Shown: positions 1 through 64,000 of the stretch, piece by piece
Layout of the letters: every line of letters begins with the position of its first letter
Position numbering within the stretch: the stretch's first letter is position 1
Source: Raillietiella orientalis
Taxonomy: Eukaryota
DNA: 64,000 bases
Reading direction: 5' to 3'
Assembly: GCA_036172245.1 (NCBI GenBank)
Contig: JAYWIR010000046.1
Coordinates: 186,001 to 250,000 of the forward strand
The notes under the pieces: generated by a model
Database searches by the model: none
What the model saw: the letters and a program-made list of their open reading frames with translations, nothing else
Told to the model about the DNA's origin: nothing
Program-made: the position numbers and the translations under genes

Positions 1-3000
1 AATTATGGGATAAAGTCGAGCATCCCTTGTGGTCACTGATTAGATTAGGCTGCTGACAGGAGAATCGTGTAAACGGCATTTTTTTGCCTTTTGAGAGCCT
101 TTTTGAACTTAATTAGATGGAATGTGTTTGGCATTACGTCTAATGACCGGATGTTCTTGCTCTCAAAAAGAACGTGATACAGAGCTATTCCAAGCAATCC
201 AGTTCTAAGCTCATTTTGCAGTTGTGATTTTATTAGAAGACCTATTCTTCTTATCCAAATAGATCTTGGGTTTGTGACTCCTTCATCTAATCATTTAGAC
301 GGACAACTGGAAGAAATGGGAGTTTTGAGGATGACGAAGGAATCAATTTTCATGTGTGCTTATCCAAAGAACAGAGTAACTAGGTGGAAACCGCGAAAGT
401 GGATAGCCTTCCTCACTTTCCTGAAGTGGATGTCATGAAGTCTTTTAAAGGCACACAAAAAAGGGAAAATTCCCGAATAAGTGAACTAAAAAACTAGAAA
501 TTTGATACAGGAGGACTCAGAAACTCTCCATTCAAAGGAATAAACCGATAACTTCTCCATGTGCTTCCCAATTCTGAACGGAAGAGATGATGAGACCATA
601 GTTCATGAGCGCTGAAGTTGAGCGGCTGAGAAACTCAATGACGGAGTAATCAAAAACCGTGTTAATGATTTCTTTTCAATCAGGACAGATAAATCGAGTG
701 GTTTTTTTTTTTTAAAAAAAAAAGTTATGAAAACAGTCTGAATTTACAACAGCCTCTCGTAGTAGAGGGAAATATCTTACTCGGAGGGATCAGATCTCTT
801 GGTTTTGTCGTCAAAAGACAGGTTATTCCGCGTCCTTTCGACCGCTGTCTCTAGTTTCGCAAACCAGAAAGCTGTACGCCTACGTCTTGCATTTTCTATT
901 CCTCTCTCCAGAAGTGTGATTCAATGACTGTCTCCCCTTGTTTTGGCTTCCCAATTCGAGGTGAGAAAATACTCATCCTCTCAGGATTTCGACTATCTCA
1001 TAGTTCGAAACGACCCTCGAAAGTTTATTCTTCCCTGAAGATTTCATTATTTTTTTTTCGCTGTGCTTTAACGTGGCGTTTTCCATTTACAATGAGGGAA
1101 CTTGCGAATAGGAAACAGAGAAACTGAGGTCAAGTTACCGTCGTTTGCAGTTCATCCTTGATGAGGTAAAACGAATTAGGGAGATTCCTGGTAATCATTT
1201 CAACTGAGACTATGGAAGCTCCTTCAAAATGATCTTGCACTTTACAAAACCCTGACGTGTCCAAACATATCGAGTACAGAGACCAAGAATTAGGGGAAAG
1301 GGAGCCCAAGGTAGTACAAATTGTCAAGGGGCGATGCCTTTTGAAATCTTGCTCACAGAAGATGCTGAAGAATTCATCGCTTCGTCAGATACCAAGCTAA
1401 CAGATTACTTCTCAAGTCAATTGTATAGGTTGTGTAACCAATGGAAGACGCATCGGATCCTTTTTTAAAAGGTGCAGCTGGCATACTGTCCACGTAAACG
1501 GAATTACAAGAAACAGCTATCACTAGCTCTATCGTTTTTCCCCCCTTGGTTAGGATTCAGTGCAAATCTACGGATGTTGTGATGAGCGAACAAACACAAG
1601 CTCCTAAACATTCCAAGATAAAAGTTTTATCTTGGAATTATCTTCTATTAAAACAGCTGCTCCAAAAACCCAAAATCACGTATTCTTCAGTGGTTTTGTT
1701 TTTTGAAAGAGCAACGGGCCTCGCTGAGGAAATGCCCCTTCCGAGTGCTGGGGCGCTCACCGCAGAGCTCGTCGTACACGCAGCATGCGTTCCCACATTT
1801 GCATTCATTCCGTCCAGCCACGTGCAAAAGCGGAAGGGAAATTGCTGGGAGGAGTAAGATCGCAGTCCACAAGGATGGGGGAAAAAACGCAGATCAGGTT
1901 GAGTCATTTTTAAAACTGCCGCAGAGAAATGGAACTTACGGCCAATGGGAGGGAAAACAGAGATACAAAAAGTGGTTGAAAGTTTGCCAATGAAATAATT
2001 AGATCTCCAGAGGATGAAGAACCATCGCGAGCAGCACGGAGCATTCTATATCAACGTAATTTATATTCATATCAAAAAAGGTTCGCTTCACAAGGGATTC
2101 ATCGGTTTTTTCGTCGCTATGCGAACGGGGAACAAAAAAAGTTTTTTTTCCTTTTTTATTGAAAGAAACCATCCAACGTTCTCGATGTATGGCTCCCTGC
2201 TTTACTAAGTCCTCTACATTTACAGATTCCGATCTGTTGTTTTCATGAAAGCCATTTAAATCTATATTTGTAAAGCTTATTACTATTGGTCATTATTAGA
2301 TCATCGAAGTATCGCTTACTCTGTTTATTCTTCATCAGATTGTGTTGAAACGAACGAACAGAATTTACAGGATTGGGAAGCCATTCGGTTTTCTCTTCGC
2401 TTGATCTCCCGTTGTTGCTGACCAGATGACCGTTGCAAAATTGAGCGTGCTCGCGGACTTTCTCTTGAGGATCCTGAGTCGGAATGAAACGATGCGTACT
2501 GTCCACTTCTCTTTCCATCATTTGAAAAGGATAATACTGTTCCGGGAGCTCCATCGCTGAAAATACAGAGAGCAGCTGTTTAACTGACTTATTGAACTGA
2601 GGTGAATTGAAATTCAGTGTTGGTAGAGGATCATGTTCGGAGAGGAATGTATGCTCTAGTGCAGAACGGAGGATCGAACCTCAGAAATAATAAAACCCAA
2701 GTAGCATAACAACAGGTCAAATGCGAATAAATAGCAGTCGTGTTAATAACTTGGGAATTCATTTTTACATATTATTCTGGATGCAAAAGAGCCTGATAAA
2801 AGAGTTACATTGGTTTTCTTTCGTCATTCTTTAGTGGGAAGGAAGCTACTCTTGAGTGTATGGCAGTTTAACACATCACAGTACGTGCGGTCTCCTTAAC
2901 ACATCGTGAATGGTAGAGAAATCAATTCTCCATAAAACGAGGAATGTTGACTCTAATATGTTAGGCAAAGCATTTTCGAGCGCAAACATGTATTCATAAT

Positions 3001-3900
3001 GCTATGAATGCTAAGAGTTCACATATTATGAAGTGTGCATGCGCGTTTATGTATTGTGTGTCTAATTCCTGGATACATTTATAAAATGCAATGAACGTTT
3101 TGTCTTTCCCAGGTTTAAGAAATTCGAGAACAGCACTTCATTTCCTAGGGGCATTATTTTCGCTTCAGTGGGATAGCTTCAGTAATCAGAGGATGTAACA
3201 AACTTGACAGAAGTCTTGAAAGATTTTTCATGTAATTAGTTCGACAATTATTACTGCACGAGATTCTTGATTTGGGAATGGAGGATCGGAGGATGCAATG
3301 ACTTGGTAAATGACACGTTAGTGCAATAAATAGTCGTGATCTTCAAAGTTGATTGAAGTGCATGGATTTTCCTCGAGTTCTTTAAATAGGAGAATGCAAA
3401 TTTTCATCTTCATCTTTTCAGAGCCCCACTGTTGATGACAGAATACCTTTTATCCATTCAGACGGAAACGAATACGTGATTTCGAATGATGTCTAATAGA
3501 CTATATCACGAGCAAATCGTGATCATGGAGTGATAATAAGAAAATAGTTATTTACGAAACCTTCTCTTTTTTTCTCTCATCCATGGTATTCGTTGAAAAG
3601 GTAGGATTCAGGGCAACTTCCTGATCACTTGCATGTTTCCACACCACCAGGATTAACCTATTCCAAGAATTGTCTTCCTTGCCACGATAGGCTCTCGGAA
3701 AAATTACCGTGTGACTTTGAAAACGAGAGCCAATCTGTTTTGACATCGGGCTACTAATGTTAGGCAACACAAGAATATTCCCGAGTGTTAGATCCGAGGA
3801 GAAATCGTTTCCAAGACCCATTCCCCCCTGGAACCCAGGTTATTACGGTATTCATTGTTCTAAATTCCATCTTGCACCTATGCGCCTGGATTTTAGCAAA
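1..3900 (-). pseudogene. Possible highly degenerate NACHT-type NTPase (NLR-like) locus
   Basis: Minus-strand Walker A-like GGNGS[W]K[R]FLL (3828-3796; TGG could derive from GGG). Walker B-like IFLLSL[H]DHD (~3550-3513). Winged-helix-like HTL/QE*LPS needing a frameshift (~2866-2838). Spacing is NACHT-like, but there are many stops and frameshifts and the boundaries are approximate. Confidence 0.35.
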
Positions 3901-4899
3901 GATACCAAGACGAAAACATCAGAAACAATTAAGACTATTTATTACTCCTGCTCTACATGAATCAATTTCATTTTTAGCGCTATTGATAAAAAAGAAACGA
4001 AGGATCTGTGAAGAAGCTTAGTGCCAAATCAACTTGTGAGCAGGCTTTCACTGATACGATTGCAGCAAACAAAACGAAGTACGAAACCAGTCAAATCACG
4101 CAAGTGTTTCGACACTTTTTTCAAATTTCATCCCCTTGTTTCTTAAGCAACGAATACGAAACACTTGTAAGAATAAAACAATCTCTTATTATTAATTTCC
4201 AGATTCTGCAAAATATATTTAAATTTATTTAATCAAGCGATTTTTCTCTTCTGGGTTAATTGTCTTTCAAAGAACACTAAAAACACTTACCGGAATAATC
4301 AGCAGTTCTTATAGAAATTCATTTCCTCTTAAGAGCCACGAACTTGTATTTCAGGAACTCTGGAAACAAAACTCACCAGCTTAATGAAGTCCAATTACTT
4401 TCTGAAATTTATCACAGAATTCTTGTAAATGAATATAAAATGATCCCTCCCACATCTGGATAGACCCAACGGGAGTTTAGTGCTTCATGTAAATAGGCGT
4501 GGAATCAATCAGTCAACTTTTACGCGAGAAACTTTGTACAAACGCGCGTGATACATGCAAAGATGAAACTAGGATTCCGAAGACCATCGTTTTGGGGGGA
4601 AAGATAACTGGGCCTACCTGGTATCTGTTGAGATTGAAAATCGAAAGGATTATCTTGATAATTGAGGGAAAAAATCCAAGTTATGATATCCTTCGGTTTC
4701 GTAGGAAATCACGAGTTAAGTCACTGAAATGGTCCTTTTCCTTTTTCTTGACTCTCTTGCGTGGAAATTTCCACTCAGTTGTTTTGAAAAGAAAAAAAAA
4801 GTCAAAATGAAGCAAAGTGCTCCAAGTAATCGGTAATGTTCCTGGTGTTTATAGTCTTATGTATGGGAAGACTAGAATGCTGGAATGGTGGTGCAACAC

Positions 4900-7100
4900 C
4901 AGATCGCGCGTTACGTGACAGCTGAGTGAAAAAGCTGCAGAAAGTCAGGGTCACGTAGCTGCATTACTAAGAGATAGGTAGAGCATACCAGGAAGAGAAC
5001 GGTGCGCTTCGGCACATGCTACTCCAGGGAGATGGACTGGAGGCGTATTAGTTGGACCACCGGCCGAGATGAAAAAAAATTGATGAGACCACAGCTTCGA
5101 GTAGAGAATGAAATAGAAAAAACATCTAGACAGTCAAGATGGTGGAGAATCGGCGTCTGGTATTCTGATCGTTCAATCATCGAGACGCACGTCCACAAAG
5201 AAGTCCCCTTAAGCGTACGCACAGTTCAACGCAAGGCAGCGTGGACATCCCTCGTCGGAAAACAACATCCCTTCCGAGAGGATCACGTTCCAGGTGGGCC
5301 GCATCGGACGTGGAGACGTTTTCTACTCTGCAACTTTCGGGCCGCAGGTCGCCTGTTTCGTCCAGGGGGAGAGCCAATCCACCCCCTGCCCGCGCGGGCA
5401 GGAGGTTGAGTGCCACTAGGGATGCCTCGGTCTGCGTGTGCAGCTGGTGCGAAAGAGGGGCAGAATCGAACAGGAGCGTCGACGACTAAACGCTGCTTAC
5501 GGAGAGGCACGACAAGCTGTCGAGACCCAAATCCGGGATAGAAATCCCTCATAGAAACGCTTAGATTCGGTAGCCTACGGCTAGGTGATTCCAGGAGCAG
5601 ATCCGAAGCTGAAGCCGGATCGAGGCACAAGGGGAAGCAGTCGTACGCGACGGCGCTCGACCTCACCACCAGTACTCGTCAGCGATGTCGGAAGAGACAA
5701 GGCGAAGAGCGGGAGCAAGTATCGAGGACTGGCGGGATTTCTTGATCCTCGCGTTGCGAGGGCAAGTGTTGTGGGACCCAAGAAACAACGAAAGGTTAAG
5801 GGAATGCAAAATCCCCAAGAAGCAGGTAGTGTGCATCAGAAATAGACGCGAACAAACCATGCTTCCGGGATGCTTATCGGAAACATCGAATGGGTCGCGG
5901 CTTGCGACGGAAGAACCTCGGAAAATCTGTGGAGGAGTTGACGAGGCGAAGAAACAAGAGAAGAACATGGTGGAAACTCCTCTGTTCATCCACTTGCACC
6001 TTCCTGCAAGTCATTTGCGAAACACAAGCATGCATGAATCCTTGACCGTGCCAGGTTCCAGCCAGAAGATCAGATTTCGGACGTTCGTCATGAACACCCT
6101 CCCTTTCCGTTCCTTCCTCCTGAAAGAACAAGGGCGTTCGCCTCTTCGGCTAGGAAGTCCTCCTCGAAGGGGTATTCGGACAATCACTACCTCGACGGGT
6201 AGACGTCCTGAAATCTGGAACTTTTGCATCCGGGAAAACAGGCCATTCGACCATGTCAAGGAGAGATCGGTCGCCCGGAGGAATACTTCGTGAAATTTCC
6301 ACTCAGCCTCTTCTTCTCCCCCTCCCCAATCTTGTCTCGATTCCGACCAGTGATGGTTTTCCAAGATGGGGAGCATGCATCCTTCCTTTGTCTTCGAGAT
6401 CGCTTTTCCTATCAGCCCAACTGTGCTCTTTTCCCGTTTCCAGTACCGCAAAATGTTTGTCAGGGTCCAGATTCGTGCCATGCTGGTGGCACCCTCATAA
6501 AGTCGAAACCAGACCCTAACAGTGGTACCGTGATGCGTTGAATCGATCGTTCGCCTAAAGAAAAAGTCACGTGACAAGTCGATGTTTCGCGTCTCGGACG
6601 GGTAAAAGGAAGCTGCCGTCGCCGACGTCCTGTGCGAGGTGGCGGACAGTATCTCGCTCGGGCGAGATGCTGCCTGCACGCCCGCGAGCCCCGTTTGCAT
6701 TCACGGCTCCTCGTCGTGCGTCCGTGGTCGGGTCGAAATCTCGCGGCGTACTCGGACGCAAAGCAGTTTCCCGGATCAACTGCCAGGGAAGTCAAACGAC
6801 GCGAGCGCCACCTGACCGCTCACGCGAACGTTGGCCGGACGCACCTCCGCGATGCGACGAACGAAGGCGGCGCGAAGAGGCAGCTCGGGATTCGCCTTGG
6901 TCGTGCGCGCGATCCAGAGGAGCGATCAAGCTTGGAGTTGCGACTAGCATCACCTCGAGGTCTTGCGTGCCTGGACACCCGTTCGGAAGTGCCACGGGGA
7001 CGACACGGAAGGAAATGACCCGCTTCCGTTCACGTGAAATTCTGCGCAGACGGATCGGAATGAAGCTCCCGCGGACCTCCCAGAGAGCACGTTTTTTGGC
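4900..7100 (-). mobile_element. Degenerate BEL/Pao LTR retrotransposon gag-protease remnant
   Basis: Across frames, NVRNLIFWLEPG..HACVSQMTCRKC..SFHHVLLL (~6090-5960) resembles the Pao gag Cys/His cluster ending HHxLL. It is followed by CLDPASASDLLLES..PGFGSRQ (~5630-5520), resembling the Pao aspartic protease (LDxxS..GFG). Frameshifted; no LTRs identified. Confidence 0.55.
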
Positions 7101-7149
7101 CTGCCCAACTTCTTCCGATCATCACTGAACTGCCTCCTCCTAATCGGCC

Positions 7150-8380
7150 GTCGCGGGAATTTGTTCTTGTTTCCACTGGAAACGGCTCTGCGTATATGAG
7201 TGGAAGGAATGGCTAAGTAAAATGAAGGAACCGGGATCTTAAAGCTCCCGACCATCCTCATGTCCTGTTCGTATAAAGTTATATCATGTCCAAAAATTCC
7301 CAACCCACAACCACATCAACTGGTGCCACTGGTTCTTCCATAGCATCCCTGTTCTGAGAGATTTCTTCGTCTAGGGCATCTCCCAATCCGTGGGTAGAAT
7401 AGATATTGTGGCTGTGTTGTATTTTAGACGCAACTACAAGGCGGCCCATTTTGTCGAGGTGCAGTCGCGGGATCTCCAGCTCCCGCATTACTGGCTCACT
7501 TTGGTGATCTAGGATCCAAGAGGGTCAACTCGTAGAGCTCTCACGGTCATCCGAACACCCTTTGTTGACAGGGAGGCAGCGAGAACATTGGATTTGGGCT
7601 CCTTTCTCTCTCGAGCACTTCTGAGCACTTCAGGGATGCTCTCGAGGTGGCAGTCAATGTCCAGGAGGAACCGGTTCTTCCCTTGCGCAAGCAGCACCAG
7701 ATCCGGACGGAGACAACCCACTCCAGGAATGGGCTTATGAGGGGAATCACTTCCCAGCTCTCTTCAGCTGCCGTCTTCAAGAGGCGAATCGAGGCACTGC
7801 GCCGCTGAGTGCCAAAAACAGGGACCGAGCACATGAGGCAGCGTCTTCTGCAGCTGCGATCCCATTTGCAGTACGCAACCCTCCTGACTGGAAGCACGTT
7901 GTTGATCACTGATTTACCCAGGTAGCACGAATAAATCTGTAATCTGAAGATCGGATGGGGTCTCTCGAAGTGCAGAAGTGTTTCGAGCTCCATGGTCCTC
8001 GAACAAGATGGCAGCGGTACTCTCATCTACCGTCTTTGTATGGAGTACGGTCCCTCAAACTCTCAACTCAAATCCATGGCAACTTATAGGAACGCAGCGT
8101 ACCTAGAGGCTGGAACTCGCTTTCCCCATTTCCGCCTGTCATCGCATCTCGCTGTTTGGAAAGCTTTCGAGTTTCGGATGGCGAATCTTCAGGTCCGGGA
8201 ATGCTTGGATCTTCGGAGGTCGCTTTCGTTGCAGATACTCTCATGGCAGCCGCGCTCTCGGGCAATCTCTTATGAGAGGTAGTTTCCCCGCCATTCCTTC
8301 TGGAAGAGCTCTGGAGTCTTTGCCACGACTTCTGCAGAGTTGCTGGTCGCTCGAGTTCCTGTCAAACCGCTTGCTTCTTC
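7150..8380 (-). mobile_element. 3' fragment of RLE-bearing non-LTR retrotransposon (NeSL/Utopia-like), degenerate
   Basis: SDYRFIRAT..NVLPVRR..DRSCRRRC zinc-finger region, then LRPDLVLLAQGKNRFLLDIDCHLE..ARERKEPK..VDPLGS*..MGRLVVASKIQHSHNIYSTH (ORFs 7547-8026, 7509-7721, 7279-7488). This is the PD-(D/E)xK restriction-like endonuclease tail. Confidence 0.85.
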
Positions 8381-8399
8381 CCGTGGGAATTTCCCTTAC

Positions 8400-11300
8400 G
8401 AGTATCCCCCCCTCCCCCCTCTCTTTCTAAACGACCTGAGTAACGGAAAACACGGGTGATGCAAACGAGGGAGCAAAAAATGAGGGATAGTGAGTCAGAT
8501 GCGGAAGGAGTAGGAGAAGGAGAGGGAGGGGGTGGGGGAGGTTACGAGTCACGCCTGCTTCCCTGCTTGTGCCGCGTAGAATCGTAGGAGCTTCCTGTTC
8601 ACATTCGCTCGAAGGCTCGCTTATGGAAATTCGTCGAAGACAGGGTCGAGGCAGCCACGGGATCCTTGCGAGGCGTCTCCCTTAAGGAGACGAGGGTAGT
8701 CCTCTACACTAGAAAGAGAGAGAAACAGGAAGGAACCGACGGCATCATCTTCCTCTCTCCTGTCCCTTCTTCCTCCCCCTCTCACCATTTCTCCTCCTCC
8801 CTTCCTCCCACCTGACTCGCCGGCTCTCACAGGACCCGGTAGGCTGCCCGGGTGCTCTGGAAAGGAGGACGTGTGCGAGCTCTAGTCTCAGAGCGGAGCA
8901 AGGAAGGAGCCGCCAGAGGGCTCTGGGAGTGGAGGAAGGCGGTGCTCAGGATGCGCAAAAAAGTCTGAGAGGGCTCGACCGGGCCAGACCGAAGAAGGGT
9001 TGAGTGAAAAGAATATCATTGTCATTGCTTTCACCATTTTCCTACCTCATCCCCCTTATTCCGAAACAAAAAATAGAGGTTGGACGGAGAGTCCCTGGGA
9101 TGCTCTCCCCGATGTATACGGGTCCTCTTCCTCTCCTTCCGTCGCTGTTCTCTCTAAGTGCACTCAGATCTGTCCCCTCCCCTTTCCTCGTCCGGCCTCG
9201 TCCTTCTCCCGACTCTTCGAAAGCGACTGGACTCGAGCCGGAAGCCAAGCATTCGGTGGCCTTTGAGTGAACCGGGAGAGGAGGAGGTGCCTGAGAGAAG
9301 GCTTTTGGATGTTCTGCTCCCCCTCTGCCGCATCGCGGACGGGTGTGGGAAGTCAGCAGCCTTCGCGATCCAGGCAGACAACCCCAACTGATCCCAAAAG
9401 ATGGGGGCAGACGGAACCCTTCGCCGTCTCTTCCACGTGTCTTCGCTGCCTTGGGGCGGGAGCCTTCGTTTCCGCGAAAGACGGCGGCGGTGGCAGCGGA
9501 TTCGCCAGGAGCCGCCGCTGAGATGACTTTCCGGTGCGACCCCAGATCCGAGTCCCGGATCCGAATCCCGGATGCGGGAGCCGTCGCAGATCGCATGGGG
9601 GATCGCGCTCCACGCCTTTTCCCTCCTTTCTTCTCCGTCGCTTCTGCCGCGCTCTCGACAGATGCTGGGCGCAGCCGCCGTCTCCAGAGAGAGAAAATCC
9701 TTGGAGGAGGGTTCGTCCGTGTCCTGGCTGCAGGAAGAACCGGATCTCCCCGGCGGAGAAGAGGAGGGAAGGAGGAGGAGGAAGAGGAGGAGGACCATCT
9801 AGTCGCTAAGCTACAGGAAGCGGCATCCAAGCTCTTCCCGTTTTCATGCTCCCACCCTCCCCTCCTTACTCCTCTCCACACGAGCGAGGGAAGACCCACA
9901 GGAAGATCAGAGGCTGCGGCGCCCTTTCCGGCAAGATGCTTCTGCAATTGGATCGGGGAACGGATCTGTTCTCTTTCAGGCAGCGTTCTTCTGCAGGGAT
10001 GGATCGGAAGAGGAAGGGGGTCCGATACTCTTTTCCCATCTCCCCTTTTGCACCCCACGTTTCACCGTCTTTATCTTCCCCATCCTCCAGAACGATTATC
10101 TCCCTGGGGGCGTTCCATCTTACTCTCTCCTTGTCTTAACAGCCTTCTTCCTCCCATCTCCGGTCTTTCCTTTTCGGGAAACTTCCGTCCACTTGTCTGC
10201 CTTGTGCAAGACTCCGTGCGATCCTCTTCCAGGGAGACGTTGCAGATGCGCGAGAAAAAGAGAGAAAGAAAAGGGAACGCGTGCGTCAGTATTCATCTCC
10301 GTCACGAACGGACGACGCTGCTCCCCCTCGCAACAGCCACAAGACTCTTCCTCCCGCCTCTCCCCGGTTCCTTCTCCTTCGGTCGCGGCCGAGCTGATGC
10401 AAAAGGATGGGATGGGTCGGCTGGAGAGGGAATTAGAGCTGTCCTACTGAAGGTGCTCACGGACGCGCTGTCGTCCCTCACCGACGGGTCCGTGGAGTTC
10501 GCGGGGCTTCCCTTCGTACAAGCTCTCTGGGCCGTGGACAGTCTGCTCGGCCATCCAGAAGGATCCGACGATGTAGAGGCAGGTGCGACACATGCGCGAT
10601 GAACCAGGGTAAATAAAGGTTGAGAGTGTGCGCGGACGAATGCTCATTCTCGGTGGAAAGAAGAATTGGGAGGATGAGCATACCCGTCTCTTTCCTTCGG
10701 TTCAGGATGAACACACGCTGCTGCCGATACGCCTGGATAAGCGTGCGGCTGACGGGATAGGAAAGATGAGAAAATCGGGTCATCCACTTCCGGGACCGCG
10801 GTTCTGTTTCCTCTGAAGCACGTGGGTGGTCTTGAGAAACCAACTAAGCTCTGGGGTCACTGGAGGAGGGAGAGCACGAATAGATGAAACTGACGGCGGA
10901 GACGAAGGTCGGCGGGGAGTCCGTGTGAACAGTTTTCTACCCCCTGGAAAGACCTTTCGATCGACTGACACAAAGAGCAAGACCGCTGTGGCGAGAGAGT
11001 CTCCTGAGAAGAAGCGCTGCATTCCTTCCTCCGAGATGCCCGGTATTGAAAATCTTGTTCCCACTCACTCAAGGAGCGTCCGTATCGAAGATCTTCCCGA
11101 AGTAACTCAGCCTGTCCATACGAACTCCGAAGAGGCAGCGCCAGATGCTCCCACTGATGCGACCCAGGCAGCATCAGCGCCATGCCTTTCCAGTCCAGTC
11201 CTGGAAGCCAGTGTCAGTGTGTATGGCGGAACACTGCTCGAAGGAAAGCAATAGGAAGAAGAAGACGCTCATAGAGTTTCAGGTGCAGCAAATCATGGAG

Positions 11301-11580
11301 GCGCCTTTTTCTCCCGCGTCACTTGCCCATCCTAGGCGAAGTCTTCCTGGCGTTCTCCTGCTTATCGGGGACCTCCAGGTTGCTGGTGCAACTCTTCGGA
11401 ATCGAGAAGGTCCGCCACCCACGACAAACTGTGGAAAGGGAGAGGGGGATCCAGGAGAAAAGCTCTCTTGGATGCGGAGCACACAATTCAAACAAATTCG
11501 GTTTCATTCGTTTCATTGGGGCTTCCCTCTGTAAATTGTGGCTCCGTGATGCCGATAGCTCTTGCCAGTGGTGTGTTTTT
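8400..11580. mobile_element. GC-rich block of decayed L1/Tx1-like non-LTR fragments
   Basis: Minus strand ~9250-9600: ORF1-like FRLPPSFGI..RPRCGRGG. Plus strand ~10400-10870: ORF1-like PRFCFL* knuckle remnant. Plus strand ~11470-11580: FKQIRFHSFHWGF / SSCQWC, resembling the ORF2 end at 63150 (WKQDVIMLVHWGF..CKRC). Weak and fragmentary. Confidence 0.35.
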
Positions 11581-11588
11581 CTGGTCTG

Positions 11589-13655
11589 TCAAGGGTCGCA
11601 AGCCAGCTGCTCTTGCTTGTAATGCCGCATCCCATCCAGGAAGACCATGGCCTCTGAAGAGGGGTGATCCCCTACGTGGAAGCGCGCTGAAAGATCACCT
11701 TCGCACTCACCGCGATAGGTCAATGGGATCACCCTTTTGACTGGATGAGCTGTCTGGAAGGTAAAGTTCATGGTGTTTGTGATTTCCTTCACATCGTTCT
11801 CTGGGAATACCATGGTTACAGTCACCTGCACCTGTATGTGCTTTCCTTGAGTGTATACGACCTGGAGCAGGCAGAGGAGGCAAAGGTATTTTATAGCAAG
11901 AAGTAGCAACAGCAGAAATGACCTGAGCCTTCATATGCAACAGCGAACCGATTTCAACAGGCTTGTGGAAGTTTATCTCGCCGATGAGGACTACTGAGGG
12001 TCGCTCCTTGCTAGGGAACAGTGGGGACCAGTGCCTGCGGAAGTACCTGCTACCTATAGGTGTAGGCCGTCCCCCAAGCCAGCTCGTGAGCACTCCTCAT
12101 GAGGAATCCTCCAAAGATTTTGTTGTACATGTTGCGATACTGGAAAGCAACTCATATCAGAACCCTCATCGGGTCTCGGTGTCTCGCTTTCATCCGTCAC
12201 ATTCTTTCTTTCGGCACGAATTTACAAGCCTTTTTGTTGTCTTAAGACTTCTGGAGGAGAAATGCAGGAAAAGGTGTTTGCGATAAACCATAGGAGAAGA
12301 AAATGAGGAAAAATTAGAGCGCTTCAGTCAAACGTGTGCCCAGTAAACTAGGATTGTAACTCACTTCTGGATGGCAGATGATTAGATTGCTTAGTTCGGC
12401 ATCCTTCATCCACATGGAATCACGAAAGTCTTTGGAAGAGTTTAGAGATTCGAATCGGGAACCAAGAGTGTCCAGAAGTAATCTATGAACCAAATTTAAT
12501 TCTTTTTCGGTTGGAGGAATAGTGAAAAGAGACATCTTGCGAGATTGCATCCTTTCTCTGTACCGACCTAAAGCAAAGTACCGGAAAGAAATTGTAGCAT
12601 TCAGTACATCAAATGGCAAGCAACGAATTTAAAATCCATTTTCACTTCTGTTCTTCAGATATTTTAGAATGCAAGGAATGAGCACATCCATTCGAAGTTT
12701 TGATTCCTTAAGAATTCTCAAGAAAGAAAACAATTAGAGATGTCAAGAGACATCCGAAAGTATTTTGAGCGAGGAAAACGACAACTGAAAAGATTCTCGA
12801 TCTCCATTTACAAACCCTTCGTTGATTCATTATCTCTAATCCAAAGCAACCACAAACACGTTTCTCCTAAGCCGTTCGGTGACTTCATAGATAGTGGGAC
12901 ATGTTTATACTTTGCCCTTTTTCGAGAAAAGATTGCTCCAAAGGATGCACAGCCACGAGTTTATTGACGAAGACAGCTTTCCCATTGCTTGCGTTTCGGG
13001 AAACCATTACAAAGACCGCTCGCATCACCGGATGATAGTTTCCGTGTTCCAGCTTTTGATCCACGTGCATGGTTACTTCCATAGATGTGCTGCCTACCCA
13101 AGACACGTGGCCAGAGAACAGTATATCAGTTTCTATCTGATGGTTAACAGGTTTGTCAGCCAGACTGGTGCATGCTAGAGATGGAAACGTACGACAAGTC
13201 TTGGGAAGCTGTAGTGAATGCTATCAACACAAGCTGTTACGATGATAAAGCGGAATGGACAGTCAGTAGCATTCATGTGCTTCAAGGAAATCCACACTGG
13301 AAAGAGCAAAGGGGCTCACAATAACAATCTTGCACATGAGTATGGATCGCGGGTCTACGCTCAAGAACGAGATCCGCTTCATAATGATGATGAGCAGCTA
13401 GGTATGGAACTGGACCTGCAAATATATCTAGGTCTTCCAATATGCGTCCGCTTCTCACGCCTCCTAGAAAATTTGAGTACTTTTCTTTCAAACCTATTTC
13501 AGTTTGAAAAGGAATGACTGCTTCGTCATAACTATCACTCATCGTGCGTGGAATAAGTTCTTCTTGACTCTCAGGGATGTTGCATTCCATTTGCAAATCG
13601 AGGGTCTGGTTCACATATTTCCTTTTATTATAGATATTCATCACTTCTTTTTTAA
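11589..13655 (-). CDS. ACOT9: Acyl-CoA thioesterase 9-like (double hotdog fold), multi-exon; 5' end not resolved
   Basis: Phase-compatible GT-AG exons: 13655-13416, 13296-13193, 13136-12911, 12567-12365, 12139-12054, 12010-11923, 11861-11711, 11653-11589 (stop). Motifs: VRSGRILEDLD, IVTACVD, FSGHVSWVGSTSMEV, ICHPEYRNMYNKIFGGFLMR, FHKPVEIGSLL, TYREAMVFLDGMRH. A possible small upstream exon lies at ~13883-13852. Confidence 0.93.
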
Positions 13656-16600
13656 CTGAAAGAAAAAAGAGCAATAATTGCTTACATCCGCGAAACTTAT
13701 TCTTGCATGATGAAGGTTATTTACTTCATGATATGAGCTGAAATTAAGGAGTGGAAACTTTTCTCAAGCGTCACAAAAACAAAAATTAATGTTAATCAAT
13801 AGAAGTCGTGTTCTGTTATTTTAAAAGAAATTTGCCTTTCCGAAATCTCACCTGAGATTTTTGATAAAGTTTGATAAAATATACTGAAATGACGAAAGAT
13901 AATTTTTATGTTTTTTTTTCAGAGTAAGAGCATGAAACTATTTCCAAGGAATGTTTTTCAGAATCTGACTAAAGAAAATAACTAAAGGATCCTATACTAA
14001 CATGATTGAAAGCAGAGTAGCAACAAGAACTATGGTAGAAAGTAATTATTTGCGACTACATTTTCTGAAAGGTATTACAAATATACTGAAATATAAAAGT
14101 ATCTTTCGGTTTGAATAACGAGAAAAAAGGGAAAATTAACCAAGTTTTTAAAATATGGAAAATATCGTAAGTCTATTCATTTAAGTGTTTCATGTAAAAC
14201 ATTTGGTGGATAGCTAGGTGTTTTTTTTTTTTTTTCAGCCGACGGAAGTTCGAGCTTCCTAGATTTTATTTTACATTTGACATCCACGGAATGAGTCCTA
14301 AATCCTTATAAGCAAATTAGTAATGAATTTTATGCTAAAGAGCCTACTTTTCGGAACTTCACAAGAATTTGAGAACTCCTGCTTTTATGAGAATTATAAA
14401 CTAAAAACTCAAAAAATAAAGAAAACAGAGTGCAACAGAAAATAATGAAACAGTTATGATTACAATTACATGAAAGCTAAATTAACATCTTTCTCAACAA
14501 ATACAGGATGAATTTTCTTTGTCGCTAATACAAATGACTGTTGAACCGTGACAAACATACTCAGTTCTGCAACTTACTATGAGAAATCGTCTTATAAGGA
14601 GGCTTGTGAGATATTATCTCTAAAAGGCGACCTCTTTGAGAAAAAGAGGAACATGGTCTCATTGGAAAACACTTGAAATAAAAAAAGCAATGAAGGGTCA
14701 CTTTGTTACGTATAATCAAAGAATGCATGTCTAATCGATTAATCCACAATTCAGTAACATCAATCTTAGTTTTCCTCCAGGTTATCCCAACTCCCAGTGT
14801 CTGGCAAGGTATTTTTCGTCACATTTGAAACCCCTGACGGAACTCTCAACAATGGAACTTTCAAGACCTTAGATGTGTGCACCAAATTGAATACCACGAT
14901 AAATGTTACATATCCATGTACACATGCACACATGAGGAGGATGCACCATTCATTGCAATTACTGTGTGATAAGAAGCACACAATAAGGTTTAAATAAGGT
15001 TTCGTTTGGGGTCATTGCAGTATGGAAACCGGATGCAAGGAAAAATATCTTAAACAACGTAATATACCATGCAAAAAATTGTTGTAAAAGAAACGAAACG
15101 AAGATTATCAGTCTTTTCGAATTAAAACATATATAGTTGCAGAATTCATATTGTTCTGGTTTTCCTTCAAGTTTTGATGCAACACTTTTCCTTCAGAAAT
15201 AACATTGTGCACCACAAAATTACAAGCTACTGGATTAATTTTTTAGTCGCTTATTGTTCCATAAACGTTGCATCTAAAGTGTTAAGAAAATGCATGTAAT
15301 AATAAGAGGCGAAAATTGAAACCATTAGAGATATATGGAATATAGAGTAAAAGAAAAAACTGTCTAAGACTAGTTTCTGTGATGCCCTCCCTTGTGTTTC
15401 GATTATAAGCATAGGATTCCCTCTGTTCGGGCATCTGAATTTAAAACTTCAAGTATGCTGCAAGTCTCGAGGCAATCACCATTTTTTACAAACTTTAGTT
15501 GCAACTTATCCCATCCAGCAGAAGATCTTTTGTTTGTCTTAATGTCTTGAATTGACTTAAAACATCAATTGTATATTTGAGAGTACAACATTTAAGATTT
15601 ATCCTTGTGGATGTATTTACATAAGTTAATATTACAAATAAATCGAAACTGGAAACCTGAGCAAAAATGAACGTTTTATAATGAATGGGTAAAATTTTGA
15701 TGAAATTTGTTCTGAACGAGATGAAGTTATGTCATACACACTTAAAATCACAATTGCAAGCAGCAGTAAAGAGTAATGTAAAGAGTACTGTTGCCTGAAA
15801 TTGTCGTTTAAGGCCGAAATGAATTGAATGTATTACGAACTTATAACTGTTACTAAGTTTATTTGTCCTTCCCTATACTCTGATTTCCAAACCCACTTCC
15901 TCATGACCAAACTTCTATCTTTCAAGGATCGATCATCTAATTTCAGAATTCCATCGTACAGTGAAATCACCTTCTTTGCCTGTTACAAGTTTAAAGTACT
16001 CACAACAATAACACTCGTATACACAAGATTATACACGAGCTTCATTAATCTCATTGTTTTCATAAATGATTCCATTAATTCATTGTTTGACTACAGAAAA
16101 TTCCATGCAAAGTTTTTCATGACGTTAATAATGTACGATTAACTATATATTATTATTAACAATTGACTACATATTATTTATGTTGGTTGAAGCTTTATTT
16201 TGTTGTGTGCTTATGCTATGCATGTATAAAAAGGTCGTTTTACGGTTATTATAGGGTAATGAGTTAAGAGAAATTGATCCATAGATCCAAGACTGTAGGG
16301 GATGATTGGTACTTATGAAGAAGTACTCGTTTGGTATTGCTATACACATAGCAGAAAGAGTGTTGAGAATTACAATTATTATGGCCTACTGGCTTAAGTT
16401 TAAAGGGCAATGTTTCGTTGATTATTCATGGATAATGAAATTTCGTATTATCAAAATAAGTCGATTTCGTTTAGTGAATAGTCTGGGAAGCCAAACTTAT
16501 GTTCCACAGTTTTCACTTCTATTTCAAGGGAGAAGGATGCGGAGAAATAGCTAACAGATTTGAATCGGAAAGATAAGCGCATGCCTGTATTTCAAGCCAT

Positions 16601-18118
16601 CTTCTAAAGTACTGAAAACTATTATTTTATTTTAGCGTCAATTACAGTAATCATACAAACATCAAAGATAGTTATGATTATGGTTAGCTTCACGTGCAAC
16701 TCCAATCACTGATTCACTGATTTATTTATTGATTCAAATAACAAGGGAAGCATTCTGCGAGGTTGCAAAACATTGCATTCTCTACTTTTCGCTTCTCACA
16801 CGTTTTGTAAGGTTTTCAATTTTCCTGTTAGAAAATTTTTCGTGTATCATAAATGCGTGTATATTCACGGAAATAGATGTTTAACAAAAGCATCGCTTAT
16901 TACTTGCTTCAGTTTTATCTCTTGAGCATGCATTTCATCGAGAAGCGTGCCAAAACGTAATTTGCTCAAACACAACTAGATTCTGTTGACTTAACGGTTC
17001 TCATGTTCTGAACATCATGATTTGAATTAATTCTTCAGTACTATATATGTTAGCTCACTAAAGCGGATCAACGGCACACTGTGGAAACTAATTTTGGCAC
17101 CTTGTTCTTTCTCTTCTATGCAAACACTACCGTGGACACAGAAACGAAAATCAAGAGAGAAACCACTAAGAAAACTATCTAAGAACATGGAAAACAGGAG
17201 TAACCAAACTATAAACAGAGCTACACAAATTCAACTGAGTATATCTCCATGTCGCATACATTAAATGTCAAAGTTTTGAGTATTTTCATAATTCACAACT
17301 GATGCACGTGTCACATACGTACGTACAAACTTTTAAGTTTGCTATTGAAGTTCTGTTATTTCAAATAGCAGGAAAAAATTTAACAGGGAATACTTCTCTT
17401 GCGAATTAGGGGTTACGAAACAGCTGTTACGTAAAATTGAGAAGCAGAATTTTTTGATGGGGAAAGCACATTTTAACAAAATACTTGACTTAAGGGAATT
17501 AACTGAACACGGAACGTGACGATAACAACCCTATGGGATAAAATAAATCGCTAACTTGTAGATACAAACGGATTTATCCATTTAGAAGTCATTGTAATCC
17601 TTGAACATTTATTATTGGGATCGAATGATATATAGTTTCACTATAACATTAATTCCCATGTTTTTAAGATTAACACAAAATAATGAAGCTGAGCGCAAGT
17701 GCGAAAGCAAATGACATACAGCTAAATACATCCTTTGATTTGCACAGTTCCTACAAATTAAAATATCTGTTTAGTGACACAGGCATGCAATTCTATCAAA
17801 AATTTTCAGAGTATTTCGGTACTTGACACACGTTTGCGAAGTGCTTGAACTCTCAGTTCACACAAGCTAATTAAATTCTTACAAACCAAGCCAATCCATT
17901 CTTTATTATTGTTGGTAATGGTTCACTCAAAACATGAACCGAAAAGAGGATTCAACCAAGTTTCCAGAAATGAATACTCTGGTTTAATTCATTAAATATT
18001 AACTTAAGAAAATGTGGCTCACGGGTTCCTCTGGTCAACATACCAAGAAATACACTGAAATACTTAAATAATAGATTTAATAAACAACTTTATACATATA
18101 CATATTAAAAAAAAAAAA

Positions 18119-21100
18119 TCAGTCTAATGTTATTAGTTGCACTTGATCATATCTGCCCTTTTTAGAGGGTGATTCTGATTCCTGATTTCCGGAAATCTTT
18201 GTCAATGTTATTGATGTTGTGGGCTTGATATAAATACTTATTCCCTTAGGTAATCGAGCATTTTCTTGTGAAGAAGCTGTATTAGTTTTCTGTGAAGTCT
18301 TATTCTCTCTATGTCTTTCTTGACTTGCATGTGGGGCACCTCCATTTGATTTTGTCATGCTATCACTATCTTTGTGAGACACTGATGGAGATGGTTCTAT
18401 AATTGTTAAAGATGTTTGTGGGTACACAAGATTAACTTTATGATTGGAGGATTCCTTTTTTTTTGTTTTGGGTAGAATTTCAATACTAATATTTTTATTG
18501 GTGAACAAGGACTGTGTGAGACTAGTTATATCTGCACGTGAATGCTGCTGTTGTTGCAAAATACTAATTTGTGGTATTGAAGATTTTAAGGAATTGATGT
18601 GGGCTTGAGGAGGGGACACAGTAGCATTAAAATCATTCTTGTAGGGATATTTCAGACTTGACTGATGAGCTGGTGGTGGTAGGGGAAATACAGGATAGCC
18701 TTTAGTGTCCTTATTCATCAAAGCTGCCTGTCTTGCAATGGCATGTTTGCACATCTTATTTGTTACAGGTAACTGCTTATGCATTGGTCCATTTGCTTTT
18801 GACACATTCTTTAGTAAATCTTTAGAATAATTAGTTCTAACAGGTGATGGAATTTTAAGATTTGTTTTATGTGAACTGGGAAATAAAGCAGTATTAGCAT
18901 GTGCATTTGGTGGTTTAGATGCATTTGCATTTGGGGTACATGTGGGTTTTGCAGCATGAACACATTTTGGATTACATGGTGGTTTGAGTCCAATAACCTG
19001 AATTATATTTAGTAAGCATATAATCTTTTACCAGACTACCTTTTTGCAAGGCGGAAGCACAGATGGAATTGTGACAACTCCTTGCAGTTTCTGACAGAAA
19101 CGAATAGCTTGATCCAAAATATTTTTCTGATCAGTAGGAATCTAATAAGAAATATGATTAAAAAAAATTTGGAAATAGACAAAATTACTTGATCCTTCAA
19201 CATAACTCTGAAGCATGATTCTAAAATGGTACCACTTCCAGGTTGTGCTGGGAAATGCTTCTTCATTTTTTGGTGATCTTTATAAATTTCCAGTAACAAA
19301 GCTAGGTGTATATCATGCGATTTATTTTTGCACTGCAACACTTTTCTCTGTAACACATTTAAAAGTGATGTATGGGCTTGCTGGAACAATTGTTTTCTCA
19401 TGTCATCATTGAGATACATTTTGTCAGTTTCAGGACGAGAGTTGAGTTGAATGCTCAACTGCAGTAACATATGATTATCCTGCAACTGCTCCAAAACATT
19501 CAATAAAAGATGAATACTCCGACCCATGTGTGCAGCAAAACTTCCAGGTCTATCGATCTCATTGCTGGGAATACGCCATATCCCCTACATGAAAAACCAA
19601 ACATTTAAAATGAATTCTATGGATTTAAATAACAATCAATACATTGAAAAAATTATTCTTCTTTCTTTCAGAAAACAAACCAGGACAACAAACAGACTGA
19701 CGGTTGGTATTGTTTGCACCAGAGCCTAGCAATAAATCACGACTCCACTTCAATTTTCTATTAAAATATAAATTACGATGCTACTGATTAACAACTTACA
19801 CTGACTTGTGATATGTAGAATGGAAATAATAATGAGCCAACCGATACTGTGATTTGTAATGATGAGGAAATCGATGCAAACATTCTCGAAAAGCTTTCAA
19901 GCAATGGTCAACCAAAATTTTGTGATCTAATCGAGAAATGAAATATTGCCCAAAATTTCTGTTCTTTACCTTTTGTATTCAAAGGATGGATGGGACGAGT
20001 CTCAGCATGTAATTTCTTGGCTTCACGATCACAAACTATATTTATTAGCTCCTGCAAAATTTGTGACGTATGTTCCTATCAACAAGAAACCAAAAACACA
20101 CAATGAAGAACCAAAATGCACTGGTACGCTAAATTTATTTTTGCTATAATTGGAAGTTCCACAGGAATAAAAAGAAACAGAATAACACAAAATGAATGTT
20201 TTGAATACAATAAATGAAAGAATCAGTATTCCATCATGATTTATCCCAATTTAAACTGAATTATCTAAATTAAAATATTATTGTACTCCTACTGCTAATT
20301 TAATTCTTTTAATCTATAAAGTACTTACTTTATCAAAGTTTAACATAAACAATATGTTTTCAAAAGAACCATTTGTCTGAGCAATTCATTTAAGCAATTT
20401 CTTAAAGTACGCTAACATATATGGCTTGTAAACAATCAGAGCCAAATTTTTTTCAGAGGGCAAAATCTACTAACACGAAAGACAATCACACCTTTAATCT
20501 TACATTATGCTACCTTTGCATACCAACTCATTAATCCCATGCAAGCAATATTTCACAGAAATTTATCAATTGTTTAAACCAATTCAAATACATTGAATAT
20601 CCGCTACACTTCTACCATCCCATTTAATAAAAGTGTGTTGACTAAAATACCAACCTCAATCGACTTGACAGAAAAATTTGAAGTCTGTGTTGTAATTGCT
20701 GATTTATCCTCACTTTTGCGGTTCATGTTAGAAGAGCCTTTGATTAATCCTGAACTAGATATAAGCGTTGGTTTCTTTTATAATTTTTACCATGAGAAGA
20801 ATTCATAAAGGGGCCTACATCTGCTTCAATGACTGCTTCAAACAATGCAGCTTCAGTGCATGCATCTAAAGCCCGACCTTCATTTTTTAATAAGAATTTA
20901 ATAATCCAACTATGGAGCCGGTAAAAAACCTGAATCATGGGGTAAAATTTCCAGACTCTACTCATCAACTTACTTCCAAAGCTTCTGCTGATAATAATTG
21001 CGGATTTTGATATGAAATTTTGGCAGGATATTTTGCATCTGCTTCTTTCAACAGATGTGATGCCTACTTTTGCTATCAAATATCTGTATCATTTAATGCA

Positions 21101-24100
21101 TGATTAACATACAGTAACGTAATGTGCTAGTATTTCCTTTGCAGGCTTCTTCTGCTTTTCAGCAACCTTGCCTAGCATGTAATGATGCAGCCAACGTTCA
21201 TCCCAACCAGCACCATTTCCTTCACATGAATCTTCTTCTAGTTGCATTTGATTTGCTGAGTTGAAACAGGATGAAGCTACCTTAACCATGGAATCTCGAT
21301 GCATTTCCAAGGATTCATGCATTTTAGAATCTATACTTTGTAGATTCTACACAAAAAATCAATCTGATATACACAAACTTATGAAAATATGACCTGCTTT
21401 AGCTGACGAGATGAATAAGAATGGATCATGTAAGCAAATGAACCATACTCAATCCACATCTTTGTCATATCAGGCTGAAGAGCAGCAGTGCGTTCAAAGC
21501 AGCAAAGAGCCTTTGATACCTTGTCCCAAAATAATTGATCTTGCACAGACAATAAGCCCTAAGTAAGAGTTCTTTATCTCAATAAAATAAGACGTCCATT
21601 ACAGAATTAATGCTGTTCTCAATTAGTCCTGTCTGGGAGAGAGCTAAGCCAGCCCAAGAATCCAAACGCTCAGGATTGAAGCACACATCAATTTCATAAT
21701 ATTCCCATGCTTTGTTCTGTAATCAAATGTAAATTTTTCTGAAATAAAGGAACCACTCACCCAATCTTTATTTTTAAACCAATAGTCTCCAAGCAGATAG
21801 AATATATCTGTTAAAACTGTGCTGTTAATAGGTTCAAATGCTGGAATGGTTTCCAACTTTCTGCTTAAATAATCTTTTATCAAAGCATGTTGGCCGCCTT
21901 GAAGAAAAAAGGAAATACGTGAAAACCTTTTTTCCTAAGTATTATATTAAATTATTAAATGGTTTTGACATTTAGGATTTACAAAAACACTTTCAACTTC
22001 AAATCTTTGCATTCAAATTACTTTAGTGCATACAAACATCACTTTAATTCATCATACCTAAGCAATGATAAAATTATTAAATAATTTTATTCTTTAACAA
22101 TTCGATACTTAGGAAACTGAACATAAACTTATTCTTGCAAATAAGTAAAAGTATTTGATACTATTAAAATCAAACTAAACGCAAAATAATTTTGAAACAA
22201 CCGATGTATATATACAGAAAAAATAGCTATCATAGTATTTGTTATATGCACAAAACTTTGACACAAAACAATTACCAAAGTCTAAACTTTCAGGAAGTGA
22301 TGAAACAATGCGCTTGAATAAGTTTTCAAGATCCGAAGAAATGGAACTAACACAATATGCATCAAATTCAGGAAATTCTATTGGGCAGAAATAATCAAAC
22401 AACAATGAAGCTACGGACCATGTCAATGGAATAGGGGGAACATTATGCTCTTCCAGATATTTCACCTAAAGTGAAACAGCTTACTAATTTAGAATTTGTT
22501 ACCAGTTTGTTCTTTCAAACTTTATTTCTTTTGCTTGGATGTCCAAAAAGACAGTAGACACATTGTTCAAATGCTTCATTAATTTCAGTTTTATTTCCAT
22601 TGGCATCTGGAGAATGCATCAGAGAACTCAGAGCTTCCATTGAATACAATAAAAATTTTCCTTCACATGCATTACACCAACTTCGTCTAAAACCATTGCA
22701 AAATTCAATTTTTAGCTTTTACCTAAATACAGAATTACCTGCCTAACCAACTGTGAGACATTATCAAAAATTGCAACGACTGAGATGAGTCTTTTTCATT
22801 TTTTTCCTCCCTTAATTTCAAACAAAGGAGGGAGGGGAGTTACTTGGATTTCAAAAAGTTTGCTTGACATTTACGATTTACAAAAACACTTTTAACTTCG
22901 AATCATTGCATTCAAATCCCAAGTGGTTTCAGCATGCAAACATCAAATTAGATATTATCATACCTAGTAATCACCTGATGTAAAAGTATCCACGGAAACA
23001 CTGAATCAATGAATAATTCTGTAGAATCCTCGGCAGATAAAATAATAAGAATTATTTGCAGAATATTATGGACTATTTGGGATATCACAGGCTTTTCAGC
23101 ATTACCTAACATAACACAACAATCATGAATAAAAACAATATTAGAATGCTCCAATCAAAAATAATCATTCACAGAAATTTCCTCAACTGACCAAATTCTA
23201 CACATTATTTTATTTTTGGCTACATAGCATGCATACAATATAGTTAGCATGTAATTAAATCAACCATACAGAGAGGCCTTGTATACTTATATAGCGCCTC
23301 CTAAAGATTTCACATGTTTGATATAATCAATACGCTTTCTAAATCTTATAATTCTTACTGAATATATTTTCTTGTTTAGAAACTTCTTCTAGTAATGATA
23401 AAATGCTAACTATAGCTTTGCTCCACTTCATCTTCTCTTCTATTAACTCTTCATTAAGCAGCTGCTTGATACATTCATCTAAACATTTCTGGCTGCATTT
23501 TAATACATTCTAAAAAAAAAAAAGCAACAATTTGTGTCAGTAAACTTTATACAATTTTTCCACATAATAAATACCTTGAAAACAGTTAACCATTAATAAC
23601 AAAGAAGCACATAATACCAGCTTTGATTTTCTATTAATAAACAAAAAATTCATACATCGTGGTTTTACCTTATAATTTGTCGAGTGAGTAAGAGCTTCAA
23701 TTGAGATATCCATGTATTGCAAACGATGAGAACGAGGGAGCTCTCTATTCAAAGTCCCATTATTATTATCCAGAATGGCAATGAGCACAGAAATGATTCC
23801 TTCAAAGTCTCGGATCTTATACAAATCCAATACTTCTTCTATATGGCATTCTCTTCACAGATGAAAAAATGATTTAGCACAATTGCATTAAGAGACAGTA
23901 CTCTTTTAATGCAATTATGAATGCAATTTTTTTTAGCGTTTTAGATATATACCTATTTTTTGGTGAAACATAACTTTTAAGCACAAATGTAGAATTATTG
24001 AATCATCATAAGGAAAATAAAGTATTGATTAAATTAAGCTTGCAAGTGCTCATTCAATTAAAAGTTTAAAGCAGTAAAGCTGCGAAGTCATCAAATTCAG

Positions 24101-27100
24101 TTTACATTCATGCAATTGTAATCTATATTTTCTGCATATTTGAATGAGCAATCTCATTGCCAACTACTCAATGACTTACTTTTCTAACTCTTGACACTTT
24201 TCTTGTATTGCTTGTTTAGATATCTCAGCATCAGAGCCACAATGTGGAAGTGGTATTGGTAAAACAGCTAGGTCAGAAACTTGGTCTTTTGCAAGCTTTG
24301 CTAACTATATGAAAGGGAAACACTGAAAGGAGAATGATTTTAACTTACATAATTGACTTGCAGGTTCTGAATATAAAAGTTGCCAAAATGCTTTGAAAGA
24401 TTGATCTGAAGCCATAAAAGTCGAAAATGATAAACATTTTGGGTTTCTTGTAGAATCTCATTATGGTTAACCATATCTAACAAAAATTCCAAATCTCCAT
24501 CTGGTAAAAATTCTTCAATCACATCACTGGAAAGTGCCATATGACCACAAAGTAAAGTTCAGAGTATATGCCGATACCTGTTAGTTTTTTGAAAATGAGA
24601 AAAGATTTCGGCATATGTTAGCGTAATAATGATGTTATTCAATATTTTTGATGCATTGCTGGATTCAAGGGAAGCAGGATGACATGTGTGCCTTCTACAA
24701 AATAATCTCGTTAACTGGAAAATTTGCTTAATTTTCTTACATTTAAATTATGATCTTTATTACACTACTATGGCAGAATATGATACTATCAAAAATTTTT
24801 TATGACCAACCTACTTCTTAAAACAATTTTATCACTTAAACAGACCAAAAAGCTACTTGCCTCATTTTTTGATAAACTTGGGCGAAAATCAATGGCAAGC
24901 CCAGTGGCCATGGAATTGCAATATTGCATAAGTTTTTAAGATATGTATTCATTAAAGAAATAATTTCATAACCATTTACATGATCATTAATAAATTTAGA
25001 ACATTCTGCAGCTTCATCATGATCCACTGTTTGTGAAAGCTCACAACTACTTTTTTTATCGCTTCTTAAATTATGATCTTCATCAACTTGCATGTCCTGA
25101 TCTTCAGTCAATCCTTGAGACCTTTAAACATTTAACATACACACAATCATAAAGAACACTAAGTATAATACTCTTTAACAATAAAATATAAAAAATTGGA
25201 GAAAGTAAAAATCAACTTGTAAACAAAATTGAATGAATTGAGAAAGTATTTGCAACAGTTTCTAAGGATTATTTTATGCTAATAAAATTTCAACTGGATT
25301 TTAGAAAAATCAGTTCTAAATCACTATTGATGAATCCAATCCAAGGATTTAAAAACTTGTAATATTATTTAAAAATTCTATTTATATGCATTGCATGCTA
25401 ACAACTGGCTGCATTTTCGCTTCTTACAGAGATTTGGGGATAAACTTCAAAAGGGAAAATTCATAATCCATTTCTTCTTCATTCCTAAGTATCTGTGACT
25501 TAGAATTTTGACTTCTAACCCTTGATGATCTTCTTTTGCTTCCATCAAAATAATAAAAGTCATTATTGCTTATTTTTTTTCGTTTTCCCTGTTTTTTCCT
25601 CTCATCATCAGCAAACTGAGATGACAATACAGCTTCTACAGTGAAAAAAGAATTAGATAAACAAATCCATGCATAAAGTTTTTTTGTAATAAACCCATCA
25701 TTTCCTCATTACACTATTGGAATTCTCAAAATTAATAACTAGATCAATACAACCATGTTTAAAAAAAGAACAAAAAACTAATCACGAGTCAAGATTTATG
25801 TTTTCCAGGATTTTATTGGGGCGAAACGCGTAATGATAGAAGTATGTCGTATGAATTTGAAAACTTCTCTAGTTCAACCAACTTCTTAAGTCTTCAAATG
25901 TTTATTCCAATCTTATATATTCTCCTATGATTTTTATATTTAAAAATCTGATTTTTTCGGCTATTTTATTTTTAAAACTTACAATGACTTCATTTTTACT
26001 TTCAAGTATTGTGATTTTTTGCAAATCTATAGTTCCAAACTTAAATTAAATTTTGCAGCAGTTAATGCAAAAGTGCTAATTCAAATTTTTTACTTAGGCA
26101 AATCTTAGTGAATTATATGACAACTTTACTGTAGACAACAATCTGATGCTTTCAAAGTTCATTCCAGAAATTCTTGGAATTTCTCTCCTGAAATTGACTT
26201 AAAACATTCACAAAGTATTGGAGTAAAAGACCATTTTGATCCTTTGGAGCTAATATTCGACCACAAAATAATTTTTCAAGTATTGCATCTGCTCTTATTT
26301 AAAATGAGAAAGTTTCTTTCTTAAAAAATAATGACACATTTCTACTTGCTTAAACAAATGAAAATGGCAAACAGAATGAAAGGATGCACGAATTTCACAT
26401 TTTTGCACTTTATTTTTGATATTTGTTAATTTCATGAAAGTAAATGTTTGTTCTCTTCAAAGGGATTTCAAAGTAACTTTCTAATAGAAAATATGCCCAC
26501 ATTCCTTAGGAATGACAACTTTCTGCCAAGGAATCTCAAAGTAAGGCATATTAAAACTTAAAAAGCATTGAAAACAGTGAAAAGAATGAACGTGCTAAAA
26601 CAAACCATTCATAAAGAATACCTTCACACCATGCCCTAATTCGGATGACCAATACTACGGATTAAAATTGCAAATTTGGATTAATATAAATGTACACACG
26701 TACGCATACCAAGGACAATAAGTTAATCTGTGAAAAACGGTAGGAACATTGGGTATTCACCTTTGCGTGCTTTCAGTTTCCTTGTCTCAAAAAGAAAATG
26801 AAAAAAATACAAATTACACAAAAAATTTGTAGACAAAAAGGCCTCGAAATATCCCTACAAAAGTAGAATTATATTCAGAACCACTTGCAATTACACAGAC
26901 GTGGATCACATAAATCTTAACAAATATAGGAAATTACTATTTAGTATAATCAAGAATGTGATGTAAAATACTGATAATTTTGTAATCAGTTTTTGCCAGG
27001 AGTGAACTTTTTGTTATAAGGATATTTATTCTAAAAACTTGAATAACTACAATTCATCCCACCTGGTTGTCCTAAAATATCCTTGGATGTCTCTTCAACA

Positions 27101-30100
27101 ATGACATCATCATCATCTGATATTTTTTCAAATTTTTCGGAAATGATCTCATTTGCTTCATCGAAATTTAAGACATTTTCCAAACAAATATGTGTTGACA
27201 AACTCTATAACAGGAAAAATATGTGTCAATTTCATTCCCTGTTATATATCTTAGTGTGCATTTATTTTTATACCAATAGCATGATAAAGTTACAATCCTC
27301 TTATTTACAGGCAAGAAATTGAGGTATCATCATTTCACAGAAACACGTTGACATTGCTTAAAATTTCACAGAATTAACAGAAATTTGAATTAAGGAAGGC
27401 AGTAGCATACATACATATACACAGATACACATGCCCAAATGTACACATGTTTTCATGCCATTCACATTTAATGAAATCAGTAACACCTTATTCCCCAAAA
27501 GTAGTCCAAAATAACCTCTGGCTTTCATTGGAAAAAAAGCCAAATCATTTTCAAGGAAATTTTAAATGTTATTAGTTTGAAAATATCAATATGTTCAAAA
27601 GGCATGCCCAAAACATTTCCTTTGGCCATGGTCCAACAATCCGATAAGCATCACAATATCAAAAACAAGATCATTAACAACCCAATCTTTTTGTATCCCT
27701 TTTAGATGTCAAAGCAGAAGATAAGAACTAGATGATGTAAAACCTGCCCTTCGTTCTTACACAGGTCGTTTAAAATTTCACAAAACACTCAGCTGGTTTT
27801 CAAGCTGTAATTCCTACGACAGTTTAATATTACCATGAATTTTTGTGTTTTCCAAAACTGTTGTACTTGAACAATAGTTTGGAAAACATTAAAATGCCCT
27901 ATTTGTACAAAAGTTACTTCTACTGCATTGTTCCACTTCTTTTATCCTCTGATAAGTAATGCCATGTTGAAATTCTGTTGATCATCGAGCAAACAAGCTC
28001 ATGCATTTTTAATGTAAGATACGAAAAGCAAGATTCTTACACTGCAGAAGTGTTCACAATGGCATTCTAGATAGACAATACTTGGAATGGACTAATGAAA
28101 TTGCAAAGAATACCATTATAAGATGATTCCAATAGGAAGCATACACTAATTTGATAGCAACAAACCATATGAATGCCATTAAATAATGGAAAATGACTTT
28201 GGAAAAATAAGTTATTACAAGTTATTATAAGAGCAAATATAAAAAATGATTACATGAAATAAAAGCTTCTGAATAATATGATTATCTACAATAGGATAAC
28301 ACATGGGTAAAAAAGTACAATATCGACGATTTCAAATGAAAACATTTATTTACAATGAAACATTCGCTGTTCATGAATCAAAAATCAATATAAAAAACAC
28401 ATCTATTCCTAATAGATAATAAATAATTTTATTTATTTACTGTACATGAAAGATAGAAACCTCTGAAAAGTAGGGTCAAGATAGTTGAGTCCTTTATTGT
28501 AGAATATAAGTTAGAATTAGAAATTCTATGGAAAATATGACTTAATGACTCTCAAGAATAGTTAAGGTGACCACTACATTCCATATCCAAGTCTGATAAA
28601 ATTAATTCTCAATGATAAATTTATTCTATATCACTGAAAATGAAGAAATAGTGCTATTATTTAAGTTTAAGTATAAGACATCTAACAAAACTTTCCTAAA
28701 CAGCATAACATGCCATGAGTTAAAATGGGAAGTACTAATCAAATTTTAAAATAAATAAAACTCCAGGATACGCGCCTCATAATTTATATACCTCAGACTT
28801 CATCGCAATTTTAAGAAACTGATCACCAAACCTTAACTGTTGATCTTCAAATAGTAAATATGGAATCAATTTTCAAAAATTATACAAAACTGATAATACT
28901 GCCTTAATTTCATACCTTATTTCTGGCTTCTAATTCATCATAAATACTTAATAACATATTTCCAACATCCTCCCATGTTAGGTTGCTCAAAACAGAGCAA
29001 GGTTTGAATGGTTCTAGGGAACCAATTTCAGCATTCCTTATTTTTTGACTCTTTAGACTTATGATTTCATCAATGAATTTTTGACCATCTCCAGCTTTAT
29101 ATGGAAATTTTGTGAACAAAGGGCTTCTAACAAAAAATGCGGGCTATACTAATGGATTATATCCATGGTAAATTTATTTTTTTAAAAATGATTTAGTTTT
29201 TTTGGCACTGGCATTTTTGATAGTTTAAGCTCATGAGTACATTTATCAAATTTAATTATTTATGCTATATTTGAGCAGAAAAACAAAAATTAAAGTCACA
29301 AAAAATTAAAAAAAAATGAACTGGCCAATTATCTATATTTTATAATATATGAAAAATAACACTTATTTCACTTAAAAGCAAAATCAATGTTACAAAAAAT
29401 TGTGGCAAACAATGGATACATTATTTACCGTTTTGTAATTACATAATTCTGATTTGACACAACAACTAAAAACATCAGCCACCATAGATTACTTAGGAAA
29501 ACCAAATTGATGAACTAAATCCTTAACTCTAAATAACATTGAAATGTTTGTCAAACATCTGCACACCTAATTCCCAGTAAACTTTCTGCAAACGTCTTCA
29601 GAGAAACTTCTTCTTCAAATAATTTATCCCGCAGTACATGCCCTTTCAGATAACCTGGATCCTGTTGCAAACTCTGATTAATATATATCAAACAATTCAG
29701 ATGATCATTAAGCACATATAAAAGAGTGATGAGTTCATTCAAGCATGGCCAATGTTTAGGACTACACTTCAGTCCCTAAAACAGAGTAAGTATTCTTAGA
29801 AAACCAATGTATCATTTTGTGTTTACAAAATGTGATTAAACACACTTCAATGATCATCTACACTTCAAAGTTCAAATAACTCTCTTATACATGTAAAACT
29901 GATAACATCAAAGCACTCTTCTTAGATATATAACTATATTTCAAAATACTAAATTAAAGCTGCATAATTTAATAATGTTTTAGGTGAGAAAAACTATTCT
30001 TCATGAATAATGGTTTTGCTGTGTAGCTATTTATAATAATTAATTGCTCTGAAAAGCTTCAAAAAAATGAAAAAAAGAAAGACAAAATATTGGGATGGTT

Positions 30101-31182
30101 CATGTAGTGACAACTGAAGGAATGAAACTATACCTTTTGCACATAGGTAATCTTTAACATAAATTTCATGTATGTTGAACTGAAGGGTTTAAAAGCAAAA
30201 GAAATCAATTCCATGATTGATAATACATTAATTCTAAATATAACGTACTTTAATTCTGGGATGTACTCACTTCAATAAATGCAGTTCTTGCTAAGCAAAA
30301 ATCTCCAAGTTTTTTGGCAAGACATCCAGTTTTAAACCATACAGTCACATCATTTGAATCAATTGAGACTGCCTGAAATTTGTTAGACTGTATAAAATTA
30401 AGAACTATAAACCGGATGATATATCATTAGATGGAGATCATGAATTATTTAAAATTATTTATTAAACTTCTAATATAATGTCATTTATATAACATGTGGT
30501 CAAACAAATGCATCACAAAATGGTTCCATTTTTATCAGTTGTGTCTTTACAAGTACCATCAGTCAAAACTTTGATTAGCAAGAAAATTTGCATAACTATT
30601 ACAAAATAGCAACGAATACAAATGACTTTTACTGAAAATAATACATGTAAGCAGCAATAAATGTGTCACAATGCTAAAGATCCACAAAATAAAAACACCT
30701 TAAATTTGTTGGCTTACATTAAGAAGACAATCCAAAGCTATAGTTTCTTTTCCTTGAAAAATGAATATGTTGGCCAAATTTTTTAGACACAAATACTTCA
30801 AATGTTTCCGAGTCTGATGACAATCATCATTTTCTTTGATCTAAAATAAACAATATGCTTTAATTTGCAAAGTATCCTTCCTACCTCTTTTATAATGGAG
30901 GAATTCAACACTTTATTCAAACTTTCTAAAGCATCCTGAATTTTATCTTCATTCAGAAATTTTAGTGATTGATTGTATAATTTAAATGCTTCTTCTTCCT
31001 GGAAAAGACACCAAAACAAATTTCAAAAATTCATTCATTCAGAATTGCAAACTATTCCAAATTACAATACATGGAAAGTGAATTGTAAAAATAACCTGAG
31101 CTTCCTTTGAAACAATAACTACAGTTTCCTCTTCGATGCTGGAACCATCATTTGAATCATTAAGAGCTGCAATTTTTAACAT
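18119..31182 (-). CDS. CABIN1: Calcineurin-binding protein cabin-1 (HIRA complex subunit, TPR-rich), multi-exon
   Basis: ATG at 31182 (MLKIAALN..SKEAQEEEAFKLY). Checked exons: 31182-31096, 30998-30885, 30840-30718, 30372-30271, 29775-29567, 29126-28916, 27204-27063, 25635-25428, 25121-24861, 24694-24578, 23852-23669, and last exon 18997-18119; more exons lie between. Conserved motifs: DSNDVTVWFKTG, SPKHWPCL, KRRSSRVRS, ERWLHHYMLGKVAEK, VFYRLH, RFPHHYKSQYRLAH, RPGSFAAHMGRSIHLLL. Confidence 0.95.
21965..22041. repeat. ~80-bp intronic repeat, copy 1 (copy 2 at 22864-22945)
   Basis: ttgacatttaggatttacaaaaacactttcaacttcaaatctttgcattcaaat vs ttgacatttacgatttacaaaaacacttttaacttcgaatcattgcattcaaat, both followed by ..cat(a/g)caaacatca. 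Confidence 0.8.
22864..22945. repeat. ~80-bp intronic repeat, copy 2
   Basis: Direct-orientation match to 21965-22041 in a nearby Cabin1 intron. Confidence 0.8.
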
Positions 31183-33899
31183 TTTCAAACATTCATTTTA
31201 TAAATATCCTTCTATGCTATGGCAGAAACATCAAGTGTTTATACGCCAAAAAATCGAATAAAAAATGCTAAGGCATGTACTTGGCTATAGACTGAACATG
31301 CAATTTTGAAAAATACTGCAGCATGATTTGTTGATCATATTTATTTTAAAGATCCACTTCCTTGTCACTTTTTCAACTATTCATGATAGTTTAGATGATC
31401 GATTTTAAAATCTGTTTCACGCATTGAGAAGACAAAATAATCAGTACATACAGACTAGAATGGAAATAAAATCACAGTAAGCAAAATGCATTAAATTGCA
31501 TATCGTATGACACTCAAACAGAAACTTATGAAGGGTTGTGACAGTGAATTTCAAAACGCACCGAGTACACAGGCTCACAATCAATCACTTGCTTAACAGT
31601 ACAACAACTCTTAAAATTGGTCACTTTTTTGGCTTGAATTCAACATCTTTGGGTATTAATGAATTTTCCCTACACCAAATGAATATAATTATTTTATACT
31701 ACATGCATCAAAAGGATCTATCTATTAAGCACGTACACTTCAACATAATTCTACGTAAAAAAAAAAAAATGCAACTCACATAGGATGAAACTATTTTCAT
31801 CTGAAATAACCAACACCAAAATTCATCAAGTGCAACTTATTCTCAATGCCAGGAAAATGAAGAGTTAATAAGGTTGAAAACTGTAGAAATCATGTTAAAA
31901 TCTCCACAGACACCCTCCATCCCCCCCCCCTTCTCAATTTCAAAATAGGATTAAAATTTTCAACGTTACAAGTAAATTCACCGAAAGATCGCATAAGTGT
32001 TGAAAATCCAAACCGTTAGTATTACTCATAACTAATAAGCTTCTGGGCTGCTGAATCGTTTCAACAGAGTATTCTTTTTATTTAATCACATAGTGATTCA
32101 GTTTATCATTTTACTGTTTTCGAAACGCTGTTATCGTATATTTACTACATATTAAGCAATTACTTTCACTTCAGGAAACACTTTATGCCACTACTTGATT
32201 GCTGCATTAGCGAGTGGGACATGCTTCAAAAGGAAACTATTCCTAACACAACACAAACAACGCATTCTACTGCATAAACACGGTTTCCAACGGTGGAAGC
32301 TATACAGAAAAGACGTGGCAATAAGCAAGGGAAGAAAGAGAAGACAAAAAACAGGACAACTAGCGGGCACATGCAACAGAAGGCGATTTAATGTATCAAT
32401 TAAAAGAGTGATTTCACACATAGCAATAGGACTTTCTCGAGGATCTACATTGCCAGTTTGCATTTCGTACACAGGCACCGTTCCCGTGTGCTGATACTTA
32501 ACTTGGATTTAAGGGTGCCTCTTTCGTCGTATAAAAGTTAAATATATCAATTGCTGGAAGGACCTATAGCACTTCTTTAAGTACTGGATTTTGCGAAAGA
32601 CGGTAATGCTGTCTTTTGAAATCCGTGTGTGTCACTGAAACCTAACAAAATCCAGCCACAGTATTCATGGAATATGTGTTCTCGACTTTCGGTTACTTTT
32701 ACAGTAATTTCAATAGCCAACAGTGATCTACTACATTCTCTTATTTGTTTATAATCTTGTTTAGGAAATCAAGGGATACTACTAATTCAGAATCCCTTCT
32801 AATGAAAAGGTCGAACAATTCCTATTGATTAAAAAGTCCTTTGTAATGTTGTTGTTATTGTTTTTTACAAATTAAAAAAGAAGATTAAAAGTGAGTTTTT
32901 GTGAAGAATTCGAAATCTTTGAAGAGCGATCTGTATACCAAACATTTTCTGAAAGCGAAATTTTTTTCTTTTTCAAGCAAATGAACGAAAGTGAAAACAC
33001 AAAAATGATTGAAAGAAGAATGTCCATCAGGAGGAAGATAGTGTTAACTGAAGAACCAAGATCTTTGTTGTATAGTCATGGTTGGTCATTTGGCTGTACA
33101 GTATATTTTTAGAGTGCTTTTAAGGGCTCTGTCGAACGATAGCCAGAATCTTAGAAGAATTTTGCAACAGTCAAGTGAAGCAAATCATTCTGTTATTAAT
33201 GTATCATTTAAAATTCTATAATATACATGCAACTATGAATTTCGTATACAAGGGGAGATTTCAAAATATAGATGATTTCCCATGATAATATGAATACGTT
33301 TGAACGTAAATATAAATTGTTTAGCAGACTACTTTTCTTTTAATAATGATCTAAAAAACCACTAAATCAGCAATAGTCATTTCGCATGCACAAGTATACA
33401 CCAGCATTTCCCATACTTTTCTTATGACGGAACACTTCACAAATCCTGAATTTTAACGGAATACCTTGGTTATTTTATAGGGTAGGTACATACTGATAAT
33501 AAATGAATTAAGCAAGTAAATATAAGAGTTCAGAGAACAAAACAAACATTTATTCTCAAATTTTAATTATGTAAAATCTTCATAATTTTTCACGAAACAC
33601 TTATTAACTTTCCGTTAACATAGTTTGGGAAACGCTGTGTACTACACGATCACACTATACACAATATGCAGACCAAGTGATACAGTAAAAGAATTATAGT
33701 AATGGATAGTTAATTTAAAACATCTTTGTTTGGATAAATTTTAGAATGTAACTAGGAATATGAAAATAAATCACAGAAAGTGTATTCCGAAGATATCAAG
33801 ACTAAAGAAAGAAAAGGGATAATGAAACTCAGATGAGGTATATGATCTGAAATAGTCACATGTCTTTTTTAGTTTTCATCAAGAATGATATTCTAGATT

Positions 33900-35200
33900 A
33901 TACAGAGATAATTAGGGAAGTTGATGCGAAAGAGAATTTTTGTTTTCACCGGAGTTTTTTTTTTTCGTTTTCAATGGTGGGTTCATGTTACTGAAATATG
34001 TGATATCAGGGACTTTCGTACCACCAATTCTAATGTGCTGATGACAACTGACGCAAATTTTGCCTAATGTTCCAAATATTTCTTTTTTCCCTTTGTTAAA
34101 GAGGATAATGTGAGATGTAATTCAGAATCATGGATGAATGAGGATAAAGATGCCCGCAAAATCAGAGTAGGTCCTGAAACAGGACGGAATCGAGCAACAA
34201 TGGGTTAAAATTTTGATCGAATAGGCATGTGGTGATGACCCCAGCTAGAACACGTTGTGCTGGAATTAGGGCAGCAATGATGACAATAAATCCTAGTAGA
34301 AGGGGTGTTTCCGAAGAGGGTTATATTTGAAGGTCGTATGTTGATGATGTTGGTAGTGGAGTTGATCGCTTTGACAATTGATGAAATCCCCCTAGATGGA
34401 GGGGGAAGATGGCGGGATCAAGTCTTTATAGATGGACTGAAAGGAAATGTTACTGAATGGTTCAGTCTTCTCTTAGTATGCATATAATGTTCTGAGTAGT
34501 GTTATAGTAGAAGCTGGTGGTAGGATCTAGAATCTGAATGTTTGGTCGTGGCAATGCTATGGTTGGTATTTCTAGTATTAGGAAGGTTAGACGATTCCGG
34601 AGACAACTACTATAGCTGGTTTTACCAGGAATACGATTATGGTTAGAACATGGGCGCTCATGAGTCCGTGATAAGAGTTCCTTGTTGTTAATGAAAGCTG
34701 AATTTGGGGGTTCTGAGTGAATGACAAATCTTCAAGAGATAGCTAGTATGTTGACTTAAATTATGAAGATAAACCAGGATGTTTCAATATTTTTATAGTT
34801 TCTGGATATAACTCACCTTCGTAAAAAGTCCATACAACTTTAGATTTCTAAGTTTGGAAGTTAGTAGTTCATTTCACTTCATCTTTTGTTAACTAAAGGT
34901 GGCTCAGTGTACACAGTAGTGTTTGATTCTAGAAAACATCACTAATGTAACCTGCAGATAAAAAGGCTGAGAAGAACGGTAAGTTTTAAATTTATTTATG
35001 ATTAAATCTTTTATTATGAGTTTAGATGGAAAGGTAGGATGTGTTCTTGAACTTGAAGAATTGCAAATTCTCTGTAATACGGGAATAGAGGTAAGAATAA
35101 AAAAATTGGGGGTTGATGTCAAGATTAGAAGACGACGTAGGCTAGGAGTTGGAATGTAAGGGGTTTCAGAGGAGGAAGGGGAAAGATACAAAGAGTACGA
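33900..35200 (-). mobile_element. Possible very old LINE (APE-type) relic
   Basis: Strong strand skew (C/A-rich minus strand) and weak APE-like words (PPPSRG, IYCH, GPTLILRA); no intact ORF. Confidence 0.2.
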
Positions 35201-36062
35201 TTGCCAGAGGAATGCGGTCAATTCCGAGGATACTCAACTGAGCAGAAATCCCGGGAAGCAAGGTGCGTTCCAGGCGCTAGATATCAGGAAAAATCAGAGA
35301 AAGAGCGCATTTAATTTAACAATTAAATTACAGGGGGCAACAGAGTAATAGGTATTTTTTTTAAATATAAAAGTATAAATTTTATTGAGTTTAAAAAGTC
35401 GATGAGGAGATATGCAATTCATATGAAGGGAAAAGAATTTCTTGCTGGCGCTTTTCATGCTATGTGGGAAAATTGATGAGTAGCTTATTAGTCGGATAGA
35501 TGGGGTGGATGATGCTTACTTGGGAGATGATATTGGAAGTGAAATTTAAAAAAAGGCGCTATCTGAGGAGAACGGCGAAGAATGCATCCTAATTGTTAAA
35601 GTAATTGTGATCTTGGAATTAAGGAAAGGTCACCAAAGAGAGGATTCCATTTTTCACGAAGTATCAACTGCGACCTTGACCTTGAGATAGGTAACCATAA
35701 GATGAAGATTCATAGTAACAGTCTGTTCGACTGAGACGAGTGATTTGAGCTGAGATCGCGTAAGCCAGATTGTTTTCTCTCTTTAGAACCTCGTACTCGT
35801 TGTGCATCTATCCACAAAGAATACCGAAAGAAATGCTGCACCTATTTCTTCTGAACATGATGCGCAAATGCACCTTGCAAGCAAGACGTGTTTCATAGTC
35901 CGATACGTTTCTACGCCCAAGATTCATGTGTGCTCACTCCGGAGTCAGCAAAACCGAAGCTAACCATTTTTGGAAACTAGAGCTTTACGTCAAGTTGCAG
36001 AGCTCAGTGCCCAGGAAGATGCCCGTCACAATCATCGATTCAACGACTGCACTTCTTCCCTT

Positions 36063-37703
36063 TTATCCGCAGAAAAACAGCAACGGTCTGCACAGAGATC
36101 GCTTTATTTGCACGCAGAAGGTGCATCTGCATCTGTCGATCCCGTGTACAATACATTTATTGCTGGCATTAGCCAGCTGACATGCGTATTCAACTCTGGA
36201 TTGGTTCTTACTGTAAACTAAAAAAAGCCATAGTTTCGATGTTGAGACAACGTCGATAGCTCTCCTAGGAATTCTTGCACTCTTAAAGTGTGGAGTCTTC
36301 AAGACACACTTTTAAGAAACCACAGCGTCATCTCCAGTCCTTCTGCTGAAAACTTATACAAATCGATATCCTCCAACACCCGATGTTTCTGCAGAACATC
36401 GCTCCTCATAAAAGAGCCTGTGACGTGTGGAAATCCCTGTCGTGGAGATATTTAATCATAGGTATCCAGCAGTCTCTCTACCTTTGTGAAAATCCCGATT
36501 CCGTAGAAAACCTTTCTGGTAAAGGGAAGCATGGATCCAAACACTCTTATGGGAGCAGCATTCGAGGTTCCCGAATGTTCGGCGAACTTAGAGCACTTTG
36601 CATTGGAGCCTTTGTCTTTACACCAAATCACCACTCTAAATGGGGTGTTTCCGGGAAGAGGCTTGGAGAAAGTTACACCGTGGAAAAAGGAATCCTCTCT
36701 CAATTGCAGTCTTCTCGCCATCGATATACTGAAAACACTTCTTTGATATTTGAACTTACTGGAAGCCACCAAATCTTTCTGATTCCCAAGGATGCACAGG
36801 GAAAAAACCAGAAATTCCAAAACACTTGGATGGAGATCTGGGAGTAGCAGGAAATCCAAGGCACGATCCCTCCTTTTGCAGGGCAATGTGGAGAAGAAGT
36901 TGGAATGCTCTCTCATCTCCCAGAAGGTCTGAGTCTTCGTATATTTTGGCAAGTTCTTTGGCAGACAACAAAGGGAAACGGATGAGTTGGATGACATCAC
37001 GGCAATCATCCGGATGTTCTTTCTGCCATCTCGACACTGCGTAGGCGATGTCTATTTCTTGCACTGCAAGCGTATTCCGACTCAGCAGCCGAAGCAGCAT
37101 ATCCTTCGAGATGTTCACGAAATCCATCGATTCCAGCATTAAAGGTGCCACTTCGTCAATATAATCCATGCATTCTTCTGAAAAATTGAATTCCTCTAAC
37201 AGCTCGGAAACGTGCACAAGCTCCAAGGAGTTGTCCGGATTTCTCCTTTCTCTCATGATATTCAAGCAGCTCGTTTTCAAATTGGGGATCAAATACTTGT
37301 TAGCCGCGTACAAAGTATTGGAGACAGTGCCCAAACAACTCTGGCTAGGTCCATCATCCGTGTACAAGAAGTGAATCAAATTGTTCATCGCCTCCAAACT
37401 GATATCTGGAACCTCCACGAAGAAACCGGTGTTAGATGAGAGTTTTCCGTAGAACATCTTATGGAAAACGGGACTGCCAGCTGCTAGCAACAGCCGGTGA
37501 GCATGGATCTTCTCTCTCTTTTTGCCACAGAGAAAGCAAACATCGCACAAGAGTTGCTCCTCCAACATCTCCTTAAATCTGTCTTTCGTTGTTGCTGTGT
37601 AGTTCTTCAAAACCTTAGTAGAGTTCAAACACGTCATACGTAGCTCACTGAAACACTCTCCTCCCTCGGTGCTCGTTGACTCGTCTTTCTTCGTTTCGCT
37701 CAT
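36063..37703 (-). CDS. BTB/POZ-BACK domain protein (BTBD1/2/3/6-like N-terminus), probably extended by short introns into an NHR-like C-terminal region
   Basis: Intact 315-aa ORF 37703-36756: LCDVCFLCG..IHAHRLLLAAGSPVFHKMFYG..EVPDISLEAMNNLIHFLYTD..TLYAANKYLIPNLKTSC (BTB); VQEIDIAYAVSRW..IRFPLLS (BACK). The ORF stop lies inside a GTAAGT donor. Putative introns at 36759-36729 and 36481-36437. The 3' end is uncertain. Confidence 0.88.
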
Positions 37704-38619
37704 TATGGAGGCAAACCAAATGAGGAAAGGTAGAGCTTACAGAGCTTAAAGTACTGATACAAAGCAGATTTCAGTAGAAGGGATGAAAAGAAAGGTGAAA
37801 GAACTAAAGTGCTACTCACAGCAGAGATGGAACTCGGAAGAGACGGTGCGAGATCCTTAGAGAGGGTACAGGATACAAAAAAACACGTATACTCTCTCCG
37901 GCAAGAAAATGCATGGAAATGGCACCGAAGTTCAGTTGGTGGAGGCAACTTTATGTTGACTCAGAGAGGACTCGTTTTCTTTTCTGGAAAAAGCAGTGTT
38001 GGCGATTCCGAAGAAGCGGAAGTATCATTTCCGTGGGTGCAGGAATCGACGCACACACATGCCGTAGCAGCACGAGAAGTGCAAATCCGTTGCTTCTCCG
38101 TCCATTTCTCGAAATGAACAAAGAATTTCAGTGTTTCTCGAAATATTCCACGGTATTGCGGTGTCCGTCGGTTGGCAATAGTTTTCCAAACTGTCTTCGC
38201 GGACGTACACGGGTTCCTTGAAGAAAGGGTGAAAGCGCAGTGCTCGGCACCTCACGAGACCCACCTCCTGCGTAAGATAGAGGTAATGAAGAAAGTGCTC
38301 CCAATCAATTCGAGGAAAGGCCAAGAGCATTCTTAGCATAGGTTCTATGAGGTACCGCAACTACGATGGAGAGAGACTCGCTCCACTTATCGCAAGTCGC
38401 GGAATGTAGGGTTCCGTTCTTTTTGCAAAAGTTGGCGTGCCGAGCAATTGCGAAGCGTTGGAGACTGGGAAGCGAGCACGTGGTCATAGGGGTGCTGAAG
38501 TAGTAGCCTCAGTTTTGAGTTGTTTGTGCATAACCTGTCAAATTCCAATTCGGTTTGCTTTTGTGTATCCTGAAATTGAAGTGCCATTATGATGTGTTTG
38601 GAGTGCCACTTGCAAGCTT

Positions 38620-39230
38620 TCTTTGAAATGCACTTCTCATCGGTTATCTTGTATCAATGACCAAAGAGCTCCGCGCAAAGCAGCGATGACCCCGCGACAG
38701 GCATCGCTTGCTTCCTTGCGCTATCTGGAGAGGCGGCGACGCACTGCTCCGTGGCACGACTCGGAGGGTCCCCCGCGCAACAGGGGGGGAGTCCGCTCCG
38801 TTAACAACTGGAGAGGTGCCTATGAAGGCTCCTTGCTCCATCTTAAACCAATGGGGTCCCTCCGGTGTGGGGGCTCCGCTCTCCGTTGTACGACCGGAAG
38901 GCTAATCCCCATTCCTTGATTCCTGGAAGGATCCGAAGGTCAACTCCCATTGTTCCGGTCTTCATCGGGGACCTCCGATTTTAACCGCTACCGGTGCCAA
39001 GCCCGAATGTTTAGGACAACCAGCGCCCTTGCAGGAGAAACTCGGAACCCAACGACGCAGTGGCGTCAGTTTCTGCCGGAGCATTCGAGCCCGCAATTCA
39101 TGGTACCACGCGTGGAAGCCTTAACCACAAAGCCTTCAACGCGGGCAAGAATCGGAAAAGATGAAATTGAGAGGACCACCCCTCCTCCCGGAGAGAATAA
39201 GGAAGAAGATTCCCTTCGGGGTTCCCCTTC
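38620..39230 (+). mobile_element. Degenerate APE endonuclease fragment of a non-LTR retrotransposon
   Basis: Ordered APE-like words across frames: RNRGGVRSV, EGSLLHL, PIVPVFIGDL (GDFN-like), STRARIG (SRID-like). Confidence 0.4.
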
Positions 39231-39789
39231 GTAGACAACCAGGGTGGGAGGTAAGATCCGGACAAGGGGATCCCTCCCAATGAGTGAGAGGAACGGAATC
39301 CAAGCCCTTCCTGGATTCTTAGGGCAGACCCCTTTCCGGGGTGCCCCTATCCTGAAGAATACACTGAAGAATTACTCGCACCAGCGGGTGGCCGCTGGTA
39401 GCGTGGATCAAAAGCAGTGCTAAAGAGCCACGTGCTCCGCGAGGCACGCGACCGGCTCTTGAGATATTTAGCGACAGGCGTCGCTGGAGTCATCACCGCT
39501 TTTGACACTTTTTAAGTAAATGAAGAGCATACGTGCGTATCTGATGAGGCTAGTTGAACATCGTGGTGCGTGAACTGGTTGCAATTGCAAACTGAAGACC
39601 GAAGAAACCACGCATTGCGCTTCATAGTTGCAATCAAAGAGTCAATGTGACTTGCAAGTACGGTTTTCTTCTATTCGGGTCTGACAATCTGCCCTCCCCC
39701 TTGGGCAGTGCCTTCTATTTTTTTCAGGATGTAAAGTTGGGTGAGGCACGCGACCGGCTCTCAGGTACTTAGCGAACCAAAAAAAAAAA

Positions 39790-42700
39790 ATCATCGCTTC
39801 AGCGTTCCTGGGTATGCTCCTGCTTTTCCTGGCAGTTTCCGCCGCACACTACAGGAGCTAGAAATACGAGCAGGAGCTGGACAGCTTGCAGTGGAAGATC
39901 GACCTCGAAGACATTGTGTTCGGAGAGAGCAGGCTGTACAGAGTCTGGAACTCCGAGAGTGACTTCCTATTGAGATCCTCCGATGTAAGCGAATGTCTTC
40001 TCTTAGGGGGAGGAGGAAGAGGGGACGTCTGGTATGGTCTTTCCCTTCTCCAATCAGAGATATCTAGCGATTCCTCTCGAGATTGATCTCGGAAAGGAAA
40101 AGGAGAAGACTGACCCGCCGCCCCTGCGAAGCACCCGTTTTCGACCCAAGTTTTTTTCTTTTGTTTTATCCCGCCATCCCCAGTGTCTCTCTTTTCTGCT
40201 GACCTTAAGGATGATGACCCTATGTCCTAGAGGGAGAGAACGAGACCCAAATTCTTTGCACAGCAGCCTGAACTCGAGTTTGCCTAGGGCATATTAACAG
40301 GGGTCTTCATCCCTGGTTATTAATGGGGTCAGCACTGGAGTGGTGGCCCGGTCAGGTGACCGCTGTTCGCTATCCCTGCTTTTTCCTGGGGATTCTTGAT
40401 CTCCGATCCTGACCGCCGACAAGCTGCTATTTTCCCGAGGAACCCAGAAGACCTTCAGGTCGGAGATACGGAGGAGGGATGGAAGGAGTGGTTTCACTGG
40501 GTTGGGCAAGTTTCCTGGCCTTTCCTCACGCCAGATGCCATCGCATCGGAAGCAACCATCAGGAACTGACAGTAGGCAGATCTCTGCTCCTTTTTCTGGC
40601 CGAAGCATATACACTTCGAATCGGGAATGAGAGCAGTTCTGTCCTCCCCCTCAAGAGTCTCTGCAGCTTCTCTCCTCCTCCACCTCTTCTGGCCTCAGGG
40701 AGATCTTTAGAGCAGTTGCTCGCTTGACCTAGCAGCCTTCCTCCCGGAGACCGCTGCTGGATTACACGCGCGAAAGCATTGAGCTATGCCTCCCTGTCCA
40801 TTCCTTTTCAACCTGTTCCAGGGATTCTGAGAAGCTCGTACGCGGATGCTCCTAGACACCAAAGGCGGAGCTCCGTCCGTACGCGCTCGTTCCCCGTCTC
40901 CCCCTCCCCCTACTGACGCTCCTCCCTCTCCTTGCTGCCGAGGTTCCTGGAGGATCCGACCCTCCCGTCTTTTCTCTTCCCCCTTCTCCATGCTTGCCAT
41001 CTAAATCCCGCCCGCTTATTCGGGTACGAGGCGCTCGGTTTCTTGTGCTGCGGCGCTCACGCGAGTGTCCTAGCAGTCCTTCGTGGTGGCTCCCCCTTGT
41101 GGTACCCGCGGAGCCGCAGCACCCGAGGGCTCGAAAAATGGAAGCTCTGTGGCATCTTCCTCAAGAGAAGGTAACGTCTAGGACAAGGGATCAGAGGGGA
41201 TGGGAAGAGGAGCGGAAGCAGGGAGATGGATTCCATCCCTCCTTTCTCAGTCTGGAGTTTTCCTCTTGGGCCAGAGACTCGCACCTCCCTTCGTGGGACG
41301 GAGCGCACGCTGTGAACCCTCTTTGTTTCTTCCTTTCGATCGCCCGTCGGGTTGAGTCCCGGTTCCTCCTGAGGAAAACATCTATGAGACCGCGCACGAA
41401 AAACTCCATCGCGCACCCCCTACGTGTTTCGATGCGTTTGGCTTCTTTGCTCCTCCAGCCCTCACCACCGACCATGGCAGGAAGATTCTCGGCCCAGAGT
41501 TCCGCGGCTCTCAGAGAGTCTCCGCGTGTGGCAAGGAGATTCACACGCTTCCCGTAGATGTCCTGAGCTGTCTTCACTGATCGCGTTTAATGATCCTTGG
41601 CTCGCCAATCCGCCTCCGACTGCCTCGCTTTGATCTTGGACTCCTCTTAGTAACCCAGGCATTTCCTGTTTCCATCGAGACGGAAGTTCCCAGAAGTAAT
41701 TCCATCCCTCACTTGCATCCCTTGCGGTGGTCTCTCGCGGTCTCTCCGCCGGTTTCCCCTTGGGGGACCGCGCCAGGCGGGACGCGCTTCGCTTAGCGCC
41801 TTCTCCCCGAAATTTCACCCCCATCGCGCCGCTTCCTGTCCCCCAATGCGAGGGTGGAAAAGGGGCGGATGGAATCTGCTCGACTGCCGGGCAGCAAGCA
41901 GTTCCGCACACCGAAGCCCTTTTTCGGTCCAGGTGTGTTTAGCGGACGAGTCCGACGCTCATCACAATGCGAGGTCGAGCGAGGACACGAGTCGAGCTGA
42001 GACTCAGCGAAAATCGAGAAACCCCCTCTTCGCGCAGGCCTTTTGCCCACTGAGGGAAGGCAAGGGAGGGAAAGAGGTAGCTACTTCCCTCCCTTGCCAC
42101 CTTTCCACCCTTATTCTGCACTCGAACTACCACGGGAGGACACTCTGAGCAAGTGGAAGGGAATGCTGCCCCTCGCGCCCCTTGGAGTACATGGGGGCGT
42201 CAACCTCTTGAGTGTGCGTGCGGGCGCGCCTTTCGACGCGGTGCACGTTCTTCGAACTGAAAAGCGACGCCGCTCGGCAGTTGCCTGGCAACCAGGATTG
42301 GCGCCAATCTTCTCCGCCTGATGGTCCATCGTTAACTTGCAGCAAGGATCCGAATCATCTTTCTGCCCCTGCTCCAGCTCTCCCAAGCTTGAATTCCGTT
42401 ACTCCGGATACTTCACAGAGGTTTGTTTCTACAAGGGAAAGATGTGTGCCCTGAAGACTGTCAAGAAAAACATCGTCCTCTCGCGAGCCATGAAGAAAAG
42501 CCTGAAAATCGTAGGTGGCGAGCGTGGCTCTACCCCGTCTTACGACACACCCCGCCCCCTTTACCCTTCAGGCAATAGATCTGCAGCACGAGAACCTCAA
42601 CCCCTATATTGGGATGTGCATCGACAGTCCATACATCCACATTCTGAACAACTACTGCAAGAAAGGAAGCCTCAAGGTGAGAATCGAAGAGAAACTGGGT

Positions 42701-45165
42701 GTTGAAGGAGCGACCTTGTCCTCCGGGAATGAGACGTGATCACACGCGCACCATCTTTGGGATGCTCTTTGTCAGCAATCCTTCTGCCTGGGAAGGTAAC
42801 AGTCAGAGACATCTGGCAGACGATGCCGCTCCCGTTTCGAGGCGTTTCCACAACTATTGACGGAATAGGCCCACACGTTGGAAGGCCTTTCAGTTACCCC
42901 GAATTAGCAGTGCACTGGGGAAGAATCGGGAGTTATTCCAGATACCGTGCATTTTCCTTTTATTGTGTGTGTGTTTTAGGATGTCCTGAGTAATCGAGAG
43001 GTAAACCTGGACAGGTTGTTCCTCATCTCTCTGGCCGATGACATCATCAAGGTGAGTCACCAAGATTGGGATCTAAGAAACATTCCATTATTCGAACTTT
43101 GGGAAGCTTTCTTCCATGCAAGAATTCAGAAGCTTTCTGAATGCTTGCATGCTTGAAGGCATCCTCGAAACTCGGGCGTCAGCGAGACGTGCATTCGCAT
43201 GCCTCCAGCAATTGGGAATCAGAGTGCATGAGTTTCCTCTTCATTTGTGTTTTGTTCTCCGCGATGCTGTCATTCCTTGATGTGAGTCCTCACATAACTC
43301 GAGCGACGCAGCGAGAAGAAGCGCGTCGTTTCGGAACGTGGATAAAGAATATTTGGACATGTAGAAAACAAGAAGGCATATTTAGCATTCTGATGCGATT
43401 TACGACAAAAAAAATGAACTAGGTAGAAGTGCTGAGCGAGTCTTCCATGCGATTGCTGAATTTGTTCCCCTCGTGGCTGGTTGCACACTCGCTAACCAGT
43501 GGTTAGTGGTCGTGTGGCCAATCTCCGTCGATTTCGGAGGCTAAAGATCACCAGCTTGATGTTCAAAGGATTCCGCTGATTGCAAGAATACGGAGACTGG
43601 ATAGAATGGGGATGCTACACTTTGTTTCATCTATCAGATCCTAGGAGAAAAAAGGTCACTAGCCTAGGTCCTTAGAAAGACATGTCCCCGAAGCATCCAG
43701 TGATCCATCAGTCATCCAGTAGACTGTCTTGCTCCTCCGAATGCCGACCGAAAGATGAAGAAGTTCATGAAATTCTTGTTGATTTGTTTGAGACAAAAAA
43801 CGACTGTCTTTGACTCATTGATCACCACCTGCTAAGATGAAACCAAACCCATTACTTGCTATGAAACGAAGCAAGCAAGGAGGCTACGGAAACAGTTGGT
43901 TTGGTGTATCGAGGTTTTTGGTAAATGCTGAGAGTGCGCCTCCGCATTTCTTCAAGTCTTCGAGCCTGCATTTTAATGTCTTTTACAAATGGCTTTGCGT
44001 GGTTGTCGACAGAGAGTCATTACATTGGGAAGTCTGTACCTGTTATTGTCGGAAACACAGTAACATGGGATAAATTCTCTTCAGATTACATGGCTTTTAC
44101 TTAATGCTTAGCTTGTTCCATGAGTCTTGGCAGCAGTCATTACAGAATATTATGAGGGATTACTCTTTACATTTGGATTTGTTGCCCTTGCAGCCTTCCA
44201 CTTATTAACCTGCCCACAAAAAAAGCTTTTTCATCTGAAGGTTCCACAGCTTTGCTGCCATGGACTTGTCGGCAATAAACTCGCAAATTTACAGATTGCA
44301 GCGAGGAATCTTCTTAGATTAGGAAATTTGCTGTAGTTAGAGAGGTCGATGCATTCTGCAAGTACCGGTGGATCGTTGGGTTAGTGCTGCCTGACAGCAA
44401 CTGTAAGATAAACCTTCACCTTCGATAGCCTGCGTTGAATTCTATGCATTTCGCGAGTAGTCATCTACAAGTAAACGCTAATTAAAACATTATTTCACAT
44501 AAATCATTATTCATTACATTCCAGTTACATAATATCTTAAAAATTGATATTAGCTTAGTATTTAAACCCTATAATAGCTACCTCTAAGCCCATAATCTAT
44601 CATTATCATCTTACATTTACAAAAAGAACAAGCTTATCCGTGATCTATTCGCGAAATGTAGTCATCTACAAGGAAACGGAACAGTGAAGAACCGATGACC
44701 ATTCGTGAATTCAATCCTCAGAATTTCTTGACGAGTCAATGATGAATTTATTTTTCTGAAGGGAATGATCTACTTGCACGAGTCCCGATTCGAATCCGTG
44801 GAAACCTAACTCCCACGAACTGCCTTATCGACAAGAAATGGAAATTGAAAATACCGGACTACATGTTTCAGAAGTCCAACGGGAGAATTCCGTGAAGAAG
44901 ACCAAAATTTGCACTGGCGACCACTTGGAAAGTAAGAATATCGTCAAACTAGAAAAATCAGTTTTCGTCTCTCCGATGTCTTGTATACGGCTTCTGAATT
45001 TATAGAAGAAGGAAATATGATCTCGTGGGAAAGTCCTAAAGGGGATGTGTACTCTTTTGCAATCGTTCTTTTCTATTTATTTAGCAGAAGGAAGTCATGT
45101 TTTAAAAACGATGATGATGAATTGTTACAGTCAGTCATCCTTTCCAAAAAGAATGTGATGGTCAG
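39790..45165 (+). pseudogene. Receptor (membrane) guanylyl cyclase pseudogene: TM plus kinase-homology exons
   Basis: Exon ~39790-39984 IIASAFLGMLLLFLAVSAAHYRS*KYEQELDSLQWKID (TAG at 39859-61 in place of W). ~42380-42510 EFRYSGYFTEVCFYKGKMCALK. 42572-42676 DLQHENLNPYIGMC..YCKKGSLK. 42980-43051 DVLSNREVNLDRLFLISLADDIIK. 44762-~45165 GMIYLHES/GNLTPTNCLID..KGDVYSFAIVL (frameshifted). Most boundaries are GT-AG. Confidence 0.88.
40700..42330 (-). mobile_element. L1/Tx1-like ORF2 3' remnant within the guanylyl cyclase intron
   Basis: WNYFWELPSRWKQEMPGLLRG..EDSSGHLREAC resembles the ORF2 C-terminus at 63150. Segment 41781-42075 has an inverted homolog at 58155-58430. Confidence 0.45.
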
Positions 45166-45439
45166 GTAAGCGTGGGAAATGTGCTACGAAATGCCCTATT
45201 TAGAGATCACTAAAAATGAGTATGGCACAAAGAATTTCCTGATTCTTACTGTGCTGTCTGCTTAATCACAAATTGTACAGAGGGGTGAGGATAGCGAATT
45301 TCCAGCTCCACTGAATGTGTAAGAATATGCGCTTCTTGTCGCATTATTGCATTTTCGGACCATCTCTGCATCCATTGGTGACGGATTATCCTCAGATATG
45401 CACCATCATAAAAGCATGTTAGGCAATTCGTCCTGAAGA

Positions 45440-46810
45440 CCGATAAGATTTTCGAACTATGAGAAAGAAGTTCAAACTTGTTTGGCACCGTCTCCAATAC
45501 GCTGTACGCGGCCAAGAAGTATATGGTCCCCGATTTGAGAACGTGCTGCTTGAATATCACGAGGGAAGGGAGAAATCCATACAATTGCTGCCAGCTTGTG
45601 GAGGTTTCGTACCTTTATGGGAATTCGATTTTCTCGAAAAATGCATGGTTTATATCGACGAAATCGCATATTTGGTTCTCGAGGCTGATTATTACTTGAG
45701 TCTCTCGAAAGACATGCTGCTTCGGCTGCTGAAGAGGAACTCGTTTGCAGTCGATGAAATAGAGATCGCCTTCGCGGTGTCGAGGTGGCTGATGGAGCAT
45801 CCGGATGATCGCCGTGATTTGATCCAACTTATCCGTTTCCCTTTGTTCCCATTCCAGCTTGCCTTAGTATACGAAGAATTTGACTATCTGGAAGATGAAG
45901 CAGCATTGCAACTTTTTCTTCACATTTTTTCGAATAGAAGGACATCGTGCCTAGGCATTTCTGCTACTCCTAGGTCGTGTTGCAGGTGTTATAGAATGCC
46001 TGGTTTTTTCCTTGTTCAATCTAAGACATCAGAAATAAAGAAGAGCTTCAGGTGAGTTCAAATACCAGTTAGTTGCTGTCAGTATTTCCATGGGTAGCAG
46101 ACTGAGATGGAGACGGTGGATCAGCTTCCTCGGTGTTACTTTCTCCAAACTCCTTCCCAAAGAGACCCCATCCATCGTAGAGATTCTTTTCGAAAAGGAG
46201 GAATTCAGAACCCCGTCGTTCTTCAAACATGCGGGAATCTCGAATGCTTCTCCCGTAGGAGTGTTTGGAGATTATATATTATGTCTCCACACTTCAAGGA
46301 AACCATGACAATTTTCGTTGAGGTGAGGAATATGCCGGGTGTCGATCATTCGATGTCTCCACGCCAGGGATTTGCATGGGAGAGTAGCGGTTATCTAGCG
46401 TACGATTGTGTCCCGAGCAAAGATACGTTAGAATGTAGAGTTTTCAGACTATTCAGGACAAGGACTGGATATGACGCTGTGGTTTCTAGAATGAGGTGGT
46501 TCTTTCTGCTGGACACTTCAAGAGTGTAAGTATTCCGAACAGAGCTATCGACTTCGTCTCAACTTCGAAACTCACGCTTTACAAGAAGCAACCGGAAGTT
46601 GGGGATGCATGTCAGCCGGCGGATGCCAGCAAGAAATGTATTGTACACGGTATCTGCAGATGCAGATGCACCGCCTGCATGCAAATAAAGAGATCTCTGT
46701 GCAGACCGTTGCTTTTTTTCTGAGGCAAAAAAGAAGAAATGCAGTGGCTGAATCAAAGATTCTGACAGGCATCTTCCCGGTCAGCGAGCTCTGGAACTGT
46801 ACATCCTTGC
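45440..46810 (+). pseudogene. BTB-BACK(-NHR-like) paralog, 5'-truncated and frameshifted
   Basis: FGTVSNTLYAAKKYMVPDLRTCCLNI (ORF 45478), frameshift to CMVYIDEIAY..KDMLLRLLKRNSFAVDEIEIAFAVSRW..IRFPLF (ORF 45459). Nucleotide similarity to ~37330-35990 continues ~800 bp past the BACK domain. Confidence 0.9.
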
Positions 46811-47499
46811 TTGGAAGGTCTCTCCTGTTCTACTACTTTACACTCTAGATTCCAAAGACGGTTAGTGCTGGTTATGCTCACACGTAGAAAAATCTTCAAT
46901 GTAGAAACGAACAGGACTATGGAACCACGCTTTCTTGGGAGGTGTATTTGCGATGTAAATTTTCGCATCTTCTGAAGAAGCAGCTGGGGAATAGCTTTCT
47001 GTATTCTTTATGGACCGATGAACAACGAATAAGATATTCTAAAGAGAGAAAACAATCTGATTCATGTGATCTAACCTCAAATCATGCAGGATTCTTAGTC
47101 AAACAGACTGCTTCCATAATTATTATTTATCTTATGGTTAACGAATTTCACATCCAGGGGCGCAAAATTTCACATCAATTAAAAATTTGAATGGAAATTA
47201 CACTGCTGTCGCTCGGGTAACTTTTCCTGTATTTCAAGAACACTATTACTTTGTAATCCATATTCCTTTAATTATCCATTCTTCACCATCCGTTCCAGAT
47301 AACGTCTTTTTAATTTCACTGACTCCATCTTATCAATTCTCTAAAAACACTGGTTCTAAAGGATCTTCTCGTCTCCTAACTTCCTTATAGATTTTTCACC
47401 ATTTTTTTAAATTCCAAATTCCAAAAGAATACAGTTTTACCCAATACAATATTTCATCCATGCTCGCAGTCAACTCTGGAAGTTGCGGAAAGTGCGATT

Positions 47500-49050
47500 T
47501 GCTTCGGATAGGTTACACGGATACAGTCAGCTTGCCTCTGCTATACTAGGCGATCTTTGTGCTTCTCTGGGTAAAAAGTCTTAAATTTTCGAAGGATAGT
47601 GCATGCAGAAATTGGTGAATCTGAGAACCTCGCTAGTGCTACCGTATCTTCTCTGTACCAGAACCAGGAGACATGCACTTTTAAGGAAGAACTATGACAT
47701 ATGGTAAGAAGTCAAAATTCCCAGCCATGCCAAGATTTCTTGAAAGCCGATTTATGCAATCAGGCGGACATTGTCTTTCGCACTGAAAATATCAAACAGT
47801 TTCGTTCATGAAAATCAAAGATGTTCCTATGAAAAGTTTCCTAGGCAGTTCAGCGGAAACTTGTAAGATTTCTTGCTGGTGTCTGGTAGGAGCCAGCAAC
47901 AACAGTAAGTTTTCAAAGGGATGCCTGTTTCCAAATGACCAAGATCATTTTTTCTGAATGAAGCGATCCCGTGAGGAAATTGAAAGAATTCTTTTCTGAG
48001 GACAAGCAACTGAAATTACATCCTTCGAAGGAGGTGGATTTAACAGCAAATGAGTTATTTCTGCCTCTAGGTTTGTCTGTGGGAGGGTTACTGCTGACCT
48101 CTAGTTCGTCAACAGCAATGGTTGGTAATTTGTTCAGCACTTGCACTTGAAAATCTCTGCTAGTTGACCGACGGTATACTTACAATCACGACTTCTAAGG
48201 AAGGAAACGGCACTTTTCTGAGAAACTTTCTGATATACTTCATTTCTCTTTTTCTCTTCCATACTTGCTACTTAGAAACGATGATTCATTCTAATCATTC
48301 AGGATGCGGTGGTATTTTTGTTTTTCATAATCGAAATGCACCTTCTCGCCGTGCATCGGAAAAAGCCAGCAACATGGTCGGTTGCCTCCTCGTACTTGCT
48401 CTGTTTAGTTTGCTTGTTCTGAGAAAATAAAACTTTTTATTCCTGTCAAATAATTCCTTTTCTTTCTTGGAAATTCGGAAAGAAGCAAACTCGCATGTGT
48501 AAGGAGGTGAAAGGCAACTCTCTCCATGCCGGGCATATAGATAGGGGCTCACAGCTGGGTTAAGGAGACTAGCAGCTCGTCTACCTGTAGATGCGTTTGC
48601 ACCTGGTCCAACGGGAGCTGTGCCTCGCTGTGTATATCGCGAACGTAGCGCAGTTCTTGCCTCCATGATCTGCTCTCACCCTTGAGGCAAAGAAGTTGGT
48701 GCTTGTTTTTAGAAACGTCAATGCAATTAGGAGTGGTCTGTCCTGATGGTTGAAAACTGAACTCCACGAAGTCCCATGTGCCCGTTGTTGAAATCCAGGA
48801 CGCTAATATTCTGCACTCTTACAAGTTCAGACTAGTTGATGGAACCAAGTACCTCAGCGTACACGTTGGAGGTACCTTACTTCAATGGAAGGGCGTACTA
48901 GATCGAATTCGAAAAGAAGCCAACAACTATCAAGGGACCAACTCCTCCCCGAAAAGAAAGTCCAACTTTAAAACTTGCGAGGACATCTTTTCAACCAAGT
49001 TCCTGTTCTCTGCGGCCTTCTTCACATACCGAAGGAGGTGGTGAAACACC
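47500..49050 (-). pseudogene. Possible degenerate NACHT-type NTPase locus
   Basis: HQLLCLKGESRSWRQELRYV (~48700-48640) is reachable from GESGSGK by single-base changes. QPTMLLAFSDA (~48380-48350) is Walker B-like. KEFFQFPHG (~48000-47965) is winged-helix-like. Confidence 0.3.
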
Positions 49051-49399
49051 TTCACATCAACGCCAAGAGAAGTCTCGCGTGGAATGTCATTGAACTGAAA
49101 GTAAAAATGAAGTACATGTGTTGTCCAAGATCGGAAGCATGCGAGACAGCATGTTTATTGGCAAACTGCAAATAACTCACCTAATTGATCTGAACAGGAG
49201 AGCGCTTGGTTGATGATTGCCGTACGTGTTTCACCGAAGAAAGGGGGCTCAACGGAATCCGCGGTTTGATGTTCGCTTTTTGCCCCATGTTTTTTTCGGT
49301 GTCCGGACACCAAGGCAGCGAGAGAGGATCGATCCTACAGAACCAAGGCAACAGCAGCTGAGCCAGAACATCCTACTGTGGATCGTCCCGAAAAGCAGG

Positions 49400-50800
49400 G
49401 AACTCTGCAGCTAGACTGGCCAGGGTGCTGGATACCCTCAAATTGCTCAAATCTTCCGTTGGCTCGGCTAACGCCTGACCTCCTCCTGACGCTCATCTCA
49501 CCCCGGAAAAGGGAGGAAGTGAGAGCCGGGCGCGTCTCAGTTACGAGAATGCTGACGGAGATGAGGGTGTACCTTCCCTCCTCATCTCCGTCGGTATCGA
49601 TCCTGACCTGGTAGTGGAAAGGCTGAGCAGGCTCATCACGAGATCAAGGAGTGGGGAGATTAGAAGAGATCCAGCGGAGCCGCACAGTTGTTGCCTCCTT
49701 GAGGAGGGGGAGAATAGGAGGCAGACACTGCCCCTCCAGAAGTGCGAGTGTACAGCAACAGCAGCGTCATCCTACACTCTGGCCTTCGGAAAGAGAAATA
49801 TCGAAACTTTTCCCCCTTCCTAAAGTCTACAGCTCTTCGCTCCCTGTAAAATTTTCCCAGAATCATGGAATGAGCGTACTCCTGCGGATCCAGAAGAGAC
49901 CAGATAGCGCCATTCGGGAAAGCAAAGGCTTGGTGGGGGAAAAAGGCAAACATTCTACAGGGTGAACGAGTAACCGCAAAAAGACCAGCGCCGCGGTGTT
50001 CGGTTGGAGAAGAGCTGAGCCTCCACGGTGCAACCATTCAATTCCTCCTTGCAAGCCACCTCCTTCTTCCTGGAAGCCGCCAGCGAGGTCGTCCGTCCTC
50101 CAGGCCGGCCACTTCGTCGGAGCCTCCCCCCCGAAGTGCATTTCGCATTAGGTGCTCAAGGAGGACCGAAGCTCTGCTGAATCCCAGTGCGTGCTTTCCT
50201 CCCTGTCGTCCAGCTCCGAAAGCAAAGGGTCACTTTGGTTGCTGCACATGTCACTGTCTGCTACTGGTGGGTCCAAGCTCTAGGGAGGCGCGACTCCCGC
50301 TCACGAGACAGGAGACGAACGTATGACTCTTGGCTTTCAGCTCCTCGTCCGGTCTGATCGGTCGAAATGTGATCGGCACCTTAGAATCCTGGTGCCCTAA
50401 TCAGCCTTCGTTAGGAAGACCAGGTTCCTGAAGTCTTCATGGAGGAGACGGAATCTTCCGCGGATGCGTTCTTCTCAAGAGCACGCCCTCATCGTCCTTG
50501 ACTAGAGCGCCGCATGGTTGGGGTGGACCGCCCCGCACATCAGCCGCTCCACGTCACCTAGGCGAGTCAGGGAGAAGCCCGGCTATCCTGAAGAAAAGCC
50601 CTGGGAGCGTACCACTCATCTCCGATCTTCTCGTGGGAAGGTGTTCCTCGGCCTCCGAAGAGTCTACAGAAGAGCAGTGCGGGGAGGTGCTTTCCACGTT
50701 TCTTGAGCGCCCGCTTGTGCCCATGTCGAGAAGGGGGAGTTCCCAATAGAGACGTTGCGCGGAATAGAGTTTGCAACTACTTCTGGTATATGGCTCTGGC
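49400..50800 (-). mobile_element. Degenerate L1/Tx1-like ORF1 end plus APE endonuclease
   Basis: PALLFCRLFGGRG (knuckle-like), then EMHF, RGAGLFAV..FPNGAIWSLLD, APLDLF and HYQVRI..GRYTLISVSIL, in the order expected for an L1-clade APE domain. Confidence 0.4.
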
Positions 50801-52789
50801 TTCCCGGAGGAAACTGATGCCTGGATCCTTCGGAGGTACCTGTGTTTCAGAATCTCTCCTAAACCTTGATAACCGGTCTCGTAAGCTGATAAGTCGAAGA
50901 GAATCAGTAGTTGGCACTGAACCACCATTCTGCCTTTCACCTATCTTGTCTCCTTTCCACCAATTGAGAAGAAGCCTCTGGCGTCATTCTGATCCGACAA
51001 TTTTGTGGAAACGCACGGCAGCAATGAAGGATGAGACCGAAGGTATTCGACTGCTCACGATTGAGCCACTAATTAGCTGACTGGTTGATAACCAGCATCA
51101 AACTTAAACGCTTCTCAAGGTTCAAGGCAAGTTTCATCTTACACTTCGAAACGACTAGAAGTTTTTGAGTCCGAAGGTCCATTCTTGACGAATCTTCTGA
51201 ATGATCATGCTGCATATGAAATTCTCATTGATCATAGGATGCAAATTTACAAGATTTGTACTGGAAGAGGATCTTTTCGGCGTCGAACTTTTGGAGATGC
51301 CGTCTCTGGAGTTGCATTTGTCTACTCAGTCTCGCTCTAAACTCCTGGAAACTGTTGTCAAGACAGCAGCGAAATGCAAATGGGTTTCTTGGGAATTTCC
51401 GAGCCTGCCATCAACATGTGCAGAAAGCGTTCAGACCCCTTGCAGAAAGTCGACTGTTGAGGGCGCAATTTTGAAAATGGAGTCACGAGATCACTGGGCT
51501 GCCACAACCCAATGCGAGGTAACGCTCTGGAAGGGTGCAGTTTGTAAGGCTTTTGCATCGTTCTTATCGGGAGAGGGGATGCCGAAGACGGCTTCTTTCA
51601 AGAGATCGCAGATGCTACTGAGGTACAAGCTCGAAAAAGCATCGGTGCTTTCCGCCAAACACATGTCGCAGACCCTTGCGTGCATGCACCCTGTGCCGAG
51701 GGGGTGAACACACGACTATCGCTAGATCGCTGACATCGCGAGGACACCACTCGACTCCACAGTTTGTTGACCCAGACTCAACCGATCTGACACAACTCAG
51801 CCAATACCCCCGAGAACGAATCTTTCGGCTGACCTGCAAGTCGGCGAGCCCTCTTAACCGAACTTTTGTGGGACCTTTTTTTTTCTTTCGATTCACAAGG
51901 AACTCCGTGCCTTCTGTAGCTCTTCCGTAGTTTTATTTTTTATCAACAAACGCCGCGGAGCGACTGAGCGAAATACGAGTCCTCCCGAGGACACCGATCT
52001 ATGATTTTGGGTGTGCATAAGCGGCAACTTAGTAATATTACTTATATTACTTAGTAATATGCTGAGATTTACTTGGGTGTTGGGAGGCGTTTATGGTTCG
52101 AAACACTCTGCATTTGTTATGAGATGTTTGATTTCCTGTAGGAAACGCCACGACTTGGTTTTATTTTGTTTAGAAAGAGTGACCTCTTCATTAGTGATTC
52201 AGTGATCGATTAATAATTCGTGATGCTTGAGTGATTCAATGGAGTATTAATTATTCTTCCGTTGTCAGTAAGAATTGCTTACATATCGCCTATCGTTGCT
52301 TTTTTTAACGTAACGAAAAAGTTTGCACGAGATTGGTAGCATTTAAATTTAATCATCGAGTTGATTGGAATGGATGATTACTGACAAGTTTTGCTAATCA
52401 TGTGTCAGCAGTTGTCTCTAAATACGTGTCCTCGATTGAGATTGTCCCCGATTCCAACGAAAGATGTAGGTTTATCTATAGGTATTAGAGGGAACTAAGT
52501 TATTGCTGATAAAGAAGAATGGGTTATTCTAGCGGTGGAGATGAGAAACATTAGGGGATCTTGCAAAGTGATTGATGATAGCCGAGAAGTTTATGGGTCT
52601 CTGTGGTTGGTTTGATTATTTGGTGGTAATAAGTTTTCTAAATAGAAAGCAATGGGAAGTTCCACTCTGGATGCGGTATGAAGGGGCACAGGATAAAGTA
52701 GCACATAATCAAGTTTGGCTATATGAATGTAATTTTGTGTTGCTATAGGATTTCATCGGAGGTTTATTTGAGAAAGGAGTCAGTGCTCT

Positions 52790-53320
52790 TAGCAGCGCTA
52801 TGTCAAGTTGCAATGCTGCTTCATCCCCTAGAGGCTTCATATATTCCAGCAAGTTCTTTGACGGACAGTAAAGGGAAATGGATGAGTTGGATGACATCAC
52901 GGCGATCATTCGGATGCTCCTTCAGCCATCCGACACTGAGTACACAATATCTATTTCTTGTACTGCAAGCGTATTCCTATTGAGCAGCTGAAGCAGCATA
53001 TCCTTCGATAGTCTCACGAAACCGTCAGACTCGAGCACCAAAGGTGCAACTCCTTCGATATAAACCATGCATTCCTCTAGCAAATCGATTCTTGAAGGAT
53101 TTTTGAGGGATCATTGCACAGATCCTTCTCTATTAAAATTACTAATAAATTTCTTTCAAAATTTACTCGTCTCCGTCCATTTCCGGTCCACTTTCAGTAT
53201 TTTTCGTAGAATTCCAGGATCATGCGATGTGCTAAATTAGCTACGGTCTGCTTCCTTCGCAAACGCACATGAACTCCCTTGAAGAAAGGGTGAAAGAACA
53301 GCCCTCGATGCCTCATAAAA
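52790..53320 (-). pseudogene. Third BTB-BACK family fragment (BACK part plus upstream homology block)
   Basis: 52790-53085: EECMVYIEGVAPLVLESDGFVRLSKDMLLQLLNRNTLAVQEIDI / EHPNDRRDVIQLIHFPLLS (frameshifted). 53165-53315 matches 38090-38255 (ccttgaagaaagggtgaaag). Confidence 0.85.
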
Positions 53321-55499
53321 TTGACGTCCTCGGCACATGTTCTATTTCCTCTCGTTTTGCACCTGAATGTTGAGATTCTTATGAATTTTCATGTACGATG
53401 ACCACGGGAAGCTTGTCCGCGCTCATGTGTGATACTCATACCTTTGGCGAACTACGAAAGGTGCTCCTGTGAAGAGCGGATCATCTTAAAGATTCACGCA
53501 CAGCGTTTGTTGTCCTCTCATTGGCAACGAACAGCCCCGATTTTCTTCATATCTGACTAGCCGAATTCCCTAGGTAGCCAAACAACCTTAGTCGACATCC
53601 GTTCTCCGGGTTCATGGCGCTCGAGAGGGAACGTTGACAAACAAACCTCTGCGGAAATTATGAACATTGAAAATGCCTAAGGTCAATCATGCACTTTTTG
53701 TTCAAAATGTTAGTCGATGAGATGAGCACAATGTGTGCATAATTTTCTGTTTCCTTTATTCTGGATTCGTCTGTGGAAATCTACTTTCTATCAGTATTTG
53801 AGGCTAAGGAAAGCACTCCGAGGAGAGTCTGCAATGCTTCATGTGCCGGAAGGGTCCACTTTCGCATCTAGAAAATGCAATCTCAAAGTCGATGCCTTCA
53901 CGCAGTAGGAAGGATTGCAAAAACAGTGGATAGCTCGGAGCGAAGGAGAACCCATACCTGGAACTACATGCTGACCGTGCACCGTAGAACAAATTATCAG
54001 TATGTTCTCATGATCAGAATGGTCCGAGGAACTCGCGTAATTGGAGAGGATGGTTTACAATTTGCAAGATCTTTTTACATTTGAGTGTGATTTGTTATGG
54101 GAGTCAATCTTTTTGGAACTGATGAGTGCAAGCACGTATGACCCTGTATCTTCAACGGAAACCGCTCCAACATTCTGCCTTTCCTGCGCGGATCGTGAGT
54201 GAGCTTTCTGGCGAATACTGGGTGAGTGCTCTTCAGCACAGGACTAACCCCAGCAGTGCACGAGAGGCAGAAGGCCGTTGCTGAGGTCGGCCGCAAGGAG
54301 AGTGAGAAGAGTGCGCTCATTCAACAAGTCTAACCCCATCTATACTGCAATACACGAAAACGAAGGCTGATGACTCGAATCGCAGTGAAATTTAGCGCCT
54401 TTTTCCGGAATGGGTACATTTCCCGACAGTACTAGCGGTGCTTGCGTACTTCCAGTTCCCTTTGCACAGTTGAGATAGACTTGTGAGTTGTGACTTGTGA
54501 GTTGTACGCAGCATTGCAATGACTGCGGATGAGTTGGAAACCCGAGTGTTTGTGTGTGATTATGTGGGGATGAAATTGCATGCAGTGTGTAGAGAACGCT
54601 GCATTCTATTTGTCTAAATGACCATTACTGACAACTGTGCCAGGTTTGCTTGAACACATCGAAGACAGACGACGTTACTAGAACTAAGCTTTTCAGAAGA
54701 AGGAACGAGATTTTGCAAGGAAATGAATTCAGAGTCTGTGTCTCCAAAACGTTTTGTCTGAGTAGATTCGATTGCTTGTCTGACTCTCCTAGGAGTGGAT
54801 GCCTGTTTTGCTTCCTTGAGTATGTGCTCCAAGATAGCAAGAGCATCTGGTGAATTGACCTTGATTGCGGAGCCCCAGAGTGGAAGTTCCGCGATAAAGC
54901 AATCGTTCTACTCCTCGTCTCCGTGCGCGTAATCAGTACAAACCACTGTACTCTGTTCACTCGGAATCCCACTTTTCTGTCAGTTTTGAATTACAAAACC
55001 CAAAACATTTTGGAGATTAGTTCGATCTTCTTACCAGATTATGCCCAAATCCTGTAGGATTCAAATGAGCGTAATGGTGGAAAGCTGAGCAGACCGAAGA
55101 AAGTGACCAATTTCTTTTGTGCGTGCACCTCCACTTTCTCAGTAGCTTGAAGATAAAATGCAGTTTCTCGGGTGGCAACATATGAAGATACCTCTGAAAC
55201 TCCTATCTCACATAAGGAGCCTAAATGGCGATCAAACAATTGACTGTTGCTGACAAGGTCGCCAATGTTCACGAGTGTGCCGTCAGAACGGAATGCGCTT
55301 GATTGGTATCCGCTCTTGGTTCGAGAGGCTGACTGTTCCCTTCGTTTCGTTCCAAAGAACTCTCCCTTCTTCACTAACTCATCTTTACTCTCCTCTTCTG
55401 TCTGGCTGCTGACTCTTTATGAATCTTTTTTAGCGACATTGAACGGACCATTGAATGAACCATGAACGGACTACTAATGCAAATCCGAGGTTACCGTAA

Positions 55500-57600
55500 C
55501 TGTCGTTAGCTTACACGATCGTTAACGAAAATCATCAAGCTGAGCTGCCTTTGCAAGAAATATCCGAGCTCAATTTCGTTCCTGTTGATATTTTGAGGTT
55601 TACGGATGGGAAGATACAGGTTCTCGCAACAATTGGGAAGCATCATTCCTTCAAGAAGATGAACCACTTGCTAGTTCCGTCACATCATTGGTTCGAAGGA
55701 TCTGAATTCACTTTCCAAATGAAGATTTCATGGAATCGGCTAGCAGCTGAACTAAGGGAGGCTCTCCACAGCTCCCTAGAAGGGATTCCGAATGCAGGAT
55801 TACCAACGAGGACAAATCTTTATACCTTCCCAGATACTCCAAAGAAAGTAAAGAAGACGTCGGATACAGGATCAACATTGTTGCATCTGCACTCGCCGAA
55901 GTCAGAATATCCTCTTGGAACGGAGAAAATGATATGCCGAGAAAAAAACTGAAAGGTGCTCCAGGTTCGTCGAAGGAGCTCAATCGACTTCGGCTATCAT
56001 GCAAAGAAAAGCGCAAAGATGTTTCCTCTGAATGTTTGGATGGGAAGACCAGTTTCCAGATGACTTCAGACTTCTAAACTCTGTGCTGTCAATTCTGTCT
56101 CAACTGACAGAAAAAGTGGACAGCTCTGAACATGAAGCCACTTCGAGGGACCCAGCAATTGTACTGTCCCACACTTCCAGAGTCGCTACAAATACTGTAT
56201 GCTCCTCGAAAGAGCGGTCCATACCCACTCATCAGTTCCCCAGGTGTATTTTTATTTGGAAGAACCGGTAAGGTTAAAGGACACTTTCGACAGACCATGC
56301 AAGCATCAACCTGGAGCCAAGTAGTCAGCATTTCGACTCTACTTCCCATATCTGGTGCTTTACCAAAGGCTCAAGGTATTCCAGAAGGCGGATTGAGTCT
56401 TCCTTCCCAACCTATCAGAAGAAGCAGATAATTTCGCGATCGATGAGCTAGATCAAGCTGTTGGTCAGGAATTCCTCTTCCAGAACCTCATGAAAAGTGA
56501 AGAAAATAATGCGAACCTTACCCGTGGATGATAATTTGGCAAGATTTATCAATGAATCAAGCACTGGCGTATTTTCCCGGTCCTGCTGGTGATGGAATCA
56601 TCCTATGAAAAATTGGAAAACAAATCTGTGGTTGACTACTTGATCTTTGGCGACTTAGAACTTAGCGCCACCATAAGACACATAACCTTTGATCTCCTCA
56701 TGAGACGGAAGCTCACAGCTGGCATTCGCGCTCTCCAGCTCAGACGAGCATACTTTTCCTCACATCCCGCCCACGGCAAAGACATGTCTTTCGTTGGACA
56801 GCATTGTGCTTTTAGTCATTTTCCTTTTCATGGAGAGCACATGTGATGTGCGAACTGCGTTTCCTACATGCGACTCGTGTGAACTCCACGCCACCGATTT
56901 GAGAAGGTATCGTCTGCATGTGTTGCAGCTTCGCAGTTTGGCAGAAGTCCCTTGGACTTATGGTCAACCACTGCAAGCACATCTTCTAAACCATCGCCCA
57001 TCTCTTGAAGAGGTGGCCGGAAAAATTCGAAAAAATGACTACAGAACACGGAGAGCTCATTTCTTCCAGTCATCCGAGTTCTGGGGCATATTCTGGCTTC
57101 TTATCCGATCATGTATTGCAAAGACAGAAAACGGTGATCACACTCAAGTGATCACGGCCTGTCGAAAGCAGCTCAGCGGTTCTAGAATAATCGAATGAAA
57201 GGATAGAAGAATGTAAATACCAGTGTGACTCAACACTCCAACAGTACAGGTGAACCTTCCTTGGTACGAACCGTGGTTGTAGGGTACTGCAGTACACATG
57301 CCTAATCAAGGTGTCAAAATGAAACAAAGTCGAGTCGAAAACCCCAGCAAAGAGCTGGTAGGAAAGAACATCTAACGCTCTCTGGAAATGTACTAGCACA
57401 ACCGCATGTGAGCAGCCGACAGACAGAGAATTCTGAGAAATGGCTTTTTTTTTTTTTTTCCTTCTGTCAACTTCAAGCTCTTCTGTTTCCACATCAAAGT
57501 TGAAATCGAGTTTTTAAGCGTTCTGATGAGAAAATGCCTAAAGGCATCAAAACGAGAATCTCGCTGCATGGATATCTTAACGCAAGTTTGCGAATCAGAT
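55500..57600 (+). pseudogene. Possible degenerate NACHT-type NTPase (NLR-like) locus
   Basis: GVFLFGRTGKVKG (56243-56285, Walker A-like). QKKQII/FAIDELDQ (56416-56460, Walker B with frameshift). AHFFQSSEF/HILASY (~57055-57105, WH-like). Chain of short same-strand ORFs. Confidence 0.42.
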
Positions 57601-58154
57601 GTCAACTAGGAGATGGAGTAATATACAGACCTTCACGCGCATGTAGGAGGGTTCGCCTGGTGTCTTCCCTGATTTGGTGATGCTGTGTTAAGAAGCAGGC
57701 ACGTGCCACGCGTCCAAGATCTCGATGAGAGTGCATATTCCTGAGCTGGGGAGCCTCCCATTTTGAAGCTCCAGAAAGAAGCAGAAGTTCGTTTTTCCCA
57801 CTACACCGGCACCGGATGCGTCCGACGACTAGAAAGCAGCTGCTGAGCTCCTTTCGAGTTCATTGTGCTTGCAGAAGTCCTCGAGGGGCGATTGATACGT
57901 GTCCCTCGAGCATGCGGGCGCATCGCACACGGGAGCGAAGGGTTCCGTGAGCTGCTGTTTTGCCTCTAACAGAAAAAAAAAATCACGGTAACCTCATTTT
58001 TATTTTTATCTCGGAGGATCGAGATTAGTGATTGCGCAATTGCAAGTTGGTATTCGCTGCTTCGAACGACATCCTCCTGTCGTGGTTTATCCTTTCCCTC
58101 TTGGGATTGTGCTGTTGAGGTGATTTGAGATGAGCCTCGTGATCGCATTTCAGG

Positions 58155-58430
58155 AGCCTCCTCTTTCCCTCCTTTGCCTTCCCTCAATGGTAGAAGGGTC
58201 TGGGCCTCGATTTTCTCTGAGGTGTCGGCTCGATACTGCATCGTGATTAGCCTCGGACTCCTCTGCCAAACACACTTGGACCGAAAATGGGCTTCGGGGT
58301 GAGGAACTGCTTGCTGCTCGGCAGTCGCCCAGAGCCCATCTGCACTTCTTTCGTCCTCGTATTGGGGATAGGAAGCGGCGCGATGGGAATGAAATTCCGG
58401 GGAGAAAGCGCTAAGCGAAAAGCGTGCCAC
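58155..58430 (+). repeat. Dispersed repeat, inverted copy of 41781-42075 (retroelement fragment)
   Basis: The reverse complement shares gcttagcgc..ctcccc..aatttca..cccatcgcgccgcttcct..cagcaagcagttcc..ccgaagccc..ttttcggtcca..gagggaaggcaa.ggagggaaagagg with 41781-42075. Confidence 0.85.
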
Positions 58431-58989
58431 CAAGCATGACTTTACAAAGCCATGCTTGGTAGAAGAAAGTTCATGCAAAGCTCAAGCAAAGTTCATGAAA
58501 TCAACGAAACTGTTAACAAGAAATCAATTTGGCTGTTTACCGTCAAGGCTGTCGAAATGAAGCTATTCTGTATCTATCTTTTCCGTGTTCGATTTTATCT
58601 TCCACAAGTACCTGCAAATATATACACTTGAACTGCCACAATTCGTTTCGATAGTGTCCAATCTATGGACGGCAACAGAACTCGTTCAAAGACTGTTCAG
58701 AATTCCTAATCGATACGTCCATTATCAAGGATTATTCCCAGGTCCCACAAGCGATGGGGTGAATTTATTAAAACACAATTTTAACAAGTTTCAGTGTTCT
58801 CAGTCCTTTCAAAGTTTTCAACGCTAACAAATGCAGTTTTTGCTCTGTTCGTTTTACGTCACTTCCTTTTCGCATTCTCACTTTTCCACCTTCTGAAGTT
58901 TGGTTTCAGGATGGGTGGGGGGTTGTTCCTTCCTCCTGGATGTGGTCGTCAGTCTTCCTCAGCATGTAGCAAAACGTCCAGGAGGGGAC

Positions 58990-59650
58990 CCTTCCGTTCC
59001 TGATCCCTACGGTTGGTCGATTATCGCTTCATCCACGCCGCAAGGCTAAACGTCCTACCCATAAGAGGAGCAGCAAGATTATCAGCCAATCGCATATGCC
59101 GAAGGTGCAACTGTCAGGATGAGACATTACTGCACATACTGAATCACTGCATAATGCACTTCCCTATGTACGCCTCTCGATACTATGCACTCTTGCTGAA
59201 ACTGCAAGATGTTGCCACAAAGGTAGGAGGATTTTGCCCAAGCTATTATCAGTGGACTAGAAGATACCCGGAGTCGATTCCCTGTTGAGGCCGGATCTCA
59301 TACTGGTAAAACATGGAAAGTGGATCATAGTAGACGTTACTTGACCATTCGAAGTCAAGGAAAACGTGTTCACAGAAGCAAGAAAAATCAAAGAAGAAAA
59401 ATACCAAACTCTAATCCACAGCATCAACCAGTCCGGCAAATCTGCCATTATGCAAGTATTCACCGTGGGAGCCTTATGATCGTGGGATCCCAAGAACGAC
59501 ATTGTACTAAGATTACTGGGAATTAAAGACAACAGAAGAAAGTTGAGAAAGCTTTGTGTATCCTGCTGCATTAGGGCGCGCAGGGACATCTACTGGACCC
59601 ACAGACTGGATCATCCACCCGACGATGCGAGCGACCTCATCTGTTAAATT
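58990..59650 (+). mobile_element. 3' fragment of RLE non-LTR retrotransposon (NeSL/Utopia-like)
   Basis: DYRFIHAARLNVLP..CRRCNCQDETLLHILNHC (CCHC), then a frameshift, then LLRPDLILVK..IVDVT*PFE..EARKIKEEKYQTL..VGAL*SWDPKND..LGI..LCVSCCIRARRDIYWTH. Confidence 0.92.
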
Positions 59651-59699
59651 ATGAAACAGGGACAACCCAGAGACCAGTCCACTACGAACTAAACAGAAG

Positions 59700-60900
59700 T
59701 TCGTCAATCATATTGGAAAAGTTGAAGAGGAGCATATTGGAAATATGCTCCTCTTGAGCGCGGTGAAATCCGCTGCCGTCGTGGCGGTCTCCTTGGTCAA
59801 AGGAGCCTTCTTGATCTTCTCCTTCGCCGGTGCTCCAGGAATGAGCAGCAGCCCCTGGGCTTTCCTCCAGTTCTCATACCACCGGCATTCCTTCCTGGAG
59901 TGCATGAACAATCAACAGAAGTAACACAGCATTGGCTGGTTACACGCCTTCAGAAAATCGCCCTGCTGGCCGCACCGGTAACACCGTGCCATGGGGGAAC
60001 CGCCCACACGGTGCCCGCCAATGCTGTGTTACCTTGCATCCTACGCAAAAGACGGGCTGCTGCCTGTACTTGATCAGGACATCCTGGCAGTAGGCGTCGG
60101 TGTTGGACTCTCCCGGAATCCGCGCATCTTCATGGATCTTGATCCGGACGCTACCCTACCCGGAGATTTTCCCCATGTGGTTTCGAAACTCCACGTGGGT
60201 AAATTTCCCATATTGGGACAGGTACCAGATTACCTCCCGCGGGGTATGGATGCTAATCATCTGCAGGGACAGAGTGGTGGTTGAGCTTCCGCAGATGCCG
60301 TGCATCAGGAGTACACTGATTGAAATTCCCTGCTCGATGATCGCTTCCATCAACGGCTCACAGGATGTGCAAATCGTGAAGCCCGTCGCGCACGAGATGA
60401 TGGCCTGTATGAAGTCAAAATCAACGTTCTTACGGTGTAGTCCTTCACATTTGCAATTTTTAGGGGCCCTGTTGTAAAGGTCACCGCCTTGACCTCCGGC
60501 CCCACCGCAACCACCGGTGCGTCCGATCGTTTGATAATCAGTACTTCGGGATTTACCGGGGCCTTTTTCTTTGCTTGGGGCACGCCAGGAAAACCGCCAG
60601 CCATGGCCGCCGCATAGAACGTCGAAGCAGATGCCGCCAAGGTCGCGTAGGATGAGGGCGGCGTTGCTGCGGACACTAGCGCCGTTACCTCAGCTGCGGG
60701 ACTCGCTCCGTCTATTGCTCTGGGGGCCTGTCCCTTCCTTAAGCGGGACAAGTCCACTAGGGGAGTGGTCCTCCACACTTGGGACTGTCCGAAGAGAGTC
60801 CAAGGTTCTGGGGTGTGATGGCAGTTTTCACAGGATGGGCGGAAGTGACGTTCACTCTACATACTAGGGAAAACTATCCTTAGCACCTTTCTAGCAGGCG
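59700..60900 (-). mobile_element. L1/Tx1-like ORF1 (RRM-like region plus zinc knuckles), copy A, frameshifted
   Basis: GGFPGVPQ..PEVLII..EVKAVTF; ISIHTPREVIWYLSQYGKFTHVE; RIPG..DAYCQDVLIKYRQQPVFCVGC, followed by CxxC knuckles. Paralogous to 61200-62500. Confidence 0.8.
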
Positions 60901-60949
60901 TCTGCGTGAAAGCAGCCTCCCAATCTAAAAATTATATTTCTGAGTGAAC

Positions 60950-62510
60950 CGCGTTTGGGGTTATCGCGGAGATCAGCCCAGCCTGCGTGCAATATCCAGG
61001 CCTCACTCCGGAGGAATTGCCGTGCTGATCGCAATTGCAACCTCGAAGCCAGGTAAGTATTGTGATTCAACGTTTACATTCCAGCATACGATCTGGATGT
61101 TCCTAGCGGTTGACAGGAAGGTGGTCATTACAGATTACTTAGAATATCTCCCTTTCCTGTTGCGTTTCTTTTTGGGGGACTACGGTGTCCTCCTCCTTTC
61201 TACTTATCTTCATCCACGCTTTCGGACTCGGGGTCGTCGGTGCTGTCGACGACTGAGTACATGGCGCTGCTTTCCGAAGATGCGTGGGGCAGTCCCTTGC
61301 TTGCCACGCTGACATGCTTCCTTTTCACTTCCAGCAGTCTGTTCTCCAGAACAAACCGGTGCTCGTTATCGGACACGCGCTCTTTGACTATAACGGACAC
61401 GTTGCAGATGCATTTGAGGGTATCCCGCTGTTGCTTCATGCTAGAGCCTGGTTTCACTTCCTTGATCTCTTCTAGCTCCTTTCCTATCTGCGCAACTTGC
61501 GTCAACTCCTCGCTTAACACAACTCCCGTCGGCTCTTAGTAGGCTTGTTGGGCCTGTCGTCTTAGCCTTCTCCTTCCTTTTTTCCTTTTGATCTCGGTGG
61601 ATTCTTCTGCCGTGGTGGCAGTCTCCTAAGAAGCCCCCTTTTCTTTTGGTTTTTCTGTGGCCGCTACTTCTGGAATAGGCAGAAGTTCCTGGATGTCTTT
61701 CCAGTTCGCATACCGCCGACACTCCCTTTTAACGTTTCCAGACAAACCATAGAGAAAACACAGCATCCGCTGGTTACATGCTTTAAGAAAGTGGCCCTGC
61801 TGATTACACCAGCAACATCGTGCCCCTGACACGGTGCTCGAATAACTTACATCCAACACAGGAAACAGGCTGCTGTCTGTATCTGATTAAAACATCTTGG
61901 GAGTAGGCATCGATGCTGGCCACGCCCGGAATCTTTGCTTCATCAAACATCTTGATCCAGACAATACCTTTCCCGGAGAAGATTTTTTGCATAGGGCTTA
62001 CCAATTCCACATGAGTGACTTTTCTGAATTGGGAGAGATACTCCCAGATTACTGCCCTCGAAGTATGGATGCTTATTCCTTGCAGGAATACGGTGGCGGT
62101 CGAGCTTTCGCCAAACGCTTCCTCATCCTCCTTCCATGAATGTGAAGACCCTGTCAATGAGCGGATCAGCAAGAGACTCACATGATGTATGTAATGTGAA
62201 GCCCGATGCGCATGGTATTATCACTTGAATCACATCAGAATCGACGTTCTTCTTATGCAACGCTATATGTATATCTTTCACTTTGACAATTTTTAGGCTT
62301 CTGGTCTTACAGGTCAGGGCCTTGACTTCGGTCCCGAATGCCACCAGCGGAACGTCTCCTTGTTGGACAACGAGGACTTCCGGTTGTAGAGTCCTCTTAC
62401 GCTCCTGAGGCACACCCGGGAAACCACCAGTGGTTAACATCTGGTTGGATTTGGGAGCAGTCGCCGCCATGACCGCGTGGGACAACGGCTGTTTATCACC
62501 CGGTGCGCCG
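60950..62510 (-). mobile_element. L1/Tx1-like element copy B: ORF1 plus start of ORF2 (APE)
   Basis: ORF1 pieces 62485-62123, 62181-61804 (VFLQGISIHTSRAVIWEYLSQFRKV..YRQQPVSCVGC), 61859-61626 (CCWCNQQGHFLKAC..CFLYGLSGNVKREC) and 61520-61200. ORF2 starts at ATG 61128 (MTTFLSTARNIQIVCWNVNV, APE motif) and is truncated at ~60950. Confidence 0.82.
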
Positions 62511-62514
62511 GGGC

Positions 62515-64000
62515 GTTTATTAAAAAACTATCCGGGAACAGAGTTCCTGGACAAAGGGAAGAACAAGAGACGAAGGGGGTGGGATCCCTGACACGCAGGT
62601 CGGTATGCCGAAAGTACGGAACGGAAGGGAGGGGACCACAAATACACTACTATAAAAAAATAAAAATAAAAATATGGAGGGCAGGGGACAGGGGTCTTTG
62701 GTAACGCCGTTCCTTCCTTTCAAAACCGGCGATGGATGCCGGCGATCTCTCTCCTCACGTCCTCTGGCAGATGGGCCCACTCGGCAGCCGACGACATGCT
62801 TGCGCTGGCTAAACCGGTGGGCTGACGAAGGATGGCCAGCTTCTCCAACTCTCGGTGGGCCTTGTCGATGGCGCGGGTGCAACACACGGTTGCAACGACA
62901 GCACCTAAAGACCTGACGTGAAGAAGCGGCGCATCAAGTCTCTCGCGGTGTCCCCCTGGTGCAGGAGAGCTGAGGCCAGCCTCCGCCACAGTCCTAGGAG
63001 GGCACCGCAGTCCAGGAGCAGGTGCGGGAGCGTTTCCACTTCCCCGCACCGCTTACAGTTTGGGGAGACAACTCCCCCGGAAACACGGTTCGTCCGCTGG
63101 TTGGAGTGAAAACCCCAATGCACCAGCATGATGACGTCCTGCTTCCACGAAAGGGGGAACACAGAAGTGTTGAGACAGGAGGGAGGGACCACAAGTTCTT
63201 CGAGGGGCACACTCAGGTGTTCACTCCATCGAAGGAGTCCCTTCGGGATGTAGCGAGGCGTGGCGGCGTCTGCCAGCTTGCAAGTCCTCGAGCCGCCAAC
63301 AGGTCGTGTTGTTCCTGCGATGGTGCAGGCGACCTCCCATCTCGCCGGTTCGCAGCTGTTCGCAGCTGGGACAACGGCTGTTGTGGCGTGCCTCCTGCCA
63401 ATGCCTGTTTTGCCTGCTGCCATCAGCCCTTCATGGGAGGAGCCGGGTTGGCACACCTCCTTGAGCGTAGTATTGTATTCGGATTGCCTGACGCTTTACT
63501 TGTTTCAACGGATAATTTGTTCTGCATACTTTCAGCGGTGATGGTAGTTGCAGGCCAACACGACGCTCCCTCAAACTACTCGTCTGGTATCGTGGTCAAC
63601 ATCGCTTGTCTTGAGCACAATTAAGCTCACGGCCAGGTAAGTATGAGTTAATATGTGTCGACAGTAACCTCTTCGCTTCGAACAGCAATTTGCGGCAACA
63701 GGCATCGTGGAGATGAAAGCAATCTGCATATACATGTGTCAAGTTCTGCAGACGATCTCCTCGACACACCAATAAGAAAACGGCCCTCATTTTGTTTTTC
63801 GCATAGTAAGGTGTAAACAGTTGTGCTCACTTGTTTCAAAACATTCCCAAGCGCATTTCTTTCCAGCATCAGAAGACTCATCGAGAAGGGGTTGTCTTTC
63901 TCGAATGACTTCTCTCGTTTTCCAGAATCGGAGAAGACAGTTCAGAGAAATGTAACGAATGGGAAGCTTCCCGAAACGTAGGGAATTGATTCGATTTCAT
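62515..64000 (-). mobile_element. L1/Tx1-like element C: ORF2 3' part (zf-RVT) and 3' UTR
   Basis: WKQDVIMLVHWGFHSNQR..SPNCKRCGEVETLPHLLLDCGALLGLWRRL (ORF 63456-62905). T-rich 3' UTR ending ..tttttaataaa at ~62516. Confidence 0.8.

What the first reader, a model, noticed from the sequence alone, without database searches (positions are those of the whole stretch)
36290..36800. Conserved 31-nt and 45-nt GT-AG segments would fuse BTB-BACK to a Neuralized (NHR)-like domain
Seen: the BTB ORF stop sits in CA|GTAAGT. Removing 36759-36729 (31 nt, ends tttcag) joins ..GGFH-ISMARRLQLREDSFFHGVTFSKPLPGNTPFRVVIW in frame. Removing 36481-36437 (45 nt) skips the next TAA. The paralog has GT-AG segments of identical length and position (46052-46082, 46323-46367). 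Known: ARR..SF..GVTFS.PL resembles the NHR/NEUZ repeat, whereas BTBD1/2/3/6 proteins normally end in a PHR domain. Inference: a lineage-specific BTB-BACK-NHR Cullin-3 adaptor that ORF callers would truncate, using an intron shorter than the shortest other intron I resolved here (43 nt in ACOT9). Alternative: the 31-nt segment reads FKYQ in the +1 frame of both copies with synonymous differences (tat/tac, caa/cag), so a frameshift (programmed or mutational) is also possible.
Basis: partly seen in the sequence, partly recalled or inferred. Interest (0 to 1): 0.72.

Follow-up and report, generated by a model that had tools for sequence, protein, structure and literature searches.

The report
BTB-BACK gene with unproven mini-introns
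An animal gene for a ubiquitin-ligase adaptor probably runs on past its apparent stop, through one or two very small introns, into a fast-changing tail domain, but that tail is not the Neuralized-type domain proposed, the twin copy is a dead gene, and the splicing itself could not be checked.

Summary
The sequence features are real. A minus-strand ORF (37703-36760) encodes BTB plus BACK (Pfam 8e-23, 5.7e-11), and its stop lies inside CA|GTAAGT. GT..AG segments of 31 nt (36759-36729) and 45 nt (36481-36437) sit where stated, and the second copy has segments of the same length and position.

- **No NHR:** the downstream 127-142 aa match no Pfam family at E<=10 (no Neuralized, no PHR). They have no credible relative among 1.84 billion representative proteins and no solved-structure match. 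A low-confidence model gives only a generic beta-sandwich.
- **Dead paralog:** it is 5'-truncated and frameshifted, so equal segment lengths show shared ancestry, not selection.
- **45-nt segment:** it is a multiple of three and skips a single TAA. That codon is TCG in the paralog, where the segment is open.
- **Other acceptors:** the same donor also has in-frame acceptors at 46, 49 and 61 nt in both copies, so 31 nt is not forced.

In favour of a real continuation, the donor is a perfect consensus in both copies. The downstream frame has 1 stop against 6 and 7 in the other frames (shuffle P=0.002). The tail has the length and all-beta character of the PHR domain carried by the closest relatives.

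No transcript evidence could be obtained. Interest is modest.

The parts
36760..37703 (-). Exon 1 of gene A: ATG 37703 through the first two bases (CA) of a split codon. It encodes 314 full codons with a BTB domain (residues 43-152) and a BACK domain (160-255).
   Evidence: Pfam BTB 8e-23 and BACK 5.7e-11. Closest database proteins are 27-34% identical BTB-BACK proteins. hhalign against 6 BTB-BACK-PHR homologues covers residues 38-292 at E 7e-30.
36729..36759 (-). 31-nt GT..AG segment (CCA|GTAAGT ... TGTTTTCAG|T), a candidate phase-2 mini-intron. The exon-1 stop TAA (36758-36756) lies inside its donor.
   Evidence: Sequence. Same length and position in copy B, 46052-46082, with donor CAG|GTGAGT. 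The 9 A/B differences fall 4/3/2 over codon positions of the exon-2 frame, so there is no coding signature. No indel between copies.
36699..36714 (-). Three alternative in-frame acceptor AGs for the same donor: AG ending at 36714 (46-nt intron, GAG), at 36711 (49 nt, AAG) and at 36699 (61 nt, GAG).
   Evidence: Enumeration of GT..AG pairs that keep both frames open. Copy B has TAG at 46 nt and CAG at 49 nt (printed stretch) and GAG at 61 nt (my reading of the sequence).
36482..36728 (-). 'Exon 2': 82 full codons plus the third base of the split codon. It has no family assignment and includes the short peptide islands conserved with copy B (GVTFSK, SNA.P..VFG).
   Evidence: 0 Pfam families at E<=10. 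2 hits, which I judge spurious, in 1.84 billion representatives. Atlas recognition 1273, below the 2300 mark. 62.5% nucleotide identity to B.
36437..36481 (-). 45-nt GT..AG segment (AAG|GTAGAG ... CTCCACGACAG|G), a multiple of three, containing the frame's only internal stop, TAA 36454-36452. Either a mini-intron or formerly coding sequence that gained a nonsense codon.
   Evidence: Sequence. In copy B the homologous codon is TCG and the whole 45 nt is open in the homologous frame. B's donor GAG|GTGAGG is better than A's. A 75-nt alternative (donor at 36511) uses the same acceptor.
36299..36436 (-). 'Exon 3': 45 codons plus stop TGA 36301-36299. It ends in the best-conserved block of the tail (GLEMTLWFL in A, GLDMTLWFL in B).
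   Evidence: The conserved block is visible in the alignment. The AF2 single-sequence model places two terminal strands here.
35993..36298 (-). 3' flank shared with copy B, with a strongly conserved block (about 36180-36000) holding two AATAAA motifs. Probably the 3' UTR and poly(A) signals of the gene (inference).
   Evidence: 78.7% identity over 362 nt. 75% over the whole flank, against 61-63% in exons 2-3.
45478..47140 (+). Copy B: an inverted partial duplicate of A (A 37338-35692) and a pseudogene. It begins at about residue 120 of the protein, has a frameshift in the BACK part and two further indels (-1 nt in exon 2, -2 nt in exon 3).
   Evidence: blastn and tblastn, segment-wise alignment, three-frame translation.
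52830..53091 (-). Copy C: a BACK-domain fragment of the same family, frameshifted, 83% identical to A.
   Evidence: Pfam BACK 1.6e-05 on ORF 52925-53110. Three-way comparison.

Best explanation
Gene A is the one intact copy in this window of a small, lineage-specific and partly decayed family of BTBD-type Cullin-3 adaptor genes (BTB, BACK, then a C-terminal substrate-side domain). The coding sequence most likely does not end at the TAA. A short phase-2 intron starting at CA|GTAAGT (36759) is removed and the protein continues into a tail of about 125-150 residues, giving a product of about 432-442 aa. That tail occupies the place of the PHR domain in the nearest relatives, which carry about 160-170 residues of all-beta domain. 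It has diverged beyond recognition and is best called an orphan beta-rich tail, not an NHR. The acceptor is uncertain: CAG at 31 nt, or the in-frame AAG at 49 nt (also 46 or 61 nt). The 45-nt segment is either a second mini-intron or old coding sequence in which copy A gained a TAA. Shown: the domains of exon 1, the signals, the frames and the state of the copies. Inferred: that splicing happens, which acceptor is used, the fold of the tail and Cul3-adaptor function.
For: (1) BTB and BACK are confirmed. Of the 22 database relatives, 6 are BTB-BACK-PHR, 7 BTB-BACK-SPRY, 5 MATH-BTB and 4 BTB-BACK only, so most (18 of 22) carry a further domain beside BTB, and in 13 of them it follows BACK. (2) The stop sits in a perfect donor in both copies (GTAAGT and GTGAGT). 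Only 2 of the other 113 long ORFs in the window do this. (3) The frame downstream has 1 stop in 142 codons against 6 and 7 in the other frames, with shuffle P=0.002. Copy B has no stop in the homologous codons, against 8 and 3 in its other frames. In simulation, 19% random substitution leaves no stop in only 10% of runs per lineage. (4) From the PR that ends the BACK linker to the stop there are 150 residues (165 with the 45 nt read through). The PHR parts of the 6 homologues measure 154-170, and Stogios 2005 gives about 170 residues predicted all-beta (PMC1257465, passages read). (5) The AF2 single-sequence model of the 142-aa read-through is all-beta with 7 strands, pLDDT 48.7 and pTM 0.49. 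One antisense-ORF control from the same DNA scored 36.7 and 0.32. (6) Conserved AATAAA motifs lie 140-190 nt past the exon-3 stop. (7) GT-AG introns of 30 nt (human MST1L) and 35 nt (Tribolium nAChRb1) are reported as validated (PMC4675715, passages read).
Against: The tail has no detectable homologue or family. Its similarity to PHR is not significant: hhalign P 0.028 with probability 1.8%, and global alignment z=1.2 with 40 of 300 shuffles as good. A-B divergence in exons 2-3 (37-39%) equals that of the putative introns (29-36%) and exceeds exon 1 (27%) and the 3' flank (25%). It shows no third-position excess (28/29/29 and 18/17/17), and dN/dS is 0.76 and 2.3. Even exon 1 shows little constraint on A's own branch: 20 A-specific changes spread 6/7/7, against 16 for pseudogene C. 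A's 45-nt donor GTAGAG is weak. 31 nt is below the 42-50-nt smallest class noted elsewhere in this genome (earlier AI note e1-7512962, not tested by me) and below the arthropod minimum in PMC4675715 (35 nt). I saw no clear branch-point motif in the 31 nt by eye.
Confidence: 0.5

Rival explanations
1. Decaying tail. The protein made today ends at ..GGFQ (BTB-BACK only, 315 aa). The downstream frame is the relic of an ancestral C-terminal (PHR-like) domain that was cut off before the A/B duplication, either by a frameshift or by shrinkage of an ordinary intron to an unspliceable 31 nt. It is now drifting, and the TAA in the 45-nt segment is the first nonsense hit in copy A.
For: Tail divergence equals intron divergence and shows no codon-position bias. 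TAA in A corresponds to TCG in B, where the 45 nt is open. No family signal remains. 4 of the 22 relatives are BTB-BACK only. The window is a graveyard of fragments of this family: B, C and a kinase-like fragment beside B. By simulation, 1 stop or fewer after 19% neutral change still happens in 34% of runs.
Against: It needs the perfect GTRAGT at the frame switch in both copies to be coincidence, at about 2% background. No stop in exons 2+3 in either lineage is about 0.10 x 0.10 under 19% neutral change each. Peptide islands with near-identical DNA (for example the GL[ED]MTLWFL block) stand out from about 61% surrounding identity. The single-sequence model folds better than the one antisense control.
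Confidence: 0.3
2. One reading: both the 31-nt and the 45-nt segments are spliced exactly as drawn, and the product is a BTB-BACK-Neuralized (NHR) adaptor.
For: The splice geometry exists and gives a clean 442-aa ORF. CAG acceptors with pyrimidine-rich tracts occur in both copies. The 18 nt after the 31-nt acceptor differ from B mostly at third positions (0/1/4), a small post-hoc sample. NHR is a beta-sandwich and the low-confidence model is a beta-sandwich.
Against: No Neuralized hit at E<=10 for any piece. No SPRY or NHR chain appears among the 50 best rows of Foldseek or VIA-align, whose top rows are C2 domains at Z<=7.9, a level the tool itself calls unspecific. The motif matches the gene's own BTB core equally well. 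One full-text search for 'neuralized homology repeat' with 'BTB' found 1 paper, a review on another topic judging by its listed title and abstract.
Confidence: 0.05
3. Programmed +1 ribosomal frameshifting, or an assembly error, joins the two frames without splicing.
For: The exon-2 frame is open through the 31 nt and for 97 codons upstream in copy A. FKYQ is kept in both copies by two synonymous changes.
Against: Differences inside the 31 nt fall 4/3/2 over codon positions. In copy B the exon-2 frame has a stop six codons upstream of the donor, leaving a 17-nt window that holds a consensus donor and no slippery motif that I could see. An assembly error would have to occur identically in two copies that are 25% diverged.
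Confidence: 0.02

Closest known systems
BTB-BACK-PHR (BBP) proteins: BTBD1, BTBD2, BTBD3, BTBD6
   Same: BTB then BACK in the same order. The best database hits with this architecture are 26-34% identical over the BTB-BACK part. The C-terminal region has matching length (150-165 residues against 154-170) and a predicted all-beta character (PMC1257465 passages). Btbd6 is described as a Cul3 adaptor with BTB-BACK-PHR motifs (bioRxiv 10.1101/575910, abstract seen in the listing).
   Different: No detectable PHR sequence signal. The family here is lineage-specific, with dead copies beside the live one. The tail is reached only through one or two very small introns.
Neuralized homology repeat (NHR/NEUZ) proteins
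   Same: Only a short motif-level resemblance (A-R-R .. F .. G-V-T-F-S .. P-L) and a beta-rich prediction.
   Different: No Pfam Neuralized match at E<=10. The motif is no better than a match to the gene's own BTB core.
Validated ultra-short GT-AG introns (human MST1L 30 nt, Tribolium castaneum nAChRb1 35 nt)
   Same: GT-AG ends, a strong donor, and a length at the physical lower limit (PMC4675715, passages read).
   Different: Those are backed by transcripts and this one is not. Here longer in-frame acceptors (46, 49, 61 nt) compete for the same donor.
Lineage-specific expansions of BTB adaptors with fast-evolving substrate-side domains (for example MATH-BTB in C. elegans)
   Same: Clustered, partly pseudogenised copies. 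The substrate-side region diverges faster than BTB-BACK. Such expansions are described in PMC1257465 (abstract and passages).
   Different: Only three copies are seen here and positive selection is not shown (exon-3 dN/dS 2.3 rests on 43 codons). That the C. elegans substrate-binding domain evolves under positive selection is my recollection, not from a call.

Membership tests
BTB/POZ domain proteins | Match to the BTB domain profile above the curated cut-off | tested here: met
   PF00651, E 8e-23, 81.2 bits against cut-off 20.5, residues 43-152.
BTB-BACK adaptors | BACK domain directly after BTB | tested here: met
   PF07707, E 5.7e-11, 42.8 bits against cut-off 20.9, residues 160-255.
BTB-BACK-PHR (BBP; BTBD1/2/3/6) | C-terminal PHR domain (PF08005) recognisable by sequence | tested here: not met
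   No PF08005 row at E<=10 for exon 1, exon 2, exon 3, the 106-aa frame or the 142-aa read-through. hhalign of the script-joined tail against 6 PHR domains gives probability 1.8% and P 0.028. Global alignment z=1.2. No PHR-coding stretch elsewhere in the window, with all tblastn rows in the PHR part at E>1.
BTB-BACK-PHR (BBP; BTBD1/2/3/6) | About 170-residue all-beta region immediately after BACK | tested here: inconclusive
   Length 150-165 residues. The model is all-beta but has pLDDT 48.7. The best structural rows are C2-type sandwiches at Z<=7.9.
Neuralized / NHR domain proteins | Match to the Neuralized (NHR) profile | tested here: not met
   None of the 5 tail or exon pieces scanned gave a Neuralized row at E<=10. 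HMMER's filters can drop very weak matches.
Neuralized / NHR domain proteins | SPRY-like beta-sandwich fold | tested here: inconclusive
   The model is low-confidence. Foldseek found 0 matches at E<=0.001. VIA-align's top 50 rows contain no SPRY or NHR entry, but Z<=7.9 is unspecific.
U2-type spliceosomal introns | GT..AG ends with a donor matching GTRAGT | tested here: met
   31-nt segment: GTAAGT in A and GTGAGT in B. 45-nt segment: GTAGAG in A (weak) and GTGAGG in B.
U2-type spliceosomal introns | Length within the range the organism's spliceosome handles | tested here: inconclusive
   I could not build an intron set. Pfam scans of 127+138+146 window ORFs found no other conserved gene and no genome is held. 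Literature minima are Tribolium 35, Drosophila 40 and human 30 nt (PMC4675715). An earlier AI note gives 42-50 nt as the smallest class in this genome (not tested).
U2-type spliceosomal introns | Removal seen in transcripts | not testable with these tools
   No run could be laid on the stretch.
Cullin-3 substrate adaptors | Binding to Cul3 through BTB and the 3-box, and substrate binding through the C-terminal domain | not tested
   Inferred only from the domain family (PMC1257465 passages; bioRxiv 10.1101/575910 abstract).

The most novel reading that the evidence does not exclude
The 31-nt segment is a genuine spliceosomal intron. It would then be shorter than the smallest arthropod intron reported as validated (35 nt in Tribolium) and about 10 nt below this genome's apparent minimum. 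It would join BTB-BACK to an orphan, rapidly diversifying beta-sandwich that replaced or outgrew the PHR domain as the substrate-recognition module of a lineage-specific Cul3 adaptor. Retention of the intron would give a tail-less BTB-BACK isoform.
Probability: 0.25. Interest if true: 0.5.

Novelty: new member of a known kind. Interest (0 to 1): 0.25.

Why it matters
If the short intron is real, gene callers will truncate this gene and others like it, and the case would push down the known size limit for introns in arthropods. The tail would also be an example of how the substrate-binding end of a ubiquitin-ligase adaptor can evolve past recognition while BTB-BACK stays readable. As it stands the finding is mainly an annotation caveat. 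The proposed new domain architecture (BTB-BACK-NHR) is not supported, and the 'conserved paralog' argument fails because the paralog is a pseudogene.

Tried and rejected
- **Transcript evidence:** The look-up of sequencing runs on 36250-37850, kind rna, listed no RNA holder.
- **Whole genome:** none is held. I could therefore make no genome-wide intron statistics and no search for further family members.
- **Earlier notes by place and by sequence:** nothing for this locus.
- **Relatives of the tail:**
  - Pfam on the pieces.
  - phmmer against 1.84 billion representatives gave 2 hits, which I read as repeat proteins.
  - ESM Atlas gave no usable hit, recognition 1273.
  - PDB sequences: best E 1.5.
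  - A word-based search with the PHR part of P0002 returned only itself.
  - Two metagenome scans, with exon 1 and with exon 2, confirmed no relative.
- **PHR hypothesis:** tested by hhalign, by global alignment with 300 shuffles and by tblastn of 6 homologues on the window. None was significant, and my colinear by-eye alignment is not supported statistically.
- **Second degenerate BTB-BACK unit in the tail:** only E>0.3 rows, so I rejected the idea as noise.
- **Codon-usage frame test trained on exon 1:** the proposed frame scored best, but the model failed its own control (second half of exon 1 not recognised), so I discarded it.
- **Structure:** the single-sequence AF2 model was low-confidence. 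Foldseek pdb and VIA-align wide gave only generic C2/jelly-roll sandwiches. The spliced 442-aa product could not be sent to the fold or family tools because joined sequences are not accepted there.

Full report
**What is there**

On the minus strand an ORF starts at ATG 37703 and runs 314 full codons. Pfam finds a BTB domain (E 8e-23, residues 43-152) and a BACK domain (E 5.7e-11, residues 160-255). The last sense codon CAG is followed by TAA at 36758-36756, so the stop lies inside CA|GTAAGT.

The 31 nt from 36759 to 36729 begin GTAAGT and end TTTTCAG. The 45 nt from 36481 to 36437 begin GTAGAG and end CGACAG. Joining the three pieces by coordinates in a script gives a 1329-nt ORF of 442 codons with a single terminal stop.

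- **One frame, one stop.** The 45-nt segment is a multiple of three. 'Exon 2' and 'exon 3' are one and the same frame, interrupted by a single TAA at 36454-36452. In the second copy the homologous codon is TCG and the 45 nt are open. The segment may be a mini-intron, or simply former coding sequence in which copy A picked up a nonsense codon.
- **The paralog is dead.**
  - It is an inverted partial duplicate (B 45478-47140 against A 37338-35692, about 75% identical).
  - It starts at about residue 120 of the protein and has a frameshift in the BACK part.
  - It differs from A by a net -1 nt in exon 2 and -2 nt in exon 3 (and my count on the sequence).
  - A third fragment, C (52830-53091), is also frameshifted.
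  - Equal segment lengths in A and B therefore show common descent, not maintenance by selection.
- **31 nt is not forced.** From the same donor, AGs at 46, 49 and 61 nt are also in frame and leave both frames open. Copy B has TAG and CAG at 46 and 49 nt and GAG at 61 nt (read). They arise from AGA/AGC codons of an Arg-rich stretch. An earlier AI note on another piece of this genome (e1-7512962, not tested by me) describes a smallest intron class of 42-50 nt that often ends in AAG. The 49-nt option in copy A ends in AAG.

**Is it more than chance?**

GT..AG plus frame compatibility is cheap: 27 pairs bridge junction 1 and 11 pairs skip the TAA.

The donor is not cheap. A stop embedded in GTRAGT is seen in 4 of 115 long ORFs in the window, and two of those are A and B.

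The downstream frame is clearly unusual. It has 1 stop in 142 codons against 6 and 7 in the other frames, and shuffles of the same 426 nt reach 1 stop or fewer with P=0.002. Copy B has no stop in the homologous codons, against 8 and 3 in its other frames. In simulation, 19% random substitution leaves exons 2+3 free of stops in 10% of runs per lineage. The tail therefore is, or until recently was, coding.

**Is the tail under selection now?**

The A-B comparison says little in its favour.

| Segment | Nucleotide identity, A vs B |
|---|---|
| Exon 1 | 73% |
| 31-nt segment | 71% |
| Exon 2 | 62.5% |
| 45-nt segment | 64% |
| Exon 3 | 61% |
| 3' flank | 75% |

Differences fall 28/29/29 and 18/17/17 over codon positions in exons 2 and 3, against 51/39/56 in exon 1. 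dN/dS is 0.76, 2.27 and 0.64 respectively.

In the BACK stretch shared by all three copies (226 sites), A-specific changes number 20 and spread 6/7/7. B has 28 specific changes and C has 16. A's own branch is therefore not visibly slower than that of a pseudogene.

Short islands do stand out from the background: GVTFSK, SNA.P..VFG, SPRQGF and GL[ED]MTLWFL. This pattern fits a fast-evolving or relaxed tail and cannot separate 'diversifying' from 'decaying'.

**What is the tail?**

It is not demonstrably an NHR.

- No Pfam family is credible. The 82-aa, 106-aa and 142-aa pieces gave none at E<=10, and the 45-aa piece gave one stray sub-threshold row, DnaG_cat_HB at E 0.063.
- phmmer over 1.84 billion representatives gave two hits at E<=0.001, both of which I read as repeat proteins.
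- The Atlas recognition score is 1273, where 2300 marks known families.
- The best PDB sequence hit has E 1.5.
- The motif that suggested NHR aligns equally well with the gene's own BTB core, 40.6% over 32 columns at E 2.7.

The nearest relatives of the BTB-BACK part are only 26-34% identical. Six of the 22 carry PHR, 7 SPRY, 5 MATH and 4 nothing further.

By position, length and predicted class the tail looks like a worn PHR. It has 150-165 residues against 154-170 in the homologues. Stogios et al. describe about 170 residues predicted all-beta (PMC1257465, passages). The sequence tests fail, though: hhalign probability 1.8% and P 0.028, and global z=1.2 with 40 of 300 shuffles as good. No PHR is encoded elsewhere in the window.

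A single-sequence AlphaFold2 model of the read-through (X at the stop) is all-beta with seven strands, pLDDT 48.7 and pTM 0.49. The stretch around the 45-nt translation is below pLDDT 50. One control, the antisense ORF of the same DNA, gave 36.7 and 0.32. Fold searches returned only generic C2 or jelly-roll sandwiches: Foldseek best E 0.034 with none at or below 0.001, and VIA-align best Z 7.9 with none at or above 8.

**Is 31 nt possible?**

A survey of NCBI Gene reports validated GT-AG introns of 30 nt (human MST1L) and 35 nt (Tribolium nAChRb1), with minima of 40 nt in D. melanogaster and 39 nt in C. elegans (PMC4675715, passages read). So 31 nt is at the extreme edge but not excluded.

I could not calibrate against this genome. 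No assembly is held.

**Verdict**

- **Most likely (about 0.5):** a lineage-specific BTBD-type adaptor gene whose coding sequence continues through a short intron at the consensus donor into an orphan beta-rich tail. The acceptor (31 or 49 nt) and the status of the 45-nt segment remain open.
- **Main rival (about 0.3):** the tail is a relic and the product is BTB-BACK only.
- **BTB-BACK-NHR architecture:** not supported (about 0.05).
- **Frameshifting or assembly error:** unlikely (about 0.02).

A related pattern, a stop codon embedded in a splice donor joining BTB-family modules, was noted by this scan in another genome (e1-7708725).

Noticed in passing
window 36000-36180 (and copy B 46610-46790): The most conserved part of the A/B duplication is not coding. 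It is a block of about 180 nt just 3' of the gene, by eye far better conserved than the 61-73% of the exons, and it holds two AATAAA motifs. It is probably 3' UTR with poly(A) signals, but an element on the other strand is not excluded: the + strand ORFs 35899-36177 and 35964-36218 gave no credible Pfam hit.
   Followed up: partly
window 44760-45170: Directly upstream of the truncated copy B lies a protein-kinase-like fragment (Pkinase E 0.0073, below cut-off, on ORF 44936-45166). By eye it resembles a kinase-homology domain. The duplicate landed beside, or was joined to, another gene fragment.
   Followed up: partly
window 46263-46465 (copy B): Copy B's two tail indels relative to A (-1 nt in exon 2, -2 nt in exon 3) sum to -3. 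The stretch between them is open in the homologous frame as part of a 143-codon ORF, 46098-46529. This could be chance or a trace of compensating frameshifts while B was still read.
   Followed up: partly
window 36759-37051, minus strand: In copy A the exon-2 frame stays open for about 97 codons upstream of the junction, overlapping the BACK-coding frame (ORF 36452-37051, 199 aa). In copy B the same frame is closed six codons upstream. It is probably a by-product of codon usage.
   Followed up: no
window 41788-41980 and 58228-58419: Another inverted repeat pair, 83.5% identical over 194 nt, unrelated to the BTB copies.
   Followed up: no
window 60895-61060, minus strand: A full-length U1 snRNA gene (Rfam RF00003, 89.6 bits, E 5.8e-21).
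   Followed up: no
window 1-64000: Apart from the BTB-BACK copies, 411 stop-to-stop ORFs scanned against Pfam gave nothing above noise. The one other row was TPR_9 at E 0.0074. GC content swings from 28% to 58% along the window.
   Followed up: partly
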